Part shown: in pieces, positions 1 through 64,000 of the stretch | How the letters are laid out: every line of letters starts with the position of its first letter | Numbering within the stretch: position 1 is the first letter of the stretch | From: Candidatus Latescibacterota bacterium | GTDB lineage: Bacteria > Latescibacterota > UBA2968 > UBA8231 | DNA length: 64,000 nucleotides | Direction of reading: 5' to 3' | Assembly (NCBI GenBank): GCA_965208105.1 | Contig: OZ242318.1 | Coordinates: 32,001-96,000, forward strand | Translations under genes and position numbers: made by a program | The notes under the pieces: generated by a model | Told to the model about the DNA's origin: nothing | What the model saw: only the letters and a program-made list of their open reading frames with translations | Database searches by the model: none

Positions 1-613
1 GCGGGATTCCCTGGCTAAACTCAAGGGTCTGCTGCCGCCGCCCCGCCCCTGGCCCCTCTGGGTCCTGGCTCCTCTGGCGGTGGTTATTGTTCTGCTGAGC
101 GTCGTCCAGATGTGCCATACAGCCCGTATTTCCGGCGGATGGATTGCGCCGCTGGCGCAGATTCATTCCATGGCCAGACCGCTGCGCCTGGTCAACGGGT
201 ACGGCCTCTTCGCCGTGATGACAACCTCCCGTCCCGAAATAGAGGTGGAGGGGAGCGTCGATGGGAGGACGTGGAAGGTTTACGAGTTCAAGTGGAAGGC
301 GGGAGATCCACGCCGCGCACCGGCCTTCGTCCAACCCCATATGCCCCGCCTGGACTGGCAGATGTGGTTCGCCGCCCTGGGAACCTACAGGGACAATCCC
401 TGGTTCCTGAACTTCATCGTGCGGTTGCTCCAGGGCTCGCCGGCGGTGGTGGATTTGCTGGCGGTGAATCCCTTTCCGCGGCAGCCTCCCCTCTACGTCC
501 GCGCCCGGCTCTACGATTACCGCTTCGCGGGCTGGGACGAAAGGCGCGAGGGAGTATGGTGGAAGAGGCGCCTGAAGGGAACCTACTGTCCTCCGGTCTC
601 GTTGCGCCGATAA
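1..613 (+). CDS. Lipase maturation factor (LMF1) family protein, C-terminal part; 5' end probably outside the window
   Basis: Motifs NGYGLFAVMTTSRPEI, YEFKWKAGD and PHMPRLDWQMWFAAL are typical of the LMF C-terminal domain. Confidence 0.85.
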   Translation, partial: RDSLAKLKGLLPPPRPWPLWVLAPLAVVIVLLSVVQMCHTARISGGWIAPLAQIHSMARPLRLVNGYGLFAVMTTSRPEIEVEGSVDGRTWKVYEFKWKAGDPRRAPAFVQPHMPRLDWQMWFAALGTYRDNPWFLNFIVRLLQGSPAVVDLLAVNPFPRQPPLYVRARLYDYRFAGWDERREGVWWKRRLKGTYCPPVSLRR

Positions 614-761
614 CCGGGACCTGTGACAATCCTCCCGGCTGCCGGGGCTATCGCCAACCAGGATAAGGGAGGCTGAACCGTTCTTGGTCGGCACCCTCCC
701 TTTCGGTTAGATTTGAATGCGCATTCCAAGTGGGATGGCAACCGATGATGGGGGCGTGCTC

Positions 762-1328
762 ATGGACGAGAACAAATTGGCCAGGCGAGAGGAAGCGCAG
801 TCCAGGCGCGACCATATTCCCGCGCCAGTGCGAAGGGATTTGAGCCGGAGGATCTGCGCGCGGGTAATTGCCTGGATCGAACTGCGCGGGGTCGAAACAG
901 TCATGCTTTACCTGAGCATGCGGAGCGAGGTCGAAACAGACGGCTTGCTCGATTATCTGATCACCGAGGGCAAAACCGTCCTCGCCCCCGTGATGGATGT
1001 GCGGAAGAAATCGCTGATACCCTGTCGCCTGACGGATCCCGCCATTGAACTCGGGACCAATTCTTTCGGGGTGCGGGAACCCGATCTGCGCTTGTGCAGC
1101 CCGTTTCCCCTGGAGGCCATTCGCCTGATCTGCGTGCCTGGACTGGCCTTCGACCGAAGGGGTTACCGCATAGGCTATGGAGGCGGATATTACGATCGCT
1201 TCCTGCCCCGCTGTCCGCAGGCGACCTGGATGGGAATGGCCTTCGAGGCGCAACTAATCGACGATACGCGGCCGCAGGCAAGGGATGTGCCCTTGCATTT
1301 CATTGCGACGGAGCGAAGGGTGCTTTAG
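762..1328 (+). CDS. ygfA: 5-formyltetrahydrofolate cyclo-ligase
   Basis: VPGLAFDRRGYRIGYGGGYYDRFL signature; start chosen at ATG 762 (the ORF is open from 717). Confidence 0.9.
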   Translation: MDENKLARREEAQSRRDHIPAPVRRDLSRRICARVIAWIELRGVETVMLYLSMRSEVETDGLLDYLITEGKTVLAPVMDVRKKSLIPCRLTDPAIELGTNSFGVREPDLRLCSPFPLEAIRLICVPGLAFDRRGYRIGYGGGYYDRFLPRCPQATWMGMAFEAQLIDDTRPQARDVPLHFIATERRVL

Positions 1329-1408
1329 GGTGGGCGCATTTCCTTCCCGCCGGCTGCCATCGGAATCCAGCCTGTCACCCTTGCGCGAATTCGTCCGGAC
1401 TTCCCGCG

Positions 1409-2044
1409 CTATTTGTCGGGCTGTGGAGTGACGCGCAAATACGGCTTGAGGGCTTCGAATCCTTTGGGGAACTTCGCCCTTGCTTCTTCGTCGGTCACCG
1501 CCGGAACCACGATGCAGTCTTCGCCGTCCTGCCAGTTGGCCGGAGTGGCCACGCTGTAGTTGGCGGTCAACTGCAGGGAATCGATCACCCGGAGAATCTC
1601 GTCGAAGTTGCGGCCGGTGGAGGCGGGATAGGTCAGGGTGAGCTTGACCTTCTTGTCGGGTCCGATGACGAAGACCGACCGCACGGTCATGTTGTCCAGG
1701 GCGTTGGGGTGGATCATGTCGTAGAGGTTGGCAACCTTGCGGTCCGGATCTGCGATGAGCGGGAAGTTGACGGTAGTGTTCTGAGTTTCGTTGATATCCC
1801 CGATCCAACTCCTGTGGGAGTCTACCGGGTCGACGCTGAGCCCGATTATTTTCACACCGCGCCTGGAGAACTCATCCTTGATCTTGGATACCGCGCCCAG
1901 TTCGGTGGTGCATACGGGGGTGAAGTCCGCAGGGTGCGAAAAAAGTACCGCCCAGTTGCCGCCGATCCACTCGTGGAAATCGATCGGACCCTCGGTGGTC
2001 TCAGCGCGGAAATCAGGGGCTTCGTCTCCCAGTTGGATAGCCAT
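1409..2044 (-). CDS. 1-Cys peroxiredoxin (Prx6 family)
   Basis: FSHPADFTPVCTTE active-site motif, YPASTGRNFDEILR, TPANW; GGAG RBS before MAIQLG. Confidence 0.95.
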   Translation of the reverse strand: MAIQLGDEAPDFRAETTEGPIDFHEWIGGNWAVLFSHPADFTPVCTTELGAVSKIKDEFSRRGVKIIGLSVDPVDSHRSWIGDINETQNTTVNFPLIADPDRKVANLYDMIHPNALDNMTVRSVFVIGPDKKVKLTLTYPASTGRNFDEILRVIDSLQLTANYSVATPANWQDGEDCIVVPAVTDEEARAKFPKGFEALKPYLRVTPQPDK

Positions 2045-2082
2045 TTGAGGTCTCCTTGTAGGTGTTGAAGTTTTTGTAATAT

Positions 2083-2111
2083 ACTTTAATGGCTTCGACA
2101 ACCGCTGTCAA
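2083..2111 (-). promoter_or_regulatory. Putative sigma70 promoter of the peroxiredoxin gene
   Basis: Minus strand reads TTGACA-17 nt-TAAAGT. Confidence 0.55.
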
Positions 2112-2129
2112 CCAAACAAGGGGGATGAA

Positions 2130-2987
2130 GTGAAGTCTGTTTTCCTGGCCATGGCGGCCGCGGCGTTATTGTGGACCCCTGCTCTCGGATGGTGGGGAGA
2201 CGGACATGGCCTTCTCACCCGCGCCGCTTTCCAGGCGCTGCCCGAGGATGTCCCGGCTTTCTTTCACCACGGAGGAGAAGTGGCCGCCAATGTGGTCTTC
2301 GACGCCGACCTGTTCAAGAACCGGGGGGTGGTTCGGGCGAGAGACGCCGAGCGTCCCGAACACTACTTCGACGTGGAACTGCTGCAGGGGCGCCAGCCGC
2401 CTTCGACGCGCTACGCTTTCCTCCAAATGTGCGCGGCCGAGGGTCTCGATCCCACTGCGGTGGGGCTGGCACCCTATGCGGTGGCTGAGTGGACCGAACG
2501 CCTGATGGTGGCCTTCGCCGAGCACCGCCGCTGGCCGCACAACGCGGCGATTCAAAGCAAGTGCCTTGTGTACGCCGGGTTTGCGGCCCACTATGCCCAG
2601 GACATTTGCCAGCCTTTGCACGTGACCATTCACTATGACGGCCGGGTGGGAGCTGACGGTGAATCCCCTCACTCGGGCATTCACGAAAGAGTGGATGCGC
2701 TGGTCGAAAGGATGGAGTTCGAACCGGAGAATCTGGCCAGGGGCCTGGAGATCGAGGCGGCGGATTCCCTCATGGCTGCCATTCTGGAGACCGTTGCCCA
2801 AAGCCGCGCTCATATCGATCTGGTCTACCGGCTCGAAGGGGAGCTGGTGACCGCCCAGACGCCCCAGGTGCGGGACTTTGCCTGGGAACGAGCTCGTGCT
2901 GCTGCCGGGTTTACGGCCGTGCTCTTCTTGACAGCCTGGGAGAAATCCGCGGAAATAAAATTGCCCTCCTGGCTCGATCGCGAGTAA
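2130..2987 (+). CDS. Secreted S1/P1 nuclease / zinc-dependent phospholipase C family protein
   Basis: Signal peptide followed by WWGDGH; HYFD, HYAQDICQPLH and HERVD zinc-ligand motifs. Confidence 0.75.
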   Translation: MKSVFLAMAAAALLWTPALGWWGDGHGLLTRAAFQALPEDVPAFFHHGGEVAANVVFDADLFKNRGVVRARDAERPEHYFDVELLQGRQPPSTRYAFLQMCAAEGLDPTAVGLAPYAVAEWTERLMVAFAEHRRWPHNAAIQSKCLVYAGFAAHYAQDICQPLHVTIHYDGRVGADGESPHSGIHERVDALVERMEFEPENLARGLEIEAADSLMAAILETVAQSRAHIDLVYRLEGELVTAQTPQVRDFAWERARAAAGFTAVLFLTAWEKSAEIKLPSWLDRE

Positions 2988-3003
2988 TCCAGGGCAAGGC
3001 GTC

Positions 3004-4161
3004 TCAAACCGATATGCTGAAACCAGCGCGGTCCCGGACCCCTCGCGCGAAGATATCCGGTTCGACGTCGAAGCCCGTTCCAGGGGTGTCGGGAACCAGG
3101 AGTTTTCCTTCGCTCACCTCCCAGCCTTCCTCTACGAGGCCGGGAACATGGGCGGGGCCTCCTTCGAGCAGGGCGTAGTTGGGAATGGACGCGGCGAAAT
3201 GGGCGTGTGCGTAGCGCTCGATGTAGCTTCCCCAGGTATGGGGGGCGCAGAGGGCTCCCCACCGTTCCAGGCGTCTGGAGACAGCCCGCCACCATGTCAG
3301 GCCGCAGTACCTGAAATCGTGTTGCACCACATTGATGAACCCCCTGGCCACGAGGTCGAAGAAGTAGGGAGGCGGGTGAAATTCTCCGTCCGCAATCATG
3401 GTGTCCCAGTTTCGCTCATCGATGAATTCCTTGAGGGCCCGGTTTAGGGCGGGATCCTCCGCGAAGGGCTCTTCGAACCAGTAGATCCCCACCTCCTCGC
3501 AGGAGCAGAGCAGATCCATGGCCGAGTTGAGAGTGGAGCCCATATTGGCGTCGATGAGAATCTTTGCCGTGGGGCCGGCGGCCTCTCGCACAGTCCGGAC
3601 CGCGAGTGTGTCCCGAGCCAGTCCCTGAGCAGAAGGCATCCACCGGGCCCCTCTTCCGACTTTGATCTTGAAATTGCGATATCCATGCACCTGGCCGCAG
3701 CTGACCTCCTCCCGAAAAATTTCTCGTGCCCGTTCGGGGCTGGCTTCGAGGTCGTCGATGTAGATCGAGCCGTCGTAGAGTTCGACCAGGCGCGAACCTC
3801 TGGCGCCGAGGAGGCGGTAGAGAGGAAGGTCCATGAGGCGGGCGACGAGGTCCCAGAGAGGAAGGTCCACGGGGATGCCTTCTTCCAATGATCCCTCCGG
3901 AAGCCGAAAGACGTCGCCGATTTCTCTGCCCAGAAGTGGCCGAGCCTGCTCGACACTGATGTTGGACCACCCCAGGCCCATGCCCCCGCCCGCGGTGTGG
4001 ATGCGGACCACCGGGTCGGTGACCTCGGGGCCGTGTGTGGGTATGCGCGCGTTGTAGCCGATGACGCGGGGACGCCGGCCGCGAAGCACGGACTTTTCTA
4101 TCCGGACGATGCGCTGGGAGAGTGGAGCCGTATTCAGGGTGAAGTCCTTTTTCCCGTGCAT
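3004..4161 (-). CDS. Mandelate racemase/muconate lactonizing enzyme (enolase superfamily) protein
   Basis: KIKVG, DAN, WFEEP and DGE metal-ligand motifs; start uncertain. Confidence 0.85.
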   Translation of the reverse strand: MHGKKDFTLNTAPLSQRIVRIEKSVLRGRRPRVIGYNARIPTHGPEVTDPVVRIHTAGGGMGLGWSNISVEQARPLLGREIGDVFRLPEGSLEEGIPVDLPLWDLVARLMDLPLYRLLGARGSRLVELYDGSIYIDDLEASPERAREIFREEVSCGQVHGYRNFKIKVGRGARWMPSAQGLARDTLAVRTVREAAGPTAKILIDANMGSTLNSAMDLLCSCEEVGIYWFEEPFAEDPALNRALKEFIDERNWDTMIADGEFHPPPYFFDLVARGFINVVQHDFRYCGLTWWRAVSRRLERWGALCAPHTWGSYIERYAHAHFAASIPNYALLEGGPAHVPGLVEEGWEVSEGKLLVPDTPGTGFDVEPDIFARGVRDRAGFSISV

Positions 4162-4301
4162 TTGACGGACACTCGAAGAGACAGCTAATATGGGCCATGG
4201 CCGCAAGATTGACCAACAAAAACCAAATTGGAGGTCCAGCTTGTGCGCAGGATAGCCGTAGATATCTTTAGCCTGGGCATGATCAAGGAATGGAGGAGTG
4301 T

Positions 4302-4838
4302 ATGAGTGGTGTGGAAAGGGGAAGGCCCGACCGCAACGAGTACTACATGCGTATTGCCATGGCGGTGCGGGCGCGGGCAAACTGCCTGGGCAACCGGGTG
4401 GGAGCCATCCTGGTGCTGGACGACCGCATCATATCAACCGGCTACAACGGCACTCCGGCAGACATGGTCAACTGCACGGATGGAGGCTGCGAGCGCTGCC
4501 TGAACCGGGGCCGGTACGAGTCCGGAAAGGACTACGATCTGTGCATTTGCGTCCATGCCGAGCAGAACGCTCTGCTGTCGGCGGCGCGCTTCGGCATTGC
4601 CACCGAGGGAGCGGTGCTCTATTCCACCATGAGGCCCTGCTTCGGGTGTACCAAGGAGTTGCTGCAGGCCAAGATCAGGGCGGTGTACTACCTGCACGAA
4701 TGGATTTATCCGGATCTGGAAAGGCAGAGGAACTACGCCCATTTACAGGATCAATTCCCCGCCGGCGTCTTTCAGGTGGATATCGAGGACGATGAGGCCT
4801 TGTGGGCGGTGTCTGCCCTGAGGTCGGATACAGGTTAG
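4302..4838 (+). CDS. dCMP deaminase (ComEB-like)
   Basis: TGYNG, HAEQNA and PCFGC zinc deaminase motifs; GGAGGAG RBS. Confidence 0.9.
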   Translation: MSGVERGRPDRNEYYMRIAMAVRARANCLGNRVGAILVLDDRIISTGYNGTPADMVNCTDGGCERCLNRGRYESGKDYDLCICVHAEQNALLSAARFGIATEGAVLYSTMRPCFGCTKELLQAKIRAVYYLHEWIYPDLERQRNYAHLQDQFPAGVFQVDIEDDEALWAVSALRSDTG

Positions 4839-4850
4839 GAGATTGCTTGC

Positions 4851-6683
4851 ATGTGCGGGATCATCGGTTACGTAGGCAGGAAGCCGGTAGTGGAGGTGTT
4901 GCTAAACGGATTGCAGCGCCTCGAATACCGCGGCTACGACTCGGCGGGGATGGCCGCCATCGACGGAGGGCGGCTGCACATCGAGCGCGCCGCGGGCAAG
5001 GTGGCCGAGTTGGCAGGCCGCGTCGATGGCAAGCCCTGCGATGGAACCATCGGAATCGCCCATACGCGCTGGGCTACTCATGGCCGGCCCAGCGTGATGA
5101 ATGCCCACCCCCACACCGATGCAGGCGGGCGCATTGCCCTGGTCCACAACGGCATAATCGAGAACCACGGCGCCATCCGCTCCTATCTGGAGAATGAGGG
5201 AGTTCCGTTCAAGAGCGAGACGGATACGGAAGCTCTGGTCCAGCTCATGGGGTTTTTCTACGACCAGAGCGACGATTTGCTCGGCAGTGTCCGCAGCGCC
5301 CTTCAAGAGGTCAACGGAACCTATGGGGTGGCCATAGTGTGCGCCGATGAACCCCATACCCTGATTGCGGCGCGCCGCGGCAGTCCATTGATCGTCGGCA
5401 TCGGAGATCGCGAATTCCTGGTGGCCTCGGATGGCAGCGCCATCGTCGAGCACACAAGCCAGGTGGTCTATCTGCACGACAACGAGATGGTCCGCCTGGG
5501 AGCGGACGGGATGCATGTCAGTACCATAGACGCCGAACCGGTCCACAAGGAGGTGGACCTCCTGGAGCTGACTCTCGAGGAGATCCAGCTCGGCGGCTAC
5601 GAGCACTACATGCTTAAGGAGATCTACGAGCAACCCGAGGGCTTGCGCAACGTCATGCGGGGGCGGCTCGACCGAAGCTCTGAGTGCCTGCGTCTCGGGG
5701 GCCTGGACAACTGCGCCGGCGAATTGTCGCGCTGCCGGCGATTGCTGCTGGCCGCCAATGGAACCGCCTGGCACGCGGCATTGATCGGAGAATACCTCTT
5801 CGAGGAGCTGGCGCGCGTGCCGACGGAGGTGGAATACGCCAGCGAGTTGTGCTACCGCAATCCGATCGTGGAGGGGGATACTCTGGCCATCGTGATCAGT
5901 CAGTCCGGAGAGACCTTCGATACCCTGGCAGCACTGCGCGAGCTGAGAACCAAGGGGGCGATGGTGTTGGGCATTGTCAACGTGGTGGGCTCGACCATCG
6001 CCCGCGAAACCGATGCCGGCGTCTACCTGCACGTGGGGCCCGAGATCGGCGTGGCCAGCACCAAGGCTTTCACGGCGCAGATCGCCGTCCTCGCCATGAT
6101 GGCCACCGACCTGGGTCGGCACCGCCATCTTTCGCCCGAGCGCACCGTCGAAATCCTGGAGGAACTGGCGAGGATCCCGGAAAGTGTCGAGGAGGTCCTC
6201 ACTCTCGACCAGGAGATCCAGGCCTTGAGCGCACGCTTCGCCGAGCACGACAACTGGCTCTATATGGGCCGCGGAGTGAACTATCCGGTCGCCCTCGAGG
6301 GAGCTCTCAAGATCAAGGAGATCAGCTATATCCACGCCGAGGGTCTGCCCGCAGCGGAGATGAAGCACGGACCCCTGGCGCTCATCGATGAGGATATGCC
6401 CGTGGTCGTGGTCGCGCCCAGGGACCATACATACGACAAGATTCTGGCCAATATCGAGGAGGTCCGCGGCCGCGGCGGCCGCATCATCGCCATTGCCACG
6501 GAGGGCGACACCCAGCTTGAGAAGGCGGCCGAAGAGGTACTCTACGTGCCCGCAACCCTGCCCATGCTCTCCCCCCTGCTTACCACCATACCATTGCAGT
6601 TGCTGGCCTACCACACCGCCGTGATTCGCGGCCACGACGTGGACAAACCGCGGAATCTGGCCAAAAGCGTCACGGTGGAGTAG
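4851..6683 (+). CDS. glmS: Glutamine-fructose-6-phosphate aminotransferase
   Basis: MCGI start, LEYRGYDSAG, HTRWATHG, SQSGET, C-terminal PRNLAKSVTVE. Confidence 0.95.
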   Translation: MCGIIGYVGRKPVVEVLLNGLQRLEYRGYDSAGMAAIDGGRLHIERAAGKVAELAGRVDGKPCDGTIGIAHTRWATHGRPSVMNAHPHTDAGGRIALVHNGIIENHGAIRSYLENEGVPFKSETDTEALVQLMGFFYDQSDDLLGSVRSALQEVNGTYGVAIVCADEPHTLIAARRGSPLIVGIGDREFLVASDGSAIVEHTSQVVYLHDNEMVRLGADGMHVSTIDAEPVHKEVDLLELTLEEIQLGGYEHYMLKEIYEQPEGLRNVMRGRLDRSSECLRLGGLDNCAGELSRCRRLLLAANGTAWHAALIGEYLFEELARVPTEVEYASELCYRNPIVEGDTLAIVISQSGETFDTLAALRELRTKGAMVLGIVNVVGSTIARETDAGVYLHVGPEIGVASTKAFTAQIAVLAMMATDLGRHRHLSPERTVEILEELARIPESVEEVLTLDQEIQALSARFAEHDNWLYMGRGVNYPVALEGALKIKEISYIHAEGLPAAEMKHGPLALIDEDMPVVVVAPRDHTYDKILANIEEVRGRGGRIIAIATEGDTQLEKAAEEVLYVPATLPMLSPLLTTIPLQLLAYHTAVIRGHDVDKPRNLAKSVTVE

Positions 6684-6700
6684 CTGGTTCGACAGAATCC

Positions 6701-7963
6701 ATGCGCATTCTGGTCTACGAGGACTCCGGCTGGCAGAAGTTTCTTCCTCTCGTCTACATGCGGGCGGTTTTTCAGTTGGTCTGCGGCATGGGAGACCTGC
6801 TGGCCAGGGTCCTCACCCTGAGTGCCCGCTGCGGCCGCGCAGATGCTGCTCCGGCCCTCTGGTGTCGCCCGGGGCTGGCCGGGGTCGTCGCCGTGAACAC
6901 CGGACTGGAGACCAACCAGCCCCTGGCCGGATCGACCTTGCTGCTCAACGGCAGGGGTCTTTGGACTCGCCTGCCCTCTGTCAGTCCCGGCGATCCGGCC
7001 TGGATAGGCACCGCTGGTTCCCTGGAACGGGTGGCGTGCGTCTTCGCCGATGCTGCGTTGGCAGCGCAGTTGTCTCCCGAACTTCTCCTGGACCGGGAGA
7101 AGAGCTCGGCCCTGCTGCAGGCCCTGCCCCGGCGGGATGTGAGCGCGGATGTGACCCTGCTGGAGTGGCCGTGGGAAATCGTCCGCGCCCTGAAAGGGGC
7201 GCTGGCAGAAGACTGGATTCACCGGGGCGGCAGGGGAGCCATTCTGGGGGAGGTGGACGGGGCCAGCCACGTCCTCGGAGCTGAGACGGTCCATATAGGT
7301 GAGGGGACGCAGCTGAAGCCGTGCGCGGTGATTGACGCGGGCAAGGGGCCGGTGTGGATCGGCCGCAAGGCCGAGATCCTGCCCCACGCCTATGTGGAGG
7401 GACCTGCCTTCATAGGGGATGGCTGCCGCCTGCAGCCCGGTGCAGTTGTGCGAGCAAGTTTTATCGGGCCGGTCTGCAGGATCGGGGGGGAGGTCGAGGG
7501 GAGTATCGTGCAAAGCTGCTCCAACAAACAGCACCACGGGTTTCTGGGTCACGGCTATGTCGGGTCCTGGGTTAACCTCGCGGCGGGCTGCGTCAGCGGC
7601 GACCTCAAGAATACCTACGGCAGCGTGCGCGTGCCGGTCAACGGGCGCGAGGTGGACAGCGGCGAGCAGTTTGTCGGGACGTTCGTCGGCGATCATAGCA
7701 AGATCGGCACCAACGTCGCGTTGCCGCCGGGAGCCGTGGTCGGATTCTGCAGCAGCGTCGCGACTTCGCGCATTCCCAAATTCGTCCCCAGTTTTTCCTG
7801 GATCGACGGGGACAGAAGGGAGCGCTACGCCGGGGACCGCGGGCTGGAGGTTGCGCGCAAGGCGATGGCGCGGCGCGGCAAGGAGATGGGCGCGGCGGCG
7901 GAGCGCGTCTTTCTCGAGGTCAGCCGGCAGGCTCGGGAGCTGGAGTACGTGGAAGAGTTGTGA
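6701..7963 (+). CDS. GlmU-related putative sugar nucleotidyl/acetyltransferase (hexapeptide repeat)
   Basis: N-terminal FLPLVYMRAVFQLVCG, left-handed beta-helix repeats, SNKQHHGFLG, DLKNTYG; follows glmS. Confidence 0.75.
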   Translation: MRILVYEDSGWQKFLPLVYMRAVFQLVCGMGDLLARVLTLSARCGRADAAPALWCRPGLAGVVAVNTGLETNQPLAGSTLLLNGRGLWTRLPSVSPGDPAWIGTAGSLERVACVFADAALAAQLSPELLLDREKSSALLQALPRRDVSADVTLLEWPWEIVRALKGALAEDWIHRGGRGAILGEVDGASHVLGAETVHIGEGTQLKPCAVIDAGKGPVWIGRKAEILPHAYVEGPAFIGDGCRLQPGAVVRASFIGPVCRIGGEVEGSIVQSCSNKQHHGFLGHGYVGSWVNLAAGCVSGDLKNTYGSVRVPVNGREVDSGEQFVGTFVGDHSKIGTNVALPPGAVVGFCSSVATSRIPKFVPSFSWIDGDRRERYAGDRGLEVARKAMARRGKEMGAAAERVFLEVSRQARELEYVEEL

Positions 7964-8028
7964 GCAGCGGCGGAAAGGAGATGGCGGCGGGAATGCGCTG
8001 GGGCGGCCCTCTAGCCTTGCGGTCACGG

Positions 8029-8065
8029 GCGCGGGGGCCGAAGACACGGTCTGCGGCCCCCGCGC
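8029..8065. terminator. Strong GC hairpin between convergent genes, possible bidirectional terminator
   Basis: GCGCGGGGGCCG...CGGCCCCCGCGC 12-bp inverted repeat; no clear U tract. Confidence 0.45.
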
Positions 8066-8123
8066 GGTTGCTCAGGAGTTTCCTGCGTCAGCCGCCCGGA
8101 TGGACTTCATCAACGGGCTGCTA

Positions 8124-8284
8124 GTGTTCCGCCGCAGAGATAGGTTGACGCAATTGGGCCGCCGAGGCGCCCGGCTCACAAGGCGCCTGAGCAAGTCGTA
8201 CCAGTGGTGTACGGCGAGTGAAGGCAACGCCGTGAGCCGGGATGGATCGGCGGAATAATGGCGACATATTTCTGCGACGCAACA

Positions 8285-8285
<1 letters not shown>
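8124..8285. mobile_element. 162-bp nested-palindromic MITE-like element, copy 1, bounded by CTAG at both ends
   Basis: Imperfect terminal inverted repeats GTGTTCCGCCGCAGAGATA / TATTTCTGCGACGCAACAC; matches the reverse complement of 37613-37774 with about 8 differences by eye. Confidence 0.8.
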
Positions 8286-9757
<1,472 letters not shown>

Positions 9758-9940
9758 CTAAAGGCTCCTTGGTTGAAAATATGGAGTGGGTGAGGACAAC
9801 CACGGGCGGCGCCGTGCATTCCCTTGCAGGATGATGACTTCAGCGTTGACGCCGCCCATTTTGTCGAAGGTTCGCTGTCGATCCCTTGCGGCAGGGGATA
9901 TCTCACCATACAGGTCTGCCGCTTCATCTGAGAAAAATCT

Positions 9941-9969
9941 ATATTACTTCCAGGCCGATGGACTGTCAA
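9941..9969 (-). promoter_or_regulatory. Putative sigma70 promoter of glnA
   Basis: Minus strand reads TTGACA-17 nt-TAATAT, about 180 nt upstream of the ATG. Confidence 0.65.
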
Positions 9970-9992
9970 GAAGTTCGGGCGGATAATTGACC

Positions 9993-10934
9993 ATGTACTC
10001 GATTGGAGTTGACGGGGGAGGCACCCGCACACGAGCGGTAATGGTAGACGGCGAGGGAGCAATAAGCGCCGTGTCCACGGGGGGCTGTGGAAATGTTCAG
10101 GTAGTGGGACTCGGAGGACTGAAATCCCTCCTGGACCGGCTGTTGGGCGAGTTGGGAGCGGTCTCGCAGGACCGCTCTCTATGCCTGGCTCTGGCAGGCG
10201 CCGGACGCCGCCCGGAACGGATGGCCATTGCCGCGATGGCGCGGTCCAGAGGCTGGGCTCAAAGGGTCGAGGTCGTGAGCGACGCAGAGGGTGCGCTCAC
10301 GGGGGCGCATGGAGGCGGACCGGGTCTTATCGCGATATCAGGCACTGGTTCCATCGTCCTGGGCAGGGACGAGAGCGGACGCGAGGCCCGCGCTGGCGGT
10401 TGGGGCCCCTTGCTGGGAGACGAGGGCAGCGGTTACTCGATCGGGCTCGAAGCTCTGCGCGCGGTTTTGAGAGCGGAAGACGGGTGGGGGGATAAAACGC
10501 TGTTGGCCGGTGAGCTGGAAAAGGCCCTGGGGTTGGAGAATTGGGATCAGCTGGTGCAGAAGGTATACAGGAGCGAGATCGACCGGGAGCACATTTCAGC
10601 CCTGTGCCCCCTGGTGTTTGCCGCGGCCCGCCGCGGTGACGGAGCCGCGCGGAAAATCATTGCGGAAGCAGGAAGCGCGCTGGGCAGCCAGGTGTCCGCG
10701 GTGGCGAGGCGGTTGTGCCTGCGGGGAGCGGTGGCCTTGTCCTGTACCGGCGGAGTATTCAAAGAAAGGGAGATGCTGTGGCCTTCGATGCAGAGGGCTG
10801 TGCGGGGGGAGGTGGAAACGCTGCGGTTCACCAAGCCATTGCTGCCCCCCGTTCTCGGAGCAGTGCTGATCGCACGCAGACAGGCGGGCCTGGACTGCGG
10901 CAGGGAATTCATCGACCTTCTCGCCCGCTCCTGA
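9993..10934 (+). CDS. BadF/BadG/BcrA/BcrD ATPase family sugar kinase (GlcNAc/MurNAc kinase-like)
   Basis: GVDGGGTRT, ISGTGS, GGWGPLLGDEGSG. Confidence 0.85.
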   Translation: MYSIGVDGGGTRTRAVMVDGEGAISAVSTGGCGNVQVVGLGGLKSLLDRLLGELGAVSQDRSLCLALAGAGRRPERMAIAAMARSRGWAQRVEVVSDAEGALTGAHGGGPGLIAISGTGSIVLGRDESGREARAGGWGPLLGDEGSGYSIGLEALRAVLRAEDGWGDKTLLAGELEKALGLENWDQLVQKVYRSEIDREHISALCPLVFAAARRGDGAARKIIAEAGSALGSQVSAVARRLCLRGAVALSCTGGVFKEREMLWPSMQRAVRGEVETLRFTKPLLPPVLGAVLIARRQAGLDCGREFIDLLARS

Positions 10935-11119
10935 TTGCCCTTGAGTCCAGTATTTTCATCCCACTTGAATACCTCGGCGAAGTGTGGTTCCGCCGTCGAA
11001 TTCGGGCAGTTCGGCCCCCTTGACAAGATGTCCATTACTCTTATCGTTTTTCAATAATTGCCCTGTCCAGGATTTTAGTTGACAGAAATTCTGCATCGGC
11101 AGAGAAGGTTGACCCTCTG

Positions 11120-12145
11120 ATGGCGAACGCCCCCCTCTCCAAGCGAGAACGACTGATCCTGCAGGCCCTGGTGAAGGCCTACATTGCCATTGGGGATCCG
11201 ATAGGTTCGCGCACTCTGTTCAGACGAGAGAATCTCGGCATCGCCCCGGCAACCATCCGCCATATTCTGGCGAGCCTCGAAGAGAAGGGATTTGTCCAGC
11301 AGCCACACACATCCGCCGGGCGCGTTCCGACCGATAGGGGGTACCGATTCTACGTGGAAGAATCCGTGGTCGGCGATGGCGATTGGCAGGTGGACGGGGA
11401 AGCCGAATTGAGAGAGCAACTGGACGCGAAATTCCAACAGGAGAACATCGATCAGATCCTCGGCCAGTTGGCCAAGATTCTCGGGGATATTTCGCATCAA
11501 TTAGGGCTTGTAATGGCGCCCCGATTCGAACAGGGGATATTCCACAAGCTGGAACTTATCCAGTTGGCGGAAAAGCGCGTTTTGCTGGTGGTGACAATCC
11601 GTCAGGGGGTGGTGAAGAGCCTCGTCATTGAAATGGACTCGAACTTGTCGCAACGCAATTTGGAGACCATGAGCCGATTGCTCAACGAACGCCTCAACGG
11701 CTTGAGCATGGCAGAGATTCGCCGTTCCGTGCGCCACCGCCTGCAGTCCCTCGCTGTGGGAAATCCCCAACTGTTGCGCGTGGTCGCCGAAGAGATAAAG
11801 GAGATGGCCAACCCCAGCGGTAGTGGTCTCTATGTTGCGGGCACGGGCAATATCTGCTTGCAGCCCGAATTTCGCGATCCACTCAAGGTGGCAGGTCTGA
11901 TGGACCTGGTTGAGGAGAAGGACAGACTGGCACACCTCCTGAGGGACCGCGAAGGGATGGTCATAACCATAGGGAAGGAGAACCGGCCCCAAGTCATGCG
12001 GTTGTGCAGCATGGTGACCGCCAGCTACGAGGTAAATGGCGCTCGAGGCGTCATTGGGGTGATCGGTCCGACCCGAATGCCCTATGGCCGCGTCGTTTCC
12101 CTTGTGCGGCATGCTGCTGCCCGGGCCGCCGGGCTGGTAAGTTGA
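11120..12145 (+). CDS. hrcA: Heat-inducible transcription repressor HrcA
   Basis: QPHTSAGRVPTDRGYRFYV, GVIGPTRMPY; upstream of grpE. Confidence 0.95.
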   Translation: MANAPLSKRERLILQALVKAYIAIGDPIGSRTLFRRENLGIAPATIRHILASLEEKGFVQQPHTSAGRVPTDRGYRFYVEESVVGDGDWQVDGEAELREQLDAKFQQENIDQILGQLAKILGDISHQLGLVMAPRFEQGIFHKLELIQLAEKRVLLVVTIRQGVVKSLVIEMDSNLSQRNLETMSRLLNERLNGLSMAEIRRSVRHRLQSLAVGNPQLLRVVAEEIKEMANPSGSGLYVAGTGNICLQPEFRDPLKVAGLMDLVEEKDRLAHLLRDREGMVITIGKENRPQVMRLCSMVTASYEVNGARGVIGVIGPTRMPYGRVVSLVRHAAARAAGLVS

Positions 12146-12179
12146 ACCGTTGCGACAGGAGATCGAATCCGGATTTGCC

Positions 12180-12791
12180 ATGAGCGAGATCAATCCCGAA
12201 GAAAGGCCTTCTTCCGGGGGCGAAGAACGCCGCGAGGAAGAAGAGCCGCTGGTGGAATTGGATGACAAAGGAGAGCCACCCGATAGTTCTGCGGAGGAAA
12301 CGGAGCGGGAAGATGAGGTGGGGAGATTGGAAGAAGCATGCGAAGCCGCCCGGGAGGAGGCAGCGGAAAATTACGACCGCTTCCTGCGCGCGCGGGCCGA
12401 ACTGGATAACTATCGCAAGCGCACCGCGGGAATAAGGGTGGAGACGCGAGAGGAAACCCTGCGCGAATTGTTGATGAAGATTGCTCCCATACTCGACAAT
12501 ATGAGGCGTGCCCTGGGGCAGGAAAGCGAAAATGTAGAAAGCCTCAAACAGGGAGTCGAATTGATATACAACCAAATTGGAGACGCTCTGAAAGGATATG
12601 GTCTCGAGCCAATCGAGGCGGTCGGCCAGCCATTCGATCCCCATCTTCACGAAGCCCTGATGGAAGTTGAGCACGGGGAATATTCACCAGGCACCGTGGT
12701 CGAGGAACTGGACAAGGGCTATAAGCTGAATGACAAGGTAGTGCGGCCTGCTCGCGTGGTTGTTTGCAAGGCTGGAGAAGAAAATGGCTGA
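12180..12791 (+). CDS. grpE: Nucleotide exchange factor GrpE
   Basis: AELDNYRKR, FDPHLHEA, GYKLNDKVVRPARV. Confidence 0.95.
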   Translation: MSEINPEERPSSGGEERREEEEPLVELDDKGEPPDSSAEETEREDEVGRLEEACEAAREEAAENYDRFLRARAELDNYRKRTAGIRVETREETLRELLMKIAPILDNMRRALGQESENVESLKQGVELIYNQIGDALKGYGLEPIEAVGQPFDPHLHEALMEVEHGEYSPGTVVEELDKGYKLNDKVVRPARVVVCKAGEENG

Positions 12792-12867
12792 GTTTTCCAG
12801 CCTTCCACCTGCCCATAGTGAACGAGGTGCCCACCGCCCCTCCCGGAACGGCGGAGAATAGGGGAAA

Positions 12868-14013
12868 ATGGCCAGGAGAGACTATTACGAGGTCCTCGGA
12901 GTTGGCCGCGAGGCGACCGAAGCCGAGATCAAGGGCGCGTACCGAAAATTGGCGTTGAAATACCATCCGGACCGCAACCCGGACGATGCACAGGCGGAGG
13001 GGAAGTTCAAGGAGGCATCGGAGGCCTACGAGGTGCTCAGCGATGCGCAGAAGAAGGCCAACTACGACCGCTACGGTCATGCCGGCCTCGAGGGCAGTTT
13101 CGGAAGCGGCGGATTCCAATGGTCGGATTTCACCCATGCCTCGGATTTCGAAGATATATTCGGCGACATTTTCGGGAGCTTCTTCGGGGGTTCCGGGTCG
13201 CGGACACGGGGGAGGTCCGGGCCGCCAAGGGGGCGGGATCTCAAGGTGGGCCTCAAGCTTACCCTCGAAGAAATCGCCTCCGGGACCGAAAAGAAGATAA
13301 ACCTGAACCGCTTGCAGAAATGCGAGTTTTGTGGAGGCTCGGGAGCGGCGGCGGGCGGTTCGAAAAAGACCTGCACGACCTGTGGAGGTGTAGGCCAGGT
13401 GCAGCAGGTTTCCCGCTCTATTTTTGGTCAATCGGTGCGGGTTACGGTCTGTCCTTCCTGCAGCGGGGAAGGTAGTATCGTCAGCTCGCCATGCGACGAA
13501 TGCAGCGGCGAGGGAGTTCGGCGGGGAAAGGCAACCCTGACGGTGAGGATTCCCGCCGGGGTCAGCTCGGGAAATTATATCCCGTTGCGGGGGCAGGGAG
13601 ACACGGGACTGAGGGGCGGTCCTGCCGGGGATTGCCTGGTGTACATAGACGAGAAGGACCACAAGTACTTCGATCGAGACGGCAACGACGTAATCTACCG
13701 CTGCCCCATAAGCTTCAGCCAGGCCGCACTGGGTGAGGAGGTCGAGGTCCCCACACTGGGCGGCAAGGCCAAAATGGAGGTTCCCGCAGGAACGCAATCC
13801 GGCAAGGTATTTCGAATGCGCGGAAAGGGGGTTCCGGATGTCAACGGCCGCGGGGTTGGCGACCAGCTGGTTCAGGTCGTTCTGTGGACGCCGGACAGCC
13901 TGAGCCCTCGAGAGCGCGAACTCTTCGAGGAACTGGGGGATCTCGAGAGGAAGCGCGCTGCCTCCGAAGGCAGGAGTTTCTTTGCAAAAATGTTTGAGGC
14001 GTTTGGTGGCTGA
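12868..14013 (+). CDS. dnaJ: Chaperone DnaJ
   Basis: J domain with HPD, G/F-rich region, four CxxCxGxG repeats. Confidence 0.97.
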
Positions 14014-14074
14014 ATGCTCTTCCCCCCGCCCCTGGTGGATTCCCCCCCATCGCATTAGTTCATAGAGATGAAAT

Positions 14075-14890
14075 ATGCAGGTGCCTAGGACCGTTCCGGA
14101 GGACCGCGGCGGGCTTCCTGGCGTGCGCAATGCCATTGCAGTGGCCAGTGCCAAGGGTGGCGTGGGCAAGTCGACGGTCAGCACGAACCTCGCCTTAAGT
14201 CTGGCTCAAACCGGAGTGCGGGTGGGTTTGCTTGATGCCGATATATACGGGCCCAGTCTGCCATTGCTGATGGGGGTTCAGAAGCAGCCTGATTTGACCT
14301 CGGAGGGCAAAATACTGCCCATAGAGAAGCACGGCGTTGCGCTGATGTCCATCGGTTTCATTGCCGGGGAAGATGCTCCGGTGGTCTGGCGCGGACCGCT
14401 GCTGGCACAAGCGTTGCAGCACTTTATCAGCAAAGTCCAATGGGGTGACCTCGACTATCTCCTGATCGACCTGCCGCCTGGCACCGGAGATATTCCTCTG
14501 ACCCTCAGCCAGACTCTGGCCTTGTCCGGCGCGGTCATCGTGACTACTCCTCAGGCGGTGGCCCTGGAGGACGTGGAGCGCGGGATCGCCATGTTCGAGA
14601 AGGTGGAGATCGATGTGCTCGGGCTGGTGGAAAACATGAGCTATTTCATCTGTCCAAACTGCAGCGAGCGCCACGCGATCTTCGCTGCCGGTGGAGGAAG
14701 AGAGATGGCGGTCAGACTGGGACTGAATTTTCTCGGGGCCATCCCACTCGATGGAGCAATTGGAGCGGGAGGGGACCGCGGAGAGCCCATCGCCCTGTCG
14801 TCCCGGCATGGGGATGAAGGCAGGATATTCGCGGAAATAGCCGCGGGGATGGTGGCCGAAATCCGTCGAATAGCAGCCGGGGAAACCTGA
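14075..14890 (+). CDS. mrp: Mrp/ApbC/NBP35 Fe-S cluster carrier ATPase
   Basis: AKGGVGKS, DADIYGPS, DLPPGTGD, ENMS..CPNC. Confidence 0.92.
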   Translation: MQVPRTVPEDRGGLPGVRNAIAVASAKGGVGKSTVSTNLALSLAQTGVRVGLLDADIYGPSLPLLMGVQKQPDLTSEGKILPIEKHGVALMSIGFIAGEDAPVVWRGPLLAQALQHFISKVQWGDLDYLLIDLPPGTGDIPLTLSQTLALSGAVIVTTPQAVALEDVERGIAMFEKVEIDVLGLVENMSYFICPNCSERHAIFAAGGGREMAVRLGLNFLGAIPLDGAIGAGGDRGEPIALSSRHGDEGRIFAEIAAGMVAEIRRIAAGET

Positions 14891-14899
14891 GCAGATCGA

Positions 14900-15898
14900 G
14901 TGGACCCAGGCGGAACCGAGCTGGGGAGGGGCGGATCTGCTCCCGCGGAACAGGACGAAGAAGCGCCGCGCACCGCGACCCGGCGGCTTTACCAACTCAA
15001 GGAGGCTCCTGCAATCTGCGACAGGGACTGTTCCAGGAAACAGAGCTGGCACTGTCTCCGCTTTGCAGTGCCGCCCTCCCGAGCGGAGGATATCAGCATC
15101 CGTTGCTTCGAACTCGGCAGCTGTGGCCTTCAGGTTGAAGAAAATGGCGAAACCACTTATCTGATCGCCTATTTCGATGCGGCCCTGAACGTCCATGAAA
15201 TCTGCCGGGACCTCGAAAACCATCTGAACCTGCTCGGCCTGATGCCTGTCCCCATCGGGCGGGATCATCTGCAGGAACGCGACTGGGGGGCTGAGTGGCG
15301 CCGTTTTTTCCAACCGGTGTGGGCCACACCTCGCATCGTCGTCCACCCATCCTGGATACCCGTGGAGACCAGCGGCAATCAGATCGCGGTGGTCATAGAT
15401 CCCCAGATGGCGTTTGGGACTGGGGGCCACGAATCCACCCGGCTTTGCCTGCGCGGATTGGAGGACAACCTGCTGCCGGGAGACCACTGCCTGGATGTGG
15501 GAACTGGCACGGGGGTTCTGGCGATTGCCGCCGCGCACCTCGGCGCCGCCCGGGTACTGGCCATTGATACCGACCCGAAAGCCGTGAAGAACGCCCGCCA
15601 GAACCTAGCTCGTAACAAGGTCGGAGGCGAACAGGCCGTCGTGCGGCAGGCCACCATCAGCGAATTGTCCGTGCCGGGGTACGAACTGATTGTGGCCAAC
15701 CTCCAGAGCCATGAGTTGTGTCCAATGCTTGCCTCCGCACGGGATCTGGTGGTGGCTGGTGGCCGGATTCTATTCTCCGGTTTGCTGCAGCGGGAGGAGG
15801 ATGGGTTCTGCCGCAGGGTGGAAGGAGCAGGCCTGTGCGTGAAGGCAGTGCAGTCCGAGAACGAGTGGATTTGTGTCACTGCCCGGAAGGATGGCTAG
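14900..15898 (+). CDS. prmA: Ribosomal protein L11 methyltransferase
   Basis: DPQMAFGTGGHESTRLC, LDVGTGTGVL; dnaJ-prmA-rsmE context; start uncertain. Confidence 0.9.
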   Translation: MDPGGTELGRGGSAPAEQDEEAPRTATRRLYQLKEAPAICDRDCSRKQSWHCLRFAVPPSRAEDISIRCFELGSCGLQVEENGETTYLIAYFDAALNVHEICRDLENHLNLLGLMPVPIGRDHLQERDWGAEWRRFFQPVWATPRIVVHPSWIPVETSGNQIAVVIDPQMAFGTGGHESTRLCLRGLEDNLLPGDHCLDVGTGTGVLAIAAAHLGAARVLAIDTDPKAVKNARQNLARNKVGGEQAVVRQATISELSVPGYELIVANLQSHELCPMLASARDLVVAGGRILFSGLLQREEDGFCRRVEGAGLCVKAVQSENEWICVTARKDG

Positions 15899-16660
15899 AT
15901 GCCCGGGTTTTTGGTCCTGCCTGAAGATGTCCGGGGTGACATTCTGATCCTGCGCGACCAGGAGGCGCATCATCTTGCCCGCGTGCGGCGCCTGCGACCG
16001 GACGACCGGATCGAGGTGATCGATGGCCTTGGGCATTGCTACCAGGTTCGCGTTGCCGCCGTAGCCCGCGCGGAAGTACATTGCGAGATCCTCGGCTGCC
16101 GGGACGAGTGCGGTGAGAATCCGGTCCAACTCAGCCTGGCCCCTGCCCTGGTCAAGGGCGCGCGCTTCGATTCCATAGTTGAAAAGGCCACCGAAATCGG
16201 GGTTGGATGTATCGCGCCGGTAATCGCGGACCGAGGAGTTGTGCAGCCGGGTACGGGAAACAAAATCGAGCGCTGGCGGCGGTTGATTCGCGCCGCCGCC
16301 AAGCAATGCGGGCGTTCACGGCTGCCCGCGCTCTACCCACCGGCCCCGCTGGAGGTCGTTCTGGATTGTCTGCGCCGGCGCAGCGATTTCTTGCTGATGG
16401 CCTCTCCCCCAGGTCCGAGGCAGGAGCCGGGACCGCAGCTGCGCGAGTGCGTGGCCGCTGCAAGGCCCATGCGCCCGGGCCTGCTGATCGGGCCGGAAGG
16501 AGGATTTAGCGGGGCGGAGCGGGAGAAGGCAGTAAAGCTCGGTGCGACGGTATTTTCATGGGGGGAGCGCACCATGAGGACGGATACGGCAAGCTGCGTC
16601 CTCGCGGCTCTGGTCCTTCACGAAGCCGAGCAGGCTCAGGTCACAGGAAGGAGGGATTGA
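15899..16660 (+). CDS. rsmE: 16S rRNA m3U1498 methyltransferase
   Basis: HHLARVRR, EKATEIGV, IGPEGGFS, MRTDTA. Confidence 0.92.
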   Translation: MPGFLVLPEDVRGDILILRDQEAHHLARVRRLRPDDRIEVIDGLGHCYQVRVAAVARAEVHCEILGCRDECGENPVQLSLAPALVKGARFDSIVEKATEIGVGCIAPVIADRGVVQPGTGNKIERWRRLIRAAAKQCGRSRLPALYPPAPLEVVLDCLRRRSDFLLMASPPGPRQEPGPQLRECVAAARPMRPGLLIGPEGGFSGAEREKAVKLGATVFSWGERTMRTDTASCVLAALVLHEAEQAQVTGRRD

Positions 16661-16664
16661 CAAA

Positions 16665-17111
16665 TTGGATTACAAAATTCTGGTCCTGCACGGGCCCAAC
16701 CTCAATCTCCTGGGCACGCGCGAGCCCGGGATTTACGGTCGCGAAACCCTGCAAGACGTCAATCGCATGATCGAAGCCGAAGCCAGGAAGGCCGGGGCGG
16801 AGCTGCGCATTGTGCAATCCAACTGCGAAGGGGAACTCATCGGCGCCATTCACGAGGCTCTCGAATGGGGGGACGCCCTGATCGTGAATCCCGGAGCACT
16901 GACCCACTACAGCATCGCCCTCTACGACGCGGTGAGAGCCGCGGCCCTGCCTGCGGTCGAGGTCCATCTATCCAACATCCACGGCCGCGAAGAATTCCGC
17001 CAACGCTCGGTGATAGCCCCGGCATGCCTGGGCCAGGTGGCGGGTTTCGGCGCCTTCAGCTATATCCTGGGACTGCGAGCGGCGATCCACCACCTGGAGA
17101 AGGCGAATTGA
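16665..17111 (+). CDS. aroQ: Type II 3-dehydroquinate dehydratase
   Basis: HGPNLNLLGTREPGIYG, NPGALTHYS, EVHLSNI. Confidence 0.95.
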   Translation: MDYKILVLHGPNLNLLGTREPGIYGRETLQDVNRMIEAEARKAGAELRIVQSNCEGELIGAIHEALEWGDALIVNPGALTHYSIALYDAVRAAALPAVEVHLSNIHGREEFRQRSVIAPACLGQVAGFGAFSYILGLRAAIHHLEKAN

Positions 17112-18448
17112 CCACAGGTCCCTTCTTGTTGCTGGCCGCATGTTCGGTCGCTTTGATCCGCGTCTCCTGGGCAGGACCTGCGCTTACCATCGATCGTTTC
17201 CAGGTCAACGTCCGCTCGGACGCCACCGCCCAGTCGAAGCGCGTTGCGGTGCTGCGCCTGGGTGAAGAGGTGGAGCAGATCGGAATCAATGGCGAGTGGA
17301 TTCGCATTCGCATGGCTGATGGCAAGGAGGGGTGGGTCCATTCCGATCTGGTGCAGCTGCCTCTCATAGTTCAGGGGCGGGGGGTGCGCATTCGCGAGGC
17401 CGGATCGACTTCCTCGGCGGTGCTGGCGACTGTGTCCAAGGGAATGGTGCTGTTGAGGATTGGGGAGAAGGAGGGTTGGTACGAGGTCGCCCTGGCGGAC
17501 GGAAGGAGGGGATGGGTATGGAGCAACCTGGTTCTCCCCAAGGAAATATCCCTTCTTCCCACATCGCCTGCGCCGTCCACGCTTCAGGGCGGCGATGGAA
17601 AAACTGCAGCCGAATTGTCCGCTCTGTATGTCGATGGTCTTCGGCTGGAAAAAGCCGGGGATTACAATTCTGCCCTGGATTTCTTCGAGGGGGTCCTGCG
17701 CGAGGATCCTGACCACAGGGGAGCGCTGTTACATTCAGCGCAGGCTCACAGACAACTGCGAGAATATGATGAAGCGTTGAAGGACCTCTATGCGGCTCAA
17801 AGGATCAGCCCCGGGCGCCGCGACATCATGCTCGAACTGGGTGAAATCTACCGCCTCAGGGGACAGGTGGATAGTACCCGGAAGTACCAGGCCCTTTTCA
17901 GAGGCCGGAAAGAGAAGCCCGGTCCTGGGATGGAGCCCGCCAATCTGGAGATGGAGACCGGAGAAGAATGGCCCCTCCCGGATGAGGCCCGGATATACAT
18001 GGCAGTTGCGGCCTCCCTGATTGCCATGGGCCTGCTGGCCTGGAGGGCGGGCTTTCCGAGGACCGTATTCGCTGAAACGAGGGAACCGAAGCCCGCGGCC
18101 GCGGCGGGTGGAGCTGGAGAAGGACCGGCGAGAACGGGGGAAGGCAGGCCTGCACAAGCGGGAAGCGCTGGACCGGTCGAAGCGGCAGGACTGGACCGGC
18201 AAATCGAGGAGAAATGGAGGGAGCTGCGCCGGAATTCGGAGGTGGTCGACCGGGCCGGGCCGGCTGTCGGCAAGGGATTGGAGTGGAACACCGTGGAAGG
18301 CCTGCGCGACCATCTCGACGCCCTGGGAAAGGCCCTGCAGATGGAAGAGGAGCGCTCCAGGATCTACGCCGAAATCGCCCGCTTGCAGGAGATGAAAATC
18401 GAGGTGATGAACAGCGAGCTTCGTCGTGGCAATCCCAGGGGGCAATGA
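17108..18448 (+). CDS. Membrane-anchored protein with two SH3b domains, TPR repeats, one TM helix and a C-terminal coiled coil
   Basis: TTG start overlapping the aroQ stop, signal peptide, two VNVR/VRIR...GWV SH3b repeats, TPR-like helices, TM IYMAVAASLIAMGLLAW. Confidence 0.7.
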   Translation: MTTGPFLLLAACSVALIRVSWAGPALTIDRFQVNVRSDATAQSKRVAVLRLGEEVEQIGINGEWIRIRMADGKEGWVHSDLVQLPLIVQGRGVRIREAGSTSSAVLATVSKGMVLLRIGEKEGWYEVALADGRRGWVWSNLVLPKEISLLPTSPAPSTLQGGDGKTAAELSALYVDGLRLEKAGDYNSALDFFEGVLREDPDHRGALLHSAQAHRQLREYDEALKDLYAAQRISPGRRDIMLELGEIYRLRGQVDSTRKYQALFRGRKEKPGPGMEPANLEMETGEEWPLPDEARIYMAVAASLIAMGLLAWRAGFPRTVFAETREPKPAAAAGGAGEGPARTGEGRPAQAGSAGPVEAAGLDRQIEEKWRELRRNSEVVDRAGPAVGKGLEWNTVEGLRDHLDALGKALQMEEERSRIYAEIARLQEMKIEVMNSELRRGNPRGQ

Positions 18449-18528
18449 GGTGAATTCGGCCGGTCCGTCAATTTCGGAGCCGAGGATTGTGAGCCGTTCG
18501 CAACCGCCGGGAGTCGAGACCTAGGGCC

Positions 18529-19848
18529 ATGGGTGCAGGGAGGTGGACCGCCGAGCGCCTGCGGCAGATGACTCTGGCTCAAATCGGGGAGTTGGCGGAT
18601 GGCCTGTCTTCCGAGACCAGTGAGGTCCTGGCTTTGCTGGAAAGGGACTCCCGGGTCGGCGCGCGCCGCCTGGCATACAAGGGAAGGCGCCGTCTGGCGC
18701 TTCGGGAGGAAGAGAAAGACCGCATTGACCGGCTGACCAGGTTGGAGCGCAGGTTCTGGGAGGGAGGTAAAGAGCCGGTCGCCGGAGTGGACGAGGTGGG
18801 GAGAGGCTGTTTGGCCGGTCCGGTGGTTGCAGCTGCGGTAGTCCTGCCTCCCAATGTCGGGATCCTTGCGCTGGACGACTCCAAGAAGCTCAGGCCCGAA
18901 AAGCGGGAGGAGTTGCAGCGGGAGATCCTCGAGAAGGCTGCTTCGGTGGGTCTCGGGCAGGTTGAAGCCGAGGAGATCGACAGGGACAATATCCTCCAGG
19001 CTTCTCTGAAGGCCATGCGTCTTGCACTTGCGGACCTGCGGGTGGATCCACAGCAGGTTCTGGTCGACGGCCACAGGACACCCGAGAGTCCATTCCCCGA
19101 GATGGCCGTCGTCGATGGAGATGCGCGTTCCCAATCCATAGCGGCCGCTTCGGTGGTGGCCAAGGTGTATCGGGACCGGCTTATGGTGGAGCGCGGTCGC
19201 CAGTATCCTCAGTACGGTTTCTCCCGCCACAAAGGCTACGGCACCCGGCAGCACCTCCTTGCCTTGCAGCAGCATGGCCCCTGTCCCCTGCACCGCCTCT
19301 CCTTTCAACCCGTGGCCAGGCTGTTGGACAAGGGGCGCTCCTCCCGGTTCGAGGTTTTCAAGAAAAGCCTCGACGGCAGTGACAGCCTCCTCGAGTTGGA
19401 GCGATCAGGCCGCCGAATCAGAAGGGAGCGCCACAGGCTTGGCGGGCGGGAGTTGCAGGAGTTGCGCCGCGCCTACAAAGCTCGTCTGCGGGAACTGGAT
19501 GATATCGGGAAGCGGGGGGAGAGAGTTGCCGCCGACTATCTCAGGGAGAGGGGATACGCCGTCCTGGAGCAGGGCTACCGGGGCAGCGGCGCGGAGATCG
19601 ACCTGATCGCGCAGGGGGAAGACTGCCTGGTTTTCGTCGAAGTGAAGAGCAGCCGGGATGGGTGTTGGGGTTATCCCGAGGAGCGGGTGACGAAAACCAA
19701 GCGCAGGCACCTGATCCGGGCCGCCAGGCACTATTTGATGGTGAATCTTCCTCGGGCGGGGGGGATCCGGTTCGACATCCTCGCCGTGGTCTGGGGGAAC
19801 GGCGAGCCCGAAATAACCCACCTGGAGAACGTAATTCAGGCGGAGTAG
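18529..19848 (+). CDS. rnhB: Ribonuclease HII fused to a YraN (UPF0102) nuclease-like domain
   Basis: AGVDEVGRGCLAGPV, DDSKKL, SIAAASVVAKV, HKGYGT; C-terminal GERVAADYL..EIDLIA..FVEVK..RFDIL. Confidence 0.9.
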   Translation: MGAGRWTAERLRQMTLAQIGELADGLSSETSEVLALLERDSRVGARRLAYKGRRRLALREEEKDRIDRLTRLERRFWEGGKEPVAGVDEVGRGCLAGPVVAAAVVLPPNVGILALDDSKKLRPEKREELQREILEKAASVGLGQVEAEEIDRDNILQASLKAMRLALADLRVDPQQVLVDGHRTPESPFPEMAVVDGDARSQSIAAASVVAKVYRDRLMVERGRQYPQYGFSRHKGYGTRQHLLALQQHGPCPLHRLSFQPVARLLDKGRSSRFEVFKKSLDGSDSLLELERSGRRIRRERHRLGGRELQELRRAYKARLRELDDIGKRGERVAADYLRERGYAVLEQGYRGSGAEIDLIAQGEDCLVFVEVKSSRDGCWGYPEERVTKTKRRHLIRAARHYLMVNLPRAGGIRFDILAVVWGNGEPEITHLENVIQAE

Positions 19849-21146
19849 ACCACCTCGCCCCCGATTATGGTGGCCGCCGCCTTTCCCTTGAGCTCATAGC
19901 CGTCGAAAGGCGTGTTCCTCGACTTGGACTGAAAGCGGCTGGCCTCTACCTTCCAGGTGAGGCCAAGGTCGATGAGGGTGAGGTCGCCGGGATCCCCAGG
20001 AGCCAGGCGTCCCCCGGCGAGGCGGAGGATGCGGGCAGGAGCGCAGGTCCATTTGGCAATGGCGCTTGGCAGATCGAGAATCCCCGGTTCGACCAGGTAG
20101 GTGAGGGTCAGTCCGAGGGCGGTTTCCAAACCGACGACGCCAAATGGCGCTTCCTGGAGCGGAAGCTGCTTCTCCTCCAGACTGTGGGGGGCGTGGTCCG
20201 TGGAAATAAGGTCGATGCTGCCATCCTTCAGGCCGTCGAGCATGGCCTCCACGTCGGCTGCCGTTCTCAGTGGAGGACTCATCTTGGCCATGGCCCCCTG
20301 GGTGGCTACCTCGGCATCGGTGAGTGTGAAATGGTGGGGAAGGACCTCGCAGGTTACGGGGAGGCCCTCCGACTTTGCCCGGCGCACGAGCTCTACCGAG
20401 CCTGAGGTGCTTACGTGGGCAATGTGGAGGGGGCCTCCGGTCTGGCGTACGAGATCGATGTCGCGGGCGATCATTTCTTCTTCTCCTGCAGGCGGCATTC
20501 CCTTGACACCGAGTCGTGCAGAGACCTCCCCCTCGTGCATGCAACCTCCTGCTGTGAGGCGTTTCACCTCTTCGTGGGGGAAGACTGGGCGATTGAGCCG
20601 GCGCCCCAGGATCAGGGCCTGGCGCATGAGCTCGGCATCTTCAAGAGGGTCGCCGTCGTCAGAGAAGGCCACAGCTCCTTTTTTTGCCAGGTTCTCCAGT
20701 GGAGCCAACTCGCGTCCAGCCCGGTCTGCGCTGATACAGGCAATGGGATAGAAGCGCACCGCGGCGGACCGTGCCCTTTGAAGCAATCCTTCGAGACGAT
20801 GTACGCTGTCAGGCGGTGGATTTGTATTGGGCATGGCCGCCACCGCGCAAAAACCCCCCGCAGCGGCCGCGCGAGTTCCGCTTGCAATGGTTTCCTTGTA
20901 CTCGAATCCGGGCTCCCTCAGATGCGCGTGCCCATCGATGAATCCAGGAGCCACCACGAGCCCTTCTGCATCGAAGACCGGAGTTTTATCGGGTGGGGAC
21001 AAGCCATTTCCCACGGCTTTCACCATCCCTGCCTCGACGTGGACATCGGCAACTTCGTCCAAGCCATTTGCAGGGTCGATCAAGCGTCCTCCGCGGACGA
21101 GCAGGTCGCTTTGGAATGACGGCATGTTGGTCTTCCCCGGATTCAA
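19836..21146 (-). CDS. pyrC: Dihydroorotase
   Basis: HAHLREPG, MPNTNPP, HIAHVST, TDHAPH, SRNTPF. Confidence 0.93.
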   Translation of the reverse strand: MNPGKTNMPSFQSDLLVRGGRLIDPANGLDEVADVHVEAGMVKAVGNGLSPPDKTPVFDAEGLVVAPGFIDGHAHLREPGFEYKETIASGTRAAAAGGFCAVAAMPNTNPPPDSVHRLEGLLQRARSAAVRFYPIACISADRAGRELAPLENLAKKGAVAFSDDGDPLEDAELMRQALILGRRLNRPVFPHEEVKRLTAGGCMHEGEVSARLGVKGMPPAGEEEMIARDIDLVRQTGGPLHIAHVSTSGSVELVRRAKSEGLPVTCEVLPHHFTLTDAEVATQGAMAKMSPPLRTAADVEAMLDGLKDGSIDLISTDHAPHSLEEKQLPLQEAPFGVVGLETALGLTLTYLVEPGILDLPSAIAKWTCAPARILRLAGGRLAPGDPGDLTLIDLGLTWKVEASRFQSKSRNTPFDGYELKGKAAATIIGGEVVYSA

Positions 21147-22864
21147 GGTGGCGGGACAAAATTTGCGGAAATGAAATCGGCGACTTCTCTAAGGGTAATC
21201 AAGTTGGAGGGAACCGGGACATTCCTGGCTGCCAGGGCCAGTGTCAATTGGACCGGGGCCGGGGCTTCCAGGCCGCTGATGGCAGGAAAATCCGGGTCTG
21301 AAAGGAGGTCGCGGGTTGCCCCCGAGGCCTGGACTTCACCGTGTTCGAGGACCAGAACGTGGGTGGACAATTCCGCAACCAGATCGATGTTGTGCGTGAT
21401 CAGAACCAGGGTCTTACCCTGCTCCTTCAGTTTCAGAAAAACCTCGCACAATTTTCCCACGGTCCGACCATCGAGGCCGGCTGTCGGTTCGTCCAGGACG
21501 AGGACATCCGGGGCCATGGCCAGAATTCCGGCCAGGGCAACCCGGCGTTTCTCCCCGCCGCTCAAGGTCATGGGGGAGCGCTGGCCGAAGTGCTCTCTCG
21601 GGAGGTCGACCACTTGCAGTGACCGGTTGACGGACTCTTCGATCATCTTCTCCGGAAATCCCAGGTTCCTGGGCCCGAAGGCCACGTCCAGAGCCACGGT
21701 TTCCTCGAAAAGTTGGAGTTCCGGGAACTGGAAGACCAGGCCCACCTGCTGGCGTATCCGGGTGGAATCGCAGTCCCCGTCCCAGATATCCCCGCCGTCG
21801 AGCAGAACGCGTCCCCCATGGGGCTTGAGCAAAGCATTGAAGTGCTGGGCCAGGGTTGTTTTACCCGCGCCGCTCCGACCGATCAATGCGACGATGCACC
21901 CGCTGGGGAATTCGGCGTTTATGGCCCTGATGGCCGTGCGTTCGGTGGGGAGGCCCCTGTCGTAGATGTGGGTGAGAGATTCAGCGGCGAGTTTAATGGA
22001 ACCATTTTGAGGAGTCGCCTTGTTCTTCCTTGTGGTGGGCGCGGCCGCGAGTACTGGAACCAGGGCCGATGCCAGGCTGTCCATGTCGAGGTGAACTCCC
22101 AGTGGGTACTTGGTACGAGCACAGAAATTGGCCGCAAGGGCACTGGCAAAGGGGATGTCGAGACCCATCTCCTGCAGCTCCGCTGCGTGACGGTATACCT
22201 CGTCAGGCGTGCCGTCGTGAAGCAGTCTTCCCTGGTGCATGACGATGACGCGGTCCGCGGTGGCAGCTTCAGAAGGTGATTGGGTGATGTGAATGGTGGT
22301 AATCCCGAACTGGTCCCTCAACCGGCGCAGCAGGGCGCGAATCTCGCTGCGAGCCTTGGGATCGAGCAGGGCTGTAGGCTCGTCCAGCACGAGGTAGCGG
22401 GGATGCAGTGCAACGGCAGCTGCAATGGCGACGCGCTGCTTCTCTCCGCCGGAAAGGCGATGGGGGGGATGGCGGCGATGGGATTCGAGGTGGAATTCCT
22501 TCAGTATCTCATCGATGCGCCGCTGAATTTGTTCCGTGGGGACGGATAGGTTCTCAAGCCCGAAGGCGATCTCCGCCTCGACGGTGGTCGACACCAACTG
22601 GTCGTCCGGATTCTGAAAGACCATGCCGATGCGCTTGCGAATCTCGAAGAGGGCGTCCGGATCCCGGGTGCAGAGATCGTCCACGAGGACCTGGCCCTTC
22701 CGGGGCAGGTGCAGGCCGTTGAGGCAGCGGGCCAACGTGGTCTTTCCGCAGCCATTGGCGCCGATAATTGCCGCCCAGGTTCCGGTTGGTATATCCAGGT
22801 TGATTTCCTGCAGAACCGGGGCATTTCCAGGGTAGGCGAAGTTTAGATTTTGAACCCGAATCAT
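21143..22864 (-). CDS. ECF transporter ATPase, fused A-A' (duplicated ABC domains)
   Basis: Two Walker A motifs (GANGCGKT, GRSGAGKT), FQNPDDQ and FQFPELQ Q-helices, two LSGGEK. Confidence 0.9.
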   Translation of the reverse strand: MIRVQNLNFAYPGNAPVLQEINLDIPTGTWAAIIGANGCGKTTLARCLNGLHLPRKGQVLVDDLCTRDPDALFEIRKRIGMVFQNPDDQLVSTTVEAEIAFGLENLSVPTEQIQRRIDEILKEFHLESHRRHPPHRLSGGEKQRVAIAAAVALHPRYLVLDEPTALLDPKARSEIRALLRRLRDQFGITTIHITQSPSEAATADRVIVMHQGRLLHDGTPDEVYRHAAELQEMGLDIPFASALAANFCARTKYPLGVHLDMDSLASALVPVLAAAPTTRKNKATPQNGSIKLAAESLTHIYDRGLPTERTAIRAINAEFPSGCIVALIGRSGAGKTTLAQHFNALLKPHGGRVLLDGGDIWDGDCDSTRIRQQVGLVFQFPELQLFEETVALDVAFGPRNLGFPEKMIEESVNRSLQVVDLPREHFGQRSPMTLSGGEKRRVALAGILAMAPDVLVLDEPTAGLDGRTVGKLCEVFLKLKEQGKTLVLITHNIDLVAELSTHVLVLEHGEVQASGATRDLLSDPDFPAISGLEAPAPVQLTLALAARNVPVPSNLITLREVADFISANFVPPP

Positions 22865-23001
22865 GGAGCAAAGCCCGCGGTCTAGGATAGGGTATAGGCG
22901 ACCGGTGGTCAAGTAAGGCACCCCGATTGACAGCATGGAGTTCGAGGCGTTTATTTGAGACCTCCGACAGAGGCTGAAGGTCCAAAACAGCGAGGCATCG
23001 C

Positions 23002-23856
23002 ATGATGAAATTGTACAGCTGCTCACTCGTCCTTGCGCTGACGGTTGCGCTGTGGAGTTGCGGCGACGAAGACGGCGATGGTCCCAAGATTCTGGGGCCG
23101 GATGTTCCCCAGGCGGCGCTTGGTGAGGAGGAGATCTTTACTGTCAAGCAGGTATCGTTCACCTCTGTAGACAGCGTGGAGGTCAGTGCTCTTTTCGGCG
23201 TGGTGGACGGCGATGAAGCGCGTCCGGCGGTCATTCTGGTGCACGAAGTGCAGGGGAGCAAAGAGGAATGGTTGCGCGCTACCCCTCTCTTTTCGGATCT
23301 CCTGAAGCGGGGATACAATGTCCTGGCAATCGATCTGCGGGGACACGGCGCGACATTGCTTCCCGAGGATAGCCAGCCTCTCTCCTGGGATGACGTGGAA
23401 GAGAGTTTTCTCGACGTCGGGGCCGCCCTGACCTGGCTTCGGAGCCAGGTTGCGACTGTGGACGCCACCAGGATCGCGGTAGTGGGCACCGGCGTGGGCG
23501 GCAATGTTGCCTACGTGAGTATGGGTGCCTTTCCCCTCCAGATCAAAGCCGCAGTCTGCCTGTCTCCGGGGGCCTGGGCGGGCTCGGACCCAATTGTTCC
23601 AATCGTAATCGGGGAAGGGCTGACCAATTTCAGGCCCCACACCATTCTCTTCATGGTGGGTGAAAATGACGTTTTCACAATCACCAACGAGGTCGAGTTG
23701 AGTTTTCTCGATTTCGCGGTTTTTTTGTTCCGCCAGACCGCCGACCCCAGCGAGGTGCTCGTCCTGCCCGACTCGGCGGACCACGGCCTGGATATACTCA
23801 ACAACAATCCAAGAGCTTATGAATTCTTCTTCTCCTGGTTAGAAGGCCAATTGTAA
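23002..23856 (+). CDS. Alpha/beta-hydrolase-fold lipoprotein
   Basis: Lipobox LWSC, GYNVLAIDLRGHG, nucleophile elbow reads GTGVG. Confidence 0.75.
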   Translation: MMKLYSCSLVLALTVALWSCGDEDGDGPKILGPDVPQAALGEEEIFTVKQVSFTSVDSVEVSALFGVVDGDEARPAVILVHEVQGSKEEWLRATPLFSDLLKRGYNVLAIDLRGHGATLLPEDSQPLSWDDVEESFLDVGAALTWLRSQVATVDATRIAVVGTGVGGNVAYVSMGAFPLQIKAAVCLSPGAWAGSDPIVPIVIGEGLTNFRPHTILFMVGENDVFTITNEVELSFLDFAVFLFRQTADPSEVLVLPDSADHGLDILNNNPRAYEFFFSWLEGQL

Positions 23857-23897
23857 GGCCCGCTCGGCGGTAGCAGGTCTCACCTCGAGCTCTCTCG

Positions 23898-24608
23898 ATG
23901 GTTCCCCCTCCCGAAATTGCCGTCGTCATCCCTGCACACAACGAAGAAGCTGCCATAGGCAAGGTTCTGGCTGCTATCCCCGGATGCCTGGTCGGGCAGG
24001 TCATCGTAGTGGACAACGGTTCGACCGACGCCACTGCCGCCCGGGCCCGCAGCATGGGAGCCACGGTAGTCCGTGAAGAGCGCCGTGGGTATGGCAGGGC
24101 TTGCCTGGCTGGAATTGCTGCCCTCGGAAGCCCTGACATAGTGGTTTTTCTCGACGGCGACTTCAGCGATTATCCGGAGGAAATGCCCGCCCTGATCGCA
24201 CCCCTTCTGGAAAGCAATGCCGACCTCGTAATTGGCTCGCGGACACTTGGAAAACGCCAGAGAGGGGCGATTTTGCCACAGGCTCGGTTGGGAAATGTCC
24301 TGGCTACCCGGTTGATCCGCCGCTTTTTCGGGGTGGCCTATACGGACCTGGGTCCATTCCGGGCAATTCGCTTCGACGCCCTCAATCGCCTCAGCATGGA
24401 AGATTGCGATTTCGGCTGGACGGTTGAGATGCAAGTGAAGGCGGCGCGAATGGGCATGAGGGTTGCCGAGGTTCCGGTGCGCTACCGCCGCCGCATCGGC
24501 GACTCCAAGATCAGCGGCACGATCAGAGGCAGCCTTGGTGCTGGCTGCAAGATTCTCCTGACCATCTTCCGCCACGCTCGCAGCAGGGATAAGTTGAAGA
24601 AAGTTTGA
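23898..24608 (+). CDS. Glycosyltransferase family 2
   Basis: VIPAHNEE, VVDNGSTD, FLDGD, TDLGPFRAI. Confidence 0.9.
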   Translation: MVPPPEIAVVIPAHNEEAAIGKVLAAIPGCLVGQVIVVDNGSTDATAARARSMGATVVREERRGYGRACLAGIAALGSPDIVVFLDGDFSDYPEEMPALIAPLLESNADLVIGSRTLGKRQRGAILPQARLGNVLATRLIRRFFGVAYTDLGPFRAIRFDALNRLSMEDCDFGWTVEMQVKAARMGMRVAEVPVRYRRRIGDSKISGTIRGSLGAGCKILLTIFRHARSRDKLKKV

Positions 24609-24774
24609 CCGGGGCACCGCAAGGAGGCAAAGTCTGTTGCAGCCTTTGGCCGCCTCCTTACGCGAAACATTCCCACACCTCTGGAGGTCATGCTGCCGGA
24701 AAGACCCTCCCGGCTTCCTCCGGCCATTCGATATTGACGGATTCTGCGGCGGCAAATATGTTTCCCCAACCCCC

Positions 24775-25803
24775 ATGCGACTAGCAGATTTCGACTTCGA
24801 CCTACCCCCCGATCTGATTGCCCAATACCCCCTGGGCCGACGCGATCAATCCCGTCTCCTGGTTCTGGACAGATCGGATTCCTCGATCCAACACCTCAGG
24901 TTCAATGATGTCCGCAGATTCCTGAAGCCGGAGGATGCCCTCGTAGTGAACCGGACCCGGGTGGTACATGCCCGCCTGAGAGGCCGCAAGGCGGAGACTG
25001 GCGCAGAGATCGAGTTGCTGATGATCCGAGAGCAGGAGGGAGGGCGCTGGTTGGCCCTGGGTCGTCCAGGTCGGCGCCTGTCTCCGAACACGGTCGTTGA
25101 ATTTGCCGGGGGTAGATTCCGGGGTAAAATCGTCGACAAGGTCGAAGGCGGCCGCCTTCTGGTCTCATTCGGGGTGGGAGACGCCGGCAGGGTGATCGAG
25201 GAGGCGGGAGAGGTCCCCCTTCCCCCCTATATCCGCCGAAGGCCGAATGCGGAGGACGCGGTCCGCTACCAGACGGTGTTCGCCCGCGACCATGGAGCAA
25301 TAGCTGCTCCAACAGCCGGGCTGCACTTCACCTCCGACCTTCTTGGCTCGATCGAGGCCGGCGGCACTGCCGTGGCGTCAATTCTTCTCCATGTGGGTCC
25401 GGGAACCTTCGAGCCCATTCGCAGCGAGGAACTGGGACAGAACAGCCTCGAGCCCGAGTACTACGAGGTGGACAGGGGCACCGCTGCCGAGCTGTGCAAA
25501 CGCCGACGCATGGGAGGCCGGCTCGTGGCGGTAGGGACGACGGTAGTCCGTACCCTTGAGACCGTGGTCGGCCAGAATGGGGAGATCCGATCGGGCCGCG
25601 GCTGGTCGGGGAAGTTCATCTTCCCCCCATACGAGTTCAAGGCCATAGATGCTCTGCTGACCAACTTTCACCTGCCGAGATCCAGCCTGCTCCTGCTGAT
25701 TGCCGCCTTCGCCGGCCGCGGGCTCGTTATCGAAGCCTACCGCGCTGCAGTGGCGGAGAGGTATCGCTTCTACAGTTACGGCGATGCCATGCTCATACTC
25801 TGA
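24775..25803 (+). CDS. queA: S-adenosylmethionine:tRNA ribosyltransferase-isomerase
   Basis: FDFDLP, PLPPYIRR, AAPTAGLHF, TNFHLPRS, FYSYGDAM. Confidence 0.96.
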   Translation: MRLADFDFDLPPDLIAQYPLGRRDQSRLLVLDRSDSSIQHLRFNDVRRFLKPEDALVVNRTRVVHARLRGRKAETGAEIELLMIREQEGGRWLALGRPGRRLSPNTVVEFAGGRFRGKIVDKVEGGRLLVSFGVGDAGRVIEEAGEVPLPPYIRRRPNAEDAVRYQTVFARDHGAIAAPTAGLHFTSDLLGSIEAGGTAVASILLHVGPGTFEPIRSEELGQNSLEPEYYEVDRGTAAELCKRRRMGGRLVAVGTTVVRTLETVVGQNGEIRSGRGWSGKFIFPPYEFKAIDALLTNFHLPRSSLLLLIAAFAGRGLVIEAYRAAVAERYRFYSYGDAMLIL

Positions 25804-25809
25804 AGGGCC

Positions 25810-26994
25810 ATGGAAAATCCGACGATTACAGCCATTCTCCTTGCCGCCGGGCGGGGGCGCCGCATGGGAGCGGAGACTCCCAAGCAGTTTCTTCCCCTCG
25901 GGGGCCGTCCGCTGCTGCGGCATGCCCTGGAAGCTTTTGAACGCAGCCCGATGGTGACGGACATCGTCCTGGTACTGAGACGGGAAGACATGGAATACTG
26001 CCGCCGCTCGGTACTGGACTCACCCTCGCTGCGAAAGGTCCGCACCCTGGTTCCCGGAGGTGCGGAGCGGCACCAGTCCGTTCACGCCGGTCTGCAGGCA
26101 ACCGATCCTGAGGGCGAAATCGTCCTCGTGCACGATGCAGTGCGGCCTTTCGTCTCCGAGAACCTGCTCGCTCGGGTGGTGGACGCAGCTGTCGAACACG
26201 GGGCAGCCGTGCCTGGCATGCCGCTTCGGGAAACCATCAAGGTGGTCAGATCGGGGGCCATCGTGGAGACCCTGGACAGGGCGACGCTGCAAAACGCCCA
26301 GACGCCACAGGCGTTTCGGCGAGAGCTGTTGCTGCAAGCTTATGGCCTCGTGGACCCCAAGAGAGTGGCGACCGACGACGCCACCTTGGTGGAGCGTCTG
26401 GGACACGAGGTTCGAGTCGTGGAGGGGGAGTCCCAAAATGTAAAGATTACCACACCTCATGATCTGGAATGGGCTGAATGGTATTTGTCGCGAAAGGAGG
26501 GACGGAGAACGGCCAAGAGGCGTCTGCGCGTAGGACAGGGGTTCGATGTCCATCGTTTGGAAAAGGGGAGGAAGCTGATTCTTGGAGGGGTCCCCATCCC
26601 ATTCGAGTGTGGACTGCGGGGGCATTCGGATGCTGACGTGTTGACACATGCCATCATAGACGCCCTGCTGGGGGCGTCGGCTCGTGGCGATATCGGCAGG
26701 CTCTTTCCGGACACGGATCCCAGGTACGAGAACATATCCAGCCTGGTTTTGTTGGAAAGGGTGCGGAAGCTTCTGGACGATTTGGGAGCTGAGATCGTGA
26801 ACCTGGACGCAGTGCTCGTGGCGCAAAGTCCAAAACTGGCGCCTCACGTGGAGGAAATGGTCGAGCGTCTCGCCCGCGTGCTGCGCCTGGCGCCAGAGGA
26901 GATTTCCCTCAAGGCCACTACGACCGAGCACTTGGGGTTTGTCGGCCGGCAAGAGGGAATGGCGGCTCAGGCCGTCGCCCTGATAGAGATGTGA
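25810..26994 (+). CDS. ispDF: Bifunctional IspD/IspF
   Basis: LAAGRGRRM..PKQF, HDAVRP, QTPQAF, then GQGFDVH, GHSDADV, KATTTE. Confidence 0.95.
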   Translation: MENPTITAILLAAGRGRRMGAETPKQFLPLGGRPLLRHALEAFERSPMVTDIVLVLRREDMEYCRRSVLDSPSLRKVRTLVPGGAERHQSVHAGLQATDPEGEIVLVHDAVRPFVSENLLARVVDAAVEHGAAVPGMPLRETIKVVRSGAIVETLDRATLQNAQTPQAFRRELLLQAYGLVDPKRVATDDATLVERLGHEVRVVEGESQNVKITTPHDLEWAEWYLSRKEGRRTAKRRLRVGQGFDVHRLEKGRKLILGGVPIPFECGLRGHSDADVLTHAIIDALLGASARGDIGRLFPDTDPRYENISSLVLLERVRKLLDDLGAEIVNLDAVLVAQSPKLAPHVEEMVERLARVLRLAPEEISLKATTTEHLGFVGRQEGMAAQAVALIEM

Positions 26995-27630
26995 GTGGTG
27001 GAAGAGTACCTGAACCGCTGGATAGGGGAGTTGAGTCAGTGGAATCCCCTGTGGGCATACGGAGCCTTGTTGATCAGCGCCTTCCTGGAAAATGTCATTC
27101 CACCCATTCCCGGGGATACCGTGGTCGTATTCAGCGCTTATCTCGTGGGGCGAGGCGCACTCGATCTCTGGCTCGTGTACCTGTCAACCTGCTTGGGAGG
27201 GACAGCCGGATTCTCTGTCATGTACTACCTGGGCTACAGTCATGGAAAGTCTTTTCTATCCGGCCGCCGGGGCCGCTTTTTTTCTCCTTCAAGCATTGCC
27301 AGGGCAGAGCAATGGCTTGACAGGTACGGCACTGCCCTGATCCTGGTCAACCGCTTCCTGAGCGGAATCCGGTCAGTGATCGCCATTGCCGCCGGTATCG
27401 GGGGGATGGGCTGGAAAAAGGTTGTTCTGTGCGGTCTGGTCAGCATGGGGGTCTGGAACGGGATGCTGCTATACGCCGGTGTATTGGTCGGACGCAACTG
27501 GGGGCGGATAGTCGAGTACCTGGGTTATTATAACAGATTTTTTGCTTTGCTCGCAGCGGGAATCCTGGTGTTTTTTCTCTGGCGCAGATGGCGCAAGCGA
27601 AAGACAGGCAAAGGCTTGACAATGCGGTGA
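26995..27630 (+). CDS. DedA family membrane protein
   Basis: FLENVIPPIPGD, RFLSGIRS. Confidence 0.9.
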   Translation: MVEEYLNRWIGELSQWNPLWAYGALLISAFLENVIPPIPGDTVVVFSAYLVGRGALDLWLVYLSTCLGGTAGFSVMYYLGYSHGKSFLSGRRGRFFSPSSIARAEQWLDRYGTALILVNRFLSGIRSVIAIAAGIGGMGWKKVVLCGLVSMGVWNGMLLYAGVLVGRNWGRIVEYLGYYNRFFALLAAGILVFFLWRRWRKRKTGKGLTMR

Positions 27631-27644
27631 ATTGGAATTAGCTT
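27616..27644 (+). promoter_or_regulatory. Putative sigma70 promoter of rplM-rpsI
   Basis: TTGACA-17 nt-TAGCTT. Confidence 0.6.
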
Positions 27645-27718
27645 TAGCCTTTTATCAATAATTTGGCGAAATACCCCGGGAAACATCCGGCCGAGGTCCC
27701 GAAAGTTGAAAGCTGCTC

Positions 27719-28153
27719 ATGAGTGATAGAACCTACATGCCCAGGAAAGTAGAAATCGAGCGTCAGTGGTTTGTCGTGGATGCCAGGGATGAGATACTTG
27801 GCCGATTGGCATCGGAGATTGCGCGTATTCTTCGTGGTAAACACAAACCCTGGTATACGCCCCATGCCGATATGGGCGACCACGTAATCGTGATCAACGC
27901 CGACAAGATCAGGGTCACCGGCCGCAAGGCCGACCAGAAAGTTTACTATCGCCACACGGGATATGCGGGGGGCATCCGTTCGACCTCGTACAGGGAGGTC
28001 ATGGATAAGCATCCAGAGCGCATTCTGCGCAAGGCAATATGGGGCATGTTGCCGCACAACCCTCTGGGACGCATGATGTTCAAGAAGCTCCGGGTCTATG
28101 CCGGGGATAAACATCCCCACGAGGCCCAAAAGCCTGCAGCATTGGAATTCTGA
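27719..28153 (+). CDS. rplM: 50S ribosomal protein L13
   Basis: LGRLAS, GKHKPWYTPH, GMLPHN, HPHEAQ. Confidence 0.97.
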   Translation: MSDRTYMPRKVEIERQWFVVDARDEILGRLASEIARILRGKHKPWYTPHADMGDHVIVINADKIRVTGRKADQKVYYRHTGYAGGIRSTSYREVMDKHPERILRKAIWGMLPHNPLGRMMFKKLRVYAGDKHPHEAQKPAALEF

Positions 28154-28179
28154 ATTGATATCGAGAGGTTTCGGAACTT

Positions 28180-28569
28180 ATGGCAGAAACATTTGAGGCG
28201 ACCGGAAGAAGGAAGACCTCGGTGGCTCGCGTGCGCCTGCGTCTGGGAGCTGGAGACATCTATATCAACGGGCGAAGCGCGAATGACTACCTTCGCCGGG
28301 ATGCACTGGAGATGATACTGGTGCAACCCCTGCAGTTGACCGAGACCCGCGATCGATTTGATATTCACATCTCCACCAAGGGCGGTGGTTTGAGAGGTCA
28401 GGCCGGTGCTGCGTGCCTCGGAATTGCCCGCGCCCTAATCCAATTTGATCCCAATGTGAGAAATTCATTGAAGAATGCCGGCTTTTTGACCCGCGACCCG
28501 CGCGAAAAGGAACGCAAAAAGTATGGCCTGGCCGGCGCGCGCAAGCGCTTTCAATTCTCGAAGCGTTGA
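28180..28569 (+). CDS. rpsI: 30S ribosomal protein S9
   Basis: [30 protein letters not shown]. Confidence 0.97.
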
Positions 28570-28589
28570 TTTATACCAGGTTTTCTTAT

Positions 28590-28695
28590 CCCACCCAATT
28601 TTCGCCAGGACCTAGGGGTATTCCCTCGGGCAATCAAGGAGGGGATTCTGCGCCTGGTTTTGGAAGGTGACGGCTTGACAATCTCATAACAGGGA
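28590..28695 (+). promoter_or_regulatory. Probable rpsB (S2 autoregulatory) leader RNA
   Basis: Intergenic stem CACC..CCAGG..GGGGT..CCTGG..GGTG ahead of rpsB resembles the S2 leader layout. Confidence 0.4.
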
Positions 28696-28702
28696 ATTGG
28701 CA

Positions 28703-29455
28703 ATGGTTGATTGTTCCATCCGCGATCTGCTGGAGGCTGGGACTCACTTCGGGCACCAGACCCGCAGATGGGATCCCAAGATGAAGCAGTACATCTTTAC
28801 CGAGCGCAACGGGATACACATAATCGATTTGCAAAAGACCCTCAACAGGCTGGAAGAAGCCTATCAAGCCGTGCTTGAGACCTCCCAGGCAGGGGGAACG
28901 GTTCTCTTCGTAGGTACCAAGAAACAGGCCGTCGACATCGTTCGCCAGGAGGCCGAGCGCTGTGGCATGTTCCACGTCACCGAGCGCTGGTTGGGAGGGA
29001 TGTTGACCAACTGGCAGACCATCCGACAAAGCATTCGCCACCTGGACCATCTCGATCAAATTTCCACTGACGGCACTTATGAAAAATTGAAGAAGAAGGA
29101 GGTCCTGCTCCTTGAAAAGGAGCGCGATCGACTTGGCAAGACCCTTGCAGGAATCCGGAAGATGGGAGGCCTGCCGGGGCTGGTGTTCATTGTCGACATC
29201 AGGAAGGAACATATCGCCGTGCTCGAAGCACAGAAGCTGAGGATTCCCTCGGTCGGCCTCATCGATACGAATTGCAATCCAGAAGCTGTCACCCACCCCA
29301 TTCCCGGCAACGATGATGCCCTGCGTTCCATCAGCCTGGTCGCACACCTGATGGCCGAAGCCGTTCTGGAGGGCAAGGCCAAGGCGAGCGAACGCGAGGA
29401 GGCCGAAGCCGGTGATGCTGAGGAAAAACAGGCTGAAGAGGTCAGTGCCGATTGA
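28703..29455 (+). CDS. rpsB: 30S ribosomal protein S2
   Basis: LLEAGTHFGHQT, FVGTKKQA, RWLGGMLTN, IPGNDDA. Confidence 0.97.
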   Translation: MVDCSIRDLLEAGTHFGHQTRRWDPKMKQYIFTERNGIHIIDLQKTLNRLEEAYQAVLETSQAGGTVLFVGTKKQAVDIVRQEAERCGMFHVTERWLGGMLTNWQTIRQSIRHLDHLDQISTDGTYEKLKKKEVLLLEKERDRLGKTLAGIRKMGGLPGLVFIVDIRKEHIAVLEAQKLRIPSVGLIDTNCNPEAVTHPIPGNDDALRSISLVAHLMAEAVLEGKAKASEREEAEAGDAEEKQAEEVSAD

Positions 29456-29507
29456 TGGTTGGTGGAATAGACCTGTAGCTCTTGCAATTGATCGGAATGG
29501 AAATGAT

Positions 29508-30110
29508 ATGGGTGTGATTTCGTCAAAGTTGGTAAAGGAACTCCGGGACAAAACAGGGCTCGGAATGATGGATTGCAAAAAGGCGCTTCAGGAAACGGCC
29601 GGCGACCTTGAAAAGGCGGTCGACTACCTGCGCAAACAGGGGATGGCTGCCGTCGAGAAAAGGGCTGGGCGCGTCGCTCGAGACGGATTTATCACCTCCT
29701 ATATCCATCCCGGGAGTCGTCTTGGGGTCCTGGTTGAAATCAACTGCGAGACCGACTTTGTCGCCCGCACCGAAGATTTCCAACAGTTCGGCAAGGATGT
29801 GGCCATGCACATCGCAGCCTCTCGTCCCCTGGCGATTGGCCGGGAGGACCTGGATCCGGAACTGCTGGAGAGGGAACGCAATATTTACGAAGAAAGGGCG
29901 AAAGACGAAGGCAAACCAGACAACATTGCCGAAAAAATTGTCTCGGGACGACTCGAGAAGTACTTTCAGGATGTCTGTCTGCTCGAACAGGCATTTGTAA
30001 AAAATCCAGACCAGACAGTCCAGGACCTTCTGGTTGAGCTGACGGCCAAGATCGGCGAGAAAATAATCATCCGTCGCTTCTCCTGTTTCCGCCTTGGAGA
30101 GGAGGAGTAG
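29508..30110 (+). CDS. tsf: Elongation factor Ts (short form)
   Basis: VKELRDKTGLGMMDCKKAL, EINCETDFVAR; about 200 aa. Confidence 0.96.
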   Translation: MGVISSKLVKELRDKTGLGMMDCKKALQETAGDLEKAVDYLRKQGMAAVEKRAGRVARDGFITSYIHPGSRLGVLVEINCETDFVARTEDFQQFGKDVAMHIAASRPLAIGREDLDPELLERERNIYEERAKDEGKPDNIAEKIVSGRLEKYFQDVCLLEQAFVKNPDQTVQDLLVELTAKIGEKIIIRRFSCFRLGEEE

Positions 30111-30145
30111 GGAAGGACGCGGTTTCAGCAGGATGTTCGGGCCCC

Positions 30146-30706
30146 ATGATCGACGAAATCATTCAGGATGTAATTCAACACATGGAGAAGGCCGTTGAGG
30201 CCCTGCGACGGGATCTGGCCTCCATTCGGACGGGACGGGCTTCAACCGCGATGTTGTCCGCAATTCGCGTCGATTACTACGGGAGTTCCACTCCGCTCAA
30301 TCAGGTGGCAAACCTCAGCGTTCCCGAACCCCGCATGATCACCATAAAGCCTTGGGAACAGAATTTGATTCCGGTGATAGAAAAGGCAATCCGATCGGAC
30401 GGCAAGCTTGGCCTCAACCCCTCCAATGATGGGACCCTTATCCGAGTTCCCATACCCGAGTTGACGGGAGAACGCCGCCGCGAGATCAGCAAGGCAGCCC
30501 GGCAGCGAGGGGAGGAGGGCAGGGTAGCGGTGCGCCATGCCCGGCGGGAGGGGATAAGCCTCATCGAGTTGTCGAAAAAGGAAGGGGAGGTATCCGAAGA
30601 CGAGGCACGCCAGGCCCATACCCGGATTCAGAAACTCACCGACGAGCACGTAGGCCAGGTCGATACGATCGTTGAAAATAAAGAAAAGGAGATCATGGAG
30701 GTCTGA
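30146..30706 (+). CDS. frr: Ribosome recycling factor
   Basis: IRTGRAS, VDYYG, LGLNP, KEKEIMEV. Confidence 0.96.
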   Translation: MIDEIIQDVIQHMEKAVEALRRDLASIRTGRASTAMLSAIRVDYYGSSTPLNQVANLSVPEPRMITIKPWEQNLIPVIEKAIRSDGKLGLNPSNDGTLIRVPIPELTGERRREISKAARQRGEEGRVAVRHARREGISLIELSKKEGEVSEDEARQAHTRIQKLTDEHVGQVDTIVENKEKEIMEV

Positions 30707-31044
30707 GGTCTAGCGTCTCTTGGCGAACGGACGCCAGGCGGAGCGCCTGGAAAGGTTCCTGAGGCGGTTTGTCTCCTCGAAGATAAGCCGTTTTTTCGTT
30801 CTGGAGGGATTTTTCTACCTTCACAACCGGGGCGGTCGATCTACCTGGCTCGAGGCTTTGCAGGGTAGGTTCCTTGCCTCTGGTTCCCGAAAGCCGGGTT
30901 TGAACCTTCCCGCCTGATTATCACCGAAATGCGCGCCGGATATCGTTCAGATTCGAATAAGGCTCTCTCCTCCATGGCGGTCTCTTCCTTCAATTAAATC
31001 CATCCTCCCGATCAAACAGGCGTCTGGGTCCAAGGAACAAGGGA

Positions 31045-31920
31045 ATGCTATTTCACATCTTGCGATCTATGCGTCCGAGGCATTGGATCAAGAATGCCTT
31101 CGTCTTTCCAGCCCTCGTATTCTCTGGACATCTCTTCGAGCCGGATTATGCAATTCGTTGCCTTGGCGCGGCCGGGTGCTTTTGCCTCCTGAGCAGCGCA
31201 ATCTATCTATTCAACGACCTCTTCGACGCTGAGCGGGACCGTCTCCACCCGGAAAAATCGGAGCGACCCATCGCCTCCGGCCGGTTGCCTGCGCCCATAG
31301 CGGCTGCCGCGGGCGCTATGCTGCTCGCCCTGGGTCTGGTCGGTGCTTTTTTCGCCCATCCTCACTTCGGCAACGTGGGCCTCGCATACGTGGTGCTGAA
31401 TCTGGCTTACTCCTTCAAATTGAAGCAGGTGGTGATCGTCGATGTGCTGATTGTGGCTCTTGGATACCTGCTTCGGGCAATGGGGGGAGGTATGGTCCTG
31501 GAGGTAACCATTTCCACCTGGTTTATTCTTTGTTCCTTCATGCTCGCCTTGTTTCTGGCGGTGATAAAGAGAAGGCAGGAATTGGTCGGGCTGGAAGAAG
31601 GGGCAGTCGCGCATCGGATCATCCTGAAGGAATACAGCGTTTCCTTTCTGGACCAGGTCGTATCTGTGCTGACATCAGCCACACTTGTATGCTATGCTCT
31701 ATACGCCATGGGAGTGGGGGAGAGTGGGGCCGCCTATGCTCATCGGATGCAATGGACTATTCCCTTTGTACTTTATGGGTTTTTGCGATACCTGTACCTG
31801 GTTTACCAAAAGGGGAGCGGTGACAATCCTACCGCTGTTGTTTGGAAGGACCGGCCCTTGCAGATCAATCTGGTTCTGTGGATGGCGGTTAGTACAATGG
31901 GAATTTACGTGCTGCCGTAG
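31045..31920 (+). CDS. UbiA family decaprenyl-phosphate phosphoribosyltransferase-like protein
   Basis: MRPRHWIKN, NDLFDAERDRLHPEKSERPIASG, KRRQEL. Confidence 0.85.
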   Translation: MLFHILRSMRPRHWIKNAFVFPALVFSGHLFEPDYAIRCLGAAGCFCLLSSAIYLFNDLFDAERDRLHPEKSERPIASGRLPAPIAAAAGAMLLALGLVGAFFAHPHFGNVGLAYVVLNLAYSFKLKQVVIVDVLIVALGYLLRAMGGGMVLEVTISTWFILCSFMLALFLAVIKRRQELVGLEEGAVAHRIILKEYSVSFLDQVVSVLTSATLVCYALYAMGVGESGAAYAHRMQWTIPFVLYGFLRYLYLVYQKGSGDNPTAVVWKDRPLQINLVLWMAVSTMGIYVLP

Positions 31921-31947
31921 AGGGAGGACGTGGTGCCCGACCCGGGG

Positions 31948-34452
31948 TCAATGGGCTCCAATCAAAGGGATGCCCGTCGCCTGGGAGGTTGCCAAGGTGA
32001 TGGACCGTAGATCCTCGGGTTCGAGGCTGTGAATATTGGTCTTGCCGACACCACGCGCCATCATCGATGCCTCTCCGGAACTGGCGGTTAAAAAATTCAG
32101 TGCAGATTCGAGGTATTCCTCAATCGTGTAATCCGCCGAAAAATGCATATGGTTGCGGTCGTCAATTCTACCTCCCATGGCCAGGGCGACAGAGACGCTC
32201 ATGATCACTGACTGGCAGCCCAATGCAATGGCCTTTGCGGCATCTGTTCCAGACCGTATCCCCCCGAAGTAAACGACGTTGATCTGTTCCTCCATCCTGG
32301 AGGTTCGCAGGGACGCGATGGCGTCGCGCAGAACCGTTAAATCGAATCCGCACGCCAGTTCCGGCCATGGTTCTTCCAGCCTTGCGCTTCCATCCAATAC
32401 AATTATGTCACAGCCCTGATCGATTGCCCATGGAACTGCGTCACTAATTGTGTCGGAACTTGCCGAGACGCCGAGCAATTGGTCCTCCCTCCCCCGAACC
32501 AGATCGGCCCGGGAAGTGGTCTTTCCCAGGGTATATACGAGGCCTGCGGCATCTGCGCTGGGGTCCCCTCCCGACGGGGGGATCAACTGCATCCAGGGAG
32601 TCTCGGGGCCAAGTTGCCTTGCACCGAGATAGGCACAGCCGCTTCTTTTTATGGCCTCGGACAGGCCCAGTTTGATTTCTTCCGGTGCGCGGTCAAAACC
32701 GGTGATGAGAAAAGGAGATTCAAGCTCAAGCGAATGCCCAATCCTGGTCTGCATCTTGCATGCCTCGCGGTACGGGTCGATGACCAGGCGCGACAAATTG
32801 GCGGGCAGCAGATGGATGTCGTCAAGCATGGCGCCTCTGTCCCCGGGAAATGGATTCTGGCGATTGGCCAGGCGCTTGTTCAGCATGGGGACGTGTTTGT
32901 GCGCTTGCTCGGGACGCGTTCGGGCCATTATGAATATATCTTCGCGGGTGTTGACGGAATATTCGTGCGTGCCGTTTTCCGCGTCGCACCGTAGACAACG
33001 CGCCGCTTCCTCTCTGGCCTGTGGGAGAGTGTAGGTCGTCTCGATTTCGGGAAATGCGAGGGGATCTTTGCCCAGCCCGTGAAATGGTTGGTCAACCCTG
33101 TTGAAAATTTCCCACTCAGGGTCTTGGGCTACCGGAACCCGCCTGGTGCGATAGGGCGTGCTGTACGGCATCGGGTCGCTTCTACCTTCGAGAAAGGCCT
33201 TGATGTAGTAGGCAGCCCGGTGCCCAAGGTACATGGCATTGACGATGGTCGAAGGTCCGAAGGCTCCGTCTCCGGTGGCAAATACCATGCGGTCCTCAGT
33301 GGCCGTCGTCTCATGGTCTGCACGGATGCGCTCGTTCGCCATGAAGCCCATCTCTTCGAGTTCTTCGTTTTCGGCCTTCTGACCGACCGCGGCAATTACG
33401 AGGCCGCATTCGATGTCGTGTTCGGAACCTTCCACCATAAGGGGTTTTCTTCTACCATCCGCTTCGGGATCACCCATCACCGTCTTCAAGCAGCGGATGG
33501 CGGGAGGAGCATCGCGCCCTGGTATCCCCACCGGTTGAGTATTGTAGATGAACTCCACCTTTTCTTTGACGGCTCCTTCAAGTTCGTCCCGGCGGGCGGG
33601 AATTTCCATGGGGCTGCGACGATAGAGCACTTTTACGTGCCGGCATCCTGGAAGGCGCAGGGCAGCGCGGCAGGCGTCCATTGCCACATCCCCGCCTCCC
33701 ACGACGACCACGGTTTCTGGCATCCGTGGGCGTTCGCCGCTGTTTATTCGCCGCAGAAAGGATACCCCGTCGACTACGCGAGGGCCGCATTCTCCAGGTA
33801 TGCCCATTTTCTTCCCCCACCATGCACCGATTGCAAGGAGGACCGCGTCGTGTTTCGATTTCAATTCTTCCAGGGAGATGTTCTTCCCGAGAGCGTGGTT
33901 GAAATGGACCACTATGCCGGGACAGTGATTCAGTATCCGGTTGATGTCCTCGTCGATGATTCTGGGCGGAAGGCGAAATGCGGGTATCCCCCAGACCATC
34001 ATTCCGCCCAGTCGGTCGGACATTTCGTAGACGTGGACCTCGTACCCGGCCTCGGCAATATCCTGCGCGGCCGTCAGCCCGGCGGGACCGCCTCCGACAA
34101 TGGCCACTGTCTCGTCACGGGTGACTTTAACCGGGGGTAGGTGGAAGTCGGGTCCCAGCTTGTCCATGACGAAGCGCTTCAGGTTGCGAATGGCTATCGG
34201 TCCGTCGCTGTCGGCTCTGCGGCACGCAGGTTCGCAGGGAGCGTCGCAGACGCGTCCGCAAATCGAGCTGAAGGGGTTGGTGGCCGAGATGGCTTCCAGG
34301 GCTCCGACAAAGTTTTCTTCCCAGATATAACCTATGTAGGAAGGTGCATCGGTCCCTATGGGGCACGCTACCTGGCAAGGCGCGGGCACAAAGTGCAGAT
34401 CGGAAGTATCGTCCAGTAGTTCGATGGGAACGAAAGAGGCGGGGGCGCTCAT
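31948..34452 (-). CDS. GltD/NfnB-like FAD/NADPH Fe-S oxidoreductase fused to a degenerate glutamate-synthase FMN-barrel domain
   Basis: PCQVACP, CGRVCDAPCEPAC, GGGPAG, GGGDVAMD, EAARCLRC; C-terminal GGIRSGTDAAKAIALG...LEPEDLRSIT. Confidence 0.8.
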   Translation of the reverse strand: MSAPASFVPIELLDDTSDLHFVPAPCQVACPIGTDAPSYIGYIWEENFVGALEAISATNPFSSICGRVCDAPCEPACRRADSDGPIAIRNLKRFVMDKLGPDFHLPPVKVTRDETVAIVGGGPAGLTAAQDIAEAGYEVHVYEMSDRLGGMMVWGIPAFRLPPRIIDEDINRILNHCPGIVVHFNHALGKNISLEELKSKHDAVLLAIGAWWGKKMGIPGECGPRVVDGVSFLRRINSGERPRMPETVVVVGGGDVAMDACRAALRLPGCRHVKVLYRRSPMEIPARRDELEGAVKEKVEFIYNTQPVGIPGRDAPPAIRCLKTVMGDPEADGRRKPLMVEGSEHDIECGLVIAAVGQKAENEELEEMGFMANERIRADHETTATEDRMVFATGDGAFGPSTIVNAMYLGHRAAYYIKAFLEGRSDPMPYSTPYRTRRVPVAQDPEWEIFNRVDQPFHGLGKDPLAFPEIETTYTLPQAREEAARCLRCDAENGTHEYSVNTREDIFIMARTRPEQAHKHVPMLNKRLANRQNPFPGDRGAMLDDIHLLPANLSRLVIDPYREACKMQTRIGHSLELESPFLITGFDRAPEEIKLGLSEAIKRSGCAYLGARQLGPETPWMQLIPPSGGDPSADAAGLVYTLGKTTSRADLVRGREDQLLGVSASSDTISDAVPWAIDQGCDIIVLDGSARLEEPWPELACGFDLTVLRDAIASLRTSRMEEQINVVYFGGIRSGTDAAKAIALGCQSVIMSVSVALAMGGRIDDRNHMHFSADYTIEEYLESALNFLTASSGEASMMARGVGKTNIHSLEPEDLRSITLATSQATGIPLIGAH

Positions 34453-34459
34453 CTTCTCG

Positions 34460-36439
34460 CTAATCGAATCTCTCCGCCAGGAGCGGTTTCAACTCTGTGA
34501 AGGGCTTTGGCTTCCTTCCAAACTCCGGGGAGAAGGGCAGCCGGGTAATTCTTGCTGCCTCTGGGGTAAGAGCCACCAGGTCACGCCGAGAAAGCTGGCG
34601 AAAATCGGCATATCCCAGGCCCTTGACAACGGCGGCCAACTGCCAACGGATATTTTCGAGAAAGTGGTGGATATTTCGGGCTTCGACCGGGATATTGTAG
34701 CGCTTCTCGTGTTGCGGGTCCTGGGTGGCAATTCCCACGACACATGTTCCCACGTGGCACTGCATGCAGGAGATGCATCCTCCGGCGATTATGGCCGCTG
34801 TGCCAACAGCGGTGGCATCCGCCCCCAGGGCCAGTGCCTTGGCAACATCGATGCCGTCCTTGATGCCGCCCATCAGGACGATGGGGAGCTCTCCTGGCCG
34901 CTCGATTTCGGCGAGAGCGTCGACTGCTTCCTGGATTGCGGCCAGGGTCGGTATGCCTACGTATTCCAGGACTTCCGAGCTGGAGGCGCCTGTGGATCCC
35001 TGAGATCCGTCGAGTTCTACGAAGTCGGCGCCTGACTTGAGTGCGATCTTGATGTCGTCGCGCACGCGGCCAGCTCCCATTTTGAGGCTTACGGGCAATT
35101 TATATTCGGTTGCTTCCCTGAATTCTTCAATTTTGATGACCAGGTCGTCCGCCCCGAGGATGTCCGGATGGCGGGACGGGGACCTCAAGTCGATCCCCTG
35201 TGGAATGCCTCGAATGGCCGCCAGCTCCCTGGTGACTTTTTTGGCCATGAGCTGACCCCCGAAACCTGGTTTGGCTCCCTGAGATATATAGATTTCCAGG
35301 GCATTGGCGCGCCGCATGTCATGGATATTCCAGCCCAGCCTTCCGCCGAGGCATTGCATGATGATCTGGTCGGCCTCCCGCCTTTGCTCGTCGGTCAACC
35401 CCCCTTCTCCCGTATTTTCCGACGTGCCGGAAAGCCGCGAGGCAATGGCAAGTGCCACCTTCGTGGACTTGCTCAAGGCGCCATAGCTCATGGGAGCAAT
35501 CATCACCGGCATACTCAGCGACAGGGGGATCGCTCCGTTTTTTTCTCCAATTTGGGTCCTGAGATTGACTTTTTCCAGCAAGTCCGGATCGGTGCCGGCC
35601 TGCGACAGGTCGTGCTTGAAGGCGAGGTCCGAAAAGTGCGGCAGTGGCCGCGATGCGCCGTAGCCGCGGATGCGGTATCGACCGATCTGGGACTTGATGA
35701 ATATGTCCTCTTGAACCTTTCTGTTCCAGTAGTCGGCTTTGCCTGAGAAGGTAAAAAACGGGATCGGCCGGGTGCGTGCTTCGTCTCCCTTATAGCGCAG
35801 TTTTTTGCCGGCGTTCACCACCTTCTTGAATGAACCGGTGAAGGGAATTTCCTGCTCATCCAGAAATTCCAACACCGCGCTGCACTCATCCTCGGAGATT
35901 TCCGCCTGTTTTGCATCCGTGCCCAGCGACTGTATCTTGCCGCCGACGTAAATTTCCCCCCCGTGCATGTCCTCGCCGATCTTCTCTCCCGAATCCCCGA
36001 GGATGATCACTCGTCCTCCATACATCATGTATCCCGCCATGAAGCTGGCGTGGCCGGCGCAGCAGAGAGTTCCGGCCTTCATCACCTGCCCGGCGCGCGA
36101 TCCGAGGTTCCCCTTGACCACAACTGTTGCGCCGCGGATCGCAACGGCGGCAATGGTGCTGGCATTGCCATTGACGACCACCGTGCCTTCATAGACGTTG
36201 TCGGCCAGTCCCCATCCCGCGTTGCCGTCTACTTCAAATCTGGCCTTGTCTGATAGACCTGCACAGAAATAACCGGCGGATCCGCGGATGCGCACGGTAA
36301 TTGGAGAGAGAAGGCCGACGCCGATGTGGTGGCGCGCATCGGGGTTGAGCACTTCGACGTCGTGGCCCAGCGATCCAAGCTCTCTGATCTTCTGGTTGGC
36401 GTCTCTGACGCTCAACTCGGTCAGATCTACTTGGACCAT
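34460..36439 (-). CDS. Glutamate synthase GXGXG domain (GltB3/GlxC-like) fused to an FMN/3Fe-4S domain (GltB2/GlxD-like)
   Basis: N-terminal beta-helix with GQVMKAG/GYMMYGG/GEDMHGG repeats; MSYGALS, NTGEGG, QGAKPG, SPSRHPD, CISCMQCHVGTC.VGIATQDP. Confidence 0.88.
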   Translation of the reverse strand: MVQVDLTELSVRDANQKIRELGSLGHDVEVLNPDARHHIGVGLLSPITVRIRGSAGYFCAGLSDKARFEVDGNAGWGLADNVYEGTVVVNGNASTIAAVAIRGATVVVKGNLGSRAGQVMKAGTLCCAGHASFMAGYMMYGGRVIILGDSGEKIGEDMHGGEIYVGGKIQSLGTDAKQAEISEDECSAVLEFLDEQEIPFTGSFKKVVNAGKKLRYKGDEARTRPIPFFTFSGKADYWNRKVQEDIFIKSQIGRYRIRGYGASRPLPHFSDLAFKHDLSQAGTDPDLLEKVNLRTQIGEKNGAIPLSLSMPVMIAPMSYGALSKSTKVALAIASRLSGTSENTGEGGLTDEQRREADQIIMQCLGGRLGWNIHDMRRANALEIYISQGAKPGFGGQLMAKKVTRELAAIRGIPQGIDLRSPSRHPDILGADDLVIKIEEFREATEYKLPVSLKMGAGRVRDDIKIALKSGADFVELDGSQGSTGASSSEVLEYVGIPTLAAIQEAVDALAEIERPGELPIVLMGGIKDGIDVAKALALGADATAVGTAAIIAGGCISCMQCHVGTCVVGIATQDPQHEKRYNIPVEARNIHHFLENIRWQLAAVVKGLGYADFRQLSRRDLVALTPEAARITRLPFSPEFGRKPKPFTELKPLLAERFD

Positions 36440-37332
36440 GTAAAGTAGGTTCCTGGCAGAGGCTCGGTGGTGGCGATCATCTCGCCGGGGAACAATCTGT
36501 TCAGCGAGACCTCTTCTGATGCGATAGCGACTAGTTGGTCCGTCTCGTACATCACCATGGGTTTTGCAGCAAGCTGGTCCTTTGCAAAGCCCAGTTCGTT
36601 CCCGGTTGAAACCAGAAAGGAAAAGGTCCCATCGAGTTCCTCGATGCTGGCGGACAGCACTTCCTCCAGAGGCATCCCGCGCGACAATTGCTCGGCCAAA
36701 AATACCGCGATGAGTTCGCTGTCATTGTCGGTTCTGAATTCGAACTCCTTGCTTTCGAGGGCTCGCCTCATTTTCCAGTAGTTGGTTATTTGCCCATTGT
36801 GGACAATGGCGATATCGGCAAAGCCGGTAGCCCAGAAGGGATGGGCGGCCTCGGGTTCGACGTTGGATTCGGTGGCGAGCCTCACGTGGCCGATGCCGTG
36901 GGTTCCGAAGGAGTTCTGCACGTGATAGCGCCTGTCCACCGCGTGTGCGTCGCCGACGTCCTTGATTATTTCCAGACTCGAGCCAATGGAGATGACTTTT
37001 GCAGCTCGTTCCAGAGCATAGGAAAACCTTTGCATGTCGCCAGTAAAGATCACGGTTACCCGGTAATTACTCTCGATGATCTCGTCCCGGACAATGGTGG
37101 CATTGTATTCCCTGAGGACGTTCTGTATGCAGCCGACGGCATCGAGATCCCCATGGCCTTCTCCAATGAGAAACCGGAGTATGTACTGATCGGTTGCAGG
37201 CTCGCCATAGATTGCAAACCCGGTGGAATCCCTGCCCCGATGCTGGCACCCGTAGAGCATCTGAACAAGGGCTTTGCCGACGTCGTGCTTGTCTCTAGCG
37301 CCTTTGTAGAAGATTCCGGCAATGCCACACAT
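36427..37332 (-). CDS. Stand-alone class II glutamine amidotransferase (GltB1/GlxB-like)
   Basis: MCGIAG start, QHRGRDSTG, GHVRLATES, HPF, VHNGQITN, DSE. Confidence 0.88.
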   Translation of the reverse strand: MCGIAGIFYKGARDKHDVGKALVQMLYGCQHRGRDSTGFAIYGEPATDQYILRFLIGEGHGDLDAVGCIQNVLREYNATIVRDEIIESNYRVTVIFTGDMQRFSYALERAAKVISIGSSLEIIKDVGDAHAVDRRYHVQNSFGTHGIGHVRLATESNVEPEAAHPFWATGFADIAIVHNGQITNYWKMRRALESKEFEFRTDNDSELIAVFLAEQLSRGMPLEEVLSASIEELDGTFSFLVSTGNELGFAKDQLAAKPMVMYETDQLVAIASEEVSLNRLFPGEMIATTEPLPGTYFTWSK

Positions 37333-37612
37333 GGTGAATTTTTCAGGAAAGAAAGGTGAGCAATGATTGGGATTTGGAGACTGCCGTTGGTGGCTGAACA
37401 GGCTCCCATCCCCTAACTGTGCATTTCCGGATTTAATGTAACAAGGAAACCTCTTCGGGCAAGTCCGTTGCGGTCGAATGGCCCGCTGTCCCTTTCGGAA
37501 GACAGCCGGGTTGTGCGGGGCCGACCGGTCCGCGCCCGGCGCTTTTCAAGGGGGGTTGGACCGGGATATCCCTGGAGGCGGGGAGAGAATTTTCAGGAGA
37601 TCGGTTGGCCTT

Positions 37613-37774
37613 GTGTCCCGTCGCAGAAATATGTTGCCATTATTCCGCCGATCCATCCCGGCTCACGGCGTTGCCTTCATTCGCCGTACACCACTGGTAC
37701 GACTCGCTCAGGCGCCTTGTGAGCCGGGCGCCTCGGCGGCCCAATTTCGTCAACCTATCTCTGCGACGGGACAC
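37613..37774. mobile_element. 162-bp nested-palindromic MITE-like element, copy 2 (inverted relative to copy 1)
   Basis: Terminal inverted repeats GTGTCCCGTCGCAGAAATA / TATCTCTGCGACGGGACAC; near-identical to the reverse complement of 8124-8285. Confidence 0.8.
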
Positions 37775-37796
37775 TGATTATGGTTGGATGTCGGAT

Positions 37797-37872
37797 TGGT
37801 GGAGCAGAGCGGGATCGAACCGCCGACCTCAGGCTTGCAAAGCCCGCGCTCTCCCATCTGAGCTACTGCCCC
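37797..37872 (-). tRNA. tRNA-Ala(TGC)
   Basis: GGGGCAGTAGCTCAGATGGGAGAGCGCGGGCTTTGCAAGCCTGAGGTCGGCGGTTCGATCCCGCTCTGCTCCACCA; cloverleaf, G3:U70, encoded CCA. Confidence 0.97.
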
Positions 37873-38153
37873 ACCTCATTTCACCGGTGGATTTCCGAAT
37901 GTGCCATCCGTACTGGGCGGAAAGGAATTCAAGGATTGGACTTGCCCGCGGCTGGGTGCCGGGGCGGAATTTGTAACCTTCTGAGCAACCTTCTTATGGA
38001 GGCTTCCAATGAGGTAAAAAATAGTTATAATTCAGGACCGAGTCAATTTACTTTGGGGCATGGACACCTGGTTGAGTGGTGTCGGAGTACGCCTGTGGCG
38101 ACCTGCGAAGGAATGAAGGCCGCACTTCCGGACCATGGCGCCGGAAGCGGGAA

Positions 38154-38552
38154 TCAGGCGATTTCCAGATCCTCTTCGAGGGAGTCTTCCACTTCCGTTG
38201 CCGCCTGGCTCTTCTCCAGAAGCTGGAGGCTTCGGACCTGTATTTCAACCAGGGAATGATGACGGTCCTCCTCATCTCTCCAGCTGTGGCTGCGAAGACG
38301 GCCAGCTATGAATACCGCGGTTCCTTTGCGGATGCGTTCGGCGTAGTACTCGGCCATTTTTTGCCAGAGCACTATATTGAAAAAGGAACTCTCTTCCTGC
38401 CACTCGCCATTGCGTTGGCGGTAGGAGCGGTTGACAGCTAGTCGGGCGCTTAGCCTGGCAACCCCATTTTCGGTAAGCCGAAATTCGGGATCCTGGGCCA
38501 GCCGGCCACTGAGAGCGATCTGGTTGATGGTTGGCATGCGCAGTTTGGACAT
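38154..38552 (-). CDS. ssb: Single-stranded DNA-binding protein
   Basis: INQIALSGRLAQDPEFR, LAVNR, FFNIVLW, GRLRSHSW; GGAGG RBS; short tail without DIPF. Confidence 0.9.
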   Translation of the reverse strand: MSKLRMPTINQIALSGRLAQDPEFRLTENGVARLSARLAVNRSYRQRNGEWQEESSFFNIVLWQKMAEYYAERIRKGTAVFIAGRLRSHSWRDEEDRHHSLVEIQVRSLQLLEKSQAATEVEDSLEEDLEIA

Positions 38553-38749
38553 GATGGGCCTCCAAGGAAAATGGTGACGAACGAGAGTCCGGCCTTCCCC
38601 GTTCCATCCCGGGGCAGCAACCTGGTGGGCAGGAGGCAAGCAGGATCTGTGCCAATTTTTCTGGGAAGCCCCAACACCTTGGAGATAAACGAGTTGAAGG
38701 GACCTCCTCAGGTTGCGGGGAAGGAGAGTGTGAAGGAGAAAAGGCGCTT

Positions 38750-40342
38750 TTGAGTAGCCCGCGACACGCTCTGTCCAACCAGAGAGGTAATGCATCCCTG
38801 GCGCAATTCTTCACCCCCTGCGAATTGGCAAAGTTCATTTGTCAGGCCGCACGGGTCTTCGCGGGAGGGCTTGGAAATCAACCCAGGATCATCGACCCTT
38901 CCGCGGGGAAGGGTGTTTTTCTGGATGCCGCACTGGAACTGGGGATGGTGTCAGCAGACCACGCCTATGGAATCGAAATCGATCCGGAGCTGGAAGCACG
39001 GCGCTCGGAGGGGGCCCGCGGCACCATGTTCTATACAGGTGATGGATTGCTGCAGGAATTTCCCGGTGTGGATTCAGCGAGTTTTGACCTGGTGGTGGGC
39101 AATCCACCGTTCGGACGCCTGGAGGATATTCTTCCCGGGGAATACCTGTGCCAGGTCGGTGACAAGGTTGAAAAATGGAACCGTTTCTCGATTTGGCGTC
39201 TAGGTGGCAATGGCGAACGGCCTGGGTGCAATAAACGGATTTTGCACAAAACGGCCATCGATCTGCTCTTCGTCGAGCGCGCCATTCAACTCGCCAGGCC
39301 AGGAGGGGTGATTGGGTTCATCCTTCCCGAGGGCTTTTTCGCCAATACGAGGCTGCAAAAGGTTCGCGACTGGGTGCTGGAACGCGCGGCGGTGGTCGCT
39401 GTGATGGATTTGCCCGATACGGTATTCCGGCAGTGTTGCGCAACTGCAAAAACGGAGATCCTGTTTTTGCGCAAGCGGGTCAACAGTCGGAACGGGAGCG
39501 ATGAAGTCTTGCTGGTTCCCCGTTCCCGGCCGGCTGGATCCCCGGGAGATTCTTTGAAGGACAAGCTTGAAAAGGTTCTCGCGGTCCTGCGCACCCGAAA
39601 CCCGAAACAGGCGGATGGAATCTTCTTTCTTTCCGAAACCAGACTTCGCGGTGCCCGCTGGGATGTGGAGTTCTGGTCGGAAAAGACCAAGCCGGCGCGG
39701 TTGCCCGGTGGGTTCGCCTTGGACCCCCTGGGTGATTATATCGAACACCTTACCTACGGGCCGATCGTAACGGGGCGGCGGCCCCGGTACGAGGAGGTGG
39801 GGATCCGGGTCATCGGCCAGGGAGATTTTGCCGAAACGGGTCTGCATTTTGAGCGCAGCTTGTACGTCCAGGAGGGCAGTGAGTTCGATCTGATGCGCAG
39901 CCGCGTGCGCTATGGAGACCTGTTGCTGCCACGGTCCGGCGCCGGCACTTTGGGCAAGAATCGCCTTGCGGTCTATCTTGGAAGTGAGCCAGCGAATATC
40001 GGGTGCTTTGTGGATCTCGTCCGCCTGGCCGGGATCAATCCCTTCTTCGTATGGTTCTATTTCAAGTCAAGGCCGGGATGGGCGCAAATCCGCTCCATCA
40101 TCAATGGAGTTGGAACGCCGAACATCAACTTTTCGGAGATTCGCGCCCTGATGGTTCCAGTACTTCCGCTTCAGGAGCAGGAAAATCTGGAAAGGCGTTA
40201 TCTCGAGGAGGTCTGGCCGCTGCACTGCCGCCGAGCCGAGGGAGGGGAGGTGCGCGCTGAAGGTGAATGCCGCTTCAGGCGCATAACCGAGGACCTGGAA
40301 CAGTTTCTGGCAGGAGAGAAAGGAACGACGGAAAAATGTTGA
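38750..40342 (+). CDS. N6-adenine DNA methyltransferase fused to a single HsdS-like target recognition domain
   Basis: QFFTP, IIDPSAGKGVF, VGNPPFG, FVERAIQLARPGG; C-terminal LGDY..GDLLLPRSG..PVLPLQEQ. Confidence 0.85.
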   Translation: MSSPRHALSNQRGNASLAQFFTPCELAKFICQAARVFAGGLGNQPRIIDPSAGKGVFLDAALELGMVSADHAYGIEIDPELEARRSEGARGTMFYTGDGLLQEFPGVDSASFDLVVGNPPFGRLEDILPGEYLCQVGDKVEKWNRFSIWRLGGNGERPGCNKRILHKTAIDLLFVERAIQLARPGGVIGFILPEGFFANTRLQKVRDWVLERAAVVAVMDLPDTVFRQCCATAKTEILFLRKRVNSRNGSDEVLLVPRSRPAGSPGDSLKDKLEKVLAVLRTRNPKQADGIFFLSETRLRGARWDVEFWSEKTKPARLPGGFALDPLGDYIEHLTYGPIVTGRRPRYEEVGIRVIGQGDFAETGLHFERSLYVQEGSEFDLMRSRVRYGDLLLPRSGAGTLGKNRLAVYLGSEPANIGCFVDLVRLAGINPFFVWFYFKSRPGWAQIRSIINGVGTPNINFSEIRALMVPVLPLQEQENLERRYLEEVWPLHCRRAEGGEVRAEGECRFRRITEDLEQFLAGEKGTTEKC

Positions 40343-40388
40343 TCAAGGGCCAAGTGGCCGCAAATTCCGTATAGAGGACAGGTAATTC

Positions 40389-42461
40389 ATGATTCCTGAA
40401 AAATTCACCAATCGCCTGATCGAGGAGACCAGTCCCTACCTGCGCCAGCACGCTCACAATCCGGTTGACTGGTATCCATGGGGAACGGAGGCAATTGAAC
40501 GTGCGCGGCGGGAAGATCGGCCCATACTGCTGTCAATCGGATATTCGGCCTGCCACTGGTGTCACGTCATGGAGCACGAATCATTCGAGGACGAGAAGAT
40601 TGCCGGGATCATGAACGAGCACTTCGTCAATATCAAGGTGGACAGGGAAGAAAGGCCCGACCTTGACGAGATCTACATGATGGCCGTGCAGAGTTTGACG
40701 GGCGGCGGCGGCTGGCCCATGACGGTATTCCTGGCTCCGGATTTACGGCCCTTCTACGGGGGCACTTACTTCCCGCCGGCCGACCGCCACGGGCAACCCG
40801 GATTTCCCAGGGTCCTGCTGGCCCTGGCGGGGCAATTCCGCGGCAGCCGAGACAGGATCGAGGAGGTAGCTGCCAACCTGACCGAGACCTTGAAGCGCCA
40901 GGCCGACCTGTTGGCCCCTCAGGGGCAGATCGGAGAAGAAATCCTGGAAGGTGCATTCGGCCATTTTCACCGCAGCTTCGACCTGACCCACGGCGGGATG
41001 GGGTCGGCGCCGAAGTTTCCAAATAGCATGGCCCTTTCCCTGCTGTTGCGCAGCTATCGCAGGAGCGGCAACAGAAACGCCCTGGAAATGGTCGAGTTGA
41101 CCTTGAAGAAGATGGCCAACGGGGGAATTTACGATCAGTTGGGAGGGGGATTCCATCGCTACTCGGTCGACCAGCGGTGGCTGGTGCCCCACTTTGAAAA
41201 GATGCTCTACGACAATGCGTTGCTCGTCTGGGTCTACTTGGAGGCCTTTCAGTTGACGGGTGACGGATTTTATCGGCGTGTGGTCGAGGAAGTACTTGGC
41301 TATGTCCTGCGTGAAATGTGCAGTGAAGGGGGCGGCTTTTTCTCCACCCAGGATGCAGACAGCGAAGGAGAGGAAGGCAAGTATTTCGTCTGGGAGCCCG
41401 AGGAGGTAGAGAAGATTCTCGGAGAGGAGGAAGCCCCGCTCTTCATGCGCTATTTCGATGTGACTGCGGAGGGCAACTTTGAACATGGCAAAAGCATCCT
41501 CCACGTGGACAATGAGATCACTGTACTTGCCCGCTTTCTCGATGTGGAAGAGGAAGAATTGAGCAGAGCCGTGGAGGAGGGGAAGAGTAAGCTCCTTGGC
41601 GCCCGCCGGCAGCGCGTGCCTCCGGCGCGGGATGACAAAATTTTGTTGGCCTGGAACGGCATGATGATCAGCGCCTTCGCCCGTGCATATCAGGTTCTGG
41701 GAGTGGATTCCTATCTCCAGGCGGGAGAGTCGGCGGCGAGGTTCGTTTTGGAAAATATGGTGGAAAATGGCTCGCTCCTGCATGTCTACAAGGACGGCCG
41801 GGCGCGCTTGCCGGCCTACCAGGACGATTATGCCTGTATTATCAATGGCCTCATCGATCTCTACGAAGCCAGTTTCGATTTGAGCTGGTTGCGGGCGGCA
41901 AAGGACTGGAACCAGGTGATGGTGGAAAGGTTCTGGGATCGGGAAAAGGGAGGATTTTTCTACACCGAAGAAGGGGCGGGCGATCTGATCGTGCGTACCA
42001 AAAACCCCCTGGACAATGCTACTCCCTCGGGTAATTCAATGGGAGTGCTGGCTTTGCTGCGCATCTCAGCTTTGACCGGCGATTCGAGGCTGAGGGAAAT
42101 GGCGGAGAGGACCTTGCTTTTGTATGGGAACTTGATGAGGCGTTCGCCTTCCTCCTGCGCCCAGATGCTGTGTGCTCTCGATTTCTACCAGGAGCCCGTG
42201 CACGAGGTCGCGGTAGTCGGTCCTCGCAGGGACTGGGCCCCTTTCCTGCACGCGTTGCATGCCCGCTTCCTTCCCAACAAGGTCCTGGTGGGAGGCGACC
42301 CGTCTGCGTGTCCGATGGATTTGGTGGACCATCTTCCTCTATTGAAAGGGAAGGTGGAAGCCGAGGCGGGGCAGGCAAGGGTCTACGTGTGCCGAAACTC
42401 CGTGTGCGACCAGCCTGTGACTACGGTCGAAGGTCTACTTGGCTTGCTGATGGTTGAATGA
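40389..42461 (+). CDS. YyaL/SPATA20 family thioredoxin-domain protein
   Basis: [46 protein letters not shown]. Confidence 0.93.
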
Positions 42462-42488
42462 AAAGGGATAAAGAGTCCGCTGAATAGC

Positions 42489-43448
42489 ATGGATATCTTG
42501 AAGACAGTAGATACGATATTGGATGCAGTCGGGAGTACGCCGCTGATCCGCCTGCAGCACCTCCTGCCCGGAAACGGCAGCGAAGTCTACGGCAAACTCG
42601 AGGCGAGCAATCCGGCCGGCAGCGTCAAGGATCGCATCGGCTCCAGCATGATCGCGGCCGCCGAGCGGGATGGCTCACTGCGCCAGGGGATGACCATTGT
42701 CGAGCCTACCAGCGGCAATACCGGAATTGCTTTGAGTATGGCCGCAGCCGCCAAGGGGTACAGGCTGATTTTGACCATGCCTGACAGCATGAGCGTGGAA
42801 CGCCGGGCGGTCATGTCCAGCTATGGCGCGGAAATCGTGTTGACACCAGGCGGGGAAGACATGCCGGGAGCCATTCGCAAGGCGGAAGAATTGAAGAGCC
42901 TGGATCCCGCCGGAGTATTCATGCCCCAGCAATTTCGCAACCCGGCCAATCCGCAGGTTCACCGCGAGACCACTGCCCGGGAAATTCTCGCTGAGATGGA
43001 CGGACAATTGGATGCGTTCGTGGCAGGGGTGGGGACCGGTGGCACGATCAGCGGGGTTGGCAGCGTACTCAAATCGGAATTGCCGTCTGTTCACATCGCG
43101 GCAGTGGAGCCAGCGCGTTCGGCGGTGCTCTCGGGGGGCAAGCCCGGTCTGCACGGGATCCAGGGAATCGGCGCCGGATTTGTTCCAGAAGTGCTGCAGC
43201 GCCACCTCATCGATTCGGTTATTGCCGTGGAGGACGAGGTAGCATTCCAATATACCAGGCGGTTGGCGCGCGAGGAGGGAGTACTGGTTGGGCCTTCCTC
43301 GGGCGCGAATGTGGCTGCCGCATTACAATTGGCCGAAGAACTGGGCCCCGGGAAGCGCCTGGTCACGATTTTTTGCGATACTGGTTTCAGGTATTTCAGC
43401 GTCGAAGGATTCACTTGCGGTCTCACGCGGGGTTGCATTGACACCTAG
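42489..43448 (+). CDS. cysK: Cysteine synthase A
   Basis: NPAGSVKDRI, EPTSGNTG, GVGTGGT, HGIQGIGAGF. Confidence 0.93.
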   Translation: MDILKTVDTILDAVGSTPLIRLQHLLPGNGSEVYGKLEASNPAGSVKDRIGSSMIAAAERDGSLRQGMTIVEPTSGNTGIALSMAAAAKGYRLILTMPDSMSVERRAVMSSYGAEIVLTPGGEDMPGAIRKAEELKSLDPAGVFMPQQFRNPANPQVHRETTAREILAEMDGQLDAFVAGVGTGGTISGVGSVLKSELPSVHIAAVEPARSAVLSGGKPGLHGIQGIGAGFVPEVLQRHLIDSVIAVEDEVAFQYTRRLAREEGVLVGPSSGANVAAALQLAEELGPGKRLVTIFCDTGFRYFSVEGFTCGLTRGCIDT

Positions 43449-43491
43449 GATGGCGTTAAGTATATTCATGGAAATATCTTACCATGAATAT
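43438..43491 (+). promoter_or_regulatory. Promoter with an overlapping palindromic operator upstream of the MerR gene
   Basis: TTGACA-17 nt-TATATT; ATATTCATGG-N10-CCATGAATAT at 43462-43491. Confidence 0.65.
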
Positions 43492-43521
43492 CCACCTGCA
43501 GAAAATCCCGGTTGATCTCCC

Positions 43522-43986
43522 ATGATGCAGATAGGGGATCTGGCTGCAAAAGCTGGTATAACTACCCGTACTATCAGGTATTACGAGGAGCTGGGAATAA
43601 TTGAGCCGGAAAAGCGTTCCCACGGCGGATTCCGACTCTACTCGGAAAACCAGCTGAGGCGCCTCAACATCGTTCAGAACCTCAAGGCGCTGGGGTTTGA
43701 GCTGGAGCGCGCGCGCGAGCTTTTCAACTTGAAGAACTCGTGCGGGACCGGCCGGGAAATTGCCAATGCCATGATCGAGTTGCTCAGCGAGCAGCAAGAG
43801 GAGATTGACAAGAAAATTGGCTCCTACCTGGAAATGAAGGAGCGAAACGCTCAAGCTATCGACATCCTCAAGGGCTGTTTGTTCTGTTCCATAAAGGTTT
43901 TCGAACGCGATTGCCGCAATTGCTCGGTTTATCGTCGGCATGCGGCAGTGCCGGATATCGTTGAATGTTCCGTCTACGAGGTCTGA
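43522..43986 (+). CDS. MerR family regulator with a Cys-rich C-terminus
   Basis: IGDLAAKAGITTRTIRYYEELG..GGFRLY HTH; CLFC-x8-CRNC. Confidence 0.9.
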   Translation: MMQIGDLAAKAGITTRTIRYYEELGIIEPEKRSHGGFRLYSENQLRRLNIVQNLKALGFELERARELFNLKNSCGTGREIANAMIELLSEQQEEIDKKIGSYLEMKERNAQAIDILKGCLFCSIKVFERDCRNCSVYRRHAAVPDIVECSVYEV

Positions 43987-44187
43987 GGGTCCAGTCAATA
44001 GTCCCTTGCGGGCATAGAGGACCCGGAATTGTTGCGGGGCGTCCGACTGCCTCGTTCGTTGCTTCGTAACGCATCGTTCCCCCTTCCCTCTGGCGCTTTG
44101 GCCCTGGCGGTCTTCTCATACATGACAACGAAGCGAATTTCAACTGGATGATGTGATATTGAATTGTCGTTTTATGCAGGAGGTCTC

Positions 44188-44511
44188 ATGATAACTGTCA
44201 CGAATGCGGCGGCAGAGAAGATCAGAACCTTGCTGGGAGAGCAGGGCCACCCTCACTACGGTTTACGGGTTGCAGTCAAGGGGGGAGGTTGTTCGGGGTT
44301 CCAGTATAATTTGGAATTCGAAGAAACCGCAGAGGAGATGGACCAGGTTGTCGAGTCCAACGGGGTCAAGGTATTCATTGATATCAAGAGTTGCCTCTAC
44401 CTGAACGGCGTTACACTTGATTTTGACGATGGCCTGATGGGTGCGGGATTCAAGGTCGAAAATCCCAATGCGCGCACGACCTGCGGTTGCGGAGAGTCCT
44501 TCGGCGTCTAG
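44188..44511 (+). CDS. iscA: A-type Fe-S carrier (IscA/ErpA/HesB)
   Basis: GGGCSGFQY, NPNARTTCGCGESF. Confidence 0.93.
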   Translation: MITVTNAAAEKIRTLLGEQGHPHYGLRVAVKGGGCSGFQYNLEFEETAEEMDQVVESNGVKVFIDIKSCLYLNGVTLDFDDGLMGAGFKVENPNARTTCGCGESFGV

Positions 44512-44521
44512 CCTCCGAGCA

Positions 44522-45745
44522 ATGGTGCAGACACCAATCTACCTCGACAATTTGGCAAGCACACGCGTCGACCCCCGGGTCCTGGATGCCATGCTTCCAT
44601 ATTTCACCGAACATTTCGGGAATGCGGCGAGCAAGACCCACTCATTCGGCTGGAGTGCTGCCCGGGCGGTGGAACAGGGGCGGTCCGAGGTTGCGTCCCT
44701 GATCGGTGCGTCCTCTGCCAGAGAGATCGTCTTCACCAGCGGAGCAACGGAGGCCATCAATCTGGCTATCAAGGGGGTTGCGGCTGCTTACCATGACCGG
44801 GGCAATCACATAATCACGAGTGCTATCGAGCACAGGGCGGTCCTGGACTGCTGCCGCGGTTTGCAACGCCAAGGTTACGAGATCACCTTTCTTCCGGTCA
44901 ATCGCCATGGTTTGGTCGACCTGGAGCAGTTGCGGAAGGCAATCACACCCCGTACTATCCTGATCTCGATCATGGCGGCCAACAACGAGATCGGCACCGT
45001 TCAGCCGCTGGCTGAGATCGGGGACCTGGCAAAGGAAAGGGGAATCCTGTGGCATTGCGATGCCGCCCAGGCGGTCGGCAAGATCGGGATTGACGTCGGG
45101 GAATTAGGCGTGGACTTGTTATCCGTTTCGGGGCACAAGATTTACGGTCCCAAGGGGATTGGGGTTTTGTATCTGCGCGGACGCCGGCCCAGGGTGAGGC
45201 TCCGGCCACAGATGGAGGGAGGAGGGCAGGAGCGCGGGCTGCGCTCGGGGACGCAGAATGTGCCGGGAATTGTCGGGCTGGGGATGGCATGCAGGTTGTC
45301 TCGGGATCATCTGGAATGCGAGGGGCAGCGGCTCGGTTCGCTGCGCGAGCGTCTCCACCATGGACTCGTTTCCCGCCTCGAAGGGGTCCAGCTCAACGGG
45401 CATCCTCATCAGCGGATTCCTGGATGCTTGAACCTCAGTTTCGACCGGGTCGACGGTGCCGCCCTGGTGACCGCCCTGGGCGATATAGCTGTATCATCGG
45501 GAGCTGCCTGCACTTCGGGGTCTACCAATCCCTCCCACGTGCTCCAGGCAATCGGGCTGGATGACCAATCGGCCTATGCTTCATTGCGCATGGGGGTGGG
45601 CCGCTTCAATTCGGAAGATGAAATCGATTATGTGATCGAGCGCGTCGCAGCTGAAGTGAACCGCTTGCGCGGTCCGGCCACCGCCGAGGTGGCCGATGGA
45701 GAGAGGAAGGGATCGCTGGTCCCCGAGGAGTTGTCCCTGAAATAG
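44522..45745 (+). CDS. iscS: Cysteine desulfurase (group I)
   Basis: FTSGATE, SGHKIYGPKG, RSGT, SSGAACTSG. Confidence 0.92.
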   Translation: MVQTPIYLDNLASTRVDPRVLDAMLPYFTEHFGNAASKTHSFGWSAARAVEQGRSEVASLIGASSAREIVFTSGATEAINLAIKGVAAAYHDRGNHIITSAIEHRAVLDCCRGLQRQGYEITFLPVNRHGLVDLEQLRKAITPRTILISIMAANNEIGTVQPLAEIGDLAKERGILWHCDAAQAVGKIGIDVGELGVDLLSVSGHKIYGPKGIGVLYLRGRRPRVRLRPQMEGGGQERGLRSGTQNVPGIVGLGMACRLSRDHLECEGQRLGSLRERLHHGLVSRLEGVQLNGHPHQRIPGCLNLSFDRVDGAALVTALGDIAVSSGAACTSGSTNPSHVLQAIGLDDQSAYASLRMGVGRFNSEDEIDYVIERVAAEVNRLRGPATAEVADGERKGSLVPEELSLK

Positions 45746-45768
45746 CATGGTAAATTGGGGAGGATCTT

Positions 45769-46962
45769 ATGAGCTTGACTTCGAGCCAATTACTCAAAAA
45801 AGTAAAAGAGGAAATTTCAGAGGTTAGCGCGGAAAAGGTCCGCAAGGACCTTGAGGATGGGGATGGGATCCATTTGGTAGATGTGCGCGAGCGCGAGGAG
45901 GTGATGGATGGGTATATCCCGGGTGCCAAGCTTATCCCCCGTGGATTTTTGGAGTTGAGCGTTGAAGAGGACGTGAGCACGGACCGCGGGAGCCCGATCG
46001 TGCTTTACTGTGCCGGAGGAAGCCGCTCCGCATTTGCTGCCCGAGACCTGGGAATGATGGGGTACACCAATGTCAGCTCAATGATTGGGGGAATCAAGGG
46101 TTGGAAGGATGCAGGCTATCCCATCGAGCTGGGTGGTTTGCTCTCCGATGAAGACCTGAGGCGATACGCGCGCCATCTCACCCTTCCGGAAGTAGGGGAG
46201 ACGGGGCAGCAGAAATTGCTCAAGGGAAAGGTTTTGTTGGTTGGTGCGGGAGGCCTGGGTTGTCCGGGTGCGCTTTATCTTGCTGCCGCGGGAGTGGGCA
46301 CAATCGGGCTGGTAGATGCCGATGTAGTCGACAAGAGCAACCTGCAGCGCCAGGTCCTTTTTGGAGAGATGGACGTGGGACGGCCCAAGGTGGAAGCGGC
46401 CAAGGATCGCCTGGAGGATTTGAATCCGGGAATCACCATCCAACCTCACTATGAACTGCTTTCTTCCCACAACGCCATGGAGATTGTCGCGGGCTACGAT
46501 GTGATCGTCAATGGTTGCGACAATTTTCCTACGCGCTACCTGATCAATGACGCTGCGGTACTGACGGGCAAGCCGGTGGTGGACGGCAGCATCTTCCGCT
46601 TCGAGGGCCAGGCGACGGTCTACATGCCGGGCGAGGGCCCTTGTTACCGCTGTCTCTATCCAGAACCTCCGCCCCCGGGAGAGGTCCCCAGCTGTGCTGA
46701 AGGAGGCGTGCTCGGAGTCTTGCCGGGTATTATAGGGTTGATTCAGGCTACCGAGGTCATCAAGCTGATCTTGGGGGAAGGCGATCCCCTGGTCGGGCGC
46801 CTGCTGCTCTACGATGCCCTGGATATGAGGTTTCGGATTCTCAAGCAGCGCCGCAACGCGGAATGTCCGGTATGCGGAGACAATCCTTCCGTGACCGAGC
46901 TGATTGACTACGAGCAGTTCTGCGGTATGCCTCCGACCCCCCAAAGCGAAGCAGCGGGTTGA
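45769..46962 (+). CDS. moeB: Rhodanese-MoeB fusion (MoeZ/MoeBR-like E1 adenylyltransferase)
   Basis: N-terminal rhodanese DVRE..YCAGGSRS; RYARH, GAGGLG, SNLQRQ, CYRC, CAEGGVLG, CPVC. Confidence 0.9.
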   Translation: MSLTSSQLLKKVKEEISEVSAEKVRKDLEDGDGIHLVDVREREEVMDGYIPGAKLIPRGFLELSVEEDVSTDRGSPIVLYCAGGSRSAFAARDLGMMGYTNVSSMIGGIKGWKDAGYPIELGGLLSDEDLRRYARHLTLPEVGETGQQKLLKGKVLLVGAGGLGCPGALYLAAAGVGTIGLVDADVVDKSNLQRQVLFGEMDVGRPKVEAAKDRLEDLNPGITIQPHYELLSSHNAMEIVAGYDVIVNGCDNFPTRYLINDAAVLTGKPVVDGSIFRFEGQATVYMPGEGPCYRCLYPEPPPPGEVPSCAEGGVLGVLPGIIGLIQATEVIKLILGEGDPLVGRLLLYDALDMRFRILKQRRNAECPVCGDNPSVTELIDYEQFCGMPPTPQSEAAG

Positions 46963-47050
46963 TTCCATGCCACCATCTCCTGGATAATATCAATGGGGGT
47001 CCGTTCAGCGTCCTTTATTTTATTGGAGACAGGAGGGGGAGGCCCGGAGC

Positions 47051-47638
47051 GTGAGCGAGCTCATACTGGACCTGGACGAGGTCGATGAGAATGATCCCAT
47101 CCTGGACTGGGAGGGGGTTTTCGGCAATGTTCATCCAGTGGAAATCGAGATCGGTTCAGGCAAGGGTCGATTTCTGATCGAGTCTGCTCAACGGCATCCG
47201 AAGGTGAATTATGTCGGGGTCGAATGGGCGAGGAAGTATCTCCGCATAGCCCACGAGAGAAGTCTGAAACGCGAGCTCAGAAACGTTCGCCTGGTCCGCG
47301 CCGAGGCAAGAGAGTTCATCGAGTTTTTCGTGCCGAGTGAGTCCACTCAAGCCTTTCACGTCTACTTTCCCGATCCCTGGCCAAAAAAGAGGCATCACAA
47401 ACGCAGGCTTTTCAACCCGAGGTTTCTCAGGGAGGTCGAGCGAACTTTGGTCCCAGGGGGGTGGCTGTGGTTGGCAACCGACTTCCAAGGATACTTCGAA
47501 GCAATATCAGAGTTGCTTGCCGGTAGTGATTGCCTCCACGAGACCTGCACAGAGTGGGAAGGGACAAAAACCAACTACGAGGAGAAATACCTCGCTCAGG
47601 GCAGGAAAATATATCGCAGGACGATGAAAAAAGCATAA
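47051..47638 (+). CDS. trmB: tRNA (guanine-N7) methyltransferase
   Basis: EIGSGKG, FPDPWPKKRHHKRRL, TNYEEK. Confidence 0.95.
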   Translation: MSELILDLDEVDENDPILDWEGVFGNVHPVEIEIGSGKGRFLIESAQRHPKVNYVGVEWARKYLRIAHERSLKRELRNVRLVRAEAREFIEFFVPSESTQAFHVYFPDPWPKKRHHKRRLFNPRFLREVERTLVPGGWLWLATDFQGYFEAISELLAGSDCLHETCTEWEGTKTNYEEKYLAQGRKIYRRTMKKA

Positions 47639-47773
47639 GGGCATGGCATTATATGCCAATATCTACGGAGATTCGGTGGCTTCGGCCACAAAATATGGGT
47701 TGATGAGGATTTTGCCTTCCCACCAAATTTCCCTCCCCCCGCAGAGCCCTGTCCGATCCCCTTAAAATTGTGC

Positions 47774-47841
47774 TTGACATACCTTTTTGGCCAGACTATA
47801 CTATGCACTGGTGGTGGAAAATGGTGGAAAATGGTGGAATT
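47774..47841 (+). promoter_or_regulatory. dcw promoter with three MraZ-binding direct repeats
   Basis: TTGACA-17 nt-TATACT followed by TGGTGGAAAA TGGTGGAAAA TGGTGGAATT (10-bp period). Confidence 0.8.
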
Positions 47842-47864
47842 GAGAAGCTGAGGGGAGTTTGGCC

Positions 47865-48305
47865 ATGGCCCAGTTCCTGGGTGAGTACCCTGTTCCGGTT
47901 GACGACAAGGGACGCATTTTCGTGCCGGCCGAGATTCGCAGGAAGCTGCCGCCTGAGGCCACAGAGACCTTCGTAGTGGTCCGGGGTTTCGATCACTGCC
48001 TTACCGCCTACCCTCAGAACGTGTGGGAAGAGACCGCGCGCAAGATACTGGAATTGCCGCAGACGGAGCGCAGGGTGAGGGTACTGATCCGTGGCATGCT
48101 CTCCCAGGCTGCCGAAGTCAGGTTGGACCGGCAAGGGAGGGCGAGCATACCCCAGAAGTTGCTGGAGCGAGCCGGCATCGGGGACCAGATGGTCGTCATA
48201 GGGGCATTGAACAAGCTGGAATTCTGGAATCCGGATGATTGGGCACAGTTTATGCAGGAAGCTGACCCAGCTCTGGAAGGGGTCGCCGAAAGCCTGAACA
48301 TTTAG
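47865..48305 (+). CDS. mraZ: Transcriptional regulator MraZ
   Basis: Duplicated DDKGRI / DRQGRA motifs. Confidence 0.95.
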   Translation: MAQFLGEYPVPVDDKGRIFVPAEIRRKLPPEATETFVVVRGFDHCLTAYPQNVWEETARKILELPQTERRVRVLIRGMLSQAAEVRLDRQGRASIPQKLLERAGIGDQMVVIGALNKLEFWNPDDWAQFMQEADPALEGVAESLNI

Positions 48306-48329
48306 CCCGACGGCACATGGGCTGAAAGT

Positions 48330-49250
48330 ATGCAATTTCACAGGCCTGTCATGGTGAGGGAAGTGGTGGCGGGATTGGTTGCAAGCCAGGGCGGCACCTA
48401 TCTCGACGCAACGGTTGGTGGAGGGGGACACAGCGAGGCCATTCTGGAAGCTCTGGGAGCCGGGGGGTACCTGGTCGCCCTCGACCGCGACGGAGAGGCC
48501 GTGGCAAGGGCGCGCCGGAGCCTGGATGAATTTTCCGACCGCGCCGTGATCATACGAGGAAGTTTTGGCGAATTGGAATGCTTGCTGAAAAAGCGGAGGA
48601 TTAGCGAGTTGCAAGGAGCCCTGTTCGACTTGGGAGTGTCCTCACATCAAATTGACGCGCCGGGACGCGGATTCAGCTACCGACAAAACGGCCCCTTGGA
48701 TATGCGGATGGATATCCGTCAGGAAATATCCGCGTCCACCTTGATCGCGCGTTCTTCAGAGGCGGAAATTACCCGAATAATCAAGGAGTACGGCGAGGAG
48801 CGCAAAGCCCGGCCGATCGCCCGATCGATTTGCCGCGGCAGAGGGAGCAGGGGAATGGAAACCACGTTGGAGTTGAGGGAAGCCGTAGAAGCCGCTCGCC
48901 CGCATAACCCCATCAAGACTCTCTCCCGCGTGTTTCAGGCATTTCGCATAGCGGTCAACGATGAATTGGGACAGCTGGAAAAAGGCGTCGATACGGCTGT
49001 TGCTATGTTGGCCTCGGGAGGGCGATTGGCCGTTATCGCCTATCACTCCCTTGAGGACCGGATGGTCAAGACCAAACTCAACAGGCTCGTGCGCGGATGT
49101 ATATGTCCCCGTGATATCCCACAATGCGTCTGTGGAAAGATGCCGACCTTCAGGAAGGTCGGCGGGAAGGTGCTGAGGCCCGGGACCGATGAGATTGCAG
49201 TGAATCAGCGGGCGCGCAGCGCGCGGCTGCGAATTTATGAAAAACTCTAG
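48330..49250 (+). CDS. rsmH: 16S rRNA m4C1402 methyltransferase
   Basis: DATVGGGGHS, DLGVSS, PLDMRMD, YHSLEDR. Confidence 0.96.
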   Translation: MQFHRPVMVREVVAGLVASQGGTYLDATVGGGGHSEAILEALGAGGYLVALDRDGEAVARARRSLDEFSDRAVIIRGSFGELECLLKKRRISELQGALFDLGVSSHQIDAPGRGFSYRQNGPLDMRMDIRQEISASTLIARSSEAEITRIIKEYGEERKARPIARSICRGRGSRGMETTLELREAVEAARPHNPIKTLSRVFQAFRIAVNDELGQLEKGVDTAVAMLASGGRLAVIAYHSLEDRMVKTKLNRLVRGCICPRDIPQCVCGKMPTFRKVGGKVLRPGTDEIAVNQRARSARLRIYEKL

Positions 49251-49359
49251 CGTCCCTTTGCAAAGCCATGTTGCCATTTTTCTCCATAGTCGCCCGATTC
49301 CGTCAACCTCTTTCTGCGGCTGAACACAAGGGCACCCACGAAAACGGTGATGCGATCAA

Positions 49360-49677
49360 ATGAACGGCGGAGTTTCACATCGGTCGAGCGTCCCCATGCG
49401 AGCCTGGATCTGCATGTTGGTCGCTCTCGTTGTGCTCACAACCCTGTATGTCTGGAAGAAGGTCGAGCTGATGAGAGTGTCCGGACAGGTGAATGCCTTG
49501 AAGGTCCAGGCGGAGGATCTGCGCGAGGAGCAATCCAGACTGACGGCCACGCTCGATCTCAAGAAACGGCCGGGCGCTATTGTGGATGCGGCCCAGGAGA
49601 AGCTGGGGATGATATATCATCCAGGTAACGCGCCTGAGTTGATTGTAGGGACCGCAGCGAGGGAGGTCCAAAGGTGA
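49360..49677 (+). CDS. ftsL: Cell division protein FtsL-like
   Basis: Single TM helix plus coiled coil, AQEKLGM; located between rsmH and ftsI. Confidence 0.75.
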   Translation: MNGGVSHRSSVPMRAWICMLVALVVLTTLYVWKKVELMRVSGQVNALKVQAEDLREEQSRLTATLDLKKRPGAIVDAAQEKLGMIYHPGNAPELIVGTAAREVQR

Positions 49678-51659
49678 CTTCCGGCCGGCAGAAAGACAAT
49701 GTGCGCAGGGAGTACCGGCGCCTCAGTTGGATATTGATAGCAGGGGCCGCCTTTTGGTTGGTGTTGATAGTGCGGTTGGTTCAAGTACAGGGGTTGCAGC
49801 ACGTCGAGTATGCTCTCCGGGCAAAAGAGCAGCACCTCCGCCGGATCGAGTTGAAGGCGACTCGTGGAGGGATTCTCGACCGAAATGGACGCGAATTGGC
49901 CATGGACATCCAGGCCGTTACCTTCTTTGCCAATCCCTCGATGGTGGAACGCCCGGAGGAGGTGGCCAACTATTTCGCCTCCATCGGCAGCCAGAGCCTC
50001 GAGACCCTGGCTGGCCAGCTCAATAGTTCCCGGCGCTTCGTATACCTGGCGCGCCAGGTGGCCGAGGAGACCCTTCAGGAACAGGTGCGCAGCCAAAATT
50101 TCAGCGGTGTGTTCGAATATCCTGAGACCAAGCGCTATTATCCCTACGGGAGTCTGGCCGGCCAATTGTTGGGGCACGCGGATATCGACCACAAAGGCAG
50201 CGAAGGAATTGAAGGTGCCTTCGAGAATCTACTCGGAGGCATCAATGGATTGGCCCTCACCTATGTGGACTCCAGGGGCCGGCAGGTGCCCGGAATGCAG
50301 CAGGAGCACCGGTCTCCGCAAGATGGCCGCAGCCTGTATTTGACCATAGACGCAATCTACCAGACCATTCTCGAGGAGGAATTGGAACGGGCGATAGAAA
50401 ATTCCGACGCCGAGAGTGGTATGGGAATTATAAGCGATCCCAGGAGCGGAGAGATACTGGCATTGGCGAATGTGCCCCAGTATAATCCCAACAACCCTGG
50501 CAGCACTCCCGCGACATTGCGCCGCAATCGGGTCATAACCGATCCGTTCGAGCCGGGCTCTACTTTCAAGATCGTTGCCGCCTCAGCCGTGTTGGAAGAT
50601 GGTTTGGCCGATACCTCCGATTCCATTTTCTGTGGACTGGGAAGGTTGGTTTTGGAGAACGGCGATGTCATAAGGGACGTCCATCCATATGGAACGTTGA
50701 GATTCTCCGAGGTGCTGGCCAAATCGAGCAATATAGGTACGATCAAGCTGGGTAAACGCCTCTCGAGCAATCGATTTTACGAGTATATTCGATGTTTTGG
50801 TTTTGGCACTCGAAGCGGTATCGATTTGCCCGCCGAGAGTCCCGGACTGTTCAAGCCCCTTCGAAAATGGTCCAGCCGGTCCCATGAAACCATCACCATC
50901 GGCCAGGAAATCAGCGTTACTGCGCTGCAGCTGGTGCAGGCATTCGGGTCCATCGCCAACGGGGGAACCCTCATGGCACCGCGGATAGTAAAAGCCATCG
51001 TTGGACCCGATGGCAGGTTGGAGCAAGAAAAACCTCCCCTGCCGATTCGCCAGGTGATATCTCCGGAGACGGCCTCCACCGTGCGCCGCATCCTGGCAGG
51101 TGTGGTCGAAGGAGGAACAGGACGGCGAGCTCACATAGAGGGGTATGCCATCGGGGGAAAGACGGGCACTGCCCAGCAAGTTGCCAAAAACGGCAAGGGC
51201 TACGATCCAAACAGCAACCTCGTTTCCTTTATCGGATTTCTACCGGCTGACAATCCGGAACTCCTATGTCTGATAGCCGTCACCAATCCCCGCAAGGGCA
51301 GGTGGGGTGGGTCCATAGCTGCCCCGGCGTTCAAGAGGGTGGTGGAGCGAGTCTTCAACCTTTCTGATGGAGTTGAGCCGCAGTACTTTGCGGCCGACGA
51401 TGGCATGATGGCTATTGCCGTTCCGGATCTTCGCGGAATGAGGCCCAGCGCTGCCCGGTTCCAGGCCGAACTGCGGGGTGCATCGATTTCCTTCAGCGGG
51501 CAAGGAGAGGTTGTAGTGGAGCAAAACCCGGCTCCAGGGTCGACCAACGAGGATGGCGGCCACATTTTCTGCGTGCTCGGGCCGGTGGAACAATCTCCGT
51601 CCCTGGGAAGGGAAATTGCCTCCTTGCGCCAGGCATTGCTGCTGCAGAACCTGCGATGA
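49674..51659 (+). CDS. ftsI: Division transpeptidase PBP3 with a PASTA domain
   Basis: RGGILDRNG, EPGSTFK, SSN, KTG, VPDLRG. Confidence 0.93.
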   Translation: MTSGRQKDNVRREYRRLSWILIAGAAFWLVLIVRLVQVQGLQHVEYALRAKEQHLRRIELKATRGGILDRNGRELAMDIQAVTFFANPSMVERPEEVANYFASIGSQSLETLAGQLNSSRRFVYLARQVAEETLQEQVRSQNFSGVFEYPETKRYYPYGSLAGQLLGHADIDHKGSEGIEGAFENLLGGINGLALTYVDSRGRQVPGMQQEHRSPQDGRSLYLTIDAIYQTILEEELERAIENSDAESGMGIISDPRSGEILALANVPQYNPNNPGSTPATLRRNRVITDPFEPGSTFKIVAASAVLEDGLADTSDSIFCGLGRLVLENGDVIRDVHPYGTLRFSEVLAKSSNIGTIKLGKRLSSNRFYEYIRCFGFGTRSGIDLPAESPGLFKPLRKWSSRSHETITIGQEISVTALQLVQAFGSIANGGTLMAPRIVKAIVGPDGRLEQEKPPLPIRQVISPETASTVRRILAGVVEGGTGRRAHIEGYAIGGKTGTAQQVAKNGKGYDPNSNLVSFIGFLPADNPELLCLIAVTNPRKGRWGGSIAAPAFKRVVERVFNLSDGVEPQYFAADDGMMAIAVPDLRGMRPSAARFQAELRGASISFSGQGEVVVEQNPAPGSTNEDGGHIFCVLGPVEQSPSLGREIASLRQALLLQNLR

Positions 51660-51680
51660 CCCTGAACTGGAGAAATTGCG

Positions 51681-53192
51681 GTGCATCTCCGAGAATTGCT
51701 TGGTGTTTTGCAAGGTGCTCGAACCGCGGGACCGGTAGATGTGGAGATCGGGAAAATCGCGTGTGATTCCCGCCGAGTTTGCCAGGGAGATCTCTTCGTG
51801 GCAATTCGCGGCGGTGAGGAACAGGATCGACATCAATTCATTCCAAAGGCCCTCGATAGAGGAGCCGTGGCAATCGTCGCCGAGGAGGAGGTCGACTCCG
51901 GGACCGCGACGCGGATTATCGTCGAGAACTGCAGGCAGGCACTGGCCAGGCTGGCCGCCTGTTTCTACAAATTCCCCGACCGAGAGTTGCTGATGGTAGG
52001 AATAACCGGTACAAATGGAAAGACGACGACAGCCTTTCTGACTCGGCAGATTCTGGAGTCACACGGTGTCCGGTGCGGATCCCTGGGGACTCTCGGTGGC
52101 CTGATCGATTCGAATTGGGAGAAGACGGACAATACTACCCCCGAAGCCGACGACCTGCACCGGATGCTCCGGGGCATGGTCGAGGCCGGCAAGTCAGCGG
52201 CGGTGCTCGAGGTTTCGTCCCACGGGTTGGCCCTTGACCGGGTAGAGGGGATCCAATTCAACGCGGGAGTATTCACCAATTTAACCAGAGATCATCTCGA
52301 CTTTCACCAGACCGAAGAGGAATACTTCAATGCCAAGGCCCGTCTCTTTGAAGGACTGGACGAAGAGAGAGGCAGTAGGGCAATTGTCAATATCGATGAC
52401 GATGCAGCTCCAAGACTGTTGGCGAGGATGGCCGTTCCCGCCGTCACCTTCGGCCGCGGGGAAGATGCCCATGTTCGCCTCCAGACGGTCGAGCGCACTG
52501 AGGGGGGAATGCGCGTCCACCTCCACACACCCGCCGGAGAGGTAGAGGTCGAGACGCACTTGAAGGGGGGGTTCAACTGCTACAATATAATGGCTGCCTT
52601 TTCGGTGGGGCTGGCTCTCGGAATTGAGCGTCAGGCGATCTGCCGAGGGATCGCCGAAGTGGAGAGTGTCCCGGGGCGCTGCGAGCGCATAATGGCCGGA
52701 CAGGGCTTCGAGGTAATTGTAGACTATGCGCATACTCCGGATGCGCTCGAACGGCTCCTGCGCATGGCCAGGGAGACGAGACCCAGGCGCCTGTCCTGCG
52801 TCTTCGGTTGTGGGGGGGATCGAGACCCCGGGAAGAGGCCGTTGATGGGCAGCATTGCTTCAGATTGGGCCGACCAGGTTTACCTCACCTCTGACAATCC
52901 GCGTTCGGAATCTCCCGAGAAAATCATCTCTGATATCGCCCAGGGCATCGGCAAGGAGTGCCAGGCCCGGATAATTGCCGACCGCCGGGAAGCCATCGAG
53001 GAGGCGCTCGGGGAAGCTGTACCCGGGGACCTGGTGGTAATTGCGGGCAAGGGGCATGAATCGGTCCAGGAAGTTGGCGATTCTGTGATCGAGTTTAATG
53101 ATCGCCAGGTGGCGCAGTCCGTTCTGCTTTCATTGGGCTTCGATGGAATGAAATCCGGGGAGCGAGACGCTCAGTGGAAAAGATCGCTTTAG
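51681..53192 (+). CDS. murE: UDP-MurNAc-dipeptide:meso-DAP ligase
   Basis: GTNGKTT, EVSSHG, DYAHTPD, DNPR. Confidence 0.95.
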   Translation: MHLRELLGVLQGARTAGPVDVEIGKIACDSRRVCQGDLFVAIRGGEEQDRHQFIPKALDRGAVAIVAEEEVDSGTATRIIVENCRQALARLAACFYKFPDRELLMVGITGTNGKTTTAFLTRQILESHGVRCGSLGTLGGLIDSNWEKTDNTTPEADDLHRMLRGMVEAGKSAAVLEVSSHGLALDRVEGIQFNAGVFTNLTRDHLDFHQTEEEYFNAKARLFEGLDEERGSRAIVNIDDDAAPRLLARMAVPAVTFGRGEDAHVRLQTVERTEGGMRVHLHTPAGEVEVETHLKGGFNCYNIMAAFSVGLALGIERQAICRGIAEVESVPGRCERIMAGQGFEVIVDYAHTPDALERLLRMARETRPRRLSCVFGCGGDRDPGKRPLMGSIASDWADQVYLTSDNPRSESPEKIISDIAQGIGKECQARIIADRREAIEEALGEAVPGDLVVIAGKGHESVQEVGDSVIEFNDRQVAQSVLLSLGFDGMKSGERDAQWKRSL

Positions 53193-54553
53193 GTGAAATT
53201 CTCCAATGGACGGAAGGTAAGCTGGTGGGTATTTTAGAGCCCTGCAGTCAACCTGCCGGGATTTCTACCGATACCAGGACGATCCGGAAAGAGGATCTCT
53301 TCCTCGCCCTCAAAGGGCAGAGCTTCGATGGCCACAAGTTCGTCGAGCAGGCCTTCCAGCGAGGTGCAATGGCTGCGGTCGTCGAGCGTTCCTGGGGAGA
53401 GCGAAATGGGAAGAGCGCCGCTGGACCTCTGCTCCTGGTCGACTCGCCACAAGCGGCTTTGGGGGTCATTGCAGGACAGTATCGCCGCCGCTTTGCCCTT
53501 CCAGTGGTCGCGGTGGTGGGAAGCTGTGGAAAAACGACCACGAAAGAGATGATCGCCGCCGTCCTCGGTCAGCGCTACAAGGTTCTGAAATCGGCAGGGA
53601 CGGAAAACAACGAGATCGGGATCCCCCAGACCCTTTTGCAGCTTGGGGGCCAACATGGTGCAGTTGTACTGGAGCTGGCGGCGCGAAGGGTAGGAGACAT
53701 TGGTTATTTGTGTTCGATTGCAAACCCCAACATCGGGGTCCTGCTCAACATCGGAACCGCACATCTGGAATTCTTTGAATCTGTAGAGGGAGTGGCCAAG
53801 GCCAAAGGGGAGCTCCTGGACTATCTGGACGAGTCTTCAATGACTCTGGCAAACTTCGATGACTGTGTCGTGGCCAAGGAGGCAAAAAGAACTAAGGGGA
53901 GACTCCTTGGCTTCAGTCTTGAACGAAAGAGTCAGTTTCGTGGGGAGGGACTCGTCATAGATCGGGAGGGCCGCGGCCATTTCTCTCTACAAAAACGTTT
54001 GTTTGACCTGCAGATCCCGGGCCGGCACAATGTTTACAACGCCTTGGCGGCGGTGGCTGTCGGCCGCACCTTGAAAGTGCCCTGGGAGGATATTCGCAGC
54101 GCCCTGAAGGATTTCCAACCCGTTGCCATGCGTTCGGAAACAAGGAGGAATGGTGGCATTCGGATTATCGACGACAGTTATAATGCCAATCCGGGCTCCG
54201 TCAGGGCCGCTCTAGGTCTCCTCAGGGATACGGGTGCTGCCACAAACCGGAAAATTGCGGTCCTGGGGGACATGCTGGAACTGGGACCGCAGAGTGAAAG
54301 GCTGCATTCCGAAATCGGGCGCTATCTTGCCTCCCTGAATATAGACATCCTGCTCGCCGTTGGTCCGCTGAGCGCTCATGTGGTCGAAGCAGCGCGTCGG
54401 CAGGGGATGAAGCCGGAAGTCGCGCAGCACTTTTCCACCAAGGATAAACTCGAGACTCATCTGAACTCCATATTAACAGAAGGGGACGTGGTCCTCGTAA
54501 AAGCGTCTCGCGGAATGGCGCTGGAAGAGATAGCCGGCACACTCTCCCGCTGA
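53174..54553 (+). CDS. murF: UDP-MurNAc-tripeptide:D-Ala-D-Ala ligase
   Basis: GSCGKTTTKE, DDSYNANP, GDMLELG, KASRG. Confidence 0.94.
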   Translation: MEKIALGEILQWTEGKLVGILEPCSQPAGISTDTRTIRKEDLFLALKGQSFDGHKFVEQAFQRGAMAAVVERSWGERNGKSAAGPLLLVDSPQAALGVIAGQYRRRFALPVVAVVGSCGKTTTKEMIAAVLGQRYKVLKSAGTENNEIGIPQTLLQLGGQHGAVVLELAARRVGDIGYLCSIANPNIGVLLNIGTAHLEFFESVEGVAKAKGELLDYLDESSMTLANFDDCVVAKEAKRTKGRLLGFSLERKSQFRGEGLVIDREGRGHFSLQKRLFDLQIPGRHNVYNALAAVAVGRTLKVPWEDIRSALKDFQPVAMRSETRRNGGIRIIDDSYNANPGSVRAALGLLRDTGAATNRKIAVLGDMLELGPQSERLHSEIGRYLASLNIDILLAVGPLSAHVVEAARRQGMKPEVAQHFSTKDKLETHLNSILTEGDVVLVKASRGMALEEIAGTLSR

Positions 54554-54729
54554 GCGAATCTCCCAGCCCGACCAAGTATCCCCCAGATAGATTGCCTCCC
54601 TGGCAGCACCTCTATCGCTCTTTTCTCTCCTTTACTTGCCGTCTTCCCCATTTGAGGGTTTAACCAGTCCATACCTCGGCCCCTGGTTGCACATTTCCCG
54701 CCGCGATTTGCAGATAGATAGGAAAATGG

Positions 54730-55881
54730 ATGCAGGCAGCCAATAGAGCTAGCATGCAAATGCTGATGATCTCGCTGATATTGGTTGGATTCGGGATCGT
54801 CATGGTCTACAGCTCCAGTTCGGTGTTGGCCAGCGCGCGCTTTGACGACAGCAGCTTCTTCCTGGAAAGACAGATAATTCGAGCCTGCATCGGGCTGGCA
54901 ATCATGCTTGTCCTGTCGCGGGTCCCCCTGGTGCTGTGGTCTCGCCTCGCCGTGCCCATGTTTCTCCTGGGGTTGGTCACCCTGATACTGGTGCTGATCT
55001 TCGGCCGCGGTCCTACCCAGCGCTGGCTGCCTCTGCCGGGGATGTTGTCCGGCTTTTCCTTCCAGCCTTCTGAATTCGTCAAATTGGCCCTGGTACTCTA
55101 TCTGGCGGATGTCCTGGTGCGAAAAGAAGATCTGATCAAGGATTTCAAAAGGGGATTCATGCCCAGGCTGCTGGTCATCGGTGTAGTTCTGGGATTGATT
55201 GCCATCCAGCCCGATCTGGGAACGGCTGTTGCGATCGGCCTGATTGCTGCAGTGATGCTGTGGGTTGGTGGGGCCCGCCTCCTGCACCTTATTTGCACCG
55301 GAGTCCTGGCATTGCCGATCATTGCCTTGTCCCTGTATACCTCTCCTTACCAATGGCAGCGGGTTGTGAATTTTTTCAATGACGCGGACATCCTGAAGGG
55401 AAATTACCAGATTGATCAGTCGCTGCTGGCCCTGGGCAGCGGGGGCATCCTCGGGGTGGGACTGGGGGACAGTATGCAAAAGCAGCACTTTCTGCCCGAG
55501 CCTCACACGGATTTCGTCTTTGCCCTGGTCGGAGAGGAGTTGGGTTTGGCGGGGACCCTGAGCATCACTGCGCTTTTCGTCGCCTTCGCCATTCACGGCT
55601 TCCGCATTGCCAGGGAGGCATCCACCTACTACGGGTTTCTGGTGGCCACGGGCGTTACCGTAATGATTTCGGTCTATGCCCTGCTGAATATTGGCGTCGT
55701 GACCGGAATGCTGCCGACGACAGGACTGCCATTGCCCTTCATCAGCTACGGAGGTTCTTCGCTTCTGTGGAACCTGGCTGGTGTGGGGATCCTGGTTGGG
55801 GTGGGGAGGTCAAACGCTCAAGGGCAGCCCTCCTGGGCCGATGGCAAACCGGACAAGACGTTCGTGCGCAGGCTCCGATGA
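54730..55881 (+). CDS. ftsW: SEDS peptidoglycan polymerase FtsW
   Basis: QPSEFVK, QPDLGT, LPEPHTDF, GLPLPFISYGGSS. Confidence 0.94.
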   Translation: MQAANRASMQMLMISLILVGFGIVMVYSSSSVLASARFDDSSFFLERQIIRACIGLAIMLVLSRVPLVLWSRLAVPMFLLGLVTLILVLIFGRGPTQRWLPLPGMLSGFSFQPSEFVKLALVLYLADVLVRKEDLIKDFKRGFMPRLLVIGVVLGLIAIQPDLGTAVAIGLIAAVMLWVGGARLLHLICTGVLALPIIALSLYTSPYQWQRVVNFFNDADILKGNYQIDQSLLALGSGGILGVGLGDSMQKQHFLPEPHTDFVFALVGEELGLAGTLSITALFVAFAIHGFRIAREASTYYGFLVATGVTVMISVYALLNIGVVTGMLPTTGLPLPFISYGGSSLLWNLAGVGILVGVGRSNAQGQPSWADGKPDKTFVRRLR

Positions 55882-57281
55882 AACCCCTCTTCGGCAAGTT
55901 CGAGCGGGTTCACATGGTTGGCATAGGGGGTGTGGGAATGGGCGGGTTGGCGCGGCACCTGGAGGCGCTCGGTTGCCGAATCAGTGGATCGGATATTTCG
56001 ATGTCGCGGGTCGTGGAGGGATTGCGCCAGGAGGGGATTGAAGTGCACCTGGGGCACCGGGCATCGCAGGTGAACGGGGCGGACCTCGTGGTCCATTCCG
56101 CAGCCGTTCCCGCAGACAACGAAGAGTTGGTGGCAGCTCGGCGCCAGGGGATATCCATGATCAGTCGCGCCGAGTTGCTTGCCGAGGTGACGCGATCCCA
56201 TTTTGTAGTCGGAGTAGCAGGCAGCCACGGAAAGACGACGACGGCATCGATGATAGCCAGTATCCTGGAAATGGGAAAGCAGGATGCCTCCACGATGATC
56301 GGCGGCTGGATCCAAGGCCAGGTCCAGGCGCGATCGGGAAGCGGAAAAATATTCGTGGTTGAAGCTGACGAATACGATCGCAGTTTTCTGTATCTCCACC
56401 CGCGCGCGGCGGTTGTAACCAACATCGACGCGGAACACCTGGATTGCTATTCGAACCTGGGGGAGGTACAGGAAGCTTTCTGCCAGTACCTCGGCCGCCT
56501 GCCGTTTTACGGAACCTGCATCCTGGGCTACGACGATCCCGGGGTTCAGGGGATCCTCCCCTCCCTGGAGAGAGAATACTTCACCTATGGATTGGCCGGG
56601 GCATGTGATTTCAGAGCCGAGAGGGTAGAGCTTGGTACCTGGGGAAGTTGCTTCGTGCTTTTTTCAGGCCAGGAGGAAATGGGTCCAGTCAAGTTGCGGG
56701 TTCCGGGCAAGCACAACGTGCGAAATGCTCTGGGAGCGGCAGCACTGACCGGCAGTTTGGGGGTGGATTTCGCTGCTATTGCCGGTGGCTTGGGGGAATT
56801 TGGGGGAATTGAACGGCGGTTCGAGAAGAAGGGTGAAATTGGGGGCATAGTGGTAGTCGATGACTATGCGCATCACCCATCCGAATTGGAAGCCAGCCTG
56901 GCAACGGCGCGTGCAAGCGGTCGTCGCATTTTGGCGGTTTTTCAACCCCATCTCTACTCGCGGACGCAATACTTTGCCGAGGATTTCGCCAAAGCACTCA
57001 TGGTGGCAGACCAGGTATTCCTGGCACCGGTTTACAGCGCCCGGGAGAAGTCGATTCCAGGAGTACACTCGGGCGTGATAGCGCGCGCCATGCGCGAGGC
57101 GGGATTCGCCGAGGTGGAATACATTCCCGATCCAGGCAGGATTTCCGGCCGTCTGGAGCATGCATGTAAAGCCGGAGACATGGTCATTACCATGGGGGCC
57201 GGCGATATAGACAGGGTAGCCGAAGATCTTGTCCGGGCATTGATGTCGAAATACCAGCCGGGGGAGGGCGATGACCCGTAA
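55878..57281 (+). CDS. murC: UDP-MurNAc:L-alanine ligase
   Basis: GIGGVGM, GSHGKTTT, EADEYD, DDYAHHP, FQPHLYSR. Confidence 0.95.
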   Translation: MKPLFGKFERVHMVGIGGVGMGGLARHLEALGCRISGSDISMSRVVEGLRQEGIEVHLGHRASQVNGADLVVHSAAVPADNEELVAARRQGISMISRAELLAEVTRSHFVVGVAGSHGKTTTASMIASILEMGKQDASTMIGGWIQGQVQARSGSGKIFVVEADEYDRSFLYLHPRAAVVTNIDAEHLDCYSNLGEVQEAFCQYLGRLPFYGTCILGYDDPGVQGILPSLEREYFTYGLAGACDFRAERVELGTWGSCFVLFSGQEEMGPVKLRVPGKHNVRNALGAAALTGSLGVDFAAIAGGLGEFGGIERRFEKKGEIGGIVVVDDYAHHPSELEASLATARASGRRILAVFQPHLYSRTQYFAEDFAKALMVADQVFLAPVYSAREKSIPGVHSGVIARAMREAGFAEVEYIPDPGRISGRLEHACKAGDMVITMGAGDIDRVAEDLVRALMSKYQPGEGDDP

Positions 57282-58131
57282 ATTTTCCTTCAAATCGAGC
57301 AAGCGACCCATGGTGGTTCCGATCGGCGCCAGGAGTGAACCTGTCTCCCGGATTTTCCCTATTTGTTGCGTAGTCTGCCTGATTATCATGCTTGCCGCGA
57401 CCGCATCGGTTCTGGCGGGCGGGAGGATCTCGCAACTATTCGCCCAATCACCAGGTTTTACCCTTACCGCCCTGGAAGTGAAGGGATTGCGCCGTCTGAG
57501 CGGTGCCGATATCGGGGCTGCCAGCGGGCTCAAGGTGGGCGACAATATTTTTCAAGTCGACCTCGGGCAAGTGGAAAGCAGGATCGAAAGCCTGCCGTGG
57601 GTGAGAGAGGCGTTCGTCGTGCGCAAACCGCCCGACCGCCTGGTGGTTTCTATCGTCGAACGGCGGAGATTGGCATGGGTCGAGCTGGGGAAAATCTACG
57701 GTGTGGATCTGGAGGGTGTGCTGCTGCCGGCAGCGGGAGAGTCGGCAGAGTCCTTCGGGGAGTTGGACCTGCCCGTTGTCAGTGGCCTGAGCGTGCCGAC
57801 GGATTCACTCCGCATTGGATCGGTTGTGGCCGACTCGGCACTGGTGCAGATATTGAGGTGGTGGAAGGAGGCCAGCGCATACGACGCTGAGCTGTGCATG
57901 AACATTTCCGAAATTCAGCCGTTCAAAATGTCGCTGGGCAACAGCGATATCCGCCTCTTCCTGGTCGGAGATGGACTGGAGGTTCGCCTGCCGGCAGACC
58001 GGGTCCACGAGCGCCTCGAGGTCCTCAAGGTCCTGATGAAGCGCGTCTACCGGGAATGCCCCGACCCGGCATACATTGATTTGAGGTTCGCCGGACAGGT
58101 TGTAGTTGGCAGGATGGAGCGGAGATCCTGA
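57271..58131 (+). CDS. ftsQ: Cell division protein FtsQ/DivIB
   Basis: TM helix, POTRA domain (LPWV..PDRLVVSIVER), YIDLRF. Confidence 0.88.
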   Translation: MTRKFSFKSSKRPMVVPIGARSEPVSRIFPICCVVCLIIMLAATASVLAGGRISQLFAQSPGFTLTALEVKGLRRLSGADIGAASGLKVGDNIFQVDLGQVESRIESLPWVREAFVVRKPPDRLVVSIVERRRLAWVELGKIYGVDLEGVLLPAAGESAESFGELDLPVVSGLSVPTDSLRIGSVVADSALVQILRWWKEASAYDAELCMNISEIQPFKMSLGNSDIRLFLVGDGLEVRLPADRVHERLEVLKVLMKRVYRECPDPAYIDLRFAGQVVVGRMERRS

Positions 58132-59403
58132 ATGAATAGGAGGACCCTGAACATGGCAAAGGAGGGAATAGCGGTCGGTTTGGATCTCGGCACCACCAAA
58201 ATCTGCGCAATCGTTGCCGAAATGACTGAACCAGGCCGTTTGAATGTTCTCGGGGTCGGCAGCTGCCCCTCCGATGGGTTGAGACGGGGTGTGGTGATCG
58301 ACGTTGAGAAATCGGTAAACTCCATCAAGAAGGCGGTGTATCAGGCCGAACTCATGGCCGGGGTCCAGGTTGCCGCGGTATATGCCGGAATAGCCGGCGA
58401 ACACATCAGCAGCTTCGACAGTCGCGGGGTCGTTGCGGTAGACGGGGACAATGGGGCCGTGAGCGCCGCGGACAGGGAGCGCGTGATTGCCGCCGCCCGC
58501 GCGGTTTCCATCCCGGCTGAGCGGGAGATTCTTCATGTTCTTCCCCAGGAATTCATCGTCGATCGGCAGTCGGGCATTCGCGAGCCGGTAGGCATGGTGG
58601 GAGTGCGGCTGGAAGCCAATGTCCACATCGTAACAGGAGCAATCACTTCAGCGCAGAATATCTGCAAGAGCATTCTGCGCGCGGGAATCGAGGTGAGAGA
58701 CATTGTCCTCGAACCCCTGGCTTCGAGTTGTGCCGTGCTGGACGGCGACGAAAAGGACATGGGCGTATGCCTTGTCGATATTGGCGGTGGAACCACCGAC
58801 GTTGCTCTTTTTTACGAGGGTGGCGTGCGCCATACCTCCGTAATCGGACTGGGGGGGCAGAATGTCACCAACGATGTGGCCATCGGCCTGCGCACATCGT
58901 GGCCCTACGCCGAAAAAATCAAATGCACTTGCGGTGCGGCCCTCGTGGATTCTGTCGGAGAAGATGAAATGGTGACCTTGCCGGCCATCGCGGCAAGCGG
59001 TCCCCGGTCGGTTTTGCGCAGGGAGCTGTCGGCAATCATCCAGCCGCGCATGGAAGAAATCTTCACCATGGTGCGCGGGCAACTCGAACGGACGGACTGG
59101 AATTCGATCCCGAGAATCAGCGTCGTCCTGACGGGCGGGGGGGCTTTGCTCGAGGGTGTGGTTGAATTGGCGGAACGGGTGTTTGAGCTGCCCGTGCGGC
59201 TGGGGGTTCCCGGGGGGCACGGGGGAATGAGCGAGAAGGTGATGAGCCCGATTTATGCTACCGCCGTGGGGCTGGTATCCTTCGGCCTGGAGAATCAGAA
59301 GTCGACCAATTCCTCGGTCCATCATCCCCACAAGGGTCTCAGTGAAGGCCGCTTTGACACCGTTCTGAACCGCATGAAGGATTGGTTTCAAGTGTCAATT
59401 TAA
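58132..59403 (+). CDS. ftsA: Cell division protein FtsA
   Basis: GLDLGTTKI, DIGGGTTD, LTGGG, C-terminal amphipathic helix; alternative start at 58153. Confidence 0.95.
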   Translation: MNRRTLNMAKEGIAVGLDLGTTKICAIVAEMTEPGRLNVLGVGSCPSDGLRRGVVIDVEKSVNSIKKAVYQAELMAGVQVAAVYAGIAGEHISSFDSRGVVAVDGDNGAVSAADRERVIAAARAVSIPAEREILHVLPQEFIVDRQSGIREPVGMVGVRLEANVHIVTGAITSAQNICKSILRAGIEVRDIVLEPLASSCAVLDGDEKDMGVCLVDIGGGTTDVALFYEGGVRHTSVIGLGGQNVTNDVAIGLRTSWPYAEKIKCTCGAALVDSVGEDEMVTLPAIAASGPRSVLRRELSAIIQPRMEEIFTMVRGQLERTDWNSIPRISVVLTGGGALLEGVVELAERVFELPVRLGVPGGHGGMSEKVMSPIYATAVGLVSFGLENQKSTNSSVHHPHKGLSEGRFDTVLNRMKDWFQVSI

Positions 59404-59452
59404 TGAGTGTTCAATAAACCTCAACCTGCGTTTCTCTCAAAGGGGACGAAAT

Positions 59453-60595
59453 ATGACATTCAGGATAATCAATAGTGAACAAAAAGCGCGAATCAAGGTC
59501 GTCGGCGTGGGCGGTGCCGGCGGCAATGCCATCAACCGGATGGTGGCTTCCGGTATGCATGGTGTTGAATTCATCTCGATCAACACCGATGCCCAGGTCC
59601 TGGAAGCCTCTTCTGCGGACATTTGTATTTGTATTGGCGACAATATCACCCGCGGACTGGGTGCGGGAGCCAATCCGGAGCTGGGGCGTCACGCCATAGA
59701 GGCCGATCGAGAGAACGTAGCCGAAAGGCTTACAGATTCTGATCTCGTCTTCATCACAGCGGGAATGGGTGGCGGAACGGGAACAGGCGCCGCGCCGGTG
59801 GTTGCGGAGATTGCCAGGGATCAGGGTGCTCTGGCCATGGGTATCATTACCGAGCCATTCCAGTTCGAGGGCTTGCCGCGGATGCGCAATGCCATGGTGG
59901 GTACCGCAGAATTGCAGGAAAAGGTCGATACCTTGATCGCGATCAAAAACCAGCGGCTTCTTTCCGTCTGTGGCAGGGACACTACCCTTGAGGAAGCATT
60001 TTTCAAGGCCGACGAAGTACTGATGCAGGCGGTGCGGGGAATTGCCGATTTGATCACCGTTCCGGGAATGATCAACCTGGACTTCAACGATGTGAAGACC
60101 ATCATTTCCGAAGGTGGAGATGCCTTGATGGGCGTGGGGACTCACCGGGGAGAGAATCGTTCCCTCGAGGCGGCCAAGAAGGCGATAATGAGCCCACTGC
60201 TCGAAGATGTCTCGATCGACGGGGCCAAGGGCTTGCTGATAAATATCGCCGCCGACGTCAACCTCACCCTTTTCGAGGTCAACGAGGCTATCTCGGTCAT
60301 CCAGGAGGCTGCCGGACAGGAGGCCAATATCATCTTTGGCACGGTGGTCGATGAAAGCCTCGTAGACGAGATGCGGGTGACGGTGGTGGCCACGGGTTTC
60401 AGCGTCAACAAGGAGGGGAAGATCGAAACTCCGAAGTCCGAAGTAACCCCGGTTGCCGAGCAGGAAGAACTGAACGTCCCCGCGTTCATTCGGAACGGCC
60501 AGGAAATGGATACTGATGGAGTTGAGAAGAAGGAGCAGGTTTCGGCGTCCCAGAACCTGGAGTTTCCGACTTTCCTGCGCCGGAAAACCAGCTGA
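59453..60595 (+). CDS. ftsZ: Cell division protein FtsZ
   Basis: [25 protein letters not shown]-terminal FPTFLRR. Confidence 0.97.
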
Positions 60596-60691
60596 TCCGC
60601 GAGAAGAAGAAACTTGAACCGGGGCGAATTGGCGGACCGTGGACAAATTTTCAGGGGCGGTCCCGGAGGGATTTGAAGAAAGGAATGGCCA

Positions 60692-61144
60692 GTGGCTGAG
60701 ATTCGCGTAGGTATCATTATGGGCAGCAAGTCTGACCAGGAAGTCATGCGCAAGGGCACCGAAGTCCTGGATGAACTGGGGATTGGATACGAGTTTGTGG
60801 TTTGCTCTGCGCATCGCAACCCCGAACGCACTGCCGCCTATGCCCGAGAGGCCGCCGACCGCGGTCTAAAGGTTATCATCGCCGGTGCCGGACTCGCAGC
60901 AGCCCTTCCCGGGGTCCTGGCAGCGCATACCATCTTGCCGATCATCGGGGTCCCGGTGGCCTCCGGGGCCCTGAATGGGCTCGATTCCCTCTATGCCATT
61001 GTGCAAATGCCGCCTGGAATTCCAGTGGCTACCGTGGGGATCGACAATGCCCGAAACGCCGCCATGCTGGCTGCCCAGATCCTGGCTTTGACGGATTTGG
61101 AAGTAGGGCGGGCCATTCGTGCCTATCGGGAGCAATGGGGCTGA
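60692..61144 (+). CDS. purE: N5-CAIR mutase
   Basis: [32 protein letters not shown]. Confidence 0.95.
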
Positions 61145-61225
61145 GATGGGATTAAGGGGATCGGGTCCTGCCAGGCACTGGATCCCGGTCATTCCCGCGC
61201 GATCCCAATTTTGTGCCGGAGGACA

Positions 61226-62164
61226 CTAGGCAGTCAGCCAGCAGCGATTATCCCTGCCCTGCAGATTTACCCGGACCGGCTGCCCCTGGCGAAGGGACTG
61301 GCGGATGGCGCGCAGCATGCGGTTGTTCAAGTTGAGGGTCGACCAGTCCGCAAGCGGACTACCCCCCCCGCCGAGCTGGCCTAGAAAGTCAGCAAGCCAG
61401 GCAGGTTCGGGGTACTGGTCGGTGTGTGGTTGAAGTTGAATGCCGTTCTCAAGGACGATGGGTGAGGAATTCGACACGCCGTCGCTGAAGAGAAGGCCTC
61501 CGCTTCCAAGCAGGGTGAAATCGTGGTTGATGGGAAGATGGACAGGAGCAATTACCAGCTGGGCGCTGGACTGATTGGCAGCGGATACGGTCAGGACGGC
61601 ATGGTGCCGGCTCCCTTGGCGGGAGGCGGAGACCAGGAGTTCCCGCAGGGGGGCGTCCAGGAGCGTCCTGGCCTGATCCAGGGCTTCACAGGCCGACCAC
61701 CAGGCCGAGAGGAGTCCCTGGCCACCGCCGCGAACCTGGCGCAGGTATACGGGATCCCCGAACCCGGGATTCCGGACCCGGGCGAGGAGTGCCTGATGCA
61801 GCCGGGAGAACCGATATCGATTTCCCCAGGACAAGCGCACCTGATTCTCTCCGGCGCTTTCGCGGAGTTGGTCGAACTGGCGGCGGGAGAGGGGGATGGG
61901 TCCTGCACTGAGGACCTGTACCTTGCGTCTTACAAAGGCGGGCAGCCGCCGGTTCAGAGCTGGAAAGGGGTGCAGGAAGCAACACGTTCCCGAAGCGGTG
62001 CGATCCAGCAGCTCCTCCATATCCCTGAGGACTGGTACAGGGTCGAGGTTCAGGCGGGCGCGGCCAAGGTTGAGAACGGCGTCGATCTCGGTGTAGCGGC
62101 AGATTGAACGCACAACCTCTTCCTGTGCGGCTGCGGCGACCAGGGTGACAGGTTTCCGGTCCAT
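61226..62164 (-). CDS. Hypothetical protein, degenerate Gfo/Idh/MocA-like
   Basis: Start overlaps the upstream stop (TGATG); weak family remnants (YRFS, FGDPVYL, C-terminal SLRQGQPVRV); no Rossmann motif. Confidence 0.5.
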   Translation of the reverse strand: MDRKPVTLVAAAAQEEVVRSICRYTEIDAVLNLGRARLNLDPVPVLRDMEELLDRTASGTCCFLHPFPALNRRLPAFVRRKVQVLSAGPIPLSRRQFDQLRESAGENQVRLSWGNRYRFSRLHQALLARVRNPGFGDPVYLRQVRGGGQGLLSAWWSACEALDQARTLLDAPLRELLVSASRQGSRHHAVLTVSAANQSSAQLVIAPVHLPINHDFTLLGSGGLLFSDGVSNSSPIVLENGIQLQPHTDQYPEPAWLADFLGQLGGGGSPLADWSTLNLNNRMLRAIRQSLRQGQPVRVNLQGRDNRCWLTA

Positions 62165-63303
62165 CAGTCGGCCTGTCTCCTCAACGGCAGGCGCACCGTC
62201 TCCCCGCACACCACCGACGTGTACCCGGCAATTATAATTTCCATGTGGTCGCGCGCTTCCCTGACCGTATAGGCGGGCTGCCGGTGTTCATCGAGGGCTG
62301 CGACCAAATCCTCCAACCCCATCCATAAGCCGGTCGAATCAGGGGCCAGAGAAGCTGCCTGCGCCGGGGCGGTATGGTGCCACTGCATGGGATCTTCGGG
62401 AGGCAGGCTGTAGTCGGCGCCCGCAATGTCCTCTCGAATATAGGTATTGAGAACCGGCCCTTTGCCATCTACGGCGGCGCTGGCCTTCGCACCGATCAGG
62501 TAGGCTCTTGCAGGACCGCCGTGGGGGTGGGCCGCCATTCCGACGCGCCCTCCGCACACCGTGGCAACCCGCCCGCATTCGTCGGTAAGGTTCAGTGTCC
62601 CGAAGTCATCGGCTCCAAGTGAGGCGTGTTCGTTGAAAAAGTATGCACCCGCCCGGCCATATACGTGGGCGATCCTGCCCAGGCAGTCCTGGACAAGCCC
62701 GATCCCATAGGCTCCCACGCAGAGCAATTCGCGCTTTATTTCCGCGAACTTCCAGCGTCCCGGTGGCAGGAACTCCCTCTCACCTTCGGATATGGGTTGG
62801 GGCCATCCCTTGCCGAACATCACATCCGCGTGTACGCCGAGCAAGGCTCCCAGGCGGCCGCTGGCAATCAGGGTGCGGGCCTGGGCAGCGAGTTCTCCGT
62901 AGACGTAGCTGGGGATAATCGAGTACACCCCGGCCTCCTCGACGGCTGCGACCACCGCGTCGCACTCGTCCAGATTTGCGCCGATGAATTTGTCGATCCA
63001 AAGGTGTTTGCCGGCGGCGGCGGCGCGCAGCGCCAAATGGGCTCGCCGCTCGATCTCGTGGCCGATACTGACGATATGGACGTCTTTCAACTCGAGCGCA
63101 CGGTCGATTCCTTCGATGTAGGGGATGTCCAGCTTGTCCGCCCAGCTCTGGTTGAGAGCTTTCAATTCAGGTTCGATATCGGGTTCGTCGGCAATGGCCA
63201 CAAGGCGAACGCGGGGATGGCTCTGGTACAGTGGAACAAAGCTCGCCTGGTGGCTGTACTTGCTGAAGCTCAGCAGAAGAACTCCATAAGTTTGGTCGGA
63301 CAT
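62164..63303 (-). CDS. Gfo/Idh/MocA family oxidoreductase
   Basis: AAAAGKHLWIDKF (EKP equivalent), GRLGALL, C-terminal SVVCGETVRLPL. Confidence 0.75.
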   Translation of the reverse strand: MSDQTYGVLLLSFSKYSHQASFVPLYQSHPRVRLVAIADEPDIEPELKALNQSWADKLDIPYIEGIDRALELKDVHIVSIGHEIERRAHLALRAAAAGKHLWIDKFIGANLDECDAVVAAVEEAGVYSIIPSYVYGELAAQARTLIASGRLGALLGVHADVMFGKGWPQPISEGEREFLPPGRWKFAEIKRELLCVGAYGIGLVQDCLGRIAHVYGRAGAYFFNEHASLGADDFGTLNLTDECGRVATVCGGRVGMAAHPHGGPARAYLIGAKASAAVDGKGPVLNTYIREDIAGADYSLPPEDPMQWHHTAPAQAASLAPDSTGLWMGLEDLVAALDEHRQPAYTVREARDHMEIIIAGYTSVVCGETVRLPLRRQAD

Positions 63304-63578
63304 GGTCGAAAAAGCTCCGGGGAGGAACAGCTGCGTCAGGTTTGTGAACTGTAGAAAAAATGGGGTTGAAGAAGATGGCCGAACAGCCTTCGGCGCGCCG
63401 GAAAACTTACTACTTAAAGGGAAAAGAGGGGGGTGTCAAGGATAAATTGACTCCCAGATGACCTGCGAGGCACTATCTGGAGCAGAACCGGACCGGGCGC
63501 ATCGGCTTTGCAGAGGGAGCTTTGGGCGGAAGGGAATCTTGCTCGAAGATGGAGACTTCCCTAGTATTGGGCCAGGCT

Positions 63579-64000
63579 ATGAGATTCTTGTTGCTAGGTT
63601 TGTGGTTTGGATGGCTTGCGGCCAACGGCGCGTCCGCCGCCGAGTCTGGAATAGTTGCCCCGGGCGAGGTTCTCGTGCGGTTGAGCCCCGCAGCAGCCAG
63701 GCCCACAGGAGCCCACCTCAGGGAACTGGATGAGCTCCACAGCCGTTACGGCCTCCTGGAGGAGGCCGACCTTTTCCTTGCCCCCAGCTCCGGCCGCCGC
63801 TTCAAGCCTGCTGGTCGGCTGCCTCTTGGCCGGTGGCGAAGGCTGAGCCTGAACAGCGAATCAGACCCCCGCCTCATTGCGGCAGACTATGCAGACCTGC
63901 AGGTGGTGGAGTTTGCCCAGCCCAACTATCTTCGCCGCTTGGCTTCTTCGCCTGGAGATTCTCTCTACCACCAGCAGTGGAACCTGGCAGCTATTGGCTG
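63579..64000 (+). CDS. Secreted S8 (subtilisin-like) peptidase, N-terminal part, truncated by the window end
   Basis: MRFLLLGLWFG signal peptide, PGEVLVRL prodomain, VEFAQPNY, PGDSLYHQQWNL; catalytic residues lie outside the window. Confidence 0.7.
   Translation, partial: MRFLLLGLWFGWLAANGASAAESGIVAPGEVLVRLSPAAARPTGAHLRELDELHSRYGLLEEADLFLAPSSGRRFKPAGRLPLGRWRRLSLNSESDPRLIAADYADLQVVEFAQPNYLRRLASSPGDSLYHQQWNLAAIG

Follow-up and report, generated by a model that had tools for sequence, protein, structure and literature searches.

A three-gene operon of a Latescibacterota bacterium, probably a reductase-coupled relative of MgsABC, encodes a GltD-like module fused to an apparently degenerate FMN-type barrel

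Three adjacent genes in a 64,000-nucleotide stretch of a Candidatus Latescibacterota genome (hereafter the window) probably encode an enzyme of the glutamate-synthase superfamily that belongs to its N-methylglutamate synthase branch (MgsABC/GlxBCD) and is coupled to a reductase, as judged from homology and genomic context. The genes are tightly packed, those for the 301-aa and 659-aa proteins overlapping by 13 nt and those for the 659-aa and 834-aa proteins lying 7 nt apart (Table 1), and their surroundings within the window are housekeeping genes. An earlier note on this DNA had described the trio and the fusion of a GltD-like subunit to a second barrel; its open reading frame coordinates were exact and Pfam domain mapping gave the same layout. 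Its view that the architecture is distinct was borne out in the literature searched, where no description of a reductase-coupled three-gene operon of this kind, and no paper testing one, was found.

Table 1 Features of the operon, with positions in the window.
Feature	Position	Strand	Details
Amidotransferase subunit, MgsA/GlxB-like class-II (Ntn)	36427..37332	minus	301 aa; Pfam GATase_6/7
Synthase subunit, MgsB::MgsC-like fusion	34460..36439	minus	659 aa; Pfam GXGXG + PF01645
GXGXG beta-helix domain, 659-aa protein residues 32-175	35915..36346	minus	PF01493, 57.8 bits
Intact FMN-binding barrel, 659-aa protein residues 280-610	34610..35602	minus	PF01645, E 8.5e-94
Reductase-adaptor subunit (predicted), including stop codon	31948..34452	minus	834 aa; GltD/NfnB-like module + degenerate barrel
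GltD/NfnB-like NAD(P)H:Fe-S reductase module, 834-aa protein residues 24-491	32980..34383	minus	Fer4_20 + Pyr_redox_2
Degenerate MgsC-like (beta/alpha)8 barrel (predicted), 834-aa protein residues 509-834	31951..32928	minus	Profile, Pfam, AF2 model

The 301-aa protein begins with MCGIAG, and Cys2 would be the N-terminal nucleophile after removal of Met1; this residue and 48 further positions are invariant in an alignment of 63 family members with 6 canonical MgsA proteins. Identity to the MgsA of canonical mgsABC clusters in related genomes is 33-43%. Within the organism's own genome the operon copy is the only GlxB-like gene, and a second copy of the operon's GXGXG domain was not found there. 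In the relatives MgsB and MgsC are individual proteins, with which the 659-aa protein shares 30-43% and 40-44% identity, respectively. Its motifs are all intact (ENTGEGG, residues 341-347; QGAKPG, residues 387-392; Cys cluster C555/C558/C561/C566), and ENTGEGG, QGAKPG, GxTGA, GG..DG.D and the four cysteines are invariant in 62 sequences. The FMN barrel of this protein is clearly related to the FMN domain of GltB (hhalign 99.8%), while the GltB central domain (PF04898) gave no Pfam match in any of the operon's proteins.

The N-terminal part of the 834-aa protein has the features of a GltD-type small subunit, namely Cys motifs for two [4Fe-4S] clusters together with FAD and NAD(P)H Rossmann folds. 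Pfam places Fer4_20 at residues 24-98 and Pyr_redox_2 at residues 115-408; the scores against TIGR01318 and TIGR01317 fall under their cut-offs. Sequence matches in the PDB are to 9bov_A (E 6.3e-94), NfnA (9n5u_A, 1.1e-91) and GltD (2vdc_G, 1.6e-63), and the Foldseek matches concur. In a set of 121 sequences C26, C30, C65, C69, C73 and C77 are conserved without exception, as are three further cysteines, C486, C489 and C565.

From profile comparisons and a structural model, the C-terminal part of the 834-aa protein is judged to be genuinely homologous to the FMN barrel, though degenerate. The Pfam match to PF01645 at residues 708-764 is weak, its 20.4 bits just equalling the cut-off, and overlaps an FMN_dh match at residues 719-761; across the second-barrel family, PF01645 matches 56/75 members and FMN_dh 70/75. 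Profile-profile comparison with the FMN domain of the neighbouring 659-aa protein gave a probability of 98.1% (E 1.1e-13, 154 columns; 295 when relaxed), and tblastn against the stand-alone MgsC-like FMN proteins of relatives reached E values down to 8e-23. The AF2 model of residues 515-834 (pLDDT 90.3, pTM 0.88) resembles FMN-dependent (beta/alpha)8 barrels, including flavocytochrome b2, glycolate oxidase and type-2 IPP isomerase (TMq 0.56-0.61); GltB chains are not among the Foldseek matches listed for it. No relation to the GltB FMN domain was found with hhalign (0.1%), and in sequence comparisons the homology is visible solely through the Mgs-type barrels. The GltB central domain was also considered as an identity for the second barrel and received no support from sequence (hhalign 0.8%; PF04898 in 0/75 members). 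The earlier note's idea that the barrel replaces this domain would therefore be a purely structural hypothesis. Possible stand-alone forms of the barrel start at a Met equivalent to M509.

Both motifs quoted in the earlier note, GGIRSGTDAAKAIALG (residues 730-745) and LEPEDLRSIT (residues 810-819), lie in this second barrel, and the Cys cluster, NTGEGG and QGAKPG of the 659-aa protein have, as it had stated, no counterparts there. Deletions remove about 65 residues, and the Fe-S cysteines and the ENTGEGG, QGAKPG and GxTGA segments are either missing or substituted. Only the phosphate-loop motif GG.RSGTD..K is retained, and it is invariant in 121 sequences.

A model of the complex between the second barrel and the 659-aa subunit predicts that the barrel docks on the FMN subunit, which would anchor the reductase, and natural fusions agree with the docking. 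The ipSAE values were 0.80, 0.82 and 0.79 (best of 3 controls, 0.00), the runs shared at least 87% of contacts and the partner had a pLDDT of 86. The same ipSAE mark was reached by 58/80 solved complexes and 2/110 mismatched pairs, counts that hold only roughly because our own alignments were used; the model is itself a prediction, the outcome of which may have been biased by solved glutamate synthases. The predicted interface comprises 78 residues and holds 23 of the 43 invariant residues of the barrel (Fisher p 8e-6), with the partner's Cys cluster (555-566) outside it. One natural fusion (P0286; 1031 aa, 3 contigs) has the order GXGXG-FMN-barrel and no reductase, and another (P0283; 1486 aa, 1 contig) has all domains in a single chain. 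Both the model and the fusions support the idea, raised in the earlier note, that the barrel docks the NADPH module.

The second barrel might instead still bind flavin or another phosphorylated ligand and provide a second catalytic, electron-relay or regulatory site. Its invariant flavin-phosphate-type loop leaves room for cofactor binding, and its closest PDB profile matches are FMN oxidases, over exactly that loop; the strand-end residues Q622 and Q658 do not vary in a 25-sequence alignment, nor do the cysteines C486, C489 and C565 in the set of 121. We nevertheless regard a live second barrel as very unlikely, given the loss of the motif segments described above. In the complex model, moreover, the retained loop (G731, R733, G735, T736, K740) sits in the predicted protein-protein interface, so that its conservation would be explicable without a ligand.

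The operon architecture is widespread in uncultured bacteria and not rare. A search with the 834-aa protein gave 5621 matches at E<=1e-3 among 7999 scored; the best 120 relatives are 823-873 aa long, with 59-96% identity and 98-100% coverage. Relatives occur in at least 453 species genomes, from the Latescibacterota, Gemmatimonadota, Alpha- and Gammaproteobacteria, Planctomycetota, Lentisphaeria and others. The GltD-like::barrel subunit is encoded in the operon at 80/80 related loci. A gene for a GmaS-type ligase is present in the flanks of 24/80. Sequence reaches 2 kb or more past the operon at 66 loci, and at 18 of these a GS-like gene lies immediately downstream on the same strand; no gmaS was found within the fetched flanks of the other 56/80, nor in the window. 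Genes resembling soxA (mgd) are also present at 7/80 loci, and at one of them, L026, the operon is placed between soxB and soxA.

The flanking ligases all (24/24) carry 10/10 active-site residues of RhGmaS, scored with the residue set given in the part of PMC7948447 available to us. In these 24 proteins Ala replaces the ammonia-binding Asp50' of GS and Trp replaces the flap Glu. The operon might alternatively encode a general NAD(P)-linked N-alkylglutamate enzyme, acting on other gamma-glutamyl amides or amines (ethylamine, alkylamines, polyamine-derived amides) or mainly in the oxidative direction. Three loci (L008, L043 and L069; 3/80) point that way, since the GmaS-type gene there adjoins another GS-like paralogue, a divergent one whose amine-site residues are altered, as do the diverse further neighbours across loci, such as taurine-dioxygenase-like and LarA-like genes. 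The complete methylamine site of every adjacent ligase and the co-occurrence of mgd-like genes speak against such a broad enzyme, which we consider scarcely probable.

In the organism's own genome, canonical gltB (a 1555-aa open frame with the central domain) is followed by gltD at C1:~3.089-3.094 Mb, so the three-gene operon is not the sole GOGAT and is probably not the housekeeping one. The same genome has an mgdABCD-like and gmaS-like cluster, without mgsABC, 1.09 Mb from the operon; its GS-like gene comes after soxB-D-A-G-like genes with no mgsABC in between. The encoded protein matches GmaS structures best (7cql, 430.8 bits; 9qur, 408 bits), true GS reaching at most 283 bits, and has 9/10 GmaS residues, with Ala at the Gln175 position. 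The statement in the earlier note that no gmaS or mgd genes are adjacent is therefore correct for the window and misleading beyond it, in view of this cluster and of the flanking gmaS-type genes at related loci.

The distribution of these genes was compared in 41 genomes, the organism's own included. The operon is present in 13/41, all of which (13/13) have a GmaS-type gene; in 10 other genomes with a GmaS-type gene, stand-alone MgsC-like genes are present (10/10). Among the 18/41 genomes without a GmaS-type gene, 17 have neither the operon nor stand-alone MgsC-like genes. Canonical mgsABC clusters were seen in 6/7 fetched regions of relatives, and 13 fetched gmaS regions contained no GATase, GXGXG or FMN genes. 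The operon and canonical mgsABC thus alternate beside mgd/gmaS genes among the 41 relatives, a pattern that represents few independent events since these genomes are kin.

This pattern bears on the possibility that the operon encodes a GOGAT isozyme, a further glutamate synthase that would use glutamine and NAD(P)H and serve ammonium assimilation under, for example, particular nitrogen regimes, its link with GmaS being incidental or reflecting common nitrogen regulation. The full set of GOGAT cofactor modules is present, ammonium-transporter genes neighbour the operon at 18/80 loci and PuuR-like regulators at 15/80, the window operon lies among housekeeping genes and most loci have no flanking gmaS. 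An isozyme nevertheless appears unlikely. The canonical gltB central domain was found in 41/41 genomes, in addition to the gltBD pair of the organism itself, and the subunits resemble MgsABC. Among the 41 relatives the operon occurs only alongside a GmaS-type ligase, and the ligases adjacent to it at other loci have lost the GS residues for ammonia.

The best reading, which we hold to be likely, is an NAD(P)H-driven γ-glutamylmethylamide:2-oxoglutarate enzyme, the substrate and nucleotide being inferred; of the two alternatives offered in the earlier note, its NADPH-coupled amine-transfer enzyme is the better fit. A GmaS-type ligase would convert methylamine and glutamate to gamma-glutamylmethylamide, which the 301-aa amidotransferase would hydrolyse at Cys2, handing methylamine on. 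In the FMN/Fe-S barrel of the 659-aa protein the amine would combine with 2-oxoglutarate, and reduced FMN would reduce the imine to N-methylglutamate. NAD(P)H would supply the electrons, which would travel by way of the FAD and both [4Fe-4S] clusters in the GltD/NfnB-like portion of the 834-aa protein. The decayed second barrel, without redox chemistry of its own, would grip the active barrel on its catalytic face and thereby anchor the reductase; closing off the active site or the amine path may be a further role. MgdABCD-like proteins would then oxidise N-methylglutamate to glutamate and a C1 unit. The net result would be the GOGAT reaction with methylamine replacing ammonia.

A fuller proposal, possible rather than probable, is that the operon encodes the physiological NAD(P)H-dependent gamma-glutamylmethylamide:2-oxoglutarate methylaminotransferase and that the dead barrel is a pseudo-enzyme subunit which faces the live FMN barrel, builds part of the closed active site or amine path and recruits the reductase, as a modular adaptor that may be free-standing or fused to the reductase, the synthase or both. 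N-methylglutamate synthesis could then be a genuine GOGAT analogue with a defined electron donor. The redox cofactor of MgsABC is stated to be unknown in the excerpt of PMC6237917 used here, with NADH, NADPH and ferredoxin as candidates. According to the same excerpt, Pseudomonas putida carrying canonical MgsABC and no dedicated reductase produced N-methylglutamate (PMC6237917). The need for a reductase is therefore not self-evident, which counts against the best reading. Also to be set against it, the ammonium transporters suit plain ammonium assimilation equally, the organism's own GmaS-like protein has the Ala at the Gln175 position and 56/80 loci are without flanking gmaS.

Methylamine is a common marine source of nitrogen and C1 units. 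According to the abstract of PMC7948447, about 23% of microbial genomes from the surface ocean carry gmaS. If the best reading is true, methylamine nitrogen enters glutamate without release of ammonia, genome predictions of methylamine use that rely on mgsABC alone miss carriers of the operon and the degenerate barrel is a clear case of a catalytic domain reused as a docking module.

Compared with GltB/GltD (EC 1.4.1.13; Azospirillum 2vdc and 6s6s), the cofactor logic inferred by homology is alike, electrons from NAD(P)H passing the FAD and both [4Fe-4S] clusters of a GltD-like protein on their way to the Fe-S/FMN barrel, and a GXGXG domain together with an Ntn amidotransferase completes both enzymes. 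GltB has its GATase_2-type, central, FMN and GXGXG domains in one chain, whereas the operon uses two genes and another order. Its amidotransferase is of the GATase_6/7 and not the GltB type, the central domain is absent and a pseudo-barrel fused to the reductase is found only here. Archaeal glutamate synthase has its GltB domains distributed among several chains. We know of no such split enzyme with a GltD-type subunit or a GltD::barrel fusion.

The reductase module is nearer to the NfnABC/StnC type than to GltD (E 6e-94 vs 2e-63), and the best matches to residues 24-491, in sequence as in structure, are the GltD-like modules of the electron-bifurcating complexes NfnABC and StnABC (9bov, 9n5u, 8oh5), with 35-39% identity to 9bov and 9n5u. 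In the part of PMC10482914 consulted, residues 102-565 of StnC are a non-bifurcating NADPH-binding GltD-like domain. These systems differ in their other attached domains and partners, and nothing in the operon suggests bifurcation. Dihydropyrimidine dehydrogenase (1h7x) is the only solved architecture among the matches in which a GltD-like module is followed by an FMN-type TIM barrel in the same chain. Foldseek aligned it with the 834-aa protein over about 920 columns (identity 16-18%) at an rmsd of about 21 Å, the arrangement not being superposable; its barrel, an FMN domain of the DHODH-like kind, is active and accompanied by an Fe-S domain of its own, unlike the apparently degenerate, MgsC-type barrel of the operon.

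The closest likeness is to MgsABC (GlxBCD; EC 2.1.1.21; Methyloversatilis, Methylobacterium and the glxBCD of SAR11), which has the same three functional modules, is likewise associated with gmaS and mgdABCD, occupying the same slot in some clusters, and also has no GltB central domain. MgsB and MgsC are separate there and fused in the 659-aa protein here. MgsABC has three subunits and no reductase partner described in the excerpted sources, whereas the operon adds the 834-aa reductase::barrel protein, and this built-in NAD(P)H reductase offers a direct, testable answer on the reducing power of MgsABC-type enzymes, at least for the operon's branch.

The amidotransferase, synthase and reductase-barrel genes form a compact operon in which the first two genes share 13 nt and the last two lie 7 nt apart. 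All motifs quoted for the translated proteins in the earlier note were found where it had placed them, and Pfam mapping gave, gene by gene, an amidotransferase, GXGXG plus Glu_synthase, and Fer4_20 plus Pyr_redox_2 with a weak C-terminal Glu_synthase/FMN_dh match. The C-terminal Glu_synthase match (residues 708-764 of the 834-aa protein) scores 20.4 bits, exactly the cut-off, and the FMN_dh match is weak as well. None of the NCBIfam models scored above cut-off on any of the three proteins, and promoter and terminator scans gave no signal above the shuffled expectation. The GC content is ~0.57-0.59 across the operon vs 0.55-0.56 in the 28-32 kb part of the window. The genes downstream are housekeeping-like and the operon is therefore in no obvious island; a tRNA-Ala gene lies upstream.

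Operon genes and other features discussed in the text (window positions, unless the organism's genome contig C1 or a related operon locus, L-number, is named)
Feature	Position	Strand	Description
Amidotransferase gene	36427-37332	minus	301 aa; class-II, GATase_6/7 (Pfam)
Synthase gene	34460-36439	minus	659 aa; GXGXG 32-175, Glu_synthase 280-610, E 8.5e-94 (Pfam)
Reductase-barrel gene	31948-34452	minus	834 aa; Fer4_20 24-98, Pyr_redox_2 115-408 (Pfam)
Codons of C486, C489 and C565	32758-32997
Codon of Met509	32928 region
tRNA-Ala (TGC)	37797-37872	minus	465 nt upstream of the operon, same strand
159-aa ORF	37780-38259	plus	Called across the tRNA-Ala; probably spurious
rplM-, rpsB-, tsf-, frr- and UbiA-type prenyltransferase-like genes	27719-31920	opposite to operon	Downstream of the operon; translations judged by eye
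glnA-like gene	8285-9814	minus	490-aa frame
Second copy of the glnA-like stretch	C1:3406974-3408503		1530 bp, 99.0% identity
GmaS-type gene	C1:1123372-1124676		TIGR03105, 594.9 bits (cut-off 469.6)
Canonical gltB	C1:~3.091-3.093 Mb		1555-aa open frame with PF04898 and PF01645; GltD-like gene just downstream
Third Glu_synthase-domain gene	C1:2547203-2548102	plus	Outside the window; 357-aa open frame, PF01645 E 1.2e-72
Divergent GS-like paralogue	L008:12526-13830		Adjoins GmaS-type gene
Divergent GS-like paralogue	L043:12605-13909		Adjoins GmaS-type gene
Divergent GS-like paralogue	L069:7562-8866	opposite	Adjoins GmaS-type gene

The C-terminal part of the 834-aa protein (residues 509-834, the second barrel) is a genuine but degenerate homologue of the FMN barrel. 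A profile of the barrel from 121 family members aligned with the FMN domain of the neighbouring synthase subunit over 154 columns (hhalign probability 98.1%, E 1.1e-13), and with relaxed settings the alignment covered the whole barrel (295 columns). In the relaxed alignment the barrel lacks ENTGEGG, QGAKPG, a ~65-residue loop, GxTGA and the four-Cys cluster of the active barrel and retains GG.R.G.D..K. Among 75 family barrels, PF01645 was matched in 56 and FMN_dh in 70. Searches with tblastn using the barrel found stand-alone MgsC-like proteins of relatives (E down to 8e-23) and its own partner subunit at 7e-5 only. The AlphaFold2 models have a pLDDT of 84.2 for the full-length protein and 90.3 for residues 515-834 (pTM 0.88). 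Foldseek matched the barrel domain to FMN-dependent (beta/alpha)8 enzymes (TMq 0.56-0.61), and the full-length model to the GltD-like modules of NfnABC/StnC, NfnB, GltD and dihydropyrimidine dehydrogenase, with concordant PDB sequence matches. Against PDB profiles, the barrel alignment matched nothing but FMN oxidases and IMPDH, in the stretch of the beta7-beta8 loop.

The earlier note had suggested that the barrel may replace the central domain of GltB. At the sequence level this is rejected, with PF04898 (the GltB central domain) matched in none of the 75 family barrels and an hhalign value of 0.8% against the central domain of 27 GltB fragments. The value against the FMN domain of the same fragments is 0.1%, so the homology of the barrel is visible only via the Mgs-type barrels. 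A purely structural equivalence of the barrel and the central domain is beyond sequence methods, because a control alignment of the two GltB domains themselves (FMN and central) was likewise negative (0.3%). In a quick tree of 42 rows (barrel, operon FMN domain, MgsC and GltB FMN domain) the barrel sequences grouped as a single clade with a long branch (2.21) and without resolved placement, and the operon FMN domain grouped with GltB, possibly as a long-branch artefact.

The family to which the 834-aa protein belongs is large, conserved and unnamed. Of 7999 candidates scored, 5621 matched at E<=1e-3, the best 120 of these being 823-873 aa in length with 59-96% identity over 98-100% of the sequence; the sources give them no names other than 'FAD-dependent oxidoreductase' or 'glutamate synthase beta subunit-like oxidoreductase'. 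In a pattern scan limited to one genome per species, 453 genomes contained a relative. The best 80 are metagenome-assembled genomes, with the Latescibacterota closest (84%) and the others including Gemmatimonadaceae, Alpha- and Gammaproteobacteria, Acidiferrobacterales, Burkholderiales, Planctomycetota, Lentisphaeria, Kiritimatiellia, Opitutales and Acidimicrobiia. The amidotransferase gene is present in 67 of these 80 loci, the remaining 13 all being truncated by a contig end, and these 67 share one gene order, amidotransferase, GXGXG-FMN and reductase-barrel, on a single strand; in one locus (L036) a 1.7-kb gap precedes the reductase-barrel gene. The operon is a real, intact and widespread feature. 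A search of the accessible full-text literature found no published description of the architecture.

The operon is not the sole candidate glutamate synthase of the organism. The genome (4.85 Mb, one contig, completeness 93.9%, contamination 8.1%) also encodes canonical GltB and a GltD-like protein, and the GltB central domain is present in all 41 genomes searched, its own included. The window operon holds the sole GlxB-like amidotransferase of the genome, in which no second copy of the GXGXG domain was found. For the third Glu_synthase-domain gene, which has a long branch in the 42-row tree, tblastn found no partner GXGXG or GlxB-like gene. The glnA-like gene of the window and its second copy have an identical sub-threshold TIGR03105 score and stem either from recent duplication of a GlnA-type glutamine synthetase (GS) gene or from an artefact of assembly or binning, the contamination estimate for the genome being 8.1%.

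The operon is read here as encoding a putative NAD(P)H-driven gamma-glutamylmethylamide:2-oxoglutarate enzyme of the MgsABC/GlxBCD (N-methylglutamate synthase) branch, for which gamma-glutamylmethylamide would be the amide donor and N-methylglutamate the product. The GmaS-type (gamma-glutamylmethylamide ligase) gene of the organism comes after soxB-, soxD-, soxA- and soxG-like genes, in a cluster from which mgsABC is absent. The best solved relatives of its product are GmaS 7cql (430.8 bits) and the glutamate-methylamine ligase 9qur (408 bits), vs 283 bits at most for true GS, and it has nine of ten GmaS residues (Gln175 is Ala). A full barrel (45-100% identity) was found in 13 of the 41 genomes, all 13 of which have a GmaS-type gene. 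Ten further genomes have a GmaS-type gene, and all ten encode stand-alone MgsC-like proteins. The 18 genomes without a GmaS-type gene lack both the barrel and MgsC-like proteins, except for one (G023) with an MgsC-like gene only. In six of the seven regions fetched from the MgsC-like group, gmaS and soxB/soxA accompany MgsA, MgsB and MgsC; in the seventh (G040) an FMN-domain gene and the ligase were the only ones found. No GATase, GXGXG or FMN gene was present in any of 13 fetched gmaS regions (12 from operon genomes and one from G012); ten of them contain soxB, soxA and gmaS, two are truncated by contig ends and one (G010) has just a soxG-like piece adjoining gmaS. By this distribution the operon and the canonical mgsABC stand in for each other within one pathway context, a pattern that rests on few independent events because the genomes are kin.

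The earlier statement that no gmaS or mgd genes are adjacent holds for the window but misleads, as a soxB/D/A/G-gmaS-like cluster lies elsewhere in the same genome and a GS-like gene flanks the operon in part of the related loci. As open-frame clustering of the neighbourhoods was noisy (spurious GC-rich frames), targeted tblastn was used in its place. A GS-like gene flanks the operon in 24 of the 80 loci (TIGR03105 676 bits for an example gene); among the 66 whose downstream DNA reaches 2 kb or more, it directly follows the operon on the same strand in 18. SoxA-like genes occur in seven loci, all with the GS-like gene too, and soxB-like genes in five; in one locus (L026) the operon is flanked by soxB on one side and soxA on the other. 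All 24 operon-adjacent GS-like genes and all six canonical-cluster genes have the ten residues listed for Rhodovulum GmaS in PMC7948447, where Ala replaces the ammonium-binding Asp50' of GS and Trp replaces its catalytic flap Glu. The divergent GS-like paralogues have seven of the ten (Ala48' is Thr, Gln175 is Ser and Asn188 is Asp) and may be ligases for another amine. Against the N-methylglutamate synthase reading, gmaS is absent near the operon in the window and from the flanks of the other 56 loci, and 18 of the 80 have ammonium transporter neighbours.

A complex model of the barrel and the whole 659-aa subunit (62-row alignments from the same loci) gave a predicted interface (ipSAE 0.80, 0.82 and 0.79 vs 0.00 in each of three controls), with ~251 contacts, at least 87% of them shared between runs, and a partner pLDDT of 86. 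Solved complexes attained the mark of the tool in 58 of 80 cases and mismatched pairs in 2 of 110, counts that are approximate here, with our own alignments used. The model supports barrel-synthase binding as a prediction, with a possible bias from solved glutamate synthases. On the barrel side the predicted interface takes in the invariant LPANLSRLVIDPYR stretch together with the GG.RSGTD..K loop that the barrel has retained. On the partner side it includes the pre-FMN linker (230-285), the QGAK flanks (385-393), 419-433, 452-507, 528-530 and the C-terminus. The Cys cluster of the partner (555-566) is outside the predicted interface and would thereby stay free for a reductase. The 78-residue predicted interface contains 23 of the 43 invariant barrel residues (Fisher p 8e-6).

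When 1.84 billion representatives were searched with the barrel profile, 1151 proteins matched at E<=1e-3, 371 at 1e-10 and 110 at 1e-30. Two natural fusions stand in the top 150 matches: P0286 (1031 aa, three contigs) is a GXGXG-FMN-barrel chain without the reductase module, and P0283 (1486 aa, one contig) joins every domain of the two larger subunits in a single polypeptide. Frames of 1313 and 1536 aa in two relatives were rejected as fusions, being overlapping open frames in GC-rich DNA. The docking model, the interface conservation and the natural fusions together point to the synthase subunit as the primary partner of the barrel and suggest that the barrel serves as a docking module. Barrels that stand alone (324-327 aa), found on contigs of up to 2.05 Mb and starting at the Met equivalent to Met509, could be genuine split forms or artefacts of gene calling. 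Met509 is invariant in the 121 sequences, follows a low-confidence linker (pLDDT <50 at 491-507) and may represent either a relic start codon, left from a once-separate barrel gene, or an internal start.

The barrel would have no cofactor, and ligand binding by its retained phosphate loop is a possibility that counts against the proposed function. So do C486 and C489 (C-x-R-C-D, 486-490) and C565 (after LVIDPYRE), all invariant in the 121 sequences, which lie outside the GltD Fe-S motifs and could be assigned to no metal site or disulfide. The reductant would be NAD(P)H, acting via FAD and two [4Fe-4S] clusters. According to PMC6237917, the canonical MgsABC works without a dedicated reductase when expressed in a heterologous host, which again counts against the reading; the same paper gives the redox cofactor of N-methylglutamate synthase as unidentified, with NADH, NADPH and reduced ferredoxin as candidates. 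The operon would fill this missing reductant part for one branch of the N-methylglutamate synthase family, and is classed in the MgsABC/GOGAT superfamily, to which it adds a reductase of its own and a pseudo-barrel as predicted adaptor.
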